From positions 183,024,001-183,088,000 of the forward strand of contig OX597814.1 in NCBI GenBank assembly GCA_951406725.2: DNA of 64,000 nucleotides, read 5' to 3'. The stretch comes from Octopus vulgaris. Its lineage: Eukaryota. The translations under genes were made by a program, and so were the position numbers. The number at the start of each line of letters is the position of its first letter. The stretch's first letter is position 1. Below, one piece after another: positions 1 through 64,000 of this stretch. The notes beneath the pieces were generated by a model. The model was not told the origin of the DNA, did not search any database, and saw only the letters and a program-made list of their open reading frames with translations.

Positions 1-90
1 TGTTATATCTGTTAGAGGCATCAAGCTATAACCACTGGTTAAAATTGATATTATTTAATTAATTTCTACTCTTATTATTTTATTTCAAAT

Positions 91-545
<455 letters not shown>

Positions 546-728
546 TATCTGTGTTTTCTAGCCAGTTGATTCACTGCTGAATATTATTCATTGCAGTTAC
601 TTTCTGGCTTAGCGCGCGGGTACGAGGGCGTTTGAATTGAAGTTAAAATACAAGATATTGGAACTCTATATATGCGTATCCTCCCACGGAGATGGGTGGT
701 TTCCAGTGCCATTGTTGTGTCAGCCCCG

Positions 729-786
729 ATTTCGCTGAGGAGACACAGACAATTATTCAATTGTTCATATCGAAACTTTAAGGAAT
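729..786 (+). ncRNA. degenerate type I hammerhead ribozyme motif in a short element (~550-927) ending at (TA)n
   Basis: ATTTCG-CTGAGGA-stem II (GA..ACAAT/ATTGT..TC)-GAAAC-TT-TA-AGGAAT; stem I ATTTC/GGAAT with a mismatch next to the core. Confidence 0.55.
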
Positions 787-921
787 GGAATTTAATTGCT
801 ATGTTTATTTCTTTTCATTTGTCTAGCTCGTAAACATCTTGCTAATTTGAGAACACAGATTTCGCGTAGGACGGTTTGACGTCTATTATTAGCATACAAG
901 GGATCCACTTAGTGGTCTCCC

Positions 922-997
<76 letters not shown>

Positions 998-1036
998 TGT
1001 ATACATACACTTAATTATACATACATACATACACAC

Positions 1037-1088
<52 letters not shown>

Positions 1089-1091
<3 letters not shown>

Positions 1092-1313
1092 CAAAATGGG
1101 ACAAGAACGCAAAACATCTCCAGACAACTAGGTGATACAAAAAAGGACACCAAAACCAGCCGAAATTGCGAGGATAATCCGGTTCTTGACTGAAGATTAA
1201 AGGCTTCGAATGACCCGTCCGTGCTTTTTGTATCGTCTATCTGGATATTTTGTTGTCCCTTTTTGTATCACCTAGTTGTCCGGATGTTTTGCGTTCTTGT
1301 CCCATTTTTGTAT
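1089..1313. repeat. fold-back element with ~60-bp inverted arms between (TA)n tracts; second partial copy at 40789-40906
   Basis: 1089-1149 ATACAAAATGGGACAAGAACGCAAAACATC...GGACA is the reverse complement of 1254-1313; CAGCCGAAATTGCGAGGAT...CCCATTTTGTAT recurs at 40792-40906. Confidence 0.85.
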
Positions 1314-1657
1314 TATATATATATATATATAATATATATTTATATATTTATATATGTGTGTTTGTGTTGTCTTCACCACCAGTTTGACAACTGGTGTTGG
1401 TTTGTTTACTTAGCAGTTTGGCAAAATAGACCGATAGAATAAGTACTGGGCTTAAAAAACATAAGTACTTGGATCGAATTGTTCGACTAAATCCTTCGAG
1501 GTGGTACCCCAGCATGGCCGCACTCTAATGATTGAAAGAAATAAAAGATAAAAAATGTTACGTGTTCATTGCTTGCTGGATGTATTGATGCTGTTTACGT
1601 TTTGTTTCCTTCTCAATGTTCGATATGTTCACTATTTTGCGTATTCTGATAATCTCT

Positions 1658-2048
1658 CTCTATATATATAAAGCTGAAGTTGTCTGTGTGTGGTAAGTTT
1701 GGTAGTCTTCAACTAACACTATCCCCTCCGAGACCCTGCGGTGCAAGTTGACCAAAATTGAAAGTATGATAGAAGAATGCTTGCTCTTTATTCTGTAGAA
1801 GATAAAATTCAAATCGGACCATGTTAAGACCAAAAATTATTTACATCAAAAAGGTGCTTTTTTCTATGAAAATCCCTATTTTTTACGATTTTTTGACTGC
1901 TGTGTCGCCAGTTTTCGGTGTATTTCAACCAGAGAAATATTCACTTAAAGAGAATAACAAACTACATAATGCAAAAGTTTTACTTTTCAAAAATTCCAAT
2001 TCTAAAGAGTCGAAACAAACCCGAGCAACTCCGGGCGATACTGCTATT
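1658..2048 (+). mobile_element. non-autonomous Helitron-like element
   Basis: Starts TCTATATATATAAAGCTGAAGTTGTCTGTGTGTG; ends with GC-rich hairpin CCCGAGCAACTCCGGG then CGATACTGCTAT (decayed CTAG terminus). Confidence 0.65.
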
Positions 2049-2383
2049 ATTTGATATTTTTAAACAAGAATAAATTCTCTATTAGGAACACTCCAATAAC
2101 ATCCCCTTTGGAGGAATTCATTTAATAGCGTTGGTTTAACGGAAAAAAAACAGACTTCTGGCGTAAAGACAAACCACACACCAAGCTTTGGCTTACAGTG
2201 GGTATTGTGTGTCATTGAATGAGAATAACATTCAAGGAACTCAGACTAAGATGTGTGATCGGTGCAGATGTATGCGACTTACAATGAACTTGGGAAGGTT
2301 TGTTTAGAGCTCTCTGTGTCTGTATATGTGTGTGAGGCTAAGTACGTATGTAGGTATATATATGTATGCATGCGTGGATGACT

Positions 2384-2464
<81 letters not shown>

Positions 2465-2629
2465 TGGTCTGTATATGAGTGGACTGTAGATGTGAGGGAT
2501 GCGTGCGTATGAGTCCATAATCTATATGAGTGTGTGCCTAAGGTTGCGTAAGTATTTGAATGCATATATTTATATGTATATGTGTGTGTATGTGTTTGAA
2601 GTGTTGTATATATATATATATATATATAT

Positions 2630-2707
<78 letters not shown>

Positions 2708-2737
2708 GCACACACACGCACACACACACATACACGT

Positions 2738-3031
2738 GGAGGCGCAATGGTTAGGGCAGCGGACTCGCGGTCGGAGGATTGCGGTTTCGATTCCCAGACC
2801 GGGCATTGTGAGTGTTTATTGAAGGAAAACACCTACAGCTCCACGAGGCTCCGGCAGTGGGTGGTGGCGATCCCTGCTGAGCTCTTTTGCCACAACTTTC
2901 TCTCACTCTTTCTTCTGTTGGCCTGCTCGCTTAGCCAGCGTGGTAGGCGTCATTTGAAGGCTAAAACAATGCGAAGCTCAATGTGACCAGCGATGTGTAG
3001 CAATATCTGATAGCCTGGTCGGTCACATGAT

Positions 3032-3038
<7 letters not shown>
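2738..3038 (+). mobile_element. tRNA-derived SINE family C, tail type 1
   Basis: Head GGAGGCGCAATGG..TTAGGGCAGCGGACTCGCGGTCG..GGTTTCGATTCCC; same head and tail at 39223-39525. Confidence 0.85.
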
Positions 3039-3077
<39 letters not shown>

Positions 3078-3208
3078 GTCCGTGTAGTGTGTATGTGAAG
3101 TGAGTAGAATATGGATGTCAGTGCATGTATATTTATCTATGGTGAGTATGTGGATGACAGAGAGATAGTGAGATAATCTAGTGTCTAGAACGCTTGGTAT
3201 GTCGATGC

Positions 3209-4106
3209 AGTGTATTAAATAAGTCTCAGTGCATAGATAGTTACCATGACATAGATCGTTGTAGAAATATTGATGGCATTGGTTATGGTAATATACATTT
3301 GCATGTGTAAAATACATATATGTTAGATGAATCCAAGTCGATGAGAGGATATGAATTTGCGTGAAGGTGTACACATGGTTTGTGAAACTGGGACTTTCTC
3401 TACGTATGTGTGTACATACATACATACATACATACATACATACATACATACATACATACATACATACATACATACATACATACATACATACATACATACA
3501 TACATACATACATACATACATACACATACTCACACACATATATACACACTCTTTTACTTGTTTCAGTCATTTGACTGTGGCCATGCTGGAGCACCGCCTT
3601 TAGTCGACCAAATCGACCCGAGGACCCGAGTGTATTAAATAAGTCTCAGTGCATAGATGGTTACCATGACATAGATCGTTGTAGAAATATTGATGGCATT
3701 GATTATGGTAATATACATTTGCATGTGTAAAATACATATATGTTAGATGAATCCAAGTCGATGAGAGGATATGAATTTGCGTGAAGGTGTACACATGGTT
3801 TGTGAAACTGGGACTTTCTCTACGTATGTGTGTACATACATACATACATACATACATACATACATACATACATACATACATACATACGTACGTACGTACG
3901 TACGTACGTACATACATACATACATACATACATACATACTCACACACATACTCACACACATACATACATACATACATACATACATACATACATACATACA
4001 TACACACATACTCACACACATATATACACACTCTTTTACTTGTTTCAGTCATTTGACTGTGGCCATGCTGGAGCACCGCCTTTAGTCGACCAAATCGACC
4101 CGAGGA
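3209..4106. repeat. tandem duplication, 420-bp offset (unique sequence + (TACA)n + SINE A 3' end)
   Basis: AGTGTATTAAATAAGTCTCAGTGCATAGAT at 3209 and 3629; near-identical through GACCCGAGGAC. Confidence 0.9.
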
Positions 4107-4240
4107 CTTATTCTTTGTAAGGCCTAGTACTTATTCTATCGGTCACTTTTGCCGAACCTCTAAGTGACGGGGACGTAAGCACAACACCATCGGTTGTCAA
4201 GCAATGCTGGGGCGGGGGACAAACACAGACACACAAACAT
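4030..4240 (-). mobile_element. SINE family A, 3' half
   Basis: Reverse complement of SINE A body (CTCTTTTACTTGTTTCAGTCATTTGACTG...GGTTGTCAAGCAATGCT). Confidence 0.85.
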
Positions 4241-4379
4241 ACATACATACACATAAGGTTATACCGGTGGGATTTCACCTAAAAACATAAGGGCTAAAAC
4301 TGCACGTACACACATATTTTGTTTGCCATCTGCAGATTCTAACAATTCCCTGTCCTCATTATACATTTAGACGTTTTAA

Positions 4380-4758
4380 AATTAGGCACAAGTCTGGCAA
4401 TTTTGCAGAAAGGAGGTTAATCGAAACCACTAATACCACTATTTGAATATTTATATTTTATTGACACCCGGAGGGATGAATGGCAAAGTTGACCTCGGCA
4501 GGAATTGAACTCAGAATGGAAAATAACCGTAACTAAATACCTATTTCTTTATTACCCACAAGGGGCCAAACAAGGACAGACATAGGTATTAAGTCGATTA
4601 CATCAACCCCAGTGCGTAACTGGTACTTAATTTATAGACCCCGAAAGGATGAAAGGCAAAGTCGACCTCGGCGGAATTTGAACTCAGAACGTAACGACAG
4701 ACGAACTACCGCTAAGCATTTCGCCCAGCGCGCTAACGCTTCTGCGAGCTCGCCGCCT
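4380..4758 (-). mobile_element. SINE family B, head-to-tail dimer
   Basis: CCCCGAAAGGATGAAAGGCAAAGTCGACCTCGGCGGAATTTGAACTCAGAACG...GCTCGCCGCC; older copy at 4380-4540 joined at AAATACCTATTTCTTT. Confidence 0.85.
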
Positions 4759-5882
4759 AAATACCACAAGGTATTTTATCAGATGCCTTATCAGTCATAC
4801 CAATGCAGCAGTCATTTTTAGATGATTAATTATTTACTAAGTCGAAGTAGCGGTAAGTAATCTCAGTCAACACTTCAGGGCATAATGATATTTTCTGAGA
4901 CGAGTCTCTACCGATGCTAACCCTGGACAGGTGTATCTAGTGTGGGCCCCCAGCCAGGGTTACGGATACCCCATAATGGATAAAAAAAGCTTACTGCCTT
5001 ATCTCACAAAGGCTAGGGAGAAAACCTTACAATAAATCTGGAGTAGAACTATTAAGCTAGTCTAGTGTTCAACTCATTATTCTTCTGGCAATTTCTGCTG
5101 TGAAAATGATGTCAAAATGTAGTGCTCGTCATTCCTGAGGACTAATCCTGCGAGGTCGGGAGGGATATGCTGGTGTCTGAACAGTCTGGGATATCAATTT
5201 AGCCAGCCTAGGATTCGGGTTTGAACAGCTCACCTCAGCGTCATTGTGAAAATCTACAGGAACAACATGGAAAGAGATTACATCTCCCATGTTGGGTTGA
5301 GGCTCGTATCCTATTTCATATTGGTACAAGAGTTCATCCATCCATCCATCCATTCATCCATCCATCCATCCATCCATCCATTCATCCATCCATCCATTCA
5401 TCTTCTCTGCCCACTATTCTTGGGAGGGTCCTGGTAGGTAGAGTGCTTAGGAACCTCCTCGATAGGGCCCTATCAGAAGCAACTGTTATTAGACAAAAGT
5501 CCATTCTATCTCAAAACAGACCTACGACAAAGACTCGAATAATGCGAGGTATTCTAAAAACAACACCTTTTTAAAAAAGTTTTATTTATGTTGGAAAATA
5601 TATAACAAAGAAATTTTTTTTTAAAATGCGAAAGAAATTTCATTACTTTATGTCCGTAAGATATTTTATGAATTTATTTTACTTTTAAACATATTTTTTG
5701 TTATTTAAGATTAAAAAAACAATTTTCTTCTCTCAAGTATGTTACTTATTGAAAATAAAATTATTTCTTATTAAATTTTGGCCAATCGATAAAATAAGCT
5801 GCGTAAAAGAAAAAAAAAACATAAATAATTTGCAATATTGCATACATACATACATACATACATACATACATACATACATACA

Positions 5883-5915
<33 letters not shown>

Positions 5916-5934
5916 GCATACATACATTTATAGA

Positions 5935-6350
5935 AGAAAATAGCTACAGAGAAAATTGACTATATTGAGGCCGATCGGTCAAAAGAATGTTGGTGGAACT
6001 CAGAAATTAAACTAGTCAACCGGTTGGAACACAACAGGCCAGATATTCTTGTGTGGGACCACAAGGATAAGATATGTTCTGCTGAGGAAATCAGCTGCCC
6101 TCTGGACGCTAACGTCGTTAGAAAACTACAGGATCATTGAGTTTGCAAATTCAGTACTGAAGATACACTTTCAGCTTCATACGTATCATTATTGGAGCAA
6201 CAGGGTACATACCAATCTGTCTGGAGTAAAGTATGGTTGAATCTGGGATCTTAGCGAAAGAACGTAATGTGGATGAAATTGAAAGCAGATGCAGGGAGAT
6301 TTTTGCATCTAATAAGCATGGAATTGATGTTCTGGCACAGCGATGGTAAA
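5935..6350 (+). pseudogene. decayed RLE-endonuclease non-LTR retrotransposon fragment (R2/R4/NeSL-like)
   Basis: Translates as KECWWNSEIKLVNRLEHNRPDILVWDHKDKICSAEEISCPLDANV...FSFIRIIIGATGYIP, the HNRPD..E restriction-like endonuclease region; disrupted. Confidence 0.7.
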
Positions 6351-7964
6351 CAGACAATAGAATATGATGGTATATATTTTGGTAAGTTAACACATTTCTT
6401 ATGTAATTTGTTTGAATGGTTAATTAAAACTTGAAATATCAAAAAACTTTTGATATGTATACCATTTAAAGCATACCGTATTACAGTAAGATGTTCCAAT
6501 AGTTTCTTGCCATGGAGACACGTGGTTAGGCAGATTTTTATAACGTGTCTTGTGTTTCCAGACAATCTTCTGGCTCTGGAGTCATGGTAGCCTGTGCCAA
6601 TGTACGATAGTGTTACTAAATTCCGTCTCTGTAGAATCTGGTTACAAACAAGCAAGTAAAGGAATCTTTATATGGTCGTTCGACCTTACTAGTAATAGGA
6701 ATCGAATTGTCTTCAAATAACCCTACCGTCTCAAGTTGGTAGGCGGCACTGGGGTAATGTCCTCTCATTAAAATAAAAGAGAAGAGATAATCATGGAATT
6801 TCTTTGATCGTAAATTTGTTCGATCGGTCAGAGTTGAACTAGGGCTAAAAAACAACAACAACAACAGCAGCTGCAGCAACAGCAGCAACAATTACAACAG
6901 CAATTACAACAACAACAACAACAACACCACCAACAATAACCTGAGTACAAACACTGCTGCGGATTACACTGCTTGTCCTCTCGCAGAGGCTTGTAGAATA
7001 ACAAATAGTTACACTCTGGTGTTTATTCAATCCACTATCCTTCCAATCCAAAAAAAAAAAAAAAATTAAAATTAAAAAAAAATTAAAAAAATGATTGTGC
7101 TTAGTCAAGAGAGATCAATAATATTTTTCTCTGTTTTATTTGCTAAACTTGATCTGGAACAATATAATTTTTTAATTTGCCTCTTGTATTTTTTTTTTTC
7201 ATAAAAAAGAGAAAGATCCTATGTTCTCTGTTAGCATTTGAATCAGAGAAATGAAAAATGCCGATCAGCATCAAGTGAAAATATGTGTTGTCACGAAAGA
7301 ATAAACGAATGCGTTAGGCGTATTTATAGTGGTGTATTTTATTTGCTAATTTATTGAATGCAATTGAAAAAAGCTAAATGACTTTAAACGGATTTTTCTA
7401 AGGCACATTATTCAAATAGTGACTGATCGATTCTTTCATAAACGTTGAAATGGCAAGTTTTGTTTCGGATAATATTGTTTTATTTGCTGAATTCTACGAA
7501 ATAAAATCTTGAGACAATCAGAACGGTATCTGCCTGCAGTGTGCAAAAAGAATAATGACTTTTTCCCCCCGCTGATTGTAAAGATAGCATAGTAAAAAGA
7601 TCTGTCTCTAAGTAGTGGAAAAATGTTATCTTTTCACATTCAGTCACGTATTTTACTGGTGGAATTGCATTTTGCTTATCATAAAGCAACATGGCAACAG
7701 TAATTCCATCTGTAAACGATTGTATGACACGACTTTCTCTGTCACGGTCTCGGCATCACATAAGGAAACTTAAAATGTTTTCAAATCCATTTACATGATC
7801 AAACATCAAGTGTAGATTGATAATTTAATTTCTCGCCTCTTATCGTCTAGTTAAATTACACCCCCCACCCCACCATCCTACCCAAAAAGAAAATGGAGGT
7901 GGAAGTAAAAGACGAATATTGAATAATAAAGGTATAAACAGAAAAATAACAGAATCTAATGCCA

Positions 7965-8291
7965 TTATCATCAGCACCAGCACCGGCACCAGCACCACCA
8001 TCAACATCACCACCACCACCACCACCACCACCACCACCATCACCGCCACCGCCACCACCAAACACCACCATCGCCGCCACCACCACCACCACCGCCGCCA
8101 CCACCGACCACGCAACCACCCGCCGCCGCCTCCGCCGCCTCGACGACGCCTCCAACCAACACCGCCATTTGTCCTCCACATACTACTCCGCCGCCGCCGC
8201 CTCCACCACCACCGCCGCCGCCACTACCACCACCACCGCCGCCGCCGCCGCGACGTCGACGACGACAACAACAACACTGCCATTTGTCATC

Positions 8292-8353
<62 letters not shown>
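7965..8353. repeat. compound trinucleotide microsatellite (CAC/CGC/TAC)
   Basis: Direct reading; the poly-Pro/His/Thr ORFs are repeat translations. Confidence 0.95.
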
Positions 8354-8354
<1 letters not shown>

Positions 8355-8499
8355 AATTTGAAATGATAATAGTCATTTCAAGATCACACATTTGATGAGG
8401 AATAGTTTGTTAATACTATCGATACCAGCTACTTTATTTTATCGACACCGGAGGAACGATAGACAAGTTGATTTCGATATGATTCCATATCTCCTCCAA

Positions 8500-9021
8500 A
8501 GAACAGTTAAAGGAATTTCTCAATGATGTGTATTCCATTGACATAGGTAGACAAGAAAGCAGGCCAAACTGGTGTTGCTCATACTGATTTATAAGTTAGG
8601 CCTGTGATGTAAGGGATGATGCAAGACGATGGCTAGTTGGGAGAACATTGGGGATGTCGTCATCTCTCGACTCTTTTTCATTCTTGTTTCATGTTATGGA
8701 TAGATGGTGGGCACCAAAGTGACACAGAATGATATGCAAAGGGCTGTTTTTCTTTTCTCGGATTGAATTCTTACAACCCTTTGCATATCATTCTGTGTCA
8801 CTTTGGTGCCCACCATCTATCCATAACATGAAACAAGAATGAAAAAGAGTCGAGAGATAACGACATGCCCAATGTCCTCCTCAACTGGCCATCGTCTTGC
8901 ATCATCCCTTATATCACAGGCCTAACTTATGAATCAGTATGAACAACACCAGTTTGGCTTGCTTTCTTGCCTGCCTATATCAATGGAATACACATCATCG
9001 AGAAATTCCTTTAACTGTTCT
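8500..9021. repeat. long inverted repeat, ~250-bp arms with ~26-bp spacer
   Basis: 8500-8746 is the reverse complement of 8773-9021 with about 13 substitutions and 1 indel by manual alignment. Confidence 0.95.
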
Positions 9022-10259
9022 GGAATCTACCTGCGCTTTCGTGTAGCAAAGTTCTGTAACTTTCGCCATGTTCATTTCTAGATACACTCCTCGGGTAATT
9101 ATGTATTTGTTGTCGTGATATAACACTGCCAGACTTTCTTTGACTGGATTCGATTTATGTATAAAACTTCCTTTTTGTTTAAAACGAGCGAAAAAGTTTG
9201 CCGGTAATTTTGTTAATATCGTACAAGTTTGCTTTGTTTTTGTTGCTGTTTTTGTTCAGTTTATGTACTGCAGGTTTGCATTTTTGGCTATTGGATTGTG
9301 ACTGTCTGTGTCTGTGAGTGTATTTATTTGTTTAATTCTAACCTTTTCTGTTAAAAATAAACAAACAAACCCCCCCAAACAAAAAAAAGAAAAACATCTG
9401 TATAACCTTTCTAACATCCGTTTTCGAGTATTCGAAAATTATTTCTTTTAGTATTAAGAACGTATCCCATAGCACTTCCTTTGAATTGTAGCTTTTATTT
9501 TCACTTCTTCAGTAGAAGAAAGTATATTGAATAAAATGTAAACACAAGAAAAAATTTTCCAAGAAAAATAAATTGACTAAAAAATAGAAGTTTTGTGTTT
9601 TTTATATACTGGAGATGTCCCCATTTTCTGAAGCCCTTTGTTAGCAAAATAATTAAAAAAAACCAGAAAAGTTTTCATTTAATAATACTTGATAAGAATG
9701 AATCCAATTTTCTCAGAGCGGACTGAAACAAATCTGCTAACTCCTAAACACAGAAATAATGACGGTCATTCCGTCAATTTCGACATATAAGTGTTTCAAG
9801 GAAAGGAAAGAAAAAACAAAAATGAAAGTTGCGTCTGTTTGCGGTAGATGCATGAATGTAATTTGAGTCCAGGTATGGATTTCGCTATGAAGTCACAATG
9901 GGGACAATGATGATTTATATTTTGCATGGGATTGGACAAATGTGTCTGTTGATTACAGGGTTAAGAATGGGGGTGCTTATCTCCCCTTTGTAAACATAAG
10001 GACACAGGAAATGTGTCAAGGCCGACAGGAAGCGTTGATGCTTCCTAGGGCTAAATAGCGGTTGTGTGATCCCCTTTATTGGACTGTCACGTTATGTTGA
10101 CAGTATACAACTCCTCTATCGTTCCACCACTGCTTATATCTCTCTGAGAAATTTAGAAATTTAACATTTCTAGTTTTTTTTTATTGTTCTGTTTTTTTTT
10201 TTCAAATCCATTCAGATGAATTATGGTACATTTTTTGCCATTCAGATTAATGTACGCAA

Positions 10260-10484
10260 TGATTTCCCCAAAATGTGATATTAAGCTGTAGGGGTTTTAG
10301 TGGTTGTTTCAGCTTGTCCTTATACCTTAGCATTGGTATTCCTTTACCTTGGAATCCCTCTACATGTTGGCCATGCAAAAGAATTTTCGGGATGCGTTCA
10401 CCTTGAATTCGAACAATATGTCCTGCCCATCTGCACTGACTTCTCAGCATGCTTTCGATACTGGTGATATCACATTCTTCTAAC

Positions 10485-10485
<1 letters not shown>
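10260..10485 (-). pseudogene. RTE-clade LINE ORF2 C-terminal fragment
   Basis: ITSIESMLRSQCRWAGHIVRIQGERIPKILLHGQ...RYKDKLK matches the RTE/BovB C-terminal LRWAGHV.R....R.PK..LYG motif. Confidence 0.8.
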
Positions 10486-10539
<54 letters not shown>

Positions 10540-10540
<1 letters not shown>

Positions 10541-11086
10541 TGCCCTGATGCAGTACCAGACAGTGGCCTTCATGGATTCTGATCTTAACTGATTGGAAGC
10601 GTTATCATGTACATTGCTTTGTCTTGGTATAAAAGATGGGCTACAGCAACTATTCGGCTCAATACCATAGATCTGTTTGTCAGCTGTTTGACCTTAAGCA
10701 AATGAGCATGTCTCTTAGTGGCTGACAATCTGTGCATCGCTGATCACGAGCAAAAGTAGTTGGGGAGCATCATAGCCATGTGTTGAGAAGAATTCTTTGA
10801 GAGGAATTCACCTTTGGAAACATGGGTGCTTCGTTCATCATCCTTAGACAACCCTTATTCAGGGACCTTTTGAGTGGGATGGGCTACTCGATCTGAAGAA
10901 AATTCTAACTGGGCCCCACCTGCAAGGCCATGCGCTATTTATCTTGAGATCACCATGTCGCGCATATATGGTTGTGATACATGTGCCTGGTGTACCCTTA
11001 TCAGACGGGTAGTCATGATGGCTATCCTGGGTTTCGTATATTTTATCCCAGTGTCATTGTGATGGCATGCAATACCCTCTCAGACA
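10540..11086. mobile_element. ~550-bp non-coding insertion flanked on both sides by (AAT)n
   Basis: Complex sequence with sharp borders into AAT repeats at 10485-10539 and 11086-11097; no TIRs or convincing ORF. Confidence 0.5.
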
Positions 11087-11119
11087 ATAATAATAATGAT
11101 GATGATGATGATGATATTA

Positions 11120-11745
11120 ATCCTTTCTACTATAGGAACAAGGCCTGAAATTTGGGGAGGGATAGTCGATTATATCGACACCAGTGCGTAACTGGTACTA
11201 ATTTTATCGAGACCGAAAGGATGAAAGGCAAAGTCAACCTCGGTAGAATTTGAACTGAGAACGTATACAGACGAAATGCCACTAAGCATTTTTGTCCAAT
11301 GTGGTAACGACTCTGCCGGATCGCTGCCTTATAATAATAACAACAACATCAACAGCCTCAACCACAGCAACAAGAATGTTGAATGTCTCTCACGATAATT
11401 AAGCTTATAATGTTCGGGAACAGGCCCTGTGAGACTTCTAACAGCAGGCTGCCGACCGCTCTCACAGAATCTACCAGAACACACAAGACCGAACGTTCTT
11501 AGAGGTAAAACAATAATAATGATAATAATCGTTTCTTCTAAACGCATTAGGCCTGACATTTTGAGGGGAGAGTACTAATCGATTACATCGACCAGAGTGT
11601 TTCACTAGTACTTAATTCATCGACCCCTCCCAGAGGATGAAAGGTAAAGTCGACTTCGGCAGAATTTGAACTCAGAATGTAAAACCGGGAGAAAAGCTGT
11701 TAAGCATTTTGTCCAGCGTAGCAAACTATTCTGATAGCTCACCAT
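11120..11745 (-). mobile_element. two diverged SINE family B copies (11120-11330, 11530-11745)
   Basis: GAAAGGATGAAAGGCAAAGTCAACCTCGG..GAATTTGAACT motif in both. Confidence 0.8.
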
Positions 11746-12387
11746 TTCAATGATGATGATGATGATGATGATGGTGATGATGATAAGATGAAGCTGTAGG
11801 ACACTAGCAAGTGAAAGAAACGAAAAGAGATACTGAATAAGAAAAATAAACAAAGTAGAAGTGAAAGGAGAAATGGGAAAACGATAAGTGTAAAAAATTG
11901 AAAGCAGTTTACTAATAGTATTTAACTCTATTATACAATAACAATTAGACAAGTTCAGATGCAAGAAGTTCAAAATTTGATTTTCAGTGAAACAACTTCG
12001 AATAATAGACTTCCATAAAGAAATAAAATCAAGTTGATGCTGTTTCGGCAAGAAGGCGAAGAAAATAAATCAATACAAAACAAGATAGCATTAATGAAGA
12101 AACGCACACACGTATGTGTGTATGTGTGTAAGGAAAACAGGAAAACAATATAATTGTGCTACAAGAGATTCATTTCCTGGGTTCGTTTCGATAATGCAAC
12201 ACCGCTGCATCTCTACGCAACGTTTGCATAATCTCATCCGAGGAAACAGAAATATAAAGAAGTATGAAAAATCATTTGACTACCAACTTCTATAAGATAG
12301 AAAGAAGGCTTAATTTAACTCATAAATCTTTCTTCTAGGTTATAAAAGATAGCAATCAAACTATTCTTCATATTTCTTTGTATTTGT

Positions 12388-12461
12388 ATTTCCCTGATGA
12401 AAGGAAGCAAGCGTTGCTTAGAGGTGTGCAGTACTGCATTATTGAAACGTACGTAGGAAAT
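12388..12461 (+). ncRNA. type I hammerhead ribozyme with branched stem II
   Basis: ATTTCC-CTGATGA-[hairpins AAGCAA/TTGCTT and TGCAGTACTGCA]-GAAAC-GTAC-GTA-GGAAAT; 6-bp stem I, canonical core, palindromic ACGTACGT stem III. Confidence 0.75.
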
Positions 12462-13188
12462 GAATTTCTTGAAATATCAATAATGTTGTTCTCCTGTCGT
12501 TTTTATTTTTCTGAATTACGTGGCTTTCTATCTATATATATTATAGTCTATACAACAAGTGATTCAACTGTAGACGTTTACAGTGTGATATTAGATGTAG
12601 ATTCGGAATATATGGCATACAAGAGTTTGATGTAATTTTTATGTGTTGTGAACACGATGCACACTATGGGAAAGAAAAGAAATGATTAAATCAGTCTCAA
12701 TGCACGGTTTATAGTTTGTTTACCGGCCTTGGATACCTGAAGGTCAAGTCGAGCTTGTTGCAGTTGTCTAGCAGATGACAATACCTGATGCGTGTCCACC
12801 GTGGGAAGATTAACTCTAGCAGAACTCATTAATTCTAATATTGTAACGACGAAATCCCTGAATTAACAGTGGTTTCGATTTGCAACACGAAATTCTTGAG
12901 TTTAAACTTCTTCAGGTATACAGTTGTATTCTAGCAAAATTATGCTCATGTTTCACCTCATCTGGTTATGAAGGACGGGCGATAGATCTGTGAATCATAC
13001 CGTTATCATAAAACACAGGGACATCTATATCGGCCACTCGCTGTCAATGCCATTCCCCTCATTACTACTACGGCAACCATTATCACGGCCATCTACAGTT
13101 ACACCCCACCCTTGCTACCATCATACTACATACTACCATCATACTACATACTACCATCATCATAAGTAACCCCAACAGCATCAGCAGT

Positions 13189-13600
13189 GAAGGCACAATG
13201 GCCCAGTGGTTAGGGCAGCGGACTCGCAGTCGGAGGATCGCGGTTTCGATTCCCAGACCGGGCGTTGTGTGTGTTTATTGAGCGAAAACACCTAAAGCTC
13301 CACGACACTCCGGCAAGGGGTGGTGGCGACCCCTGTTGTACACCTTTCGCTCCAACTTTCTCTCACTCTTTCTTCCTGTTTCTTGTCCCCAACTTCCTAT
13401 GCAACCGCTGAGCCTGGATGCGCATTCATCCATCCGTCGATGCTTTCGGTGTCAGGGGTTGACCTGCTTTCTCTTCTGCGCGGGTCTTACGAATAGCAAA
13501 GGACCACGTTTCGGACTTCTCCCACTACAGACAATCCTGAGGCGCGATCTTGCGAGCTCTGGGACGAAGATCGCTTCGCTCAACAAACAAACAAACAAAC
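13189..13600 (+). mobile_element. SINE family C, tail type 2 ending in (AAAC)n
   Basis: Head GAAGGCACAATGGCCCAGTGGTTAGGGCAGCGGACTCG; diverges from other C copies after CTTTCTCTCACTCTT; 3' hairpin CGATCTT..AAGATCG. Confidence 0.85.
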
Positions 13601-14158
13601 AGCAACAACAATGCAAGCATTAATGACACAACACAACTGCAAATAAAACCACAATTAACATGACATCAATGACGACGACGATGATGATGATGATGATGCC
13701 GGTGCTGCTGTTGATCTTCATTGTATTCACGAGCACAATCAACATATTTATCATGATGATGATGATGATGGTGATGGTGATGACGATGATTATCATTTAA
13801 CTGTTGTCTCCGTGTTTGCATAAGATGGAATTTCTCGCTTGGGAAACCTCTGCAAAGTATTGTAACCAGAAGGTGAAACTGGAATCCAATACACTAGGAA
13901 GCGAAGGACCTTATATTGTAATACGAACGTGTTTTCTAACAAGTGTCCTTGTGTGTGTATGTGTATGCGTATGTGTGCGTGTGTGAGTGTATGTGTGTGT
14001 GTATGTGAGTGTGTGTATTCGTGTACGTATGTTTGTATGTGTGTGTAGTTAAGTGCATACCTCAGTGTGTAGATGGTGTTTTGTGTGCATGTTTTAAAAA
14101 ATTTGTTTGTATTTTACTGTATTAATTCTGCTGGCATTAAATAAAGTTTGATAAACAT

Positions 14159-14206
<48 letters not shown>

Positions 14207-14719
14207 AGAGAGAAAGAGGGAGAGAGAGAGAAAGAGGGAGATTGAGAAAGAGGGAGAGTAAGAAAGAGGGAGAGAGAGAGAAAAGGTTATAAAAAGATAA
14301 AGAAGAAAGTGAGATGGCGAAAGATGGAGTGAATTAATGTTGTATTTGATATATAGTCAATATCATTAAAATCTTTATTAAATTTTGTTTGACCAAGCCG
14401 CCGCTCGAAGAAAATACAGCAATCGCTAGAAAAAAATAATATGCAAAATGAAAAAAAAAACAAAAACAAAACTAATTTGATATCAACAATATATCCATAG
14501 TGTAATCATTTCCCCTTATTCTACCTTTTTTTTTCGTTAGTGAACCCCTTGTCAATATTGCTGAGCCGAATGAATTATGACACTAAGGGATCACTATAAC
14601 TGCTTACAGCACTGTTAATGAAGTATTCTGAACAAAGCATGGCCGAACGGTTGAGAAATTCACTTCAAACTCAAGCTACTTGGGATTCGTGCCCGCTGCC
14701 TGGTATACCGGGTAAAGGT

Positions 14720-15640
14720 TTCCACTCTGCCGCATCTGTAATAGAGTGGACGAAACCATTGCCTATATTGCGAACGAATGCCTAGACTTGTCCCAAACCT
14801 CTACAAGTTGTGGTGACACGATGAGGTAGCGAAAGTGCCACATTGAAAACAGTGCGAAAAGTGGGGCTAGAGAGAGGCAAGACGTGGTATGAGCACAAAC
14901 GGCGAGCTGGCAGAAACGTTAGCACGCCGGGCGAAATGCTTAGCGGTATTTCGTCTGCGTTACGTTGTGAGTTCAAATTCCGCCGAGGTCGACTTTGCCT
15001 TTCATCCTTTCGGGGTCGATAAATTAAGTACCAGTTACGCACTGGGGTCGATTTAATCGACTTAATACCTATGTCTGTCCTTGTTTGTCCCCTCTGTGTT
15101 TAGCCCCTTGTGGGTAATAAAGAAATAGATATGAGCACAAACCACAGAGAGTGGCGGTGTCGAAGACTTGCAGAATCCTCTGGGACTTCCCAATCCAAAC
15201 AGATCAGGTGTGATAGCATAACAGACCTGACCTAGTGGTAGTGGACAAGATGCATCACATGTACTACATAGTTGATGTTACGTGTTCCTTTGACCCATGA
15301 ATACTCAAAACGTAAGGCGAATGGATAGATGTATACAATCTTGTTAAGTACGAAGTAGCCAGGCTATGGAAAATGATGAAAGTGAAGATAGTACCAATTA
15401 TTGTTGGTTCCTTGGGGACAGTATCAGAAGGTATAAAGAGGAATATAAAGACAATCGGAATAGAGTGCCCAGTAGAACTATCACAAGAGTTTTGCCTCCT
15501 TGGCACAGCCAGAATAATCAGAAGAGTATTAGACAGCTAAAAAGAAAAGATAGCATGGTGCCGCAGGCTGCAGACAGTAAGCCCGCTACGCATGAAAGAC
15601 TTCAGAAGTTACAACAAAACCGGAAATAAAAAGAATAAGT
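14720..15640 (+). pseudogene. R4/Dong-like non-LTR retrotransposon 3' fragment interrupted by a SINE, (TAA)n tail
   Basis: PLCRICNRVDETIAYIANEC (CCHC knuckle remnant)...ILWDFPIQTD...HNRPDLVVVDK...VPIIVGSLGTVS...CLLGTARIIRRVLDS*. Confidence 0.85.
14901..15129 (+). mobile_element. full-length SINE family B with 13-bp TSD
   Basis: GGCGAGCTGGCAGAAACGTTAGCACGCCGGGCG...AAAGAAATAG flanked by TATGAGCACAAAC at 14888-14900 and 15130-15142. Confidence 0.92.
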
Positions 15641-15677
15641 AATAATAATAATAATAATAATAATAATTATAATAATT

Positions 15678-15708
<31 letters not shown>

Positions 15709-15715
15709 TAATAAT

Positions 15716-16316
15716 AAACGGTATGGCACATCGTTAGTGAATGCCCGAAATTGGCACAGCGAGAAAATACAAAAGGAGCCATGACAATGTGGAAGAATGA
15801 TCCGTTGGGAGCTCTGAGGAAATCACGGCCTACAAAGAGCAAAGATGTGGTATGGGCAAATCCCAGGAGTCACCGAGAATGAGAATTGCAAAATCCTGTG
15901 GGATGCATTGATCCAGAGCGATTACCTGACCAGACATCGGAAACCGGACATCGTTATGGTGAATTAAAAAGAAAGGACATGCATGATAATCGACATAGCA
16001 TGCCCCGGTGAAAACAGGATCAATGTGAAAGAAGAAAAAAATAAGCAGCTATGACGTTTTGAAGTGGGAAATACGAAGGTTGTAGTCAATGAGAGTAGAC
16101 GTAATACCAATAGTAATTGGTGCATTTGGGGAGTATCAGCACTCAACTGCCAACATGGCTGAAAAAGATTGGTGCAAGTGTGAAGGTAGAACACCTACTT
16201 GGAACTGCAAGAATTATTTGCAGGATCTTTGAAGCATGACCTTAGTCTGCTGGCTGTGGACAGCTGACACTTTTCCATCATACCCAGCAAAATAAGCTGT
16301 GAGTTTTCATAGCCAA

Positions 16317-16350
<34 letters not shown>
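15716..16350 (+). pseudogene. second R4/Dong-like LINE 3' fragment between (TAA)n tracts
   Basis: HIVSECPKLAQR...HDNV...ENENCKILWDALIQ...RHRKPDIVMV...CMIIDIACPGENRI...VIPIVIGAFG...LLGTARII; (AAT)n on both sides. Confidence 0.85.
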
Positions 16351-16352
<2 letters not shown>

Positions 16353-16799
16353 GTAGTCGCAGAGAATGGTCTATACGACTGTTAAAGGCTTCATTTAGCT
16401 ACGAATTATGAATAGTGCTAGAGTGGTTGCTCAATACTACGTCCAACGCATATTTCGTCTGTCTCGTTGACTCAAGAACGAGTTGGGACACGGAAAAAAA
16501 ATTCAAAAATTTTAAAAGTCCTCCCTGCTTCTTTGCCCGAAGTCCAGATGCAAAATCTTGGTTTCAGTGTATTCAAAGATCAAATTACAAAGGCTTTTCA
16601 TTGATAGAGTCTTCAAAGGACCAGGAGGTTTCGTTACAGACCTATCAAAAATCTTTATTCTCATGGGAGTTGGTCCGTATTCAGAATCACATTTTGATAG
16701 GCAACATTTCCATTGCCTTCATTGTTGATTACTGTTTATGAAATTGTATTTGCCCCACCGTGATGTGTAAATATCTGTGCTTGTTTAAGTGTTGCCAGT

Positions 16800-17112
16800 G
16801 AAGGCGCGTGGCTTAGTGGTTAGGGGTATTTGGCTCATGATCTTAAGGTCGTGTGCTCAATTCCCGGCGATGCGTTATGACCTTGAGCAAGATATTTTAT
16901 TTCACGTTGTTCTAGTTCCCTCAACTGGTAAAAATGAGTAGTACATGTATTTCAAAGGACCTGCCTTGTCACATTCTGTGTCACCCCGAATCTTCCTGAG
17001 AACTACACGTGTTTGTGGAGTGCTCAACCATTTGCACGTTAATTTCACGAGCAGTCTGTTACGTTGCTCGGATTAACTGGAACCCTCGTCGTCGTAACCG
17101 ACGAAATGCCAG
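16800..17112 (+). mobile_element. tRNA-derived SINE family D (CORE-like centre, tail type 3)
   Basis: GAAGGCGCGTGGCTTAGTGGTTAGGG..GACCTTGAGCAAGA..GCACGTTAATTTCACGAGCAG..GAACCCTCGTCGTCGTAACCGACG; copy at 53048-53318 (-). Confidence 0.8.
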
Positions 17113-18104
17113 TGTTTAGGTGTTGCCATTTTTTCTTTGGTTTGTGAAATTTAGTCTTTAAATTCTTGCTTTTTGTTTACAAAATCTTCATAAACCTGTA
17201 ATTTGATGTGTATAAGCCAGACGAAGAGATATGCTGTTACACAAGTAAATGTATATTCACAAAATGTATAAAAATTCCAAACAACAACTGTTTTTTTTTT
17301 CTCGAACAATGTAAAAAGGGCGGACACTTAAATTTTCCAAAATTTAATAATCTCAACCCTAAAAAAAAAAAAAAAAAATGAATAAAGAAAAAACGATATA
17401 TATTTTTCACTGAGTACAAATTCGGTAATCCGAGTCTTTCGCAGAGCGGGGCTTGAACAAGTGTTCTTCCGAATATACTAAACAATAATGCTTTCTTAAT
17501 TTAACCCCTGAGGGCAATTACAATCGATTTCATTCATACACATGAAACGTTAAAAGCTAGGGTATGTTACATAAAGGTCAGGAGATGAACAAGGCAAAAT
17601 AAAAACAGAGAGGGTGGATCAGGGATGTTACAAAAAAAAAAAGAAAAACGTTCATGTACAAAGAAAGATATAAAATTAATAAAATATAAAACTGTGAAAG
17701 AAGAATCATGTACATACATGTACATGCCTACATATATATGTATATATACATGCATATATGGGTATAGGACGTCCCCCCAAAAAACGTGAACAAAATGAGA
17801 AACGAGAACATAAAAACAAAAGCATGGAAAACGAACTTTTTTCGAACAACGAAAGTAACAAATAGAGAAACGAGACAGGCAACATAAAGAACATTCCTTT
17901 CATCAGTTGTCCCCTGTTTTATCTTGTGTCAAGATGTATCGGCATTTGCCTTTCCCTTGGATAACACTAATAGTGAGGAGAGGGGAGGCTGGTATGCATG
18001 GGCGACTGCTGGCATTCAACAAAAGTAACCTTGCTCGGACTTGTGCCTTGGAGGGTAACTTTCTAGGTGCAATCTCATGGTCCTTCACGACCGAAGGGGG
18101 CCTC

Positions 18105-18154
<50 letters not shown>

Positions 18155-18299
18155 GTATTATATAATACACACACACATATAGCATATATATATATATTAT
18201 ATATATATATGTAGAAGTTTGAAAAGGAACACAGGAGTTGATATATATATGGAAAAAGCCAAGGTAGTAAATACTAAAATACTTTTATAAAAAACATTT

Positions 18300-18335
18300 C
18301 AGCATCGGTTTCGGTCGTTGAGACTTTTTCAACTA
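18300..18335 (-). ncRNA. decayed U3:A8-variant hammerhead (same family as 46147)
   Basis: Minus strand TAG-TTGAAAA-AGTC(TCAAC)GACC-GAAA-CCGATG-CTG; downstream flank homologous to 46185-46238. Confidence 0.55.
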
Positions 18336-18339
18336 TAAG

Positions 18340-18401
<62 letters not shown>

Positions 18402-18419
18402 AAGAACAATGCATACATA

Positions 18420-18692
18420 TTCTGTTTCCTCTGGGGAGTCATTCTCTTTTAGTGCTTTATAATTTAACACACTCACCGATAAAATTTCCACTTCTTTCTT
18501 TTTTTATTTTTCTAAAATTTTCGTTGCGTCTTACAACCATTTCAATAGTTTTGACTCTCAACACTATTGAAAAAGTTGCAAGACACAACAAAAATGTTAG
18601 AAAAATAAAAAAGAAATAAGTGGAAATTTTACCGGTGAGTGTGTTAAGTTATAAAGCACTAAAAGAGAATGACTCTCCCCAGACACAACAGA
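18420..18692. repeat. head-to-head palindrome (~135-bp arms), each arm with a decayed U3:A8-type hammerhead (18512-18548 minus, 18564-18600 plus)
   Basis: Arms are imperfect reverse complements centred near 18557; same family at 29905-30050. Confidence 0.85.
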
Positions 18693-18801
18693 ATATACTT
18701 CAACACAGGAACTTACAAAAAGAATCTTGTAAACCAAATCCGAAAACGAAATACATACATACATATATATACATACATACATACATACATACATACATAC
18801 A

Positions 18802-18869
<68 letters not shown>

Positions 18870-19963
18870 CATGTGTGTGAATATATCTATGAACATATGT
18901 ATTATTATATATATATAGTATATATAGTGTGAGAGAGAGAGAGGAAAATAGCGATTGAAGTTGAGAGGGACGTTACTCTTCTATTTAAACTGTTGTAAAA
19001 TTTATCATTAATTTGTACTGTATGTCTCGCAAAAAATAAATAAAAAATATAAAACATTTTTTATTAAAATTCTTTGTGCTCCACCCACATCGATATAAAA
19101 TATGAAATAAAATCGTAAATATAAAGGCATTAACAATCTTATATCTTCATCCCCTCCCTAATTTCGCTTTTGTCTGTCTCACTTCTTTCCCCGCCAACTC
19201 TAGCGTCAGATAGGAATGAATGAAAAAAATACATCATGCAATCAAATCAAAAAACTCTAAGCGAAAACATTGAAAAAGGAACATAAATAATAATAAAAAA
19301 AAACAACTGAAAGCCTCTCCCCCACCGTAAAGCTCCCAACATCTCATTGTTCTCTTCACCACAGAAAAAATAGGCAAATGAAAATATAAAAAATGTAACA
19401 TAAGGTATATAGAGTTTAATGGAAAATAAATTATAGAAACTAAAAAATAACAAATCAAAAAATGATTTACTTTAGTAATCGTACGGCTGGAGTATTGATA
19501 ATTTGAATAAATTGAATTAAGAAACGGGTTTGCCAACGACTCATATTGCTTTTGTGGATTTATACAGAAAGGTACTTAAGAATTCATCATTTTATCAACA
19601 TTTGCTCAATACGTTTGACAGCGGTGAATCAGAAGCGGATGTGGTTATCCACTTCCTGTAGAAATAAATGCTATTTTCTAATGTTTTAGCAAGTTAGTTT
19701 ATTGAATATAGGAAACAATTAAGATGCATTAATGAAATACTGTTTGTACTTTTAAAAATACCATTATCGATTTATTGTTTTTGTTCTTTGTTCGTCTTCC
19801 CATCACATCATTGCGATGACTTTTATTGTGAATAAGCAATAATTGCATTTAGGAGAAAACCAAATACATATTTATACACACACCCTCACACGTACATAAT
19901 ACACACACACACACACACATATAAATGCATGTAAGTATATATGCATATATGTATGTGTGTATG

Positions 19964-20041
<78 letters not shown>

Positions 20042-20118
20042 CACATACATATATACTGGAGCAAACACATATATGCGAAACCAGGCGGGAAAAATAGTAC
20101 TCGAATATCAGCGGTAGA

Positions 20119-20167
<49 letters not shown>

Positions 20168-20342
20168 CATATACATATGAATACATGAATGTATATATAT
20201 ATATAGCACTTTGGGTGTATCATATTCATAAATACATGCATACATACATATATACATGTATGTATATATATACACGACTCTGCCCAAATACAATGGTATA
20301 TGTATATATATATATATATATATGACTTTGACGCGATACAAT

Positions 20343-20404
<62 letters not shown>

Positions 20405-20734
20405 TATGCACATAGAAATTCATCAACAAATATATACAACAACAAATCTATGAAATATGTACACAGAAAATTAAGCATAATATAGTTTTACCTCTGTATG
20501 TAGCTTCCTGTAATATAACGAACCAATTTTATTTCAGATCAATATATAGGAATATTTCAATAAATTGGTAATTTTGCGCTTAGTTTAGTTCCCTTTTATT
20601 AAAAGACTAAACAGTAAACGAAACCGACATCCTCATATTTGATTGCTTAAAAACCACGTATTTGAACTTCCTTTTTTTTTTCTTCTTTGTAAACATCTAA
20701 TTTGTCTAAATTTTGCTTTGAAAATATTTCTACT

Positions 20735-21450
20735 ATTTACTTGTTTCAGCCATTGGGCCGCAGCTATGCTGGGGGTACCGCTTTGAAAGGTTTAGTCGAA
20801 CAAATCAACTCCAGTACTTACGTTTGTTTGCTTCTTTTAAAAATCTGGTGCTTATTCCATCGGTCTCTCATTGACCACCGAACCGCTATGTTACGGGGGC
20901 GTTAACTGACCGACACCAGTTGTCAAGCGGTGGCGGGTACAAACACAAAGACACACGCATACACAAACATACACGTATATGTGTATATATTTCTCTTTTA
21001 CTCTTTTACTTGATTCAGTCATTTGACTGTGGCCATGCTGGAGTACCGCCTTTAGTCGAGCAAATCGACCCCAAAACTTATTCTTTGTAAGCCTAGTACT
21101 TATTCTATCGGTATCTTTTGCCGCACCGCTAAGTTACGGGGACGTAAAGGCACCAGCATCGGTTGTCAAGCGATGTTGGGGGGACAAGCACATATACACA
21201 AACATACACACACATATATGTATATATATACATATATGTGTGTATATATGCTGCGGCATGGATTTGGTAGACGGAAACTGAAAGAAGCCCGTCGTGTACA
21301 CAGACACGCACACACATATGCATGTGCATGTCGTGTCCGTGTTTTAGCCCACCATCGTTTAACAACCGGTGTCAGTGTGTTTACGCCCCCGTAACTTAGC
21401 TCTTCGACAAAGACACCGACAGAATAGTCGATTCGTTCGACTAAAATTCT
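20735..21450. mobile_element. cluster of three SINE family A fragments (20735-20960 minus, 20992-21200 minus, 21258-21450 plus)
   Basis: Family A body motifs in both orientations. Confidence 0.8.
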
Positions 21451-22555
21451 TCAAGTCTGTGCCCCAGCATGACCACAATCTAATGACTGGAACAAATAAA
21501 AGATAAAAGAATGACGCACTGTGGTCGCTTGAACATTCTATATTAAAAAGATTAAAATAAAATCAAAGTTAAAAAAACAGAATGTTTGGATCAACGATTT
21601 GTTTAGATTATAATGCAGAAAGCCCCTTCATAAAATGTCTAAAGAGTTTCTATACACCAAATTTATTTATTTATGCAATACATAACATCTTTCATAATTA
21701 TCCACATTCAGTTGTTGTCCGTCCCTCAACATTAGACAACCTGTTGTTAGGTTTATTTATAGACAACAAAATGGCTGGTGTGCTAACAAGGGAATGTGTA
21801 CATGGTCGCTCGGCTTTCTAGAAATGGCAAACGAATTTCCCTCAAATGAGAACCTATATTCTCTTATAGAATTAAGAGCACATAGTTTCATGCTTTCTTG
21901 GACCTATTTCTGAATGCAAAAAAGAAAAAGAAAAATCCATCCGGAGGGTCTGCTCAAACTGAGAAGACATGTGCTAAACAACTTTAAAAACAAGAAGAGT
22001 AACAACACTAGCAGCAATAACCATTAGTAGTAGAAGATGAAGAACAACAACAATTACACTAACTACAACAACAAAAGCAACAACAGTAATGACTAATAAT
22101 AATGCACAATATTTGCAACCAATTGTTAACGGCAGTATGTAAACTACAGTATCTTTCTTTTTTAGTTATTTAAGAGTATGTACGACCCTGCTTGCTTAAA
22201 GAAAGTCTGACCCCCTTACGAACATAATATTTATTATCCGGTAGTTAAAACAGCGTAGTGGACAAAAAATTCTACTCTAAAATACAGAATATTCTCGTAA
22301 ATTATTTTCGAAGCGAATGGATTACAATAAAATAATATGGTGGAACATAAATGTAATGTTACTGATAATGATTCCAGTCTGAATCAATATGTTCATTCAG
22401 TTACGGATTGCATTCTCCCTTGGATAATGAACAAATATTTTTTTAATAGCTAGACTAAATACGAATTTATGTGTTAAATTTATTAACCAAAACTGTGTAT
22501 AATGTTTTCCACAATGTTCATCGATTGATTGCTATTTAATTTTAACGAATAAAAT

Positions 22556-22991
22556 GGATCTTTTCGGTTTGAACGTCAGTTTTTTCTAGCGGTGTCATAT
22601 GAAATTGTCACCCATAATTATGACCCTAGTATCGATCTATTGCATTTCAATCTGTTTTACGGTTAGGGTTAGTAAGGGTTAGGGTTAAGGGTAGAGGGAA
22701 GGGTATCTTTTTTTCTTCACAAATGTAAATAAACCCAATCTGTTTCTTAAACGAGGGACATATTCATACGGCACAGAATGTTTTTTTTTACCTCAATAGA
22801 CGTCGGTGATTTCTTGAAATTGCAGAAATTGAAGAATAGAAACAACAAATATCTTACAAACTATAGAATTTTCTCAATAAAGCAAAGAGAAAAACATGTT
22901 TTATAAGCACATTCTACCAGTATACGAAGTTTAAAATTTTTTAGTTACCTAGAAATTATGTTAGAAACTGCCGTTCAAACCGAAAAGATCC
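22556..22991. mobile_element. MITE with ~30-bp TIRs, 8-bp TSD and internal TTAGGG-like repeats
   Basis: GGATCTTTTCGGTTTGAACG / CGTTCAAACCGAAAAGATCC; AATAAAAT duplicated at 22548-22555 and 22992-22999. Confidence 0.9.
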
Positions 22992-24661
22992 AATAAAATT
23001 AATTGAAGTTTCATTGATTGTGATAACTATACAGTGCCTGAATGGATATCTAATGTTTAAGGTATATCAAAAATGCTTAGTTTCATTGTTGACAGATCGC
23101 TTTTTTTAAAAACTTATTGAAGTTGCTATAACATAAAACTATAGATGAACAAATTAAACAAACTGTATTATACTCTCACTAACCCTTCATATGTATACCC
23201 TCCCTAACATTATATATGTACTCGTATCTGAGTTGATTTAATTTAAAAATGAGTATGATATCGTATCTGATATATATGCTAGAAGGGACGGCATAGAGCA
23301 ATAAGCAACTGGCTATATACTTCTTGTCGTAAAAGGGTTTTAGTTATATTAAAGTTTCCTTTAATAGAGACGCTTTAACTTTAAATTAATCGATAAAAAT
23401 ACAATCTGGTCTTCTTTACTTTCAAATTGTAAAAATAAACCACACAATGGTTAATATATTCATGTAGGTTTGGTAATTGTTGGAATGTTGAATTTAGTTT
23501 CTACCTCTTTTAATGTTAGAGGAGGAAGTACAGTGCACAAACTATTTCCAGGGAAAATGGTTAGGGGAGGAAATTTTAAACACTGCAGCTAGGGTATTGT
23601 ATTCTTTCTCCAATTGATAGTAAAATGTAAATTAACTTATAATCATTGCCTACGGTATTTAATACAGGGCCTTTATCATAATTACCCAACTTAAGGTCGT
23701 AGGTTTATTTGAAGTATTTCACTTTGCACATTTTATTTTTGATTATGAAAATTATACTAGCCAAAAATAGTTCAGAACTCTTTTTCTGTTTGTAAAATTC
23801 TCTTGATTTGTTACACCCTGCTGATGAAGGACACATATCCACAGTGTTCTTTAGATGCACAAAAGGATCTGCTTTTCTTTTAAAATGTAGAGGTACTTTG
23901 AAAGATTAATTCCTAATTTATCTAATTATCACCCTTTTCTTTGTGAATCGCTAACAATAGATGTTAAATTTTCGTTTTCTTTTGGCGACTGAGAGGCAAA
24001 TTTCAATTAATTAAAACTGTTTTTGCATGTCATTCAGTACAAAACCACCAGCTAGAATTAATTCTATAGTAGGTAATTTTGAAGAAAAGTATTTCAGAAG
24101 ATGTATTCACGACACATTCAAACACAGTAAAGAAAAGCTTAAATTTATTGACAATTTCTAAATATATTTTTATTCTCTAAGCACTAGATTTTACACCTAT
24201 CCAGCTGAATTGGCGTGCTTCGCGAGAATTCTTGACAGAATTTTGCGTTCAAAATTTCACATTAGTTTTTCAATAACGTAAAAAACTATACCTGCAAATG
24301 TTCTAGAAAAATTCTTGTGAATGCTTTCACATTTTTATAATTCTTTGTAAACTCCATATTAGCTTTTGTTCAATTTTATATGTATATATTTTTCCTACAT
24401 TGGTAAGCGCCGCAAAATTATTTTTTTTGTGACCCACATAGATCCATTTGTATGTAAGAAAGCTGTTAACTATATGATCAATGTTCTAAAGGTATGGAAT
24501 GTAACACCGAAAGTAGAAAATCATATTTTAAATACAGCTTTGAATAAATATGTGAGTGTTCTGTATACATACATACACACACATACATACACACATACAT
24601 ACTTACATACTTACATTCATAAATACATACATACACACAATACTTACATACATATATATGT

Positions 24662-24737
<76 letters not shown>

Positions 24738-24904
24738 TTACCTCTCCCTATATATATATACACATACATACATACATACATACATACATACATACATACA
24801 TACATACATACATACATACATACATACACACACATATATATGGCTGAAATTTACAGAAAAACAAAAAAGACGAATCAGTTTGATGCTCGGGAAAGTGAGA
24901 AAGT

Positions 24905-24940
24905 CTTTTACGTTTCGAGCCTACGCTCTTCAACAGAAAG
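24905..24940 (-). ncRNA. minimal hammerhead-like motif, CUGUUGA core variant
   Basis: Minus strand CTTT-CTGTTGA-A-GAGC(GTAG)GCTC-GAAA-CG-TA-AAAG; related decayed copy on plus at 25379-25415. Confidence 0.6.
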
Positions 24941-25535
24941 GAATAAGAGAAAATAAATAGAGAATTAAAAAATAAACTTGTAAGTTTAGCGATCAAGCAT
25001 GGCGACTGGTTGTGAAAAAAGGGGTTTGACAGGTGAGGTAGAAACAACAGGAGATAATAAAGTACTGGTGATCCCAAAACGAAGCTGCGCGTGCGTTCGT
25101 GTATGTAAGAATGTGTAAGTGTGTGTGTGTGGATAGGAGCCAATGACTTTGACGTGAGGATGTGTGCGTGCGTGTGTACATCTTAAATGTGTGGGTGTGT
25201 GGATGATGGTGTGCTAGTGTGTGTGGAATGGTGGCGCGTGGTATGTGTTAGTGTGTGGTGTGGGGTGTTGAGGTGGATGTATGGGGGTAGTGATCGGATA
25301 TGTGAGAGTGGTGTGTGTGGGTGTGGGTGTGGGTGGAGAGGTGTTTATATATATATATACATATACATATGTTTCTAATTTCTTGTAGAAGAGCGTGCAC
25401 TCGAAACGTTAAAAGGTTGTTCCAGTTTTCCTGAGCGTCTAACTAATACACCTTGTTTATTGTTCCCTCACTTGTTTCTGTTTTTCATTTTTGCCTTTTG
25501 TATGATTTTGAACAACACACATACGCATACACACA

Positions 25536-25614
<79 letters not shown>

Positions 25615-25633
25615 GTATGTATGTATATATGTA

Positions 25634-26148
25634 CAGGGTATGTCAGACTTTTGAGGTCATTTGTAGAAATTTGGAAAAAGACGTACAACTTATCAAAAAA
25701 AAAATCTGTATTTGAAAACAAATTGGTACAATTAATCTTGATAATCCTTTTATCACATCTATTAAATGAATCTACCGTTAGCACTAATAGCTGCTTCAAT
25801 ATGGAGTCAGAAGCGTTGTCATGCCCGAATCAGATGATATTTATCAAATTTGAACATCGTGATGGTTATGGCTGATTTAAGAGATTGTATGGTGTTATGG
25901 GAATGTTGACAAGCCTCTCACTCATGTATGCCCCATAGGTAATATTCTAGTGGATTGAATTCTGGTGAGCTAGGAAGCCTTGTGTTTGGGAGAACATGAC
26001 CAAGGAGATTGGCACGCGTCAATGTTTGGGTTGTCTTAGCCTTATGAGACGGCGCAAAGTCTGGTTGGAAGACGAACGACCTTCTGTTGAGTTCTCTGTC
26101 TACAACTCTCTCCAAAAATTTTGTGTAGACAACGGCATTTACTCTAAA
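25634..26148 (-). mobile_element. maT/DD37D-like Tc1-mariner 3' fragment
   Basis: TIR TACAGGGTATGTCAGACTTTTGAGG; SFVFQPDFAPSHKAKTTQ...LPSSPEFNPLEYYLWG. Confidence 0.8.
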
Positions 26149-26192
26149 AACATACATACATAGATGCATGCATACATAAATTCATACAAACG

Positions 26193-26232
<40 letters not shown>

Positions 26233-26324
26233 CACACACACATATATATTCATACACATATATAATTTTTCCAGAATGAGATAAAAAACCAAAGCTGTGA
26301 AGACTTTAGAACATTTATAAATAG

Positions 26325-26372
26325 GTCTTACAGCTGTTTACAGGATATTTAATATATCCCTTCATCGGAGAC
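26325..26372 (-). ncRNA. hammerhead motif (CCGAUGA core) in a ~160-bp element at 26262-26420
   Basis: Minus strand GTCT-CCGATGA-A-GGGATAT(ATTAA)ATATCCT-G-TAAA-C-AGCT-G-TA-AGAC; GAAA mutated; second copy at 29460-29625. Confidence 0.65.
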
Positions 26373-26543
26373 GGTGTGAGAAAATGGTTAAATAATAGTT
26401 AACTTAGATAAGATACGAAATAGAGAATGAAGTGGAGGAATGAAAATAGATGTGAGATATGCAGGGATATCCATAGCACTTACTCAGCATTACCTGATAC
26501 CATTGGGTCTTATTGACATCATTACCTCTCATAATCTCTACAT

Positions 26544-26601
<58 letters not shown>

Positions 26602-26800
26602 TTACATACGTACACATGCACATATATATATGATCATTATTGTAAACTCTACAGACACTGAGACTCAATACTACGAGTTCTTTATTCATAATGGCCTAAT
26701 CGTGTTCCAATGAACAGATACGCCCAGGATCTCTCTCTCTCCACCTATCTGTCTCTCAATCCATTTATCTATCTATCTGTCTCTCAATCCATTTATTTAT

Positions 26801-26881
<81 letters not shown>

Positions 26882-27195
26882 AATCTTTCACTCTACCTTA
26901 ACACACACACACAGACACGCACATACACATATATGCGTGACTGTATGTATGTATGTCTGTATGTGTGTGTATGTGTATAATTATAGCTGGTATTTCCTTT
27001 AGAGCAGAAGGGAAACACAACGTAAGGTGATCAATACTTCAAGGAGAAGATATATTAATTTGTCTAATGATAAGTGACTATTATAAGATTAGCTCTGTTG
27101 CATTTATGGAGAAATTGAGACAATTTCTTCCTGTTCTGTTAGGTGTGTGAGCATATATAACTATACATGCTCACATATGTGGTTAATCCTTAAAC

Positions 27196-27343
<148 letters not shown>

Positions 27344-27556
27344 GTATATATATATATAAATATATATGTATATATGTATATATATGAATATATATATTAC
27401 TTGGAATATAAACAAATATACTAAAAAGATTAATGCAAATAAGAACATATAGATATGCTCACATAAACCATTTTTATCTACAAATTAAATCTCTACATTT
27501 AAGTGTTTTAGTAAGTTTGTGACAGTAAACCATATATATATATATACACATACACA

Positions 27557-27600
<44 letters not shown>

Positions 27601-28297
27601 CATACACACACACACATATACATATACATGTGTGCACGCAATCAGATATATACACACATACACCTGCGCATAGAATTAGCCCTACACCAACAGTTAATTA
27701 TATATGCCGTAGCCAACCAGCTTCGACTTCCAAATGGCAATGTATGTTTATCTCTGTCGATTGATATTTTTCAACTACTCTGTAAGCCATAATGATTGTA
27801 TGTCGTGACCGACAGTAATTGAAGAGACATTTTTTTTTCATTAATAATAGGACCGAATATTTTCGAAACCAATACTGTTACCATAATTTTATTCCATCTC
27901 GAAGCAATCAAACATTATATTATTTGTTTTTAGCTATATTTTGAGGGGAATTATTTGTATTAAATTGTGCTTCTCCTTCTTCACCACCACAATGCAAAAA
28001 AAAACAACAAAAAACAAAAACAAGTAAAAGACTGTAAAATGTTAGAAAGTAAAATAGATAAAAAATATATCTCAAAACGACAACAAAAAAAATGCGCCAG
28101 AAAATCTTTGGTGGAGAATATATTTTGTCGGAATGTACGTTAAATGAGTAGGCTTTTATACAATCTGTTTGTATGTATTTTTGCGAGAGAGTAATAAGTC
28201 TTGTGAACATGTCTTACAAAATGATTAATAGTTTTATGAATATAGATAGGAATTTAATTTTGAATCTCGTTACTTTGCAGTTATATTATTATTATCA

Positions 28298-28356
<59 letters not shown>

Positions 28357-28699
28357 GTGAATATCTTCATCATCATTCTTATTGCTGTTATTTAACGCCG
28401 AAGCTGAATGTGTTTTCGAGGCATCATGAAGTTGTACTCTTTCTTCCTTTTTAGAAGCCTATTTTTTTGTTGATTCAGTTGTTTTACTCCTGTTTGATTT
28501 AAACCAGAATCATAAAGGACCGATGAGCCATTTTGTTACTCGCTCTACCGAGCATAATTTCTTTAAAAAAAAAAGAAAATTTTTCCAAACAACTCCCATA
28601 AAATTTCGAATGCCATCATCATCTTTGTAATACTGTTACTAAGAGAGGACGGTTGGATAATGTGTAGAAGATGAAACAGTCTTTTGCAGTCGTCTCCCA

Positions 28700-29020
28700 T
28701 CATACAATACTACAGCCGTAGTAGTTCGTAAAAGTAGTTGCAGCAACATCAGTAGCAACAGTATTTGTTAAAACAGCAACACCACCAGCAGCGACAGCTG
28801 TAGAAGCAACAGCAGCAGCAACAGTAGCACTACGTCCACGACCACGACTACGACTACGACCACGACCACGAATACCACTACGACCACGACCACGAATGCC
28901 ACTACGACCACGACCACGACCGCTGCTACCACTACCACTATTACCACCCATCACCACCATGAAAAGCAAAAATGGCAACGACAATGATGTCCCCAACAAC
29001 AGCAGCTGTAACAACAGTGA
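28700..29020. repeat. degenerate tri-/hexanucleotide low-complexity tract (GCA, ACGACC)
   Basis: Direct reading; the RG-rich ORF is a repeat translation. Confidence 0.85.
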
Positions 29021-29370
29021 AAACTGAGAAACATATTTCTGCTGCCAAGATCACAAACGTGTTCATCTCACTAGAACCACGCCAACAGACTAGAGAAGAG
29101 AAAATTTACACTCAGTACACCACAATATTATTTGGACCATTCGGATAGAAAAACAATTTTGTACGGATGCTTATCAAGAGAAAATGGCACAAATTAGATC
29201 GTATGCCTTCAGATCAAGAAAGTTGGCAATTTCTAAATTTTTATTACGCCAACAATGCACATCATTTCATTCCTTGCGCTTAAGTTAGCATTTTATCTCC
29301 CATGGGAGATCTGACAGAAATAAAAACTTTTAAACAATGTGAAGAGGGTAATATACTGATAATTAAGTGT

Positions 29371-29454
<84 letters not shown>

Positions 29455-29512
29455 TCTCTCTCTTTTCGTATCTTATCTAAATTAACTATTGCTTAACCAT
29501 TTTTCTCACACC

Positions 29513-29560
29513 GTCTCCGATGAAGAAATATAATAAATATCCTGGAAACAGCTGTAAGAC
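29513..29560 (+). ncRNA. hammerhead motif (CCGAUGA core), inverted partner of 26325
   Basis: GTCT-CCGATGA-stem II (ATAT/ATAT)-G-GAAA-C-AGCT-G-TA-AGAC; palindromic ACAGCTGT stem III. Confidence 0.65.
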
Positions 29561-29665
29561 ATATTTATAAATGTTCTAAAATTTTCATAGCCTTGGTTTT
29601 TTTATCTCATTCTGAAATTTTTTATACACACACACACACACACTCACACACACACACACACACAT

Positions 29666-29699
<34 letters not shown>

Positions 29700-29917
29700 T
29701 TACATCTACATTTTAGGCCTTGGTAGGGTATAAAGATAGGATATTTCCAGAGAAGTATTCAGCCCGAGGTCTGGGCTATTAATACTGTCGGATCCCAGAC
29801 TAATACCGAAATTCTTCAAGTGTATAAAATCCTGGTTTTAGGATGGCAAAACAGTTGTATGAGTGTGGCGAATAATAAACTATAATCCAAATAATAAAAA
29901 GACAAAGAGAGTCAAAA

Positions 29918-29955
29918 CTATTGAAAAGGTTGCAAGACGCAACGAAAGTTTTATG
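29918..29955 (+). ncRNA. U3:A8-variant hammerhead motif
   Basis: CTA-TTGAAAA-G-GTTGC(AAGAC)GCAAC-GAAA-GTTT-TA; downstream flank matches 18600-18690. Confidence 0.6.
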
Positions 29956-30353
29956 AAAATAAAAATAAGAAAAAAGTAAAAATTTTACCGGTGAGTGTGT
30001 TATATTATAAGTCACAAAAAGAAAATGACTCTCCTCAGACACAACAAAAAAGGACAAACATCATATCTTTAGTGATTCGTTAAAATTGTTTCTGTATCAA
30101 CTCTGCTTGCAATGCGAGTTTACACAATATTCGCAGTGAAAATTTACGTAATGTTTGCGGTTTTAGATTTTAGAGGGGCATCTCATCAGACTTGCGTCAA
30201 AGGTGCACTCCTACATTGTGCGTTTTCAAGGAAGTAAAAAGTAAATAAAAAATAAAAATATGGTTAAGGGATGGATAATCAACATAGAGATCATGTGGGA
30301 TGGATGACGAGGAAGAAGAATACAAAGGAGAAAATAAGAAAAGAAACAAAGGG

Positions 30354-30407
<54 letters not shown>

Positions 30408-30623
30408 ATAAAATTTTTATAAGAATTTATCAAGTAGTCAGCGTGAAAAGCCTCATATGGGAAAAATTATTAATTATTCCTTTTAAATATATTTATTTAT
30501 ATTAAGGGCATTACTATACATCAATGCCTCACGCTACGAGGGACTCATTTAAGTCAAAACTACCATAATAAACACATTTTACCGAATGCACCTCTCGAAG
30601 TGAGCATCTTAAAAACGGATCCA

Positions 30624-30686
30624 GCCGCTGATCATGTGATTTCATTATTACTGCAAAAAATGCTCTTTTTAATCTTCAGTGCAGGC
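30624..30686 (-). ncRNA. type I hammerhead motif
   Basis: Minus strand GCCTGCA-CTGAAGA-stem II-GAAA-TC(ACAT)GA-TC-AGCGGC; homologue at 37672-37736. Confidence 0.6.
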
Positions 30687-30888
30687 ATAATCAAGACATA
30701 AAAAATGAACAAAAAAATCAACATACCAGACGAACATATATATAGATGGTAAAAAATAAGTTCAAAAGAGAACAATTCAATCTTTTTGAGAGGTCCAAAA
30801 AGAGTGAAAGAATAATTTTTAATAATGATTTATCATATTCATTAAAAAAAAAACACAGCCAGAGCAAGTAATAAAAATATGAAAATAG

Positions 30889-31714
30889 TAGTTGAAAAAT
30901 ATCGTTATATGTATATAAATATACCATTAACAATTATATAAAAATGGAGGAGAAAAAGATGCTGAATCAAAATTAGATTTAGTACAAAATAGATTCAATG
31001 CATAACAATTCCTTGTTAAGTTCTCTTTGTCTTTTTCTGTCTGTATGTACATTTTTACTTTAATATTGTAACTTTTTTCAAACATAGTCTTGCCTATCAC
31101 TTCTAGCTTCGTGTAAAATATATATACATATAATTTATTCGTTTTTCAATATTAATATGTATAGTGTTCAACTCTCTATGTTTTTTTCTGCTAGTCCACC
31201 TGTTACGTTATATACTACTATACGCACGTGACCCTGTTTATTATACTTTGTCTCGACCTGTTACAATTTTTTTTCAAACATACCCGTTAGCCTTTCATTC
31301 TTATTTTTATGTTATAGTTTACCGTACATATAGACGTGCATACACATTGATATGTCTTTCTTTCTCTTTCGTCTCTCTTACTATTATTATTACTGTTATT
31401 TTTACCCCATTTTACAACTTGCTTGTAAATATCCGATTTTTCCCCATTTGTATTCTCCCTTATTGTATCTTATTTTACTTTACTTTATTTTATTAAACCT
31501 TACAAAAATTCCTCATACTGATGAAAATGACAATGCAGAAACTTAATTATAATTACTATGGTTAAAAAATTTTTCTTACATATTTGTATTGTCCTTTGAA
31601 ATGTATGTATTGATTCCTAGTTTGTATTAAATGTAATTTTCATTCAACATCTTTTTCTCCTCCATTTTTCTATAATTGTTTATATGGTATACCTATAACG
31701 ATATTTTTCAACTA
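30889..31714. repeat. element with ~120-bp imperfect inverted ends and a decayed hammerhead-like core at 31514-31560
   Basis: TAGTTGAAAAATATCGTTATA...AAAAATGGAGGAGAAAAAGATG vs CATCTTTTTCTCCTCCATTTTT...TATAACGATATTTTTCAACTA; CATA-CTGATGA...GAAAC...TATG. Confidence 0.7.
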
Positions 31715-31952
31715 TATATATATATATATCATGGGATTTTGCTTTACAATGATGGCCACAATGCACTTCTTCGCCAACCCGTCGTAGGGACACCTATTTA
31801 CAGTTTAGTGGACTGGAGTAACAAGGAGAAATGAAGTGCTTTACTCTAGAATACGACGCACCACAGGCCTGGGAACTGAAACTTCGCTCTGGCAAACATT
31901 ATACTATAACTACTAGGACACGCGCCTTAACCTATGTATGCATACATATATA

Positions 31953-33178
31953 GAGGGTGCGTAAGGTATTTGAGGACATACCTCCTTTGGGTCATTTTTG
32001 CATTTTTTGCTAACTCTGTATAATCTTTGTTTCAGAAAATAATAATGGCAGACGCTCAGCTTACTCAAGAAATGCTGTTATAAAGGCTGAGCATTGCGAT
32101 TTAGAAATATCTCGACTTTTTAAAGTTGCCAAATATTTCGTCTACAAATATTGTAAGGAGCTAGAGACTGAAGATGGAAATGTATCATCAGTATCAAAGC
32201 ATAAAAAGCATTCTAAACCCTCTGAAATTATCAGAGTGCCTGAATGTATCCCACAGGTTCAACACACCACTGATTACAATCCCAGTGTATGCAATGAGAT
32301 CAATTGCAAAAGATATCCATGTGTCAGAAAGAACAGTCAGAAATGTTGTCCACGAAGACCTCAGATGATGATGAGGAAAGTTCAATTTGTCAGAAAAACA
32401 AAAGAAAATCACTACATCAGATCTAAAAGGCTTTTTAACCAACTGAAAAATCCAGCAGATTTGATTTGGTTTTTCTCAAATGAGAAAAACTTCCACCAAG
32501 ATCAAAAAGTTAACAGAAGAAATGACAGATGGTTATGTGCAGGCCCTTCTGAAGTTCCAAGTGTTATGCATACAAAATTTCCTGCAACTGTTATGGTTTT
32601 AGGTGTTGTCAGTAATGAAGGACATGTCATGCCTCCTTACTTCTTTCCTCAAGGACTTAAAGTTAACTCTGCTGCCTACATTGAGGTACTGGAAATACTT
32701 GTTAAGCACAAGATAGACAGTGTATGCAATGGAAGGCCATATGTTTTTCAGTAAGACTCTGCACTATCACACATGGTTCTAGTAAACCAGGAATGGATGG
32801 CTGAAAATTTTCGTGATCACATAACCCCTAACATTTGGCCTCCTAATTACCCAGATCTCAATCCATTGGACTATTACATGTGAAGCGTTGTTGAGAGAGA
32901 GAGGTCAATGAATATGTCCATAACACCAAAGATTCTTTGAAAGATGCCATAGTCAGAGTAATGCCCAAAATGAACCAGGACCACTTGATTCGAGCATGTA
33001 GATGATTTAGATCTCATATAGAAGCAGTTGTTGAAGCTGAATGTGGCTGAACATTTTAGAAAACAAGGTTTATTTTTATCCTCATAGCGCTTTTTGATAA
33101 ATAAAGTTATTATCTGTTATTATATATCTGTTTTTTCTTATATACATAAATCTGTCCTCAAATATCTTACACACCCTG
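31953..33178 (+). mobile_element. full-length defective maT (DD37D) Tc1/mariner transposon
   Basis: TIRs GAGGGTGCGTAAGGTATTTGAGGACA / TGTCCTCAAATATCTTACACACCCTG with TA flanks; FFSNEKNF..VMVLGVVS..YVFQ*DSALSH..WPPNYPDLNPLDYY with 37 residues between the last two Asp; stops and frameshifts. Confidence 0.93.
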
Positions 33179-33568
33179 TATATATGTATGTGTGTGCGTG
33201 TATGTGCACGCGTGAGTGTTTATTGGAACGATATTTGGAACGATATGTGAATGGGTGAAATAATTTAGTTTATTTTAATTTGAATGGAGAAATGAAAGCA
33301 ATAAGGAGAAAGACGTACAAAAATAAATGTAGACAACATTAATAGCACAGAAAGAAAATCTAAAAATGAAAGTAACAAAAGTGTTGCCTTAACATTATCA
33401 TAAATACGTGAGTATACATCTTCGAGTATTTGATTCAAAACATCCCATGTTATGAATTATGGAATTTCATTGAATAATATATTCCAAAATATCAATCACA
33501 CACTGTCCGTCTTTCTGTCTCTTTACATGTATACATCCAGCCATATATTCACACACACACACACGCAC

Positions 33569-33699
<131 letters not shown>

Positions 33700-34493
33700 C
33701 AAATACATGCATATACGTATATGCATGTGATGTATGTGGTGCATGTATGCATATGTGGGTATGTATATGTATGTGCTTGTGTGTAACGTGAACCGAATAC
33801 ATGCTCATATGTAGGCGCACTGTGAAGCATCTAAGCTGTTGAAATTTTACATAGAGGTACATATTTGTCGGAAGAAGGCTATAGGTTACAGAGCACTTCC
33901 TGAAATGTATTACTTTTAACACCAGTAAAAAAAAACAAATAAAAAAATAGTGTATGATTATATCGAAGCACTGCAATATACAGCAGATTACTGATTAAGA
34001 AGAATATTTAAATTAGAATAATTATGTAAATTAGTACAGAATTTTGCAAAATAAAATCAATAAAAACTAAGTGCTCCGAGGAAATTAAAAATATAATTTT
34101 AATTGTATTTTTGTTCATTTTTATGAAGATTAGGTTCAACCACCTTCTAAAAGGTTGGGAAGTGATATTTCCGAATGAATGAACGTTCCGGGACCAGTTG
34201 AAAATTGTCAGCATCTAATAGTAATACTACTACCTCGAATTATTTGCTCCAATTATTTAAATCTTAGGTTAAAATTCCTATAGATGTCAACTTTGCCTTT
34301 CCTTTTGCAATGGTCGAGCATAGAGCAGCAGCTAAAATTCCAGGGTCGATATAATGAACACTATTTACTCCATAAATGTGTTGCTTTGTGCGTATGATGC
34401 AAATGATAGGCAGTATTAGTATTAATAAACCCAAACAAGGGCGGGCACATAAGCATTCACATGCACGAACGTACACGTACGCACACGCAGACG

Positions 34494-34539
<46 letters not shown>

Positions 34540-34589
34540 CACACAGAAACATGTATGCACATACTTACGCACTCAGCATTACACATAAA

Positions 34590-34792
34590 CATCAGGTCAT
34601 CCCATAAGTTCTGTCCGAATTTTTAATAAAACAAGTGATCAAATGTTTAATTGAAATTTAATCATCAATGTACTTTCCCTGATTATCTATGACTTCCTTC
34701 CATCTATTTACAAGCTTTTTAATTCCATCAATGTAAACTCTTTGGTTTCAAAGCGAAGAACTCTGAAATGTCAGTTTCGACCTCCGCCTGGC
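34590..34792 (-). mobile_element. mariner 3' end fragment
   Basis: End ATCAGGTCATCCCATAAGTTCTGTCCG; minus strand EVETDISEFFA...YIDGIKKLVNRWKEVIDNQGKYIDD*. Confidence 0.8.
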
Positions 34793-34954
34793 AAAAAACA
34801 AAACAAAACAAAAAACTTTTGTCTGGTGATTTTGCCTGCTAAATTCAAAAATAAATATTCAGTTCTTCTCTATAAGGTCTAGTTTTCTGACTAAACCAGA
34901 TAGAGTAAGTATTTTATTCACACAAGAGGCATATAATACACACACACAGATAGA

Positions 34955-35533
<579 letters not shown>

Positions 35534-36378
35534 TTATCGAACAAAGAAAGACAAATATTCTACGCAAGCTATTTCATTAAAACTAAAACAGGAGAGAAAA
35601 CGCAACCGTCACAAAAGACACTTATTTAAAGTTTTGAACTGTAACGACTCTTTTAGGTGATTTGAAGCCCATCAAACTTATTATGTTTTAGTTATTAACG
35701 TCTCTCAATTAATCTGAGAAAGAAACGTGTTTTATGGACTACAGATTTTAATGAAACATGTTCATTGAAGTAATGAAATGGAGCCATTTCAATAACACAG
35801 TAAACTATTTCTTTCATGAAGGCGGCATCTAGGGCAAGATAAGACACTGTAATTGAGTCACTCTCATCTCTGAATAATATACATTCGAAAATTGTAAAGA
35901 AATAATTATGGCTATTAAAAAGAGAACACAATAACTGGAAACCAGGCATAATCAACGAATTGTTACTTTGTTGTTTTTTCTTTCTATAAAGTGTAGAAAA
36001 CGTAACAGAATTTCTTTTCACAATCTGCCTAAATAGTTCTCCATTTTAATTGCAGAAATGAAAGAAAATACAAAAAAGAATACGCGTGATCTCCTTTTGC
36101 ACGTTGATTTCAATGCGATGTGAGAATTTTAAAGGTTTATTAAAGTACATATGGCACTGCTAGAAATCATATTGATCTCATTTCATGATTTTGTGGTTGA
36201 GTCTAGTGATGTCTGAAAAGATGTGAATAGAATTTAGGCGCATGTCTATACAAAATCCCATTCGTCGTAGGAGAGGATATATTTTGTCTATGGATGTGTG
36301 TGTACATATATATATGTATATAATTGAAAAAATGTATGGGTGTGAGTGTGTGTGTGCATGTAAATATATATATATGAG

Positions 36379-36494
<116 letters not shown>

Positions 36495-36509
36495 TGAATA
36501 TTATTCTTT

Positions 36510-36658
36510 TACGTCTTATTTATTATTTTGCATATTACTTAATCATTGTTATATGTTTTATCTTATATTTAATCTTTCTATAATATGTAATTTTTCTAAA
36601 TGGTATAATTTAGTTTTTCACTATTGAATTGATAAAGGGTGTTTTTTTTCTAATTTAC
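36510..36658. repeat. AT-rich interspersed repeat, second copy at 38040-38185
   Basis: TTATTTATTATTTTGCA..TTACTTAATCAT..TTTTCTAAATGGTATAATTTA..TTTTTCTAATTTA in both, each next to TA repeats. Confidence 0.8.
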
Positions 36659-36790
36659 ACATATATAGCGTGTGTGTGTACGCACACACGAGCATCTGCG
36701 TAAGTATATGCATGTGAGTGTAGGCATGTTTATATATGTGTGTGTATGTGAATGCGCGTATATATCCGTATATGTGAGCGTGTGTGTATA

Positions 36791-37011
36791 CAGTAATCCT
36801 TCGCCATATCGCCATTCACCTATCACGGTTTATCATTTAAGCTTACGTCGATTCTTCCATGCTGTTGTTTGGCATTTATAATAAAACAAATTTATAGAAA
36901 TTATGAAAGTAATAAAAAAAAGATACAGTGCAGTACTGTTTCTACTTCGCAGATTTTCACCTATCGCGGGGTTTTTGGAACGTAACACACGCGATAATCG
37001 ATAGATTACTG
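36791..37011. mobile_element. Tigger/pogo-like MITE
   Basis: TA-CAGTAATCCTTCGCCATATCGC ... CGCGATAATCGATAGATTACTG-TA; CAGT termini with TA flanks. Confidence 0.75.
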
Positions 37012-37026
37012 TATACGTATATGTAT

Positions 37027-37235
37027 ACTCTTTTACTCTTTTACTTGTTTCAGTCATTTGACTGCGACCATGCTGGGGCACCGCCTTTAGTCGAGCAAAT
37101 CGACCCCGGGACTTATTCTTTGTAAGCCCAGTACTTATTCTATCGGTCTCTTTTGCCGAACCGCTAAGTGACGGGGACGTAAACACACCACCATCGGTTG
37201 TCAAGCAATGCTAGGGAACAAACACAGACACACAA

Positions 37236-37320
<85 letters not shown>

Positions 37321-37488
37321 CATATATACGACAGGCTTCTTTCAGTTTCCGTCTACCAAATCCACTCACAAGGCATTGGTCGGCCTGGGGCTATAGCAGA
37401 AGACACTTGCCCAAGATGCTACGCAGTGGGACTGAACCCGCAACCATGTGGTTGGTTAGCAAGCTACTTACCACACAGCCACTCCTGT
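37027..37488 (-). mobile_element. full-length SINE family A
   Basis: Complete head (CACACAGCCACTCCTG), internal (CA)n and tail. Confidence 0.92.
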
Positions 37489-37552
<64 letters not shown>

Positions 37553-37671
37553 ACATATATGTGTCTTCGTCTTTTGTTTTTCTGTAAATTTCAAACATAT
37601 ATACATATAATACAGTGTACCGAACGCGAGGGAATGCAACTCTTGAAGTGAACTATTAAAAACCGGATTCA

Positions 37672-37736
37672 GCCGCAAATCGTATATGATTTCATAGTTA
37701 GTGTACAAAATACACTTTCTTATCATTAGTGCAGGC
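37672..37736 (-). ncRNA. hammerhead motif, homologue of 30624
   Basis: Minus strand GCCTGCA-CTAATGA-stem II-GAAA-TC(ATATAC)GA-TT-TGCGGC; G5 mutated. Confidence 0.55.
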
Positions 37737-38199
37737 ATAATCAAGACACATAGCGTGAGGTATTTACGTGTAGCAATGCCCTTAATATAAATAAATATAT
37801 TTAATAAGAATAATTAATAATTTTTCCCTTATGAGATTTTTCCACGCTGACTGATAGACAAAGATTTTATCCTGTTTTAAAATTATATATATATATATTT
37901 TAAAACACCTTTTATCTTTAACTTGAAGAGTGGCTATATTTATATTGAAGTGATTTTACTACTACTACTATTATTTTTACTATTATCATTTCTTAAATAT
38001 AGCCACGAAACACGTGTCGTTATTCTACCAAATATATACGTTTTATTTATTATTTTGCACATTACTTAATCATCGTTATATGTTTTATCTTATATTTAAT
38101 CTTTCTATAATATGTAATTTTTCTAAATGGTATAATTTAATTTTTCATTAATGAATTGATAAAAGGTAGTTATTTTTCTAATTTATATATATATATATC

Positions 38200-38558
38200 T
38201 TGGAAGCGGTTACGATGAGGGTTCCGGTTGATCCGAATCAACGGAACAGCCTGCTCGTGAAATTAACGTGTAAGTGGCTGAGCACTCCAGACACGTGCAC
38301 CCTTAACGTAGTTCTCGGGGATATTCAGCGTGACACAGAGAGTGACAAGGCCGGCCCTTTGAAATACAGGTACAACAGAAACAGGAAGTAAGAGTGAGAG
38401 AAAGTTGTGGTGAAAGAGTACAGCAGGGATCACCACCATCCCCTGCCGGAGCGTCGTGGAGCTTTTAGGTGTTTTCACTCAATAAACACTCACAACGCCC
38501 GGTCTGGGAATCGAAACCGAGAGTCCGCTGCCCTAACCACTGGGCCATTGTGCCTCCA
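38200..38558 (-). mobile_element. SINE family C head fused to tail type 3
   Basis: Head CCCTAACCACTGGGCCATTGTGCCTCC; tail CTGCTCGTGAAATTAACGTG shared with family D copies. Confidence 0.85.
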
Positions 38559-38577
38559 CACATATATCTATATATAT

Positions 38578-39051
38578 ATAGAATGGTTGTATACTGTCAA
38601 TCTAACAAGAACGTGACAGTAGGGAGTACACCACCGCTGTATAGCCCTAGGAGGCATCGAACGCCTCCTGATAGCTTTGACACATTTTTTCCCTGTGTCC
38701 TTATATACATATACGAAGGGGAGACAAACACCCCCGGCTGCCGGAACTGCATCTAGGGACACCGTGTTTCAGGATCGTTGTCCTTCATCGGCCTAGAGTA
38801 GCAGACACCGGTCAGCCGGTGATATTTGCCTTGACTTCGTAATTGTATATATTTATATTCAGTGAAGTTTATTCACTGATTATCAAAATAAGAAATATTG
38901 AATTTCTAAATCTCTCGTAGAGACATGTACGGTGGTGGGGCGATAGAATGGTTGTATACTGTCAATCTAACAAGAACGTGACAGTAGGGGGTACACCACC
39001 GCTGTATAGCCCTAGGAGGCATCGAACGCCTCCTGATAGCTTTGACACATT
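38578..39051 (-). mobile_element. hammerhead-bearing element with 109-bp direct repeats 365 bp apart (retrozyme / Penelope pseudo-LTR-like)
   Basis: 38578-38686 equals 38943-39051 with one mismatch; hammerhead between them; TA tract on the left. Confidence 0.7.
38734..38819 (-). ncRNA. type I hammerhead ribozyme with extended bulged stem I
   Basis: Minus strand CCGGCTG-A-CCGG-TGT-CTGC-TAC-TCTAGG-CCGATGA-AGGA(CAACGA)TCCT-GAAA-CAC(G)GTG-TC-CCTAGA-T-GCAG-TT-CCGG-CAGCCGG; GUC cleavage triplet. Confidence 0.85.
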
Positions 39052-39142
39052 GTTTTCGTTTCAGCACACGATCTCAGATCAAATCACTTGCTATGCGAGT
39101 ACATCTCCGTAAATATATATTATTATAATGATAAATCTCAGA

Positions 39143-39222
<80 letters not shown>

Positions 39223-39223
<1 letters not shown>

Positions 39224-39525
39224 GAGGTGCATTGGCCCAGTGGTTAGGGCAGCGGACTCGCGGTCGTAGGATCGCGGTTTCGATTCCCAGACCGGGCGTT
39301 GTGAGTGTTTATTGAGCGAAAACACCTAAAAGCTCCACGAGGCTCCGGCAGGGGGGGTGATCCCTGCTGTACTCTTTCACCACTCTTTCTCTCACTCTTT
39401 CGTCTGTTAGCCTGCTCGCTTAGCCTGCGGGGTGGCGTCATTCGAAGGCTAAAACAATGCGAACGCATTGTGACCAGCGATGTGTAACTACATCTGATGG
39501 ACTAGTCGGTCACGTGATCACGTGA
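39223..39525 (+). mobile_element. SINE family C, tail type 1
   Basis: Same head and tail as 2738-3038, ending CACGTGATCACGTGA. Confidence 0.88.
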
Positions 39526-39714
39526 TATATATATATATATATTATATTTTCTGAAATTTGATTTAGTATTTCAAAGTGAATTTTTCCCTATAAGTTTCAA
39601 ATAATGTTCCCTTATATTATTATTATTATTATTGTTATTCTTCTTCTTCTTCTTCTTCTTCTTCTTCTTCTTCTTCTTCTTCTTCTTCTTCTTCTTCTTC
39701 TTCTTCTTCTTCTT

Positions 39715-39786
<72 letters not shown>

Positions 39787-40906
39787 TATGTGTATGTATG
39801 TATGTATGTATGTGTCTACCTAACACTATATCAGTATCTATCTATCTACGCATACATACGTACATACATGCATACATACATACATACATACATACATACA
39901 TACATACAATGCATACATAGTTGCCTGTGTGTGTTTTTGTGTACATGTGTTTCTGTACAATTATGTTTGTTTTTTTTTCTATAAAAGTTCAAGAACTTCT
40001 TAAATTTAATAATAAGAGATTTCCAGTTTTCCATTTATTATCTTTCGATCGAATTTTATTGAATCAAATGATACACCTCGAAAATTACGTTTTTCTCTCG
40101 CAATATGCTTCCTTTCCAAACAACACGAAATAAACTCGCCTTTACAGCAATAAAATACACAACGTCTCAGCATAAAACAAGCTGTTTTTCAAACTGCAAC
40201 GTCAACAATTTTGCTTTTCTATATTCTATATTCGACTCTATCTCAAACATCGCTTCAATTTACAACCCTCGCAATACTGAACGAATAAGATTTAGGTCTC
40301 TAAGTCACTGGCTTCGTCCTTTCAGATGATGGTAAAATAAACTATCGCCTCTGATAATCAAACACTACAAATATGAGGCGTTATATGTGACATTATTTTA
40401 ATAGAAGGTCAAAATTGTTTATGAGAGATCCACCTGAAACTACTGATATATCAAAGAAACTAAAGCAATAACAAAGAGAATAAATAAACTACTGTAGCTT
40501 TAAACCCAACATAAAAGCTCTTATTTCTTGGCAAGTAGTCACAATATTAGTCTCATATATTTGACATATATTCGCGTACATCTCTGTCAGGACATTATTT
40601 TGTGCATATAGAGGAGGGCATGGCTATTTGGTTAAGAAACTTGCTTTACAACTATGTTGTTTTGGGTTCTGTTCCATTGCATCACACTTTGGACTAATGT
40701 TATGTAGACTAACTCCGAGCCGGTAAATGCATTGCGTGTAGATTTGAAAGACAGAAACTGTGTGGAAACCCGTCGTGTATATATATATAATCAGCCGAAA
40801 TTGCGAGGATGATCCGGTTCTTGACTGAAGATTAAAGGCTTCGAATGACCCGTCCGTGTTTTTTGTAACGTCTTCTGGATGTTTTGCGTTCTTGTCCCAT
40901 TTTGTA

Positions 40907-40937
<31 letters not shown>

Positions 40938-40955
40938 CAATATTATGGAGTAAAT

Positions 40956-40997
<42 letters not shown>

Positions 40998-41080
40998 GAA
41001 TAAGGGTAGAAATTGATATTAATCAATTAAAACCAGTGGCCTAGCATATTAAAAAATCGGAAGACTAAAATATTTTTTAC

Positions 41081-41341
41081 ATACAAAATTTAAAGGACTG
41101 ACCACTAAACGTGGACAGTCAATATGTTAGATATAGACGTCAAAATCGCTATTTTTCACGAAGAATGTGTTCTCAAGAAAAATATCAGCAAAAAACCATA
41201 GTGTAAAAAATAAGCAAGACAAATGAAAATATACGAAATAAAAAAAAAACTATTACCTATGTACTTCGTGGAAAATAGCGATTTTGACGTCTATATCTAG
41301 CATATTGACTGTCCACTTTTAGTGGTCAGTCCTTTAAATTT

Positions 41342-41346
<5 letters not shown>
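41081..41346. repeat. fold-back with ~83-bp inverted arms abutting (TA)n
   Basis: 41081-41163 is the near-perfect reverse complement of 41264-41346. Confidence 0.9.
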
Positions 41347-41392
<46 letters not shown>

Positions 41393-41662
41393 ATGTGTGT
41401 GTGTATGCATGTGTGTGTGTCTTTGTATTTGTGTTTGACCCTCCATCGCACCACTTGATAACCGGTGTTGATTTATTTATGTATCCGTTATCCTAGCAGT
41501 TAGGAACCAAGTCCGATAGAAGTACACGACTTAAAATATGGACATTTGTTCGAATTGTTCGATTAAACCTTTCAAAGCAGTGCTCCAGCATGGGCGCAGC
41601 TCGGTGACTGAAGCAAGTAAAAGATAAAAGGAATATACGAGTTTCATAAACATTTTATAAAC

Positions 41663-42070
41663 ATAGGCGCAGGAGTGGCTGTGTGGTAAGTAGCTTGTTT
41701 ACCAATGGTTCCGGGTTCAGTCCCACTGCGTGGCACCTTGGGCAAGTGTCTTCTACTATAGCCTCGGGCCAACCAATGCCTTGTGAGTGCATTTGGTAGA
41801 CGGAAACTGAAAGAAGCCTGTCGTATATATGTATATATGTATGTATGCGTGTGTGTGTTTGTGTGTCTGTGTTTGTCCCTCTAGCATTGCTTGACAACCG
41901 ATGCTGGTGTGTTTACGTCCCCGTCACTTAGCGGTTCGGCAAAAGAGACCGATAGAATAAGTACTGGGCTTACAAAAGAATAAGTCCCGGGGTCGAGTTG
42001 CTCGATTAAAGGCGGTGCTCCAGCATGGCCGTAGTCAAATGACTGAAACAAGTAAAAGAGTGAAAGAGTA
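41663..42070 (+). mobile_element. full-length SINE family A
   Basis: ATAGGCGCAGGAGTGGCTGTGTGGTAAGTAGC...GACTGAAACAAGTAAAAGAG. Confidence 0.92.
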
Positions 42071-42561
42071 GAGTATTGCATTTGATGAAATACTATTGAA
42101 TGCCTCGTTTTGACTTGATACGCCAAAAGCAAATATGATCGATAGTTGCTTGTAATGAGGCTTAATGAAACTGAAACAGCTCAAATAGGAATCGATTATG
42201 CATCAATGAATATCGTGTTCGATGGAGTCAAGATTTTGACTACCTGTTTGTGGTATAATGCTAAAGTATTGGGTTGTCCGAAAAGTACGTGCCGATTTTT
42301 AAAGGAAAGAAAAAGGCTAATAAATACTAAAACCCAAAAGAACCCAACCAAATTAATATCTGACAAACTTTTCACTTCACTTATGAACACCAAATATTCG
42401 AGAAAATGTCATTCTTGATCCCATTAATCCACACATTCTTCATTTTCACTTGAAATATGGAGTCAAACCACTACAATCAACCAGTGTATTACACCAAAAA
42501 CCTTCCACAAAGATTGTATTGTGATTAGAACATCAACAAAACACTATATGAATCGTACAAA

Positions 42562-43131
42562 TTATTGGGTTGTCTGGAAAGTTCGTGCCCATTTTGAAAG
42601 GAAAGAAAAAGGCTGATAAATACTTGCCATTACATTTTTAATCAACTAAATATGAACCATTTTGTTGCACAATGCGTCTCCATCTTTCCTTTAACTTGAA
42701 AATACCTTCTTCCCAGAATTGAGGTGGCTTCATAGCAAAGAATTCATCAAGGTATCTTTTTACGTCATCCAAGGAATTGAAATTTTTACCATTAAGACTA
42801 TTCTGCAGAGACCTGAATAAATGGAAATCCAAAGGAGCAATATCTGGTGAATATGGAGGGTGGGTAACACATCCCAGCTGAGCTGCAGCAATTTTTGTCT
42901 GGTTCCCAAAGCATCAAGTGCCGAAAATGAACTTTCTTATCTTCCATTTTAAAGGGTTACAGAATTAACACAGGTTATAGGAACATAAAAATTCTTCCAC
43001 GAAAGATAGCTTAAACTGTACTCTAAATAGAGATGTAGTCAAATCTTATTTTATGAACTCAACCATGTTCTAAAATAAGTCGAAAGGTAAGCTACTATAA
43101 AATCGGCACGAACTTTCCGGACAAGCCAATA
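42562..43131 (-). mobile_element. internally deleted mariner element; extra orphan TIR copy at 42267-42330
   Basis: TIRs TATTGGGTTGTCTGGAAAGTTCGTGCC / GGCACGAACTTTCCGGACAAGCCAATA; PPYSPDIAPLDFHLFRSLQNSL...ERWRRIVQQNGSYLVD. Confidence 0.9.
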
Positions 43132-43571
43132 GAATATAATACAAAAATAGTGTACATGTGTGTTAATGCTTGACGTAGATATTACTGTAAATAAAGTTCC
43201 TGCAGCTAAGTCTATATAGATAATCATGTTTTCAACTACTTTATTTCCATATAACTTTGTTTTCCTTGATTCTGAACTGTAATATGATGCAATGGATCCT
43301 TATTGCAAATATATAATCATTAATGCCACTTTTGTTGTCCGCTATGAAAATGTGATATTAACAAATGCCACTAATTACCACTTCTTTGAGAAGATAAGAC
43401 CAAAATGGTTTAGAAATGTTGATGAATCGAGGAACTTTATTGTTCCAAGCTAAGCATAAATCATTTATAATAAACCTTAATACAAATAAAGTCCCTAATA
43501 AGAATGATCAAAGCATTCATGTTTTCAATATATTCGCAATACAAACTGTTCCTAATTATATACTCACATGT

Positions 43572-44135
43572 AAGGCGACGAGCTGGCAGAAATGTTAGCA
43601 CGCCGGGCGAAATGCTTAGCGGTATTTCGTCTGTCGCTACATTCTGAGTTCAAATTCCGCCGAGGTCGACTTTGCCTTTCATCCTTTCGGGGTCGATAAA
43701 TTAAGTACCAGTTACGCACTGGGGTCGATGTATTCAACTTAATCCCTTTGTCTGTCCTTTTTTGTCCCCTCTATGTTTAGCCCCTTGTGGGTAATAAAGA
43801 AGTAGGTATTTCGTCTGCCGCTACGTTCTGAGTTCAAATTCCGCCGAGGTCGACTTTGTCTTTCATCCTTTCGGGGTCGATGCATTAAGTACCAGTTACG
43901 CACTGGGGTCGATGTATTCAACTTAATCCCTTTGTCTGTCCTTTTTTGTCCCCTCTGTGTTTAGCCCCTTGTGAGTAGTAAAGAAATAGGTATATCGTAC
44001 GTCGCTACGTTCTGAGTTCAAATTCCGCCGAGGCTCGACTTAGCCTTTCATCCTTTCGGGGTCGATGAAAAAAGTACCAGTCGAGTATTGGGGCTGATAT
44101 AATCGACTATCTCCTTTTCCCTTGTGCCTATAGTA
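43572..44135 (+). mobile_element. SINE family B trimer (one head plus 184-bp tandem units)
   Basis: GGTATTTCGTCTG-like junction at 43621, 43805 and 43989. Confidence 0.9.
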
Positions 44136-44344
44136 GTGGGGCCCTTGTACGGGAGTTCCAGGTTTTTAGGGGCATGGAACCACCTTTTACCCACAATTGT
44201 TCTCAGGTCTACTCTGACTCTGTCGAATAACGCCTCTTAAGATCACATCTATGCGTTAATTAGCGTATATTACCTAAGTTACCATCTCCCATCAATGCGT
44301 TAATTAGCATGTTACCTAAGTTACCTTCTCATGTCATACCTACT

Positions 44345-44530
44345 AATAAGCACCTGCTTTCCGGTTTTATGACGTATGTATTCCCTACCTGGACGGTCCA
44401 TCGCAGGATTACTAATTTTTGCTTGCTGATGGACTGGAGCAACGCGAACTGAAGTGCTTTGGTCAAGAACCGAAACCACAATCTTACAATCGTGAGGCCA
44501 ACACCCTAACCTTTAAACCACACGCCTCTA
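44345..44530 (-). mobile_element. decayed SINE family D head with tail type 4 (V-SINE-like)
   Basis: Minus strand GAGGCGTGTGG..GGTTAGGGTGTTGGCCTCACGA...CCTGCGATGGACCGTCCAGGTAGGG...AAAACCGGAAAG. Confidence 0.6.
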
Positions 44531-45109
44531 CAATTAGCATATTAGCCATAGGGAGTAAAGGATCCTTAGTTGAAGTGCGGTTGGTTTCTGGTTGTCTCAA
44601 CTTATGTTGAGCAAGTGGTTCTATAGTAAATTTCCCTGAAAGGTGGGTTTAGTGCAAAACTTCTTTTACTCAACGGAGGACTCGGAACGCATGCAAGGAC
44701 TTACTGAGTTTAGGGAGTGGTCTTACTCAGTCACCAGTTGACTATCTCTCTCTCTCCCTCCCCTCCCCCTCTCCCCTTCACCCTCTACTCCCTCCCCTTC
44801 CCCATCTATCTCACTCCTCTCCACATCTCTACTCCTCCCCCTCTCCCCTTCTCACTTCCTCTCCCCATCCCACACCTCTTTCCCCCCACCCTCACCACTT
44901 CCCCCTTTCACCCCCTCTCTCTTACACACGCGCGCACACACACACAAAAACACAGAATGAAGTCAAGCCAAGTAAGACTATTTTAAATACATTTAATACG
45001 TGCGTTTCAGATAACTGTACAATAGATAAAAAAAAAAGAGGATTTCAATCCCTTTCGCAAAATCTTCCTTTTAGTTTAGTCATATCGTTAGTTGGTTTGA
45101 CTTTATCAT

Positions 45110-45502
45110 CAGGAGTGGCTGTGTGGTAAGTAGCTTGCTAACCAACCGGTTCCGGGTTCAGTCCCACTGCGTGGCATCTTGGGCAAGTGTCTTCAGCTAT
45201 AGCCCCGGGCCAACCAATGCCTTGTGAGTGGATTTGATAGACGGAAACTGAAAGAAGCCTGTCGTATATATGTATATATATATAAGTGTGTGTGTATATG
45301 TGTGTGTGTCTGTGTTTGTCCCCCTAGCATTGCTTGACAACCGATGCTGGTGTGTTTACGTCCCCGTCACTTAGCGGTTCGGCAAAAGAGACCGATAGAA
45401 TAAGTACTGGGCTTACAAAGAATAAGTCCCGGGGTCGATTTGCTCGACTAAAGGCGGTGCTCCAGCATGGCCACAGTCAAATGACTGAAACAAGTAAAAG
45501 AG
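45110..45502 (+). mobile_element. SINE family A, near full length
   Basis: CAGGAGTGGCTGTGTGG...AACAAGTAAAAGAG. Confidence 0.92.
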
Positions 45503-45852
45503 TATACATCATATCATTCTATATCTGTACAAGCTAACTAGTTTTTTAACTCCACTCACACAGATACAGTTACAAACAAACCCTCATACAAACAACATGG
45601 ACTAAAAATTCCTTAAGATACAACGAAATTGCAATATTTTCACCATATTTCCCAGTCATGATTAGCAAAACGCAGAACCAGGAGACTATCATAACATTCT
45701 GTCTTATGCATTTCCCATTTTTTGTTATATATCTTTTACTACACCTTATATGTATAGTTAATCCAAACATGAACAAAGAGAAAACAACAACGCGAGGACG
45801 TGGAACAAGTATAGTGTTATTGAACGGTTAGGAAAGGAAAGAAAGAAGGAGG

Positions 45853-45887
45853 ATTTAATGTTTCGAGCGGAGCTCTTCGTCAGAAAC
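45853..45887 (-). ncRNA. minimal type I hammerhead motif
   Basis: Minus strand GTTT-CTGACGA-A-GAGC(TCC)GCTC-GAAA-CA-TT-AAAT; related decayed copy at 61638-61671 with homologous flank. Confidence 0.7.
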
Positions 45888-46146
45888 ATAGAAAAAGGAA
45901 AGATCCAAGGAAGGGAAGACGGAAAAAGAAAATCGCCAACGATGCACACGCGGTCACACAAACACACACACACACATATATATAATTATATATATATATA
46001 TATATATCTCGAACCCACAAGTGTGAACAAGAGAGACAGAGCAAGGCAGAAACAAGGAAAATGCCACTTATATTTGAATACTATACAAATATTCCTTTAA
46101 GATAACATTTCTTTTAATTTTTCTAAATTTAATTATTTAATCGTTA

Positions 46147-46184
46147 CAGTTGAAAAGGTCTCAAAATGACTGAAACCGGTACTG
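46147..46184 (+). ncRNA. U3:A8-variant minimal hammerhead
   Basis: CAG-TTGAAAA-GGTC(TCAAAAT)GACT-GAAA-C-CG-G-TA-CTG; palindromic ACCGGT stem III; (TA)n about 55 nt downstream. Confidence 0.7.
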
Positions 46185-46232
46185 AAATGTTCTTTATAAA
46201 ATTATTTTAGCATTTTCTATTTTGACTTATTT

Positions 46233-46332
<100 letters not shown>

Positions 46333-46345
46333 GTATATATATATG

Positions 46346-46435
<90 letters not shown>

Positions 46436-47224
46436 CATAATCACATGTCTGAATGCTATACACGATTAAAATAGTGAAAATAAAACCAGTCGGTCAGTGA
46501 GAGACGAGTTGGAAAGAAAATAGATAAAACTCTACAACAGAGTGGGATTTTGAGAGGTAATGGTTAAAATAGCAGAGGCACGTAGAGAGAGGGAATGAAA
46601 AGAGAATGAAAGAGATAAAAAGACAAAGAGAGAGAGAAAGATAGATAGATAGATAGATACAGAGAAAGAGAGAGAAAGAGAGAGAGAGAGAGAAAAGGAT
46701 TTGTGTATGATATCATCGTAGTGTATGTGTATGTGTGTGACTGTATGTGTGTGTGAAGTCGTGAGGAAACGACGAGAAGAGGTGGATGTTAATTGAGAGA
46801 AAAATAATGAAGTATGCCAGTGAATGAGACAAAGAATAATGAAGGAGATTGAGTGAAGATGTTAAAAAAAGCAAAAAAAATTCCAAACAGGAGACACAGA
46901 TAATGTTGTCGAAGTTACGTGATGCCTGAAGATAAAACAGTAAAGACACGGCGCGTGCAGCTTTCATCACAGTTTAACCCAGTCACCGATGCATCTAGTC
47001 TAAATGACATTATGATCACAATAATCATGATGACGCTGACGATGATTATCATCATTAACAACAACGACGACAGCAACTCCATCCCACCACCCCACCTCCA
47101 CCACCATCATCAACAAAATCTATCGTACTGTGTAGCTGACGAACCTGCACTGGTGGATTGCTCCATCGCAAGAGAACAGCTCGGTTCTTCCAACCGTATG
47201 TGTACAGCAGACAAGAAGAGGTTA

Positions 47225-47535
47225 TAACAGCACAGCTCCCATGACTTCAGGAGACATTTTTTTCACGCTGAGAGTTGCTGAAGCATGGAACAAACTAACG
47301 GCATCAGTTGTTAGTTGTCGGAACACTGCATCCTTCAAAACTTCCATGCTTCCTGAGATTCGCCAACACTACACTTGATTTTCTCCCCTCCATACACACA
47401 CAAGCATGTATCTGACTCATACATTGTTCGCTTTCCAGACATTTCTACATTACTGCATGTACTTTATATGCACTTTCTGACAAGTTGAGGTGCACCTGAG
47501 CACTGTATACAATAATTTCATTATTATTATTATAA
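47225..47535 (+). pseudogene. CR1-like LINE 3' terminal fragment
   Basis: HSSHDFRRHFFTLRVAEAWNKLTASVVSCRNTASFK followed by a 3' UTR and (ATT)n tail. Confidence 0.8.
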
Positions 47536-47967
47536 TAAAGAAAGGAATAAGGACAGAATTAGAGAATGTGAGGCAGAAGGTGAAAGTGATGAAAGGAAAG
47601 AATGAGCATAAATGAGCATCTATATGGTCACGCTATCTGCCAGAAATAGTAGCCAAATGCCCCTCATACCACACAGTACAATCTTGTTATTATAAGTAGG
47701 GTTGACCTGAGGCCAGTGATAACAAAAGCAACTAAAATACGCCTGGTTAGAAGGTTAAAAAGTACATGAGTGTGCGTGCGTGTGTGTGTGTGTGCGTGTG
47801 TGTGTGTATGTGTGTGTCTGTGTGTGTGTGTATGTATGTAACTGCTAGATTAAAGGCATGTGTTACTACTTGAGTTATCAGGATGTTATGGTTGCCCTGA
47901 GAAGGCTACATGTTGGTTAATTCACACACATATACACACACATGCACACGCGCACTCGCACGCATAT

Positions 47968-48026
<59 letters not shown>

Positions 48027-50371
48027 GATAGAGACAAAGATGAAGAAAGGAAGAGCAAGAGTTTGATAAAAACGGAAAACAGGGAATGGCGAGGCAGAGG
48101 TGCGTTGCTCATTCTTCAATTCTAGTCAATGTTAAAGAATCAGTTAATTACTTATGTTCTACTCCATTGTGTGAAATTTCACCGAATTATAGATTTCTAT
48201 GCAGAAGAATTCTATTTTCCGTGGTAATGAAGCGAATAAGCAACAAAATAAAGTTTCATTTTCCAAGAGGCCTTCATGCATTAGTCTCAGAAATTTCAAT
48301 AGTTTCGACTGAATGAGTATTAGAACAAATTAAAAAATAATTAGACTTAGTGTAGACACTGTAATACGAATGCAGTGACCCTGTGGTAAAGATCGCTAAT
48401 GTCTGAAGCATTTAAAGAGTAGATTTATCGGTTGATCGAGTGACGGTTTGTCTCCTATCAAACCCCGTCGCTGCGCTGTATTCATCAAAGTGGCATATAA
48501 TTCTCAATGGTTCAAGCAGATTAAGCATAATATTTATTATGAGTACAAACAACTTGGTTCTTTGAGAAATATTGGTGCTCTATAACTGACGAGGGGCAAG
48601 AGCACCGATAGCTTGCTGTTAAGGGCTCGAATATTCATAATGTTTAGTCTCAACTAGCTGAATGTTATGTCTATAAGCGAACACGATCAACGACAATTGT
48701 CTTGATTCCCACCGTTAGCTATCTCTCACATCACCAATGCTCCTGTGAAAAGCATGATGATGAAAAAAAAAAAATTTCTTTAGGAATCTCGAACTTCCCA
48801 AAGTACTCAAACGGAGAAAAACTTATCATCTGGTTAGATGACTTGCCCGGACCAATGCAACTCCTCCACGTCAGACATTCCGATCGAGTGATGCGACATG
48901 GATGTCTAGCTTGAGTTTTAGTCACGTCGGTCTATCGCTTGCTGAAATATCTCAACTGTGCACGCCACGATCATAGATTATAGTAATAATTTGCTAACTG
49001 AACTGGTTGATCTTGGCCATTGACAGTTTGTTGTCTGTTCATCCGCTCAGCGCCTAGTGATGTTTGCTATTGATTCAATAAGATTTAGTTGTAGAAAGAG
49101 TTCACATTCACCACGCTGGAGTCCATAATTTCAACGTATTTTAGACGGGTGGTTACATATTATTTAACTCATAGCTAGGACACTGACAGACGCTACTATT
49201 CTGAGTCAGAGTGGACCTGGGAACATCAGCGGCTAAGAGGTGGTTTCACACTCCACGAAACCATGGAACTCCCGAACCAGGGCCCCATGACCGGAAAGTC
49301 ATACTCAGGACTGAATATACTATACCACAAAGTTATAATAAACTGTATTAAAAACTGACATCCCTTAAATCCGGTAAAGCCAGAGCATGGCAGCAGCCTG
49401 TCAAATATAATTTCTTTCATTCACTGGCTAAGACGCTGGCCTATCTCTGGCAGCATTCCTTAAACATCTGAACATCTGAAACTTACTTCAGACAACCGAC
49501 GTCGTTGTTTAATCCGTGGCCTACCCTGACAAAACAGATCTATGCTCAAACACATCTATCATCAAGGCCGTGCCATGCCTTCTCTTCTTGCATCATTCTT
49601 CTTCAAGGTTAAAAGATGAGAATTGAGGAAGGTTTGGCTGCTATTTCTAGCAGGTGCCTCTGTTTGGTTCATTTTAGGAAAGGCTGGATTATTAGATGTA
49701 CAGCTTTGTCTTAATAGACAACGGAACGATTGATGCAACGAATTGACGATTTGAACGTAAGTTCTTCGATGTGATGGACATCAAATCATCCGTTTTGCTT
49801 CTCATTTGCTTCACATTCGCTTCTAGGTCGACTTTACCTTTCATCATTTCGGGGCCGATATATTTAGTATCAAGTGAGTATTGGGGGTCGATGTAATCAA
49901 CTATCCTCCTTCCCCCAATTTCAGGCCTTGTGCCTAGACGAGAAAGGATTTTATAGTGACATTTTGGTATCGCGGTGTTATTATAGCAATGATTTACCGT
50001 TAATAAAGCACCGGGAACAATAATTGTAAGGATATGAAGGTTGAAGACAATCGTTTATAATCAAAATTATATCTGAATACTTTCACATTTACTGATAATT
50101 ATAATGTCTGAGAGTTCCTAACATCAGTTGCCATGTAAACAGCAGTAATGATCACCTAGGAGCAACTCACGATGTTCTACATATGTCAACGTTTGAAATA
50201 TAAATCATTACTATGTAATTTTCTTATGATTTTGCTGTGAAAGTAGAATCGCATCTAGATTTTGAAAACTTTCTAGCATTTTAATAATTTTGGTTTTTTT
50301 AAACAATAATAAAATTCCGCGTAGTTTTGTGGTAGTAAAAATCATTTTTTCGCAACAACGATAATAATAAT

Positions 50372-50409
<38 letters not shown>

Positions 50410-50729
50410 TGATGATGATGATGATGATGATAATAATAATATACATACATACTTACACACACTTAAACACGCACACAAATGCACACACACACATACACAC
50501 ACACACAGAGCGAAAGAGCTATTTTGGTAATCTAATAAGACACTAAACTATAAAATTCACTTTAGATGCATTATATGAAATAAATGTAGAGTGAATTTTA
50601 GAGTTTTATGTGTTATTAAATGGCTAGAATGGTTTATTTTTTCTGCCGTGCAATAGCTTCAGTTCAACACACGGTCTCAGACAGTTATTTGCTAGATAAG
50701 TACAGCTCATATACATAAATAAACAGCAG

Positions 50730-50921
50730 TGTGTAATGTTTTACCAAAAAGGAAAGCTATAATTGCCACTAAATATGGCTAGGGTGTTAGGAACACCTAC
50801 GTATGTTTTGGCTACATCATTAGAGCATTTTAGCTCTTATTTCTAGCAATGTAGGTGTTCCTAACACCCTAGCCATATTTAGTGACAATTATAGGTTTCC
50901 TTTTTGGTAAAACATTACACA
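50730..50921. repeat. fold-back with ~70-bp inverted arms just upstream of a hammerhead
   Basis: 50730-50800 is the near-perfect reverse complement of 50851-50921; shorter hairpin at 50533-50617. Confidence 0.9.
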
Positions 50922-50957
50922 TCGCTCGGAAACACCGATCGAACCAGTTGAGCCAGT

Positions 50958-51008
50958 CCTTACTGATGAGGCAGCGGAAATTGCCGAAATTGATCTGTCA
51001 GTATAGAG
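50958..51008 (+). ncRNA. type I hammerhead motif
   Basis: CCTTA-CTGATGA-GGCA(GCGGAAAT)TGCC-GAAA-TTGA(TCTG)TCAG-TA-TAGAG; stem I imperfect. Confidence 0.7.
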
Positions 51009-51068
51009 AATTCTCAATTGATGTTTTCGGACGATTATAGTCCCTATCAGTATATATATATCAGTATA

Positions 51069-51214
<146 letters not shown>

Positions 51215-51619
51215 CGTGTATGTGTGTGTGTGCGCGCGCGCGTTTTGCAACTACACGTATGTGATGTGTATGTGAGTGAATTACTAAAGAGTATAAGTGT
51301 CTTAATTGAAGTTCCAGTCAAAGACAAGTAAAGAATATATTACGTCTGCAATCACAAATCTCTCAATGGTGCAGTTAATGTTTTCACTATTTGGACGAAG
51401 GTTTTGATTGTTTTACGGACTCTCAAATATTCATTTATCCATTCGAATTTGCAGAGCTTTCACACCCAAAATTTTACTTTCTTCTATATCTGTCTATGTA
51501 TAGAACGTTGAATGTATTCATTTTGCAAATTACCTGCCCCTGCCATCTCTTCGACTAGCGCGTTAGCTACAATATTTGTTGACCTCTTTTTGCAGTTTAC
51601 TAGTCAAGGGTAACTTAAT

Positions 51620-51858
51620 GTTTATGTTGAACAGCTTGGCAATAACTGACGAGACTCGAGACTCTCAATGCAAATGAGAACACTTCCAGCTTATAACTTT
51701 AGGTCATCCATGTAGCAAAGGTTGTGGATGAGCCTATTTTAAGTTTATGCTGAACTGCTTGGCAATAACTGACGAGAGTCGAGACTCTCAATACAAGTGA
51801 GATCACTTCTAGCTTATAACTTTAGGTCATCCATGTAGCAAAAGTTGTGGATGAGCCT
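51620..51858. repeat. tandem duplication, 123-bp period
   Basis: GTTTATGTTGAACAGCTTGGCAATAACTGACGAGA at 51620 and variant at 51743. Confidence 0.9.
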
Positions 51859-53047
51859 GGTTCTTTCTCTACTTATGTAGATCATTAAATTACATTCTAT
51901 AATTAGCCAACTGAGAAGGAAGCCTTACATAATAAAGAAATCGTAGATACAACCACCTTGGAATATTTAATTAGATACTCCGTGAGACTGTGATTATAGC
52001 CATGATATTTTATAAAACGGCTGAAGGCTTCAGAAAGTTTATTCTTTATTGTTCGTTTAATGGTCCTCACCTTTGTGTCATCGAATTTGCGCGAATTAAT
52101 GAGCTGGGATTAGCACAAAGAATTTCCGTAATCAAACCAGAGTTAATAAATTCTTTTTGTGTATTTCGCAGCAACCATCTAATTAGGATTTTGTTAATAG
52201 GACTAGCGCATACACTGCGCCTGCTCTAAATGATTTGTTGGATTATAATTTAAAGGGAAATTTTTAGATGACCGTCAGACTAGCAATTCGTTTGTTGATA
52301 TTGACAATAATGTCCTTCAAGTAAGGAGCTATCTAATTACTCTTTTCGGATTATCTTGTGGTGTGTTCATTTAATGTTGTTTGTGCAGTATTTGAAAAGA
52401 CAATCACTAATAATTTTGAATGTGTTCAATGACAGAAATTTGCCAGTTCTGAAGCATTACAGATCAATCAAGTGAACTATAATGTTTAAGAAAGATGGCT
52501 TTTCTGCAATATAATAGTATTGATTCTAGACATGTAGTTCCTTGCCTTAAGAAAAATTGGCACTTTTCCTTTTTATAGCTGGCATGTTTTAAATCTTATC
52601 AAGAGAAAAAAAAAACCATGAACATTACGCAAAAAGAAAACATTGATGACTGAACAAAACGCCAATGATATCTTGCTTATAAATGTTTTTAACTTTTCGC
52701 CATTCCTATATGTCGGTCATTTTGAAATTTGAATGTTGATTGCCATCGAATTGAATTCGAAATTTGATGGAATGCTGCCAGGATAATATATCGCTTACCA
52801 AAGCAAAGAACTTGCGAAAGTTTCCGATTAACTCACTTGGCCGGGGAATTTCTCAAAGAGTTGTGTAATTTCATTTATTTTACCAAAATATTCACTTAAA
52901 AAGCAATTTTCTTCAATTCAAATGTCGATAGAAACTAAGTATTAGATTAAAGTTTTATAGTCAGCCATTGCTTAGATACAGACGCACATACACAAACTCT
53001 TGCAGTGGTGCATAGATATAAGATGCACGTGTTTGCATGTATATATG

Positions 53048-53318
53048 ACACTCCGTCGCTTACGACGATGATGGTTTCAGTTGATCGGAGTAACGGAAAA
53101 GCCTGCTCATGAAATTAACGTGCATGTGGTTGAGCACACCACAGATACGTGTATCCTTAACATGGTTCTCAGGGTGATTCATTTTTGCCAGCTGAGTGGA
53201 CTGGAGCATCGTGAAATAAAGTGTCTTGCTCAAGGACACAACGCGTCGCCGGGAATTGAACTTACGACCTTATGATCATGAGCCGAATACCCCTAACCGT
53301 TCAGCCAAGCGCCTTCAC
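53048..53318 (-). mobile_element. SINE family D
   Basis: Reverse-complement homologue of 16800-17112 with an internal deletion. Confidence 0.8.
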
Positions 53319-53479
53319 GCATATGCATATAAAGCTATACAATATAGAGATGTACATGGCTTTACACGCATGAACAAGTACACAAGCAAGCACACTCGCA
53401 CACACACATATATGAATGCACAGATACACAAATATAAGTATATGCAAATACGCGCTGATACATACATTCATATATATAT

Positions 53480-53678
53480 ACTCTTTACTCTTTTACTTGT
53501 TTCAGTCAGTTGACTGCGGCCATGCTGGAGCACCGCCTTTAGTCAACTTATTCTTTGTAAGCCCAGTACTTATTCTATCGGTCTCTTTTGCCGAACAGCT
53601 AAGTGACGGGGACATAAACACACCAGCACCGGTTGTCAAGCAAAGCTAGGGGGACAAACACAGACACACAAACATACA

Positions 53679-53726
<48 letters not shown>

Positions 53727-53889
53727 TACGACGGGCTTCTTTCAGTTTCCGTCTACCAAATCCACTCACAAGGCTTTGGTCGGCCCGAGGCTATAGTAGA
53801 AGACACTTGCCCAAGGTGCCACGCAGTGGGACTGAATCCGGAACCATGTGGTTGGTAAGCAAGCTACTTACCACACAGCCACTCTTGCG

Positions 53890-53893
<4 letters not shown>
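53480..53893 (-). mobile_element. full-length SINE family A
   Basis: Complete head and tail motifs. Confidence 0.92.
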
Positions 53894-53946
<53 letters not shown>

Positions 53947-54310
53947 TGAGAGATAGAGAGACAGCGAGCGAGCGAGAAAGAGAAAGAGCATTCTCTAAGC
54001 GAATGTTAAGAACTCTGATGTCGTATTTTGTTGGGTTTAATAATCTAATGTATGAAATTATTCACATAGTCTTTAAGATTAAAATACGGTCGTTTACTTG
54101 TAATCGGTTCTGCGTTGGCGTCAATTTCTAGATCATTTGGCTTTAGGAGCATGAATGTCGTTGTCATTCGGAATCTTCCTAACTTCTTCTGCACTCATTT
54201 GAAAACTAATTTAATAAAGGTCTGTGGTATGTACATTTATCAAATATATTCCAGTATAAATTAAAAGCTAAAACGCTATATGTGTGCTTGTATGCACATG
54301 TGTATGTGTG

Positions 54311-54358
<48 letters not shown>

Positions 54359-54365
54359 TATATAT

Positions 54366-56262
54366 ATATATAACTTAGAAATAACTTAGAAAGGTTTTTG
54401 GCCAGTATTGGCCCAGGCCATGTCTAACTTAATAGCACCACCTGGCGAAGTCTTTCAGTTCAGGATTTGGGCACCAAGGCCCATTCGAGCAGAGAGTTAT
54501 TGTTTGCGGAGACATATCCGGGTGTGGATGGTTTGTCCGGTACTGTTTGAAGGAATTTGTCCAAAGACTTCTTGAATTTTGTGTGGTCAGTTTCTTTTTT
54601 GACATGTCCTGGTGTAATGTTGAAGAGAGCGGGTCCAATTGAGGTGAAATAGTTGTGCCGTATTGTCGTTATGTGATGCGATTTAGATTTTTGTTGTGGA
54701 CGGATGGCACGTGGTCCAAGCCTTGGATGCATTTTGAAGGTGATGCCAACATCATTCGGACAGTGCTGATGGAATATTTTCCACATCATACAGATAATGT
54801 AGCGTTCACGGCGTCGTTGGAGTGAATACAATTTCAGCTTCTCTAGTCTACCCCAGTAGTCAAGGTCTGACATGCCATCTATCTTTTTTGTGATTGACCT
54901 TTGGGGAGCTTCAATTCTCATAATATTTTGTTTTGTGTAGGGAGACCACAGTGGACAGCAGTATTCAAGGTGGGGTCGGGCAAAAGTGGAGAAGAGAAGG
55001 ATAATAGCGTGGGAATCTCTCGACTGGAAGGTTCTGAGAATCCAGGAACACATTCTGCGGGCCATGTCAACTTTGCTGCTTATATGTGTAGCCCAGCTTA
55101 TGTTGTTGTCCACTGTTACTCCCAGGTCTCTGATGTTGTTGGATGCCATGAGAATTTCTCCAGAAGGAAGAGAGTATGGGAGTTTCAGAGCGTCCTCCCT
55201 TCCAAAGTGGATCAGTTCGAATTTGTCTTCATTTAGCAACATGTTATTCTTTTCCGCCCATTGGACAACAGCTAGTAGGTCTGACTGAAGGTTTATTCGG
55301 TCATCCACGCCATTGATGACCTTCTGGAGCTTGGAATAATCAGCGAAGGTTCTGATGTTGCTGTGTTTGATGGTGTCAGTAATATCATTTATGTAGATGA
55401 TGAAGAGAAGTGGGCCCAACACAGTGCCTTGTGGGACACCACTGCTGACTTTGGCTGGGCTGGATTTGACTCCTTCGACTACAACATGTGGGTTCTGTTA
55501 GAGAGGAAGCACTTGATCCATTGCAGCAGCTTTCCAGTGACACCAATATTGGACAGCTTTCTCAGAAGGATCTTATGATCAACCCTGTCAAAGGCCTTGC
55601 TGAAATCAAGGTAGATGACATCAGTGTTGGAACCCTCTCCCAAGGCTCTCAAAATGTCATCAAAATGATGCAGTAGCTGCGTCAGGCAATCTCTCCCATT
55701 ACGGAATCCATGCTGGTTGGGGTTCAGCATATTATGACTCTCAAGGAAGTGAGTCATACGCGATCTCAGCACCCTCTCAAATACCTTGATGATATGAGAG
55801 GTGAGTGAGATTGGACGGTAATTCACGGCAAGCGATTTGTTTCCTTTTTTGAAAACTGGGACAACAGACTGGGATAGAAGGTCTTCTGGTATATATCCAG
55901 CATCCAATGAGTTCCGCCACAGATTGGCTAGAGGGGGTGCAAGTTGGTTTTGACACATCTTCAAGACACAAGCAGGGAACCTATCGGGACCTACTGCTGA
56001 ATTATGCTTCATTTCCTTTATTGCTGCTAAGACATCAGGAGCGCCAAATGTTATGTCCGATAAAGTGTATTGGGGAGTAACATCACTGATACAGCCCAGA
56101 TCAGTCATATCAGGATTGCTGAAAACAGAGCAATATTGTTTCTGCAATATTTCTCCCATGGTTTTGGCATTGTCTTGAAGAATACCATTTTCATCAATCA
56201 GAGGGCCAACAGTAGAACCAGTGACTCTGTGTTTTTTTTGCAAATGAAAAGAACACTTTGGG
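54366..56262 (-). mobile_element. 5'-truncated CR1-group LINE, reverse transcriptase pseudogene
   Basis: [61 protein letters not shown] (catalytic FADD mutated), SLQRRRERY; frameshift near 55480; (TTTCTAAGTTA)2 tail. Confidence 0.95.
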
Positions 56263-56356
56263 ATATACATATATACATACATATAAATATATATATGTAC
56301 ATACATATATACATACATATAAATATATATGTATATATATATATACACATACATAT

Positions 56357-56467
<111 letters not shown>

Positions 56468-56533
56468 TGTGTGTGTGTGTGTGTGTGTATGTATATGTAT
56501 GTGTATATATATATATACATATATATTTATATG

Positions 56534-56589
<56 letters not shown>

Positions 56590-56754
56590 ATTATTAATAT
56601 TGGGGAAGTTATTTCCGAGAGTCCACAGGGGAGAGAAATTCAATTTAGTGTTACTAAAATGAATTTCTCGCTGTATGTATATATATATATGTATACCAGA
56701 GTAAACACATAAATGTGAAACAAGGTGGAAAAAAGAGTACTCAAATACCAAAAA

Positions 56755-56792
56755 TTGTCCGACGAACGGGAACGTGAAACTCAGAGTAATAG
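56755..56792 (+). ncRNA. minimal hammerhead motif (CCGACGA core)
   Basis: TTGT-CCGACGA-ACG(GGAA)CGT-GAAA-CTC(A)GAG-TA-ATAG. Confidence 0.65.
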
Positions 56793-57048
56793 GTTTTGTT
56801 GAATTTTCTGCTACTTTTAAATTAAGTATATATATATATATTTACGCACACATATATATGCGCATAAATAAACGTTTGTAAGTATGTATGTGTTTATGTT
56901 TGTGTTTGTCCGTGTGCGTGCATGGTTGTATACATTTATATCTAGGTAGTGTATAAATTAATGTCATGACATGACATAATTAAAGATTGAAGCAATAAGG
57001 ACATGGAGAATATAGACAATTAAGTTGACCCTATTGGCACTTGTTTAA

Positions 57049-57245
57049 CTCTTTAGCATTGAGACTGGCCATATCCGGCCAAAATCTTCCCTCAGGTTTA
57101 TGTTCAGACTGGCAAGATCTGGCTTCTCTAAAAATATACAATCACATAATCGAAATCTCAAAGCTACAGGATAATGCATGATTAATTATAAACAGCGTGA
57201 TTAAACAAGCATTACATGTGACCGAATAGTCTGAATGTTAAAGGG
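57049..57245. mobile_element. piggyBac-like MITE
   Basis: TTAA-CTCTTTAGCATT ... AATGTTAAAGGG-TTAA. Confidence 0.75.
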
Positions 57246-57448
57246 TTAAATAAAGTCATGTGGGTGAATCTCAAAATCAACCTCCAAATATCGAAAACGT
57301 AGGTCTACACGCGAGGCATTTTATTTGGCACCGTATTCTTCTTGTCCTACCTACCTATTAAGAATATTGATCTCTCACATTGGAACAAAATCAGACTTAT
57401 TTAGTAAAGGACATATTCTGTTAAATCAACCCTATGAATGAATGATAT

Positions 57449-57750
57449 GGAGGCACATGGCCTAGTGGATAGCACAGCGGGCTCGCGGTCGAGGGCTCGC
57501 GGGTCCGAATCTCAGACCGGGCGATGTGTGTGTTTATGAGCGAAACACCTAAGCTCCACGCGGCTCCGGCAGAAGGTAATGGCGAACTTCTGCTGACTTT
57601 TTCGCCACAACTTTCTCTCACTCTTTCCTCCTGCATCTTGCACCTCACCTGGGACGGACCGGCGTCCTGTCCAGGTGGGGACCCTATACGCCAAGGAAAC
57701 CGGGAAACCAGCCCTTATGAGCCAGACATGGCTTGAGAAGGAACAAACAA
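57449..57750 (+). mobile_element. SINE family C-related head with tail type 4 (V-SINE-like)
   Basis: GGAGGCACATGGCCTAGTGG..AGACCGGGCG..CTTTCTCTCACTCTT then GACGGACCGGCGTCCTGTCCAGG..GGAAACCGGGAAACC. Confidence 0.75.
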
Positions 57751-58144
57751 TGAATGAACGATACGTTATTTATGCAGACCCTGCGTAAGATTAGTTTGTA
57801 TTTTATCGATTTCAGAAGAGAAAAAAATGTAAAATCGACCCAAAGGGTATTTGAACTTTGAAATGCTTTTCTTTTTAATAAATATCAATCACTTCACTAC
57901 CTGTGGGGATTAGAAACAAAAAAGAAGAGAAAATGAAAAACATGTTTGGATACAATAGCCAATAGTCTCAAGTTAAAGAGTTGTTCCTAAAACAGGCCCA
58001 TTATGTAGGAGTTAAATTATAAATAAATAATGTCATACGAATTTACAAACTTCGAGAGACGAGGAATAATTCAATTTTAACTGTGGGACATTGTTTTATT
58101 GAAAGGTTTTTCACTCAATACCATTATGTTATTATTTATAGCCT

Positions 58145-58620
58145 TTCTGTAAGGTGGCAAGCTCGGAGAGTCGTAACAGTGCCGGACAAACTGCTCAGCT
58201 CAGCGGTATTTCTTCTGACTTTACGTTCTGAATTCAAATGGTGCCGAGGTTGACTTTGCCTTTCGTTCAGTTCGGGGTTTATAAAATAAGTACCAGCTGA
58301 GTACTGAGGTTGATGTAATCAACTAGTTCCCACTCCTCAAATTTGCTGGCCTTGTACCAAAATAAGAAAATATTTCTTTTAGCTTTATTTATTTCGAGTT
58401 GCACAGTTAAAATCGAATTATAAAGAGATTGGATATCGTAATAATATCGTTTCAAATTTTGGCACAAGGCCCGCAATTTCAGGAAAGGGGCAAGTCGATT
58501 ACACCGATACCAGTGCTTAACTGGTACTTATTTTATTGATGCCGAAAGGATGAAAGGCGAAGTCAACCTCTGTGGAATTTGAACTCAGAACGTAAAGACG
58601 GACAAAATGCCGGTAAGCAT
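58145..58620. mobile_element. two diverged SINE family B copies in inverted orientation
   Basis: 58145-58360 plus and 58450-58620 minus share the family core. Confidence 0.75.
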
Positions 58621-59556
58621 ATATATATTGATAGAAATGGTAAGACAACAAAAGAATAAAAGAGACCTTGATATTATGTAAATAGAGGAATTTATCTGTC
58701 ACATATATTTACAGATATATATACATATATATAACATTTTAAAACTGTTGTAATACTTAAAATATTTAATAACATGATGTAGCGTGAAACGATCGTACCA
58801 AATTACCGGAGATATTCTTGTCGCTTATTTTGATTATATATATATATAATACAAATCCCGTTCTATGTGTGTGTGTAAAAGATTATAACAGTCGTATTTT
58901 TCAACTGATTGCGCTGGAACTTTACACAGTGGGTGCACACATCACAGTGGGTGCACCAGTTAAATTTCAAGAAAGAACATATGTGATTGCAGTAAAAATC
59001 GATATCATTCCAAAATGAACAGTAATCGAACACGTTTCATGCAGGCATTTTATTATGTGTTTAATAAATAAGCTGACACAAAAGAGTAAGAAGACATGGC
59101 AATTATTTTGAATAAGTAAAAATGAAATAAAATATTAACTTTAACGAATAAATAGCACTAATTGGCGATCAATCAACTCTGTGAATATTTTCTCACAACA
59201 AAATTCAATTGACAGAAGAAAATGACAATTTGATTGGTAATTGAACGTGGAAATTTGGGTGACGAATATCTAAAACTTTAGCTTGCAGTTTCTTATAAAA
59301 GACAAAAAAATGAGCGGTATTATTCGACTTTTGCGTGACTCACTTGATTTGACTTGTACATGCTGATTATTTATTCTTTAATTCCATTTCACGATGAAGG
59401 AATATTAGTATCAACATTTCAAATTACGAGTTATTATTTTTTTTATCAGTAAGCATGATTGAATGATATTTTGGCAAATTCTTCTTATCCTTTTTACGAA
59501 TTTTACAGATCAAATTCATCGGTTACATTCTAAAAAAAGCACTATTCGGTCGGTTC

Positions 59557-59811
59557 TTATTTCTTTATTGCCCACAAGGGGGCCAAACATAGAGGGGACA
59601 AACAAGGGATTAAGCCGATTACATCGACCCCAGTGTCTAACTGGTACTTAATTTATCGACCCAGTGTTCAACTGGTGCTTATTTTATCGACCCTGAAAGG
59701 ATGAAAGGCAAAGTCGACCTCGGCGGAATTTGAACTCAGAACGTAAAGACAGACGAAATACAGCTAAGCATTTCGGCCGGCATGCTAACGTTTCTGCCAG
59801 CTCGCCGCCTT
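59557..59811 (-). mobile_element. SINE family B with 17-bp TSD
   Basis: CACTATTCGGTCGGTTC at 59540-59556 and 59812-59828. Confidence 0.92.
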
Positions 59812-59945
59812 CACTATTCGGTCGGTTCCGGTAGCTTATTCATCCACAAGTTTTGCTTCTTTATCAATCAACATGGCATATTGCCAAAGCCCTATATACC
59901 ATTTGAAGTTTTCCGGTTTGCATTCAATTATAGATTTTTGATAGG

Positions 59946-61550
59946 ATGCCTCGAAAAAACGAGTCCCATTGGCAGAAAAACAAAAATGCTTCCGTTTTGC
60001 ATTTCTTGCGATCAAGCGAGAAGAAAGAACAATGTGCGCTTCGGCGTGCTCGCAGTGCTACTTCCACTGCAGTTACCGGAGCATCACAGACAGCTCAACA
60101 AGCAAAACTCCGGCGTGCTCGGAACGCTGCTTCTACTGCAATTACCGGAGCATCACAGACAGCTCGACAAGCAAAACTCCGGCGTGCTCACGATGCTGCC
60201 TCTACTTCAAATAGCCGTGCTTTAGAGACTGTTGAACAAAGGGTCACAAGGCTTGGGGCTGATTCTCAAAGTAAAATGCGTTCTCATGTCTTTTTGCCGG
60301 TTTCTTCCTGTTGCCGGTCTAACAAAGCCTTTTATTACACCCCTATGAGGCCTACGCATCGCACCCTCATATCATCATTGGTAACATGTCTACAGTTTGC
60401 GCCCATTGTAATGCAATGAGGTGGCCAGCAGAGTCTACTGGTATAAGCTGCTCCAATGGAGCGGTTAGCTTGCCTCATTTACAAGTCGGTGCTCGGAGAC
60501 CATCCAAATACTAAATACTTTCTTCGGAATATAAGAGTTTACAATTCCGCTTTCCAAGTGACAAGCTCTGGTCATGCATCAATAAGAGATGGAAATTATA
60601 TGCTCACCTTCAAAGTACAAGGCCAAATTTACCACCAAATTGGCTCCCTTATTCCTCAAGATGGCGATGAACACAGCTTTTTTCAGATTTACTTTATGGG
60701 AGACGGACCCGAAGAAATTGCACGAAGAGCTTCATTTGCTACAGGAACAAGACCATCTTCAAAAAATAAATGAACTTCATCCTGCGTATGATGCCCTCCA
60801 ATATCCATTACTGTTCCCCTATGGTGACGATGACTACCGCATTGACTTGCCAAAGTTTAATCTGGAAACATTAATGCATCTTCAACCACTGAAAACCATT
60901 TCACAAATGGAATTTTATGCATTTCGGCTTATGGTTCGCAACAACATCAACATTCTTCATAGAACAAGGATGCTCCTCAATGAATACTGTATAGACGTAT
61001 TTGCTAAGGTATTTACTCCACACATTTCTTCCCTTTCCAGATTGCCACCGAACGCCTCCAGTGGTTAAGACACTATAAAAAACAATTGCGTACGGAAGTA
61101 TGTGGCAATCTTCGTGACGTAGTGAAGCGAAATGATCAGGTTGCTGCTTCGAATATTGGACGTTCTGTCATTCTCTCATCATCATACATTGTAGGCCCCC
61201 CGGTACATGTATGAAAAAATGCAGGATGCTCTCAATTATGTCCGCCACTGTGGCCGTCCAGATTTTTTTCATCGCTTTCAGTTGTAATCCAAAATGGGTT
61301 GACATCCAGTTTCACTTACTTCATGGTCAAAATCCTCCAGATAGGCATGATATCACATCTAGAGTGTTTCATCTGAAGCTAATGAAAATTATGGACGGTA
61401 TAAAACACGGATATGTTTTTGGACCACTATGATGCCGTGTAGAATGGCAGAAGAGAGGACTCCCTCATGCCCATATCCCCTTCTAGCTTCAAACTAAATT
61501 AATGTCAACGGATATCGACTCAGTTATCAGTGCTGAACTGCTAACTCCCC
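59946..61550 (+). pseudogene. Helitron RepHel N-terminal/Rep pseudogene; probable element 5' end near 58840
   Basis: IGNMSTVCAHCNAMRW, FLRNIRVYNSAFQVTS, FKVQGQIYHQIGSL, YDALQYPLLFPYG, FSCNPKW, DRHDITSRVF, VEWQKRGLPHAH (HUH motif); many frameshifts; helicase absent. Confidence 0.93.
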
Positions 61551-62039
61551 AAAAGAACAAACACAAAAGACACAACAACGCGATGACGTGGTATATGTAA
61601 TATATTAGCAGACGCTCAGGGAAGCAAAGAAAGATGGTTTAACGTTTCGTGCAGACACTCTTCTTCGGAAAAGAGAACCGGCGCTGGTGTGTTTACTTAG
61701 CGGTTCGGCAAGAGAGGCCGATAGAATAAGTACTAAGCTTACAAAAAATAAGTTCTGGGGTCGATTTGCTCGACTAAAGGCGGTGCTCTAGCATGGCCGC
61801 AGTCAAATGACTGATACAAATATAAGAGTGATTATATCGTTGTTGTTTAACTCCAGATCATATTTGATCCAGACACATGATCATAGGTATTCCAACAGCG
61901 ACTAAACAACGTCTTCTTTTCACTGAGAATCTGAAAAAGCATTAGAAAATCTGACTTAAGTTATTAAATACAGCATAATAAAAGTTGAGGGTGATTTAGC
62001 TGCTACTTCTGCAGATCATACAGATGATCTCTTGACAGC

Positions 62040-62395
62040 TCAAAGACGATGATGTTGTTGATGATAATGCCGAATATGATTATGGCAATAATGGTGATAA
62101 CGATAATAATAATATCACGGCTGTTGCTACAGCTAATGGCGATGATAACGTTGATGATGACGTTGATGGTGACGTTGATGGTGACGTTAATGGCGATGAT
62201 GAAGATGACAATGATGATAATGATGACGGCGAAGACGATGATGAAGATGATGATGATGAAGATGATGATACTTTTGCTGCTGACAATGATGCTGCTGCTG
62301 CTGCTGATGTTGATGATAAGGTCAACAACGAGGGCGTTGACGAATATGACATTGATGAAGAGACGTTGGCAATGATGATGATGACGACGACGACC

Positions 62396-62426
<31 letters not shown>

Positions 62427-62462
62427 CGATGTCGACCACAGCAATGATGACGATGATGATAA
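62040..62462. repeat. degenerate (GAT)n/(GAC)n tract
   Basis: Direct reading. Confidence 0.9.
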
Positions 62463-62741
62463 TTCAGCTTGTACATTTCAGAAATGGGTTTTTTTTTTGT
62501 TTTTTTTTTTCCAAAAAAATATCTCACATCATCTTGCAAGATTGGTGCAGAAGAAATGAGAATGTATTAAATTATACATGATTGAGTTGGCTCTCAGTCT
62601 GGCAGGAACCAAAACAGGGAACTAATCTGATTATCAATCCACAGCATTCCCCCCCCCCCCCAGCAATGCTGCATACATCCAAACAGCCACACACTCACAT
62701 GATCATATACAAACGTACAAGAACATATGTACTAAGATATA

Positions 62742-62809
<68 letters not shown>

Positions 62810-62816
62810 CACATAC

Positions 62817-62875
<59 letters not shown>

Positions 62876-62903
62876 AGAACATATGTACTAAGATATAAAC
62901 ATA

Positions 62904-62951
<48 letters not shown>

Positions 62952-63057
62952 CGCACACAGAGACTCAGTAAGACATAAACATGTAAACAGTCACACAGTA
63001 GTACACATGCGTATAAGCTCTTTCCTTTCCTCTTTCTCTCACTCCTTTCCTCTCACT

Positions 63058-63462
63058 CTCTTTTACTCTTTACTCTTTTACTTGTTTCAGTCATCTGACT
63101 GCGGCCATGCTGGAACACCGCCTTTAATCGAGCAACTCGACCTCGGGACTTATTCTTTTGTAAGCCCAGTACTGATTCTATCGGTCTCTTTTGCCGAACC
63201 GCTAAGTAACGGGGATATAAACACAACACTATCGGTTGTCAAGCAATGCTAGGGGGACAAACACAGACACACAAACACACACACGCATATATACATATAT
63301 ATACATATATACGACGGGCTTCTTTCAGTTTCCGTCTACCAAATCCACTCACAAGACTTTGATCGGCCCGAGGCTATAGTAGAAGACACTTGCCCAAGGT
63401 GCCACGCAGTGGGACTGAACTCGGAACCATGTGGTTGGTAAACAAGCTACTTACCACACAGT
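63058..63462 (-). mobile_element. SINE family A, near full length
   Basis: Family A motifs from the tail to CTTACCACACAG. Confidence 0.9.
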
Positions 63463-63479
63463 ACATGCATTACATACAT

Positions 63480-63547
<68 letters not shown>

Positions 63548-63569
63548 TAGATACAGCAAGTATGATATA

Positions 63570-63825
63570 ATGGTTTCAAATTTTTCCACAAGGTCAGCCA
63601 CTTTTTTTTGGGTAGGATTAGTCAATTACATCGACACCAGTGTTCAAATGGTGCTTATTTTTTTCGACCCCGAAAGGATGAAAGGTAAGGTCGTCCTCGG
63701 TGGAATTTGAACTCAGAAAGTAGTGACAGGCGAAATACCTATTTCTTTACTACCCACAAGGGGCTACACGCAGAGGGGACAAACAAGGACAGACAAACGG
63801 ATTACGTCGATTACATCGACCCCAT
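63570..63825 (-). mobile_element. SINE family B partial dimer
   Basis: Junction GGCGAAATACCTATTTCTTTACTACCCAC, as in 4380-4758 and 43572-44135. Confidence 0.8.
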
Positions 63826-64000
63826 TGCATTTATGTTTACGTGTAAGGTTTCTTTAATCATTTTATGAAACAATGTTTTGTTAGCTTATGTTCTAAACAC
63901 CAGCTTAATAATTATTTCTAACATGGGTACAAAGCCAGAAACTTTGGGGGAATGGTTAGACAAAATAATCGACTGTCAATATTTGACTGACGCTTTACTT

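Follow-up and report, generated by a model that had tools for sequence, protein, structure and literature searches.

Animal non-LTR retrozymes are described as head-to-tail repeats of 150-450 bp with a GC content below 50% and a ribozyme in each, with units of 350-390 nt in Mytilus and 330/350 nt in the axolotl (PMC7229834). Non-LTR retrozymes and their proposed link to Penelope-like elements (PLEs) are already known: PLEs were put forward as retrozyme mobilisers from shared features, co-occurrence and homology to pseudo-LTRs (pLTRs), the latter two in a 2026 preprint (bioRxiv 10.64898/2026.07.22.740005). PLE insertions are recognised by partial tandems, by a truncated partner in inverted orientation and by a tail on one side (PMC8557442), and work in vitro on an anole PLE revealed two internal reverse transcription start sites and AT-rich nicking that explain such anatomy (PMC11167929). 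Ribozyme cleavage was dispensable for the anole element, the main substrate being uncut RNA (PMC11167929). The question addressed here is which enzyme moves animal retrozymes, and whether circles serve as its template. We describe an octopus family in which a non-coding ribozyme unit itself bears the integration signature of PLEs, and it is this family and its anatomy, more than the single copy that led us to it, that are of value. The literature that we searched, which covers few subscription papers, yielded no cephalopod retrozyme; the supplement of PMC7229834 may list cephalopods, and the octopus family may already be catalogued in Repbase or Dfam.

The stretch of DNA that we analysed, hereafter the window, comprises 64,000 nt from Octopus vulgaris (contig OX597814.1). 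A first-pass annotation had placed a minus-strand hammerhead with a GUC site between two 109-bp direct repeats, and this arrangement was confirmed: the repeats (38578-38686 and 38943-39051) are offset by 365 nt and differ by a single mismatch (38625, A vs G). Each contains the AGGAGGC/GCCTCCT hairpin reported earlier (38649-38669, second copy 39014-39034), which is kept in the related A1 family through a G-C to A-U change. We numbered the unit 1-365 from 38942 down to 38578, so that the predicted cut falls after unit 185. Read on the minus strand, the copy begins within a 5'-truncated preceding unit that forms the second 109-bp repeat (about unit 257-365; 38943-39051), passes through one complete unit (1-365; 38578-38942, GC 44%), stops at what is the family's main 3' end and gives way to (AT)n, the (AT)-rich flank (38561-38579) being of the usual target type. 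No target-site duplication was found for this copy. The window locus is thus a 5'-truncated 1.3-unit insertion from a non-coding 365-nt hammerhead repeat family, and the earlier proposal of a retrozyme-type repeat of about 1.3 units is supported by the family's other copies.

The hammerhead (38747-38804, minus strand; C3 at 38791, predicted cut between 38758 and 38757) has the conserved core and three stems of type I, its sole core deviation being U4C. Calling it intact, as had been done, was too strong, given a core that reads CCGAUGA, not CUGAUGA. The deviation is family-wide, being present in 42 of 44 aligned copies and in 97 of the first 100 listed among exact-core matches. U4C is a known natural variant with lowered activity in vitro (PMC3088659). 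Stem I is bulged as annotated; instead of about 21 paired nucleotides, it has two helices of 6 and 4 bp separated by a UAC/U internal loop, beyond which the folded unit extends it as a predicted rod (38702-38852, minus strand) for which we count about 48 bp. Stem II has the 4 bp ascribed to it, with a CAACGA loop, and is followed by GAA. The CAC/GTG pairing previously assigned to stem III would close a 1-nt loop; a workable form has three pairs (A-U, C-G, A-U) and a CGG loop, with GUC preceding the cut, and an alternative is a duplex of the near-palindrome formed in trans (-9.3 kcal/mol).

An Rfam scan of the window at the gathering threshold gave zero matches. The fold of 38715-38830 had a z-score of -5.39 (0/200 shuffles as good) and that of the 365-nt unit a z-score of -9.06 (0/100), and the circular fold predicted for the unit reaches -135 kcal/mol with 64% paired. 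At the level of secondary structure, the lowest-energy fold is a competing one, more stable than the active fold by 5.9 kcal/mol, in which loop III pairs with C3-C4-G5 of the core. Folding also bears on a TA-like linker (38701-38714) at which two adjacent, independent insertions might have been joined. The linker does resemble a short TA microsatellite; however, it is the 3' strand of the rod, pairs with unit 91-98 and lies in register at the same place in other copies, and we regard the two-insertion reading as refuted, with virtually no probability left to it.

Natural ribozymes from seven families, 27 in all, were aligned for covariation. Pairing is kept in 82.9% of cells, and 18 of the 25 named pairs have substitutions in both partners, among them the replacement of C3-G8 by U3-A8. 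The covariation score of 0.43 was reached by 0/500 shuffles, a control inflated by the relatedness of the sequences, and slid controls were far lower regardless (0.07-0.15). Such strong covariation indicates selection on the ribozyme. The UAC bulge of stem I and a loop II of the form CAAN(G/U)A are largely conserved across related families, and we presume a resemblance to the tertiary contact of Schistosoma. That U4C is fixed in a family with recent success suggests that selection favoured a slowed ribozyme, one that would also shield circles from re-cutting.

A DNA search with the unit returned 90 scored matches, with identities of 95-98% for the best full-length ones, and exact-match counts in the assembly were 412 for the ribozyme core and 840 for the 3' 33-mer. 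In other copies, repeat and hammerhead are joined in the same order, the check that the first-pass annotation had named, and these copies include dimers and trimers: 28 ribozyme pairs lie one unit (365 nt) apart, at 26 loci, two trimers among them. The assembly holds no run beyond three ribozymes, although collapsed arrays could be missing from it. The family stretch is contained in sequencing runs under four organism labels. Related families A1, A2, C, D, E and F share the architecture; matches for A1 to D are at about 68-89%, and for F a BLAST search yielded nothing significant. The core is canonical CUGAUGA in C and D and carries U3-A8 in E and F.

The octopus family falls within the published ranges for animal non-LTR retrozyme repeats and resembles them further (PMC7229834): the 365-nt unit is non-coding, with a head-to-tail period and a GC content of 0.44; the hammerhead is type I with a short near-palindromic stem III; the predicted circle is highly self-paired; dimers and trimers are head to tail; and target duplications exceed 4 bp (11-13 bp, four loci). 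It differs in having mostly dispersed, truncated or inverted copies instead of arrays, in its family-wide U4C and in two fixed 3' ends (PMC7229834).

We considered whether the window locus might itself be an active source of 365-nt circles, as its whole unit, putative promoter and well-folding ribozyme would allow, and as its earlier designation as the best circular RNA candidate implied. A single ribozyme, however, cannot release a unit-length RNA, and the copy stops at unit 365, from where another 185 nt would be needed to reach a second cut site, while two or three ribozymes stand in tandem at 26 other loci; the copy also carries several letters rare in the family, including those at unit 90, 111 and 318. 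In the preprint on vertebrates, the active elements are only those with two or more ribozymes (bioRxiv 10.64898/2026.07.22.740005), and the window locus has one. We therefore hold a source at this locus to be very improbable: with one ribozyme and no downstream tail, no unit RNA would arise by double cleavage, and the copy is likely a dead-end product.

To characterize integration, we assembled 60 distinct insertions, with 101 arms, from 90 loci. Most had been selected for length or ribozyme content, and only the 3' 33-mer loci are free of such bias; the sample is consequently biased against arms ending at unit 186. The 5' ends of the 101 arms are truncated at scattered points. Their 3' ends mostly fall at two fixed positions, unit 365 and unit 55, which are 55 nt apart: 45/101 end at 359-365 and 45/101 at 50-60, usually followed by (AT)n. 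The segment between these ends (unit 1-55; 38888-38942, minus strand), which we call the tail, is internal in the window copy. Two-arm inverted insertions combine one main and one tail end in 24 of 30 cases, the remaining six having one irregular end each, and none of the 30 has two ends of a kind. Outside microsatellites, target duplications of 11-13 bp flank four insertions (L017, L020, L029, L037).

This is the anatomy of PLEs and their pseudo-LTRs, with which the family has in common 5' truncation, partial tandems, an inverted 5'-truncated partner, a tail at one end only, (AT)n targets and a hammerhead (PMC8557442; PMC11167929; PMC4209133). The octopus unit departs from them in lacking an ORF, the whole element being the repeat unit, in a tail of 55 nt vs the 30-40 nt described for PLEs and in a full type I ribozyme in place of the minimal metazoan PLE form. 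The family integrates with Penelope-type anatomy, and a PLE enzyme is its likely copier; PLEs with reverse transcriptase and GIY-YIG domains are abundant in the genome and end in (AT)n. The first-pass annotation had set a retrozyme from a circular template against a Penelope partial tandem. Both aspects are present, yet they are no true alternatives, the family being non-coding while bearing PLE anatomy. The preprint reached the same conclusion on the mobiliser, arguing from co-occurrence and pLTR homology in vertebrates (bioRxiv 10.64898/2026.07.22.740005), whereas our argument is from integration anatomy, and we found no homologous pLTR at the 20 GIY-YIG loci examined.

That every integration hallmark is of PLE type, and that vertebrate retrozymes are related to pLTRs (bioRxiv 10.64898/2026.07.22.740005), could also mean that an autonomous PLE has the unit as its pseudo-LTR, the window locus being a short 3' remnant of it. 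We consider this improbable. What lies upstream of units is another unit, flank, an inverted arm or a second mobile element, element X (below). A tblastn search of 174 sequences with a family match, in which most matches were SINE artefacts of the queries, revealed no arm with a co-oriented PLE ORF immediately on its 5' side. Sequence like the unit, whether as 3' module or pLTR, was likewise absent from 20 examined of 148 scored GIY-YIG loci, in a genome with many more PLE families. The full type I ribozyme is also unlike the minimal forms at PLE ends in this genome. Given the lack of unit homology at the 20 loci and of PLE ORFs upstream of arms, the family is non-autonomous. One abundant PLE family (L073, L078 and others) has open frames of 781 aa, a minimal U3-A8 hammerhead and a short tail of its own, and ends in (AT)n.

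We next weighed what the enzyme copies. None of the 101 arms stops at the cut site (184-188), in a sample with some bias in favour of arms that contain a ribozyme, and the sequence runs seamlessly across this site in about 105 of 111 ribozyme copies. The assembly has roughly one ribozyme core for every two 3' ends (412 vs 840), which argues that 185/186 is no strong barrier. The 5' ends of arms do not accumulate at the putative start (117-122, X junctions aside) or at 186. The arms of one insertion share alleles in 507 of 547 variable-site comparisons, vs 66% between insertions, and mismatch at 2.1-2.2% vs 3.7%, which points to one template molecule or one source locus. The seamless crossing of the cleavage site favours a circular template, and since no long master array was seen, a circle is the best explanation for the regeneration of multi-unit copies. 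We therefore think it probable, on balance, that this is a non-coding 365-nt hammerhead family with Penelope-type scars, that a Penelope-like enzyme is the likely maker of its cDNA, on a predicted circular RNA template, and that the window locus is a 1.3-unit insertion of this family.

Under this model, a locus with two tandem ribozymes would be transcribed, probably from an internal TATA promoter with a start near unit 117. Both U4C hammerheads, probably acting slowly or as a dimer, would then cleave 3' of unit 185, and the 365-nt circle would be closed by a host ligase, by analogy with described retrozymes (PMC7229834). A PLE complex of reverse transcriptase and GIY-YIG endonuclease would then nick (AT)n DNA and start cDNA at two sites, unit 365 and unit 55, frequently with each strand using a different one, paralleling the in vitro result for the anole PLE (PMC11167929). 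As cDNA rolled past the junction, random stops would leave inverted arms as well as partial tandems. The circle model becomes testable now that it comes with exact start sites (unit 365 and 55), a cut site (185) and 26 two-ribozyme loci.

Some of the evidence points the other way, circle and cleavage both being predictions. The tail, at 55 nt, is long for a PLE, and the U4C core and competing fold would also suit a family, still non-coding and PLE-mobilised, whose template is a linear uncut multimer, or linear RNAs joined by precise template jumps, with a weak ribozyme and rare or irrelevant circles. The anole PLE used uncut RNA (PMC11167929), the octopus copies span the cut site, and composite RNAs containing element X appear to have been copied across an internal ribozyme (L157, L174). 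Among Xenopus retrozyme dimers, eight of nine showed no cleavage in vitro (bioRxiv 10.64898/2026.07.22.740005). Linear copying with 5' truncation would, however, shorten the element in each generation, given a maximum of three ribozymes in a row in the assembly; 5' ends do not pile up where a linear RNA would begin; and covariation indicates selection on the ribozyme. A linear template therefore seems fairly unlikely to us, and a circular one remains our preferred reading.

Transcript data added little to this comparison. No runs recorded as RNA were listed as containing the family stretch. Four presumed-RNA runs mapped on a dimer locus (L011) provided contigs only, from which ends, strand and circles are not readable, and the loose ends of these contigs pointed to related families A1/A2. 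A single contig (L011:1815, run X18) has an unusual end at unit 51, antisense to the ribozyme strand; we assume that it resembles a template-switch adapter.

The right flank of the window locus holds a feature that, like the U4C core, was absent from the first-pass annotation: a foreign tail (39049-39120, plus strand), in opposite orientation, from another PLE-like repeat that we term family B. It is joined through an ATT microhomology (39049-39051) and followed by AT-rich sequence. Family B is a high-copy repeat with inverted arms and a tail of ~65 nt (L032-L036, L228-L239, besides the window); the short copies examined showed no ORF, ribozyme or link to any ORF. With a main-end arm on one side and an opposite B tail on the other, the locus mimics a normal insertion built from two different RNAs, and a second chimeric-looking case (L052) was present among 23 single-arm insertions. 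Insertion beside an older B copy followed by a deletion explains the layout equally well. No joint corresponding to the empty site was found among four DNA-type sequencing runs mapped to the window, because both flanks are very high-copy repeats. A T4 run just past the tail was considered as a Pol III terminator and found no support.

In two copies (L002 and L051), a long upstream sequence common to both was joined at unit 117. This sequence, element X, is 1.65-1.85 kb long and has one ORF of up to about 480 aa with a weak CCHC knuckle (Pfam E 0.017); look-alikes of its protein are ZCCHC3-like and RNA-binding. One protein search gave no longer homologues and another 387 unnamed relatives. Hammerhead cores lie 25-40 nt downstream of 40 of 62 X 3' ends under a tolerant ribozyme test (background 176/20000); a strict scan found 22/62 because it rejected a mismatch at the base of stem II. 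By eye, a further 7/62 precede the same site and another such element, and 15/62 are elsewhere. Full-length copies are flanked on both sides by 14-20-bp duplications of the target site, different X subfamilies stack there (L172, L212, L221), and, over the 62 sites and the loci L172, L174, L175, L212, L221 and L224, X occupies one homologous site in at least seven retrozyme families. In the window copy this site (unit 117-133; 38810-38826, minus strand) is a putative transcription start and contains no X.

Element X appears to be an ORF1-only element of L1/Tx1 type. It is like the target-specific Tx1-clade LINEs in its fixed site inside mobile elements and in stacked insertions split by duplications, and differs from them in targeting diverged retrozyme families and other TATA-preceded sites (PMC4494074). 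The literature searched, with few subscription papers, contained no description of a LINE that targets retrozymes or start sites. One stack of X relatives ends in a LINE with AP-endonuclease and reverse transcriptase domains (L240:1204-4577, minus strand; also L216, L217), a candidate partner of X, and X itself is presumably akin to HAL1-type ORF1-only elements. In a tree of 39 of the 62 ends, all A-hosted copies form one clade, as expected of hitchhiking. The tree is partly host-discordant: a copy in F (L191) is 98.5% identical to one in A1 (L160). PLE-type inverted insertions contain X at two loci (L157, L174), and a third (L224) has a ribozyme-to-ribozyme unit of 2036 nt with an open ORF.

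In five of six unrelated hosts, the X duplication starts 19-31 nt after a TATA-like box (by eye; background 4.2%); in the retrozyme families, X sits about 25-30 nt past such a box. The hosts with a box are retrozymes, L218-type, L249, L211 and L251, and the one without is L241-type; the box is also missing from L191, a copy hosted by F, and from four truncated copies at other places. This pattern suggests that X targets transcription starts and that the retrozyme promoter is the TATA-like stretch at 38845-38859 (minus strand), with a start near 38826. Survival of promoter-fed X copies could give the same picture. X insertions may thus map the retrozyme promoter and may reveal start-site targeting by a LINE. 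Beyond this, we tentatively picture a three-tier parasite system, which we think possible and no better than that: Penelope priming at two internal sites of a circular ribozyme-made RNA, with both inverted arms from one molecule, and ORF1-only L1/Tx1-type elements homing to the retrozyme transcription start across diverged families, creating ribozyme-to-ribozyme RNAs of 1.2-2.1 kb that encode a zinc-knuckle protein and are re-spread by Penelope.

Several other repeats came to light. A repeated unit with CCAAT and TATA boxes (L218, L250, L274, L276, L277) is another fixed target of X relatives. Within the window, an older retrozyme relative (9969-10177, plus strand; 75-78% identical) is 5'-truncated at about unit 208 and has the tail and no ribozyme. 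A degenerate hammerhead-like motif (37923-38198, plus strand) has a 13-bp stem II broken by a long insert; downstream of it is a 3' end from a different repeat family, which recurs at 36580-36667 and in L052 is joined to the retrozyme arm. A further minimal hammerhead family with core CCGACGA occurs at 56759-56788 (plus strand) and in L071. The locus is flanked head to head by a very high-copy SINE-like repeat (about 38300-38560, minus strand, and 39220-39520, plus strand), in which tRNA-type A/B boxes can be made out by eye.
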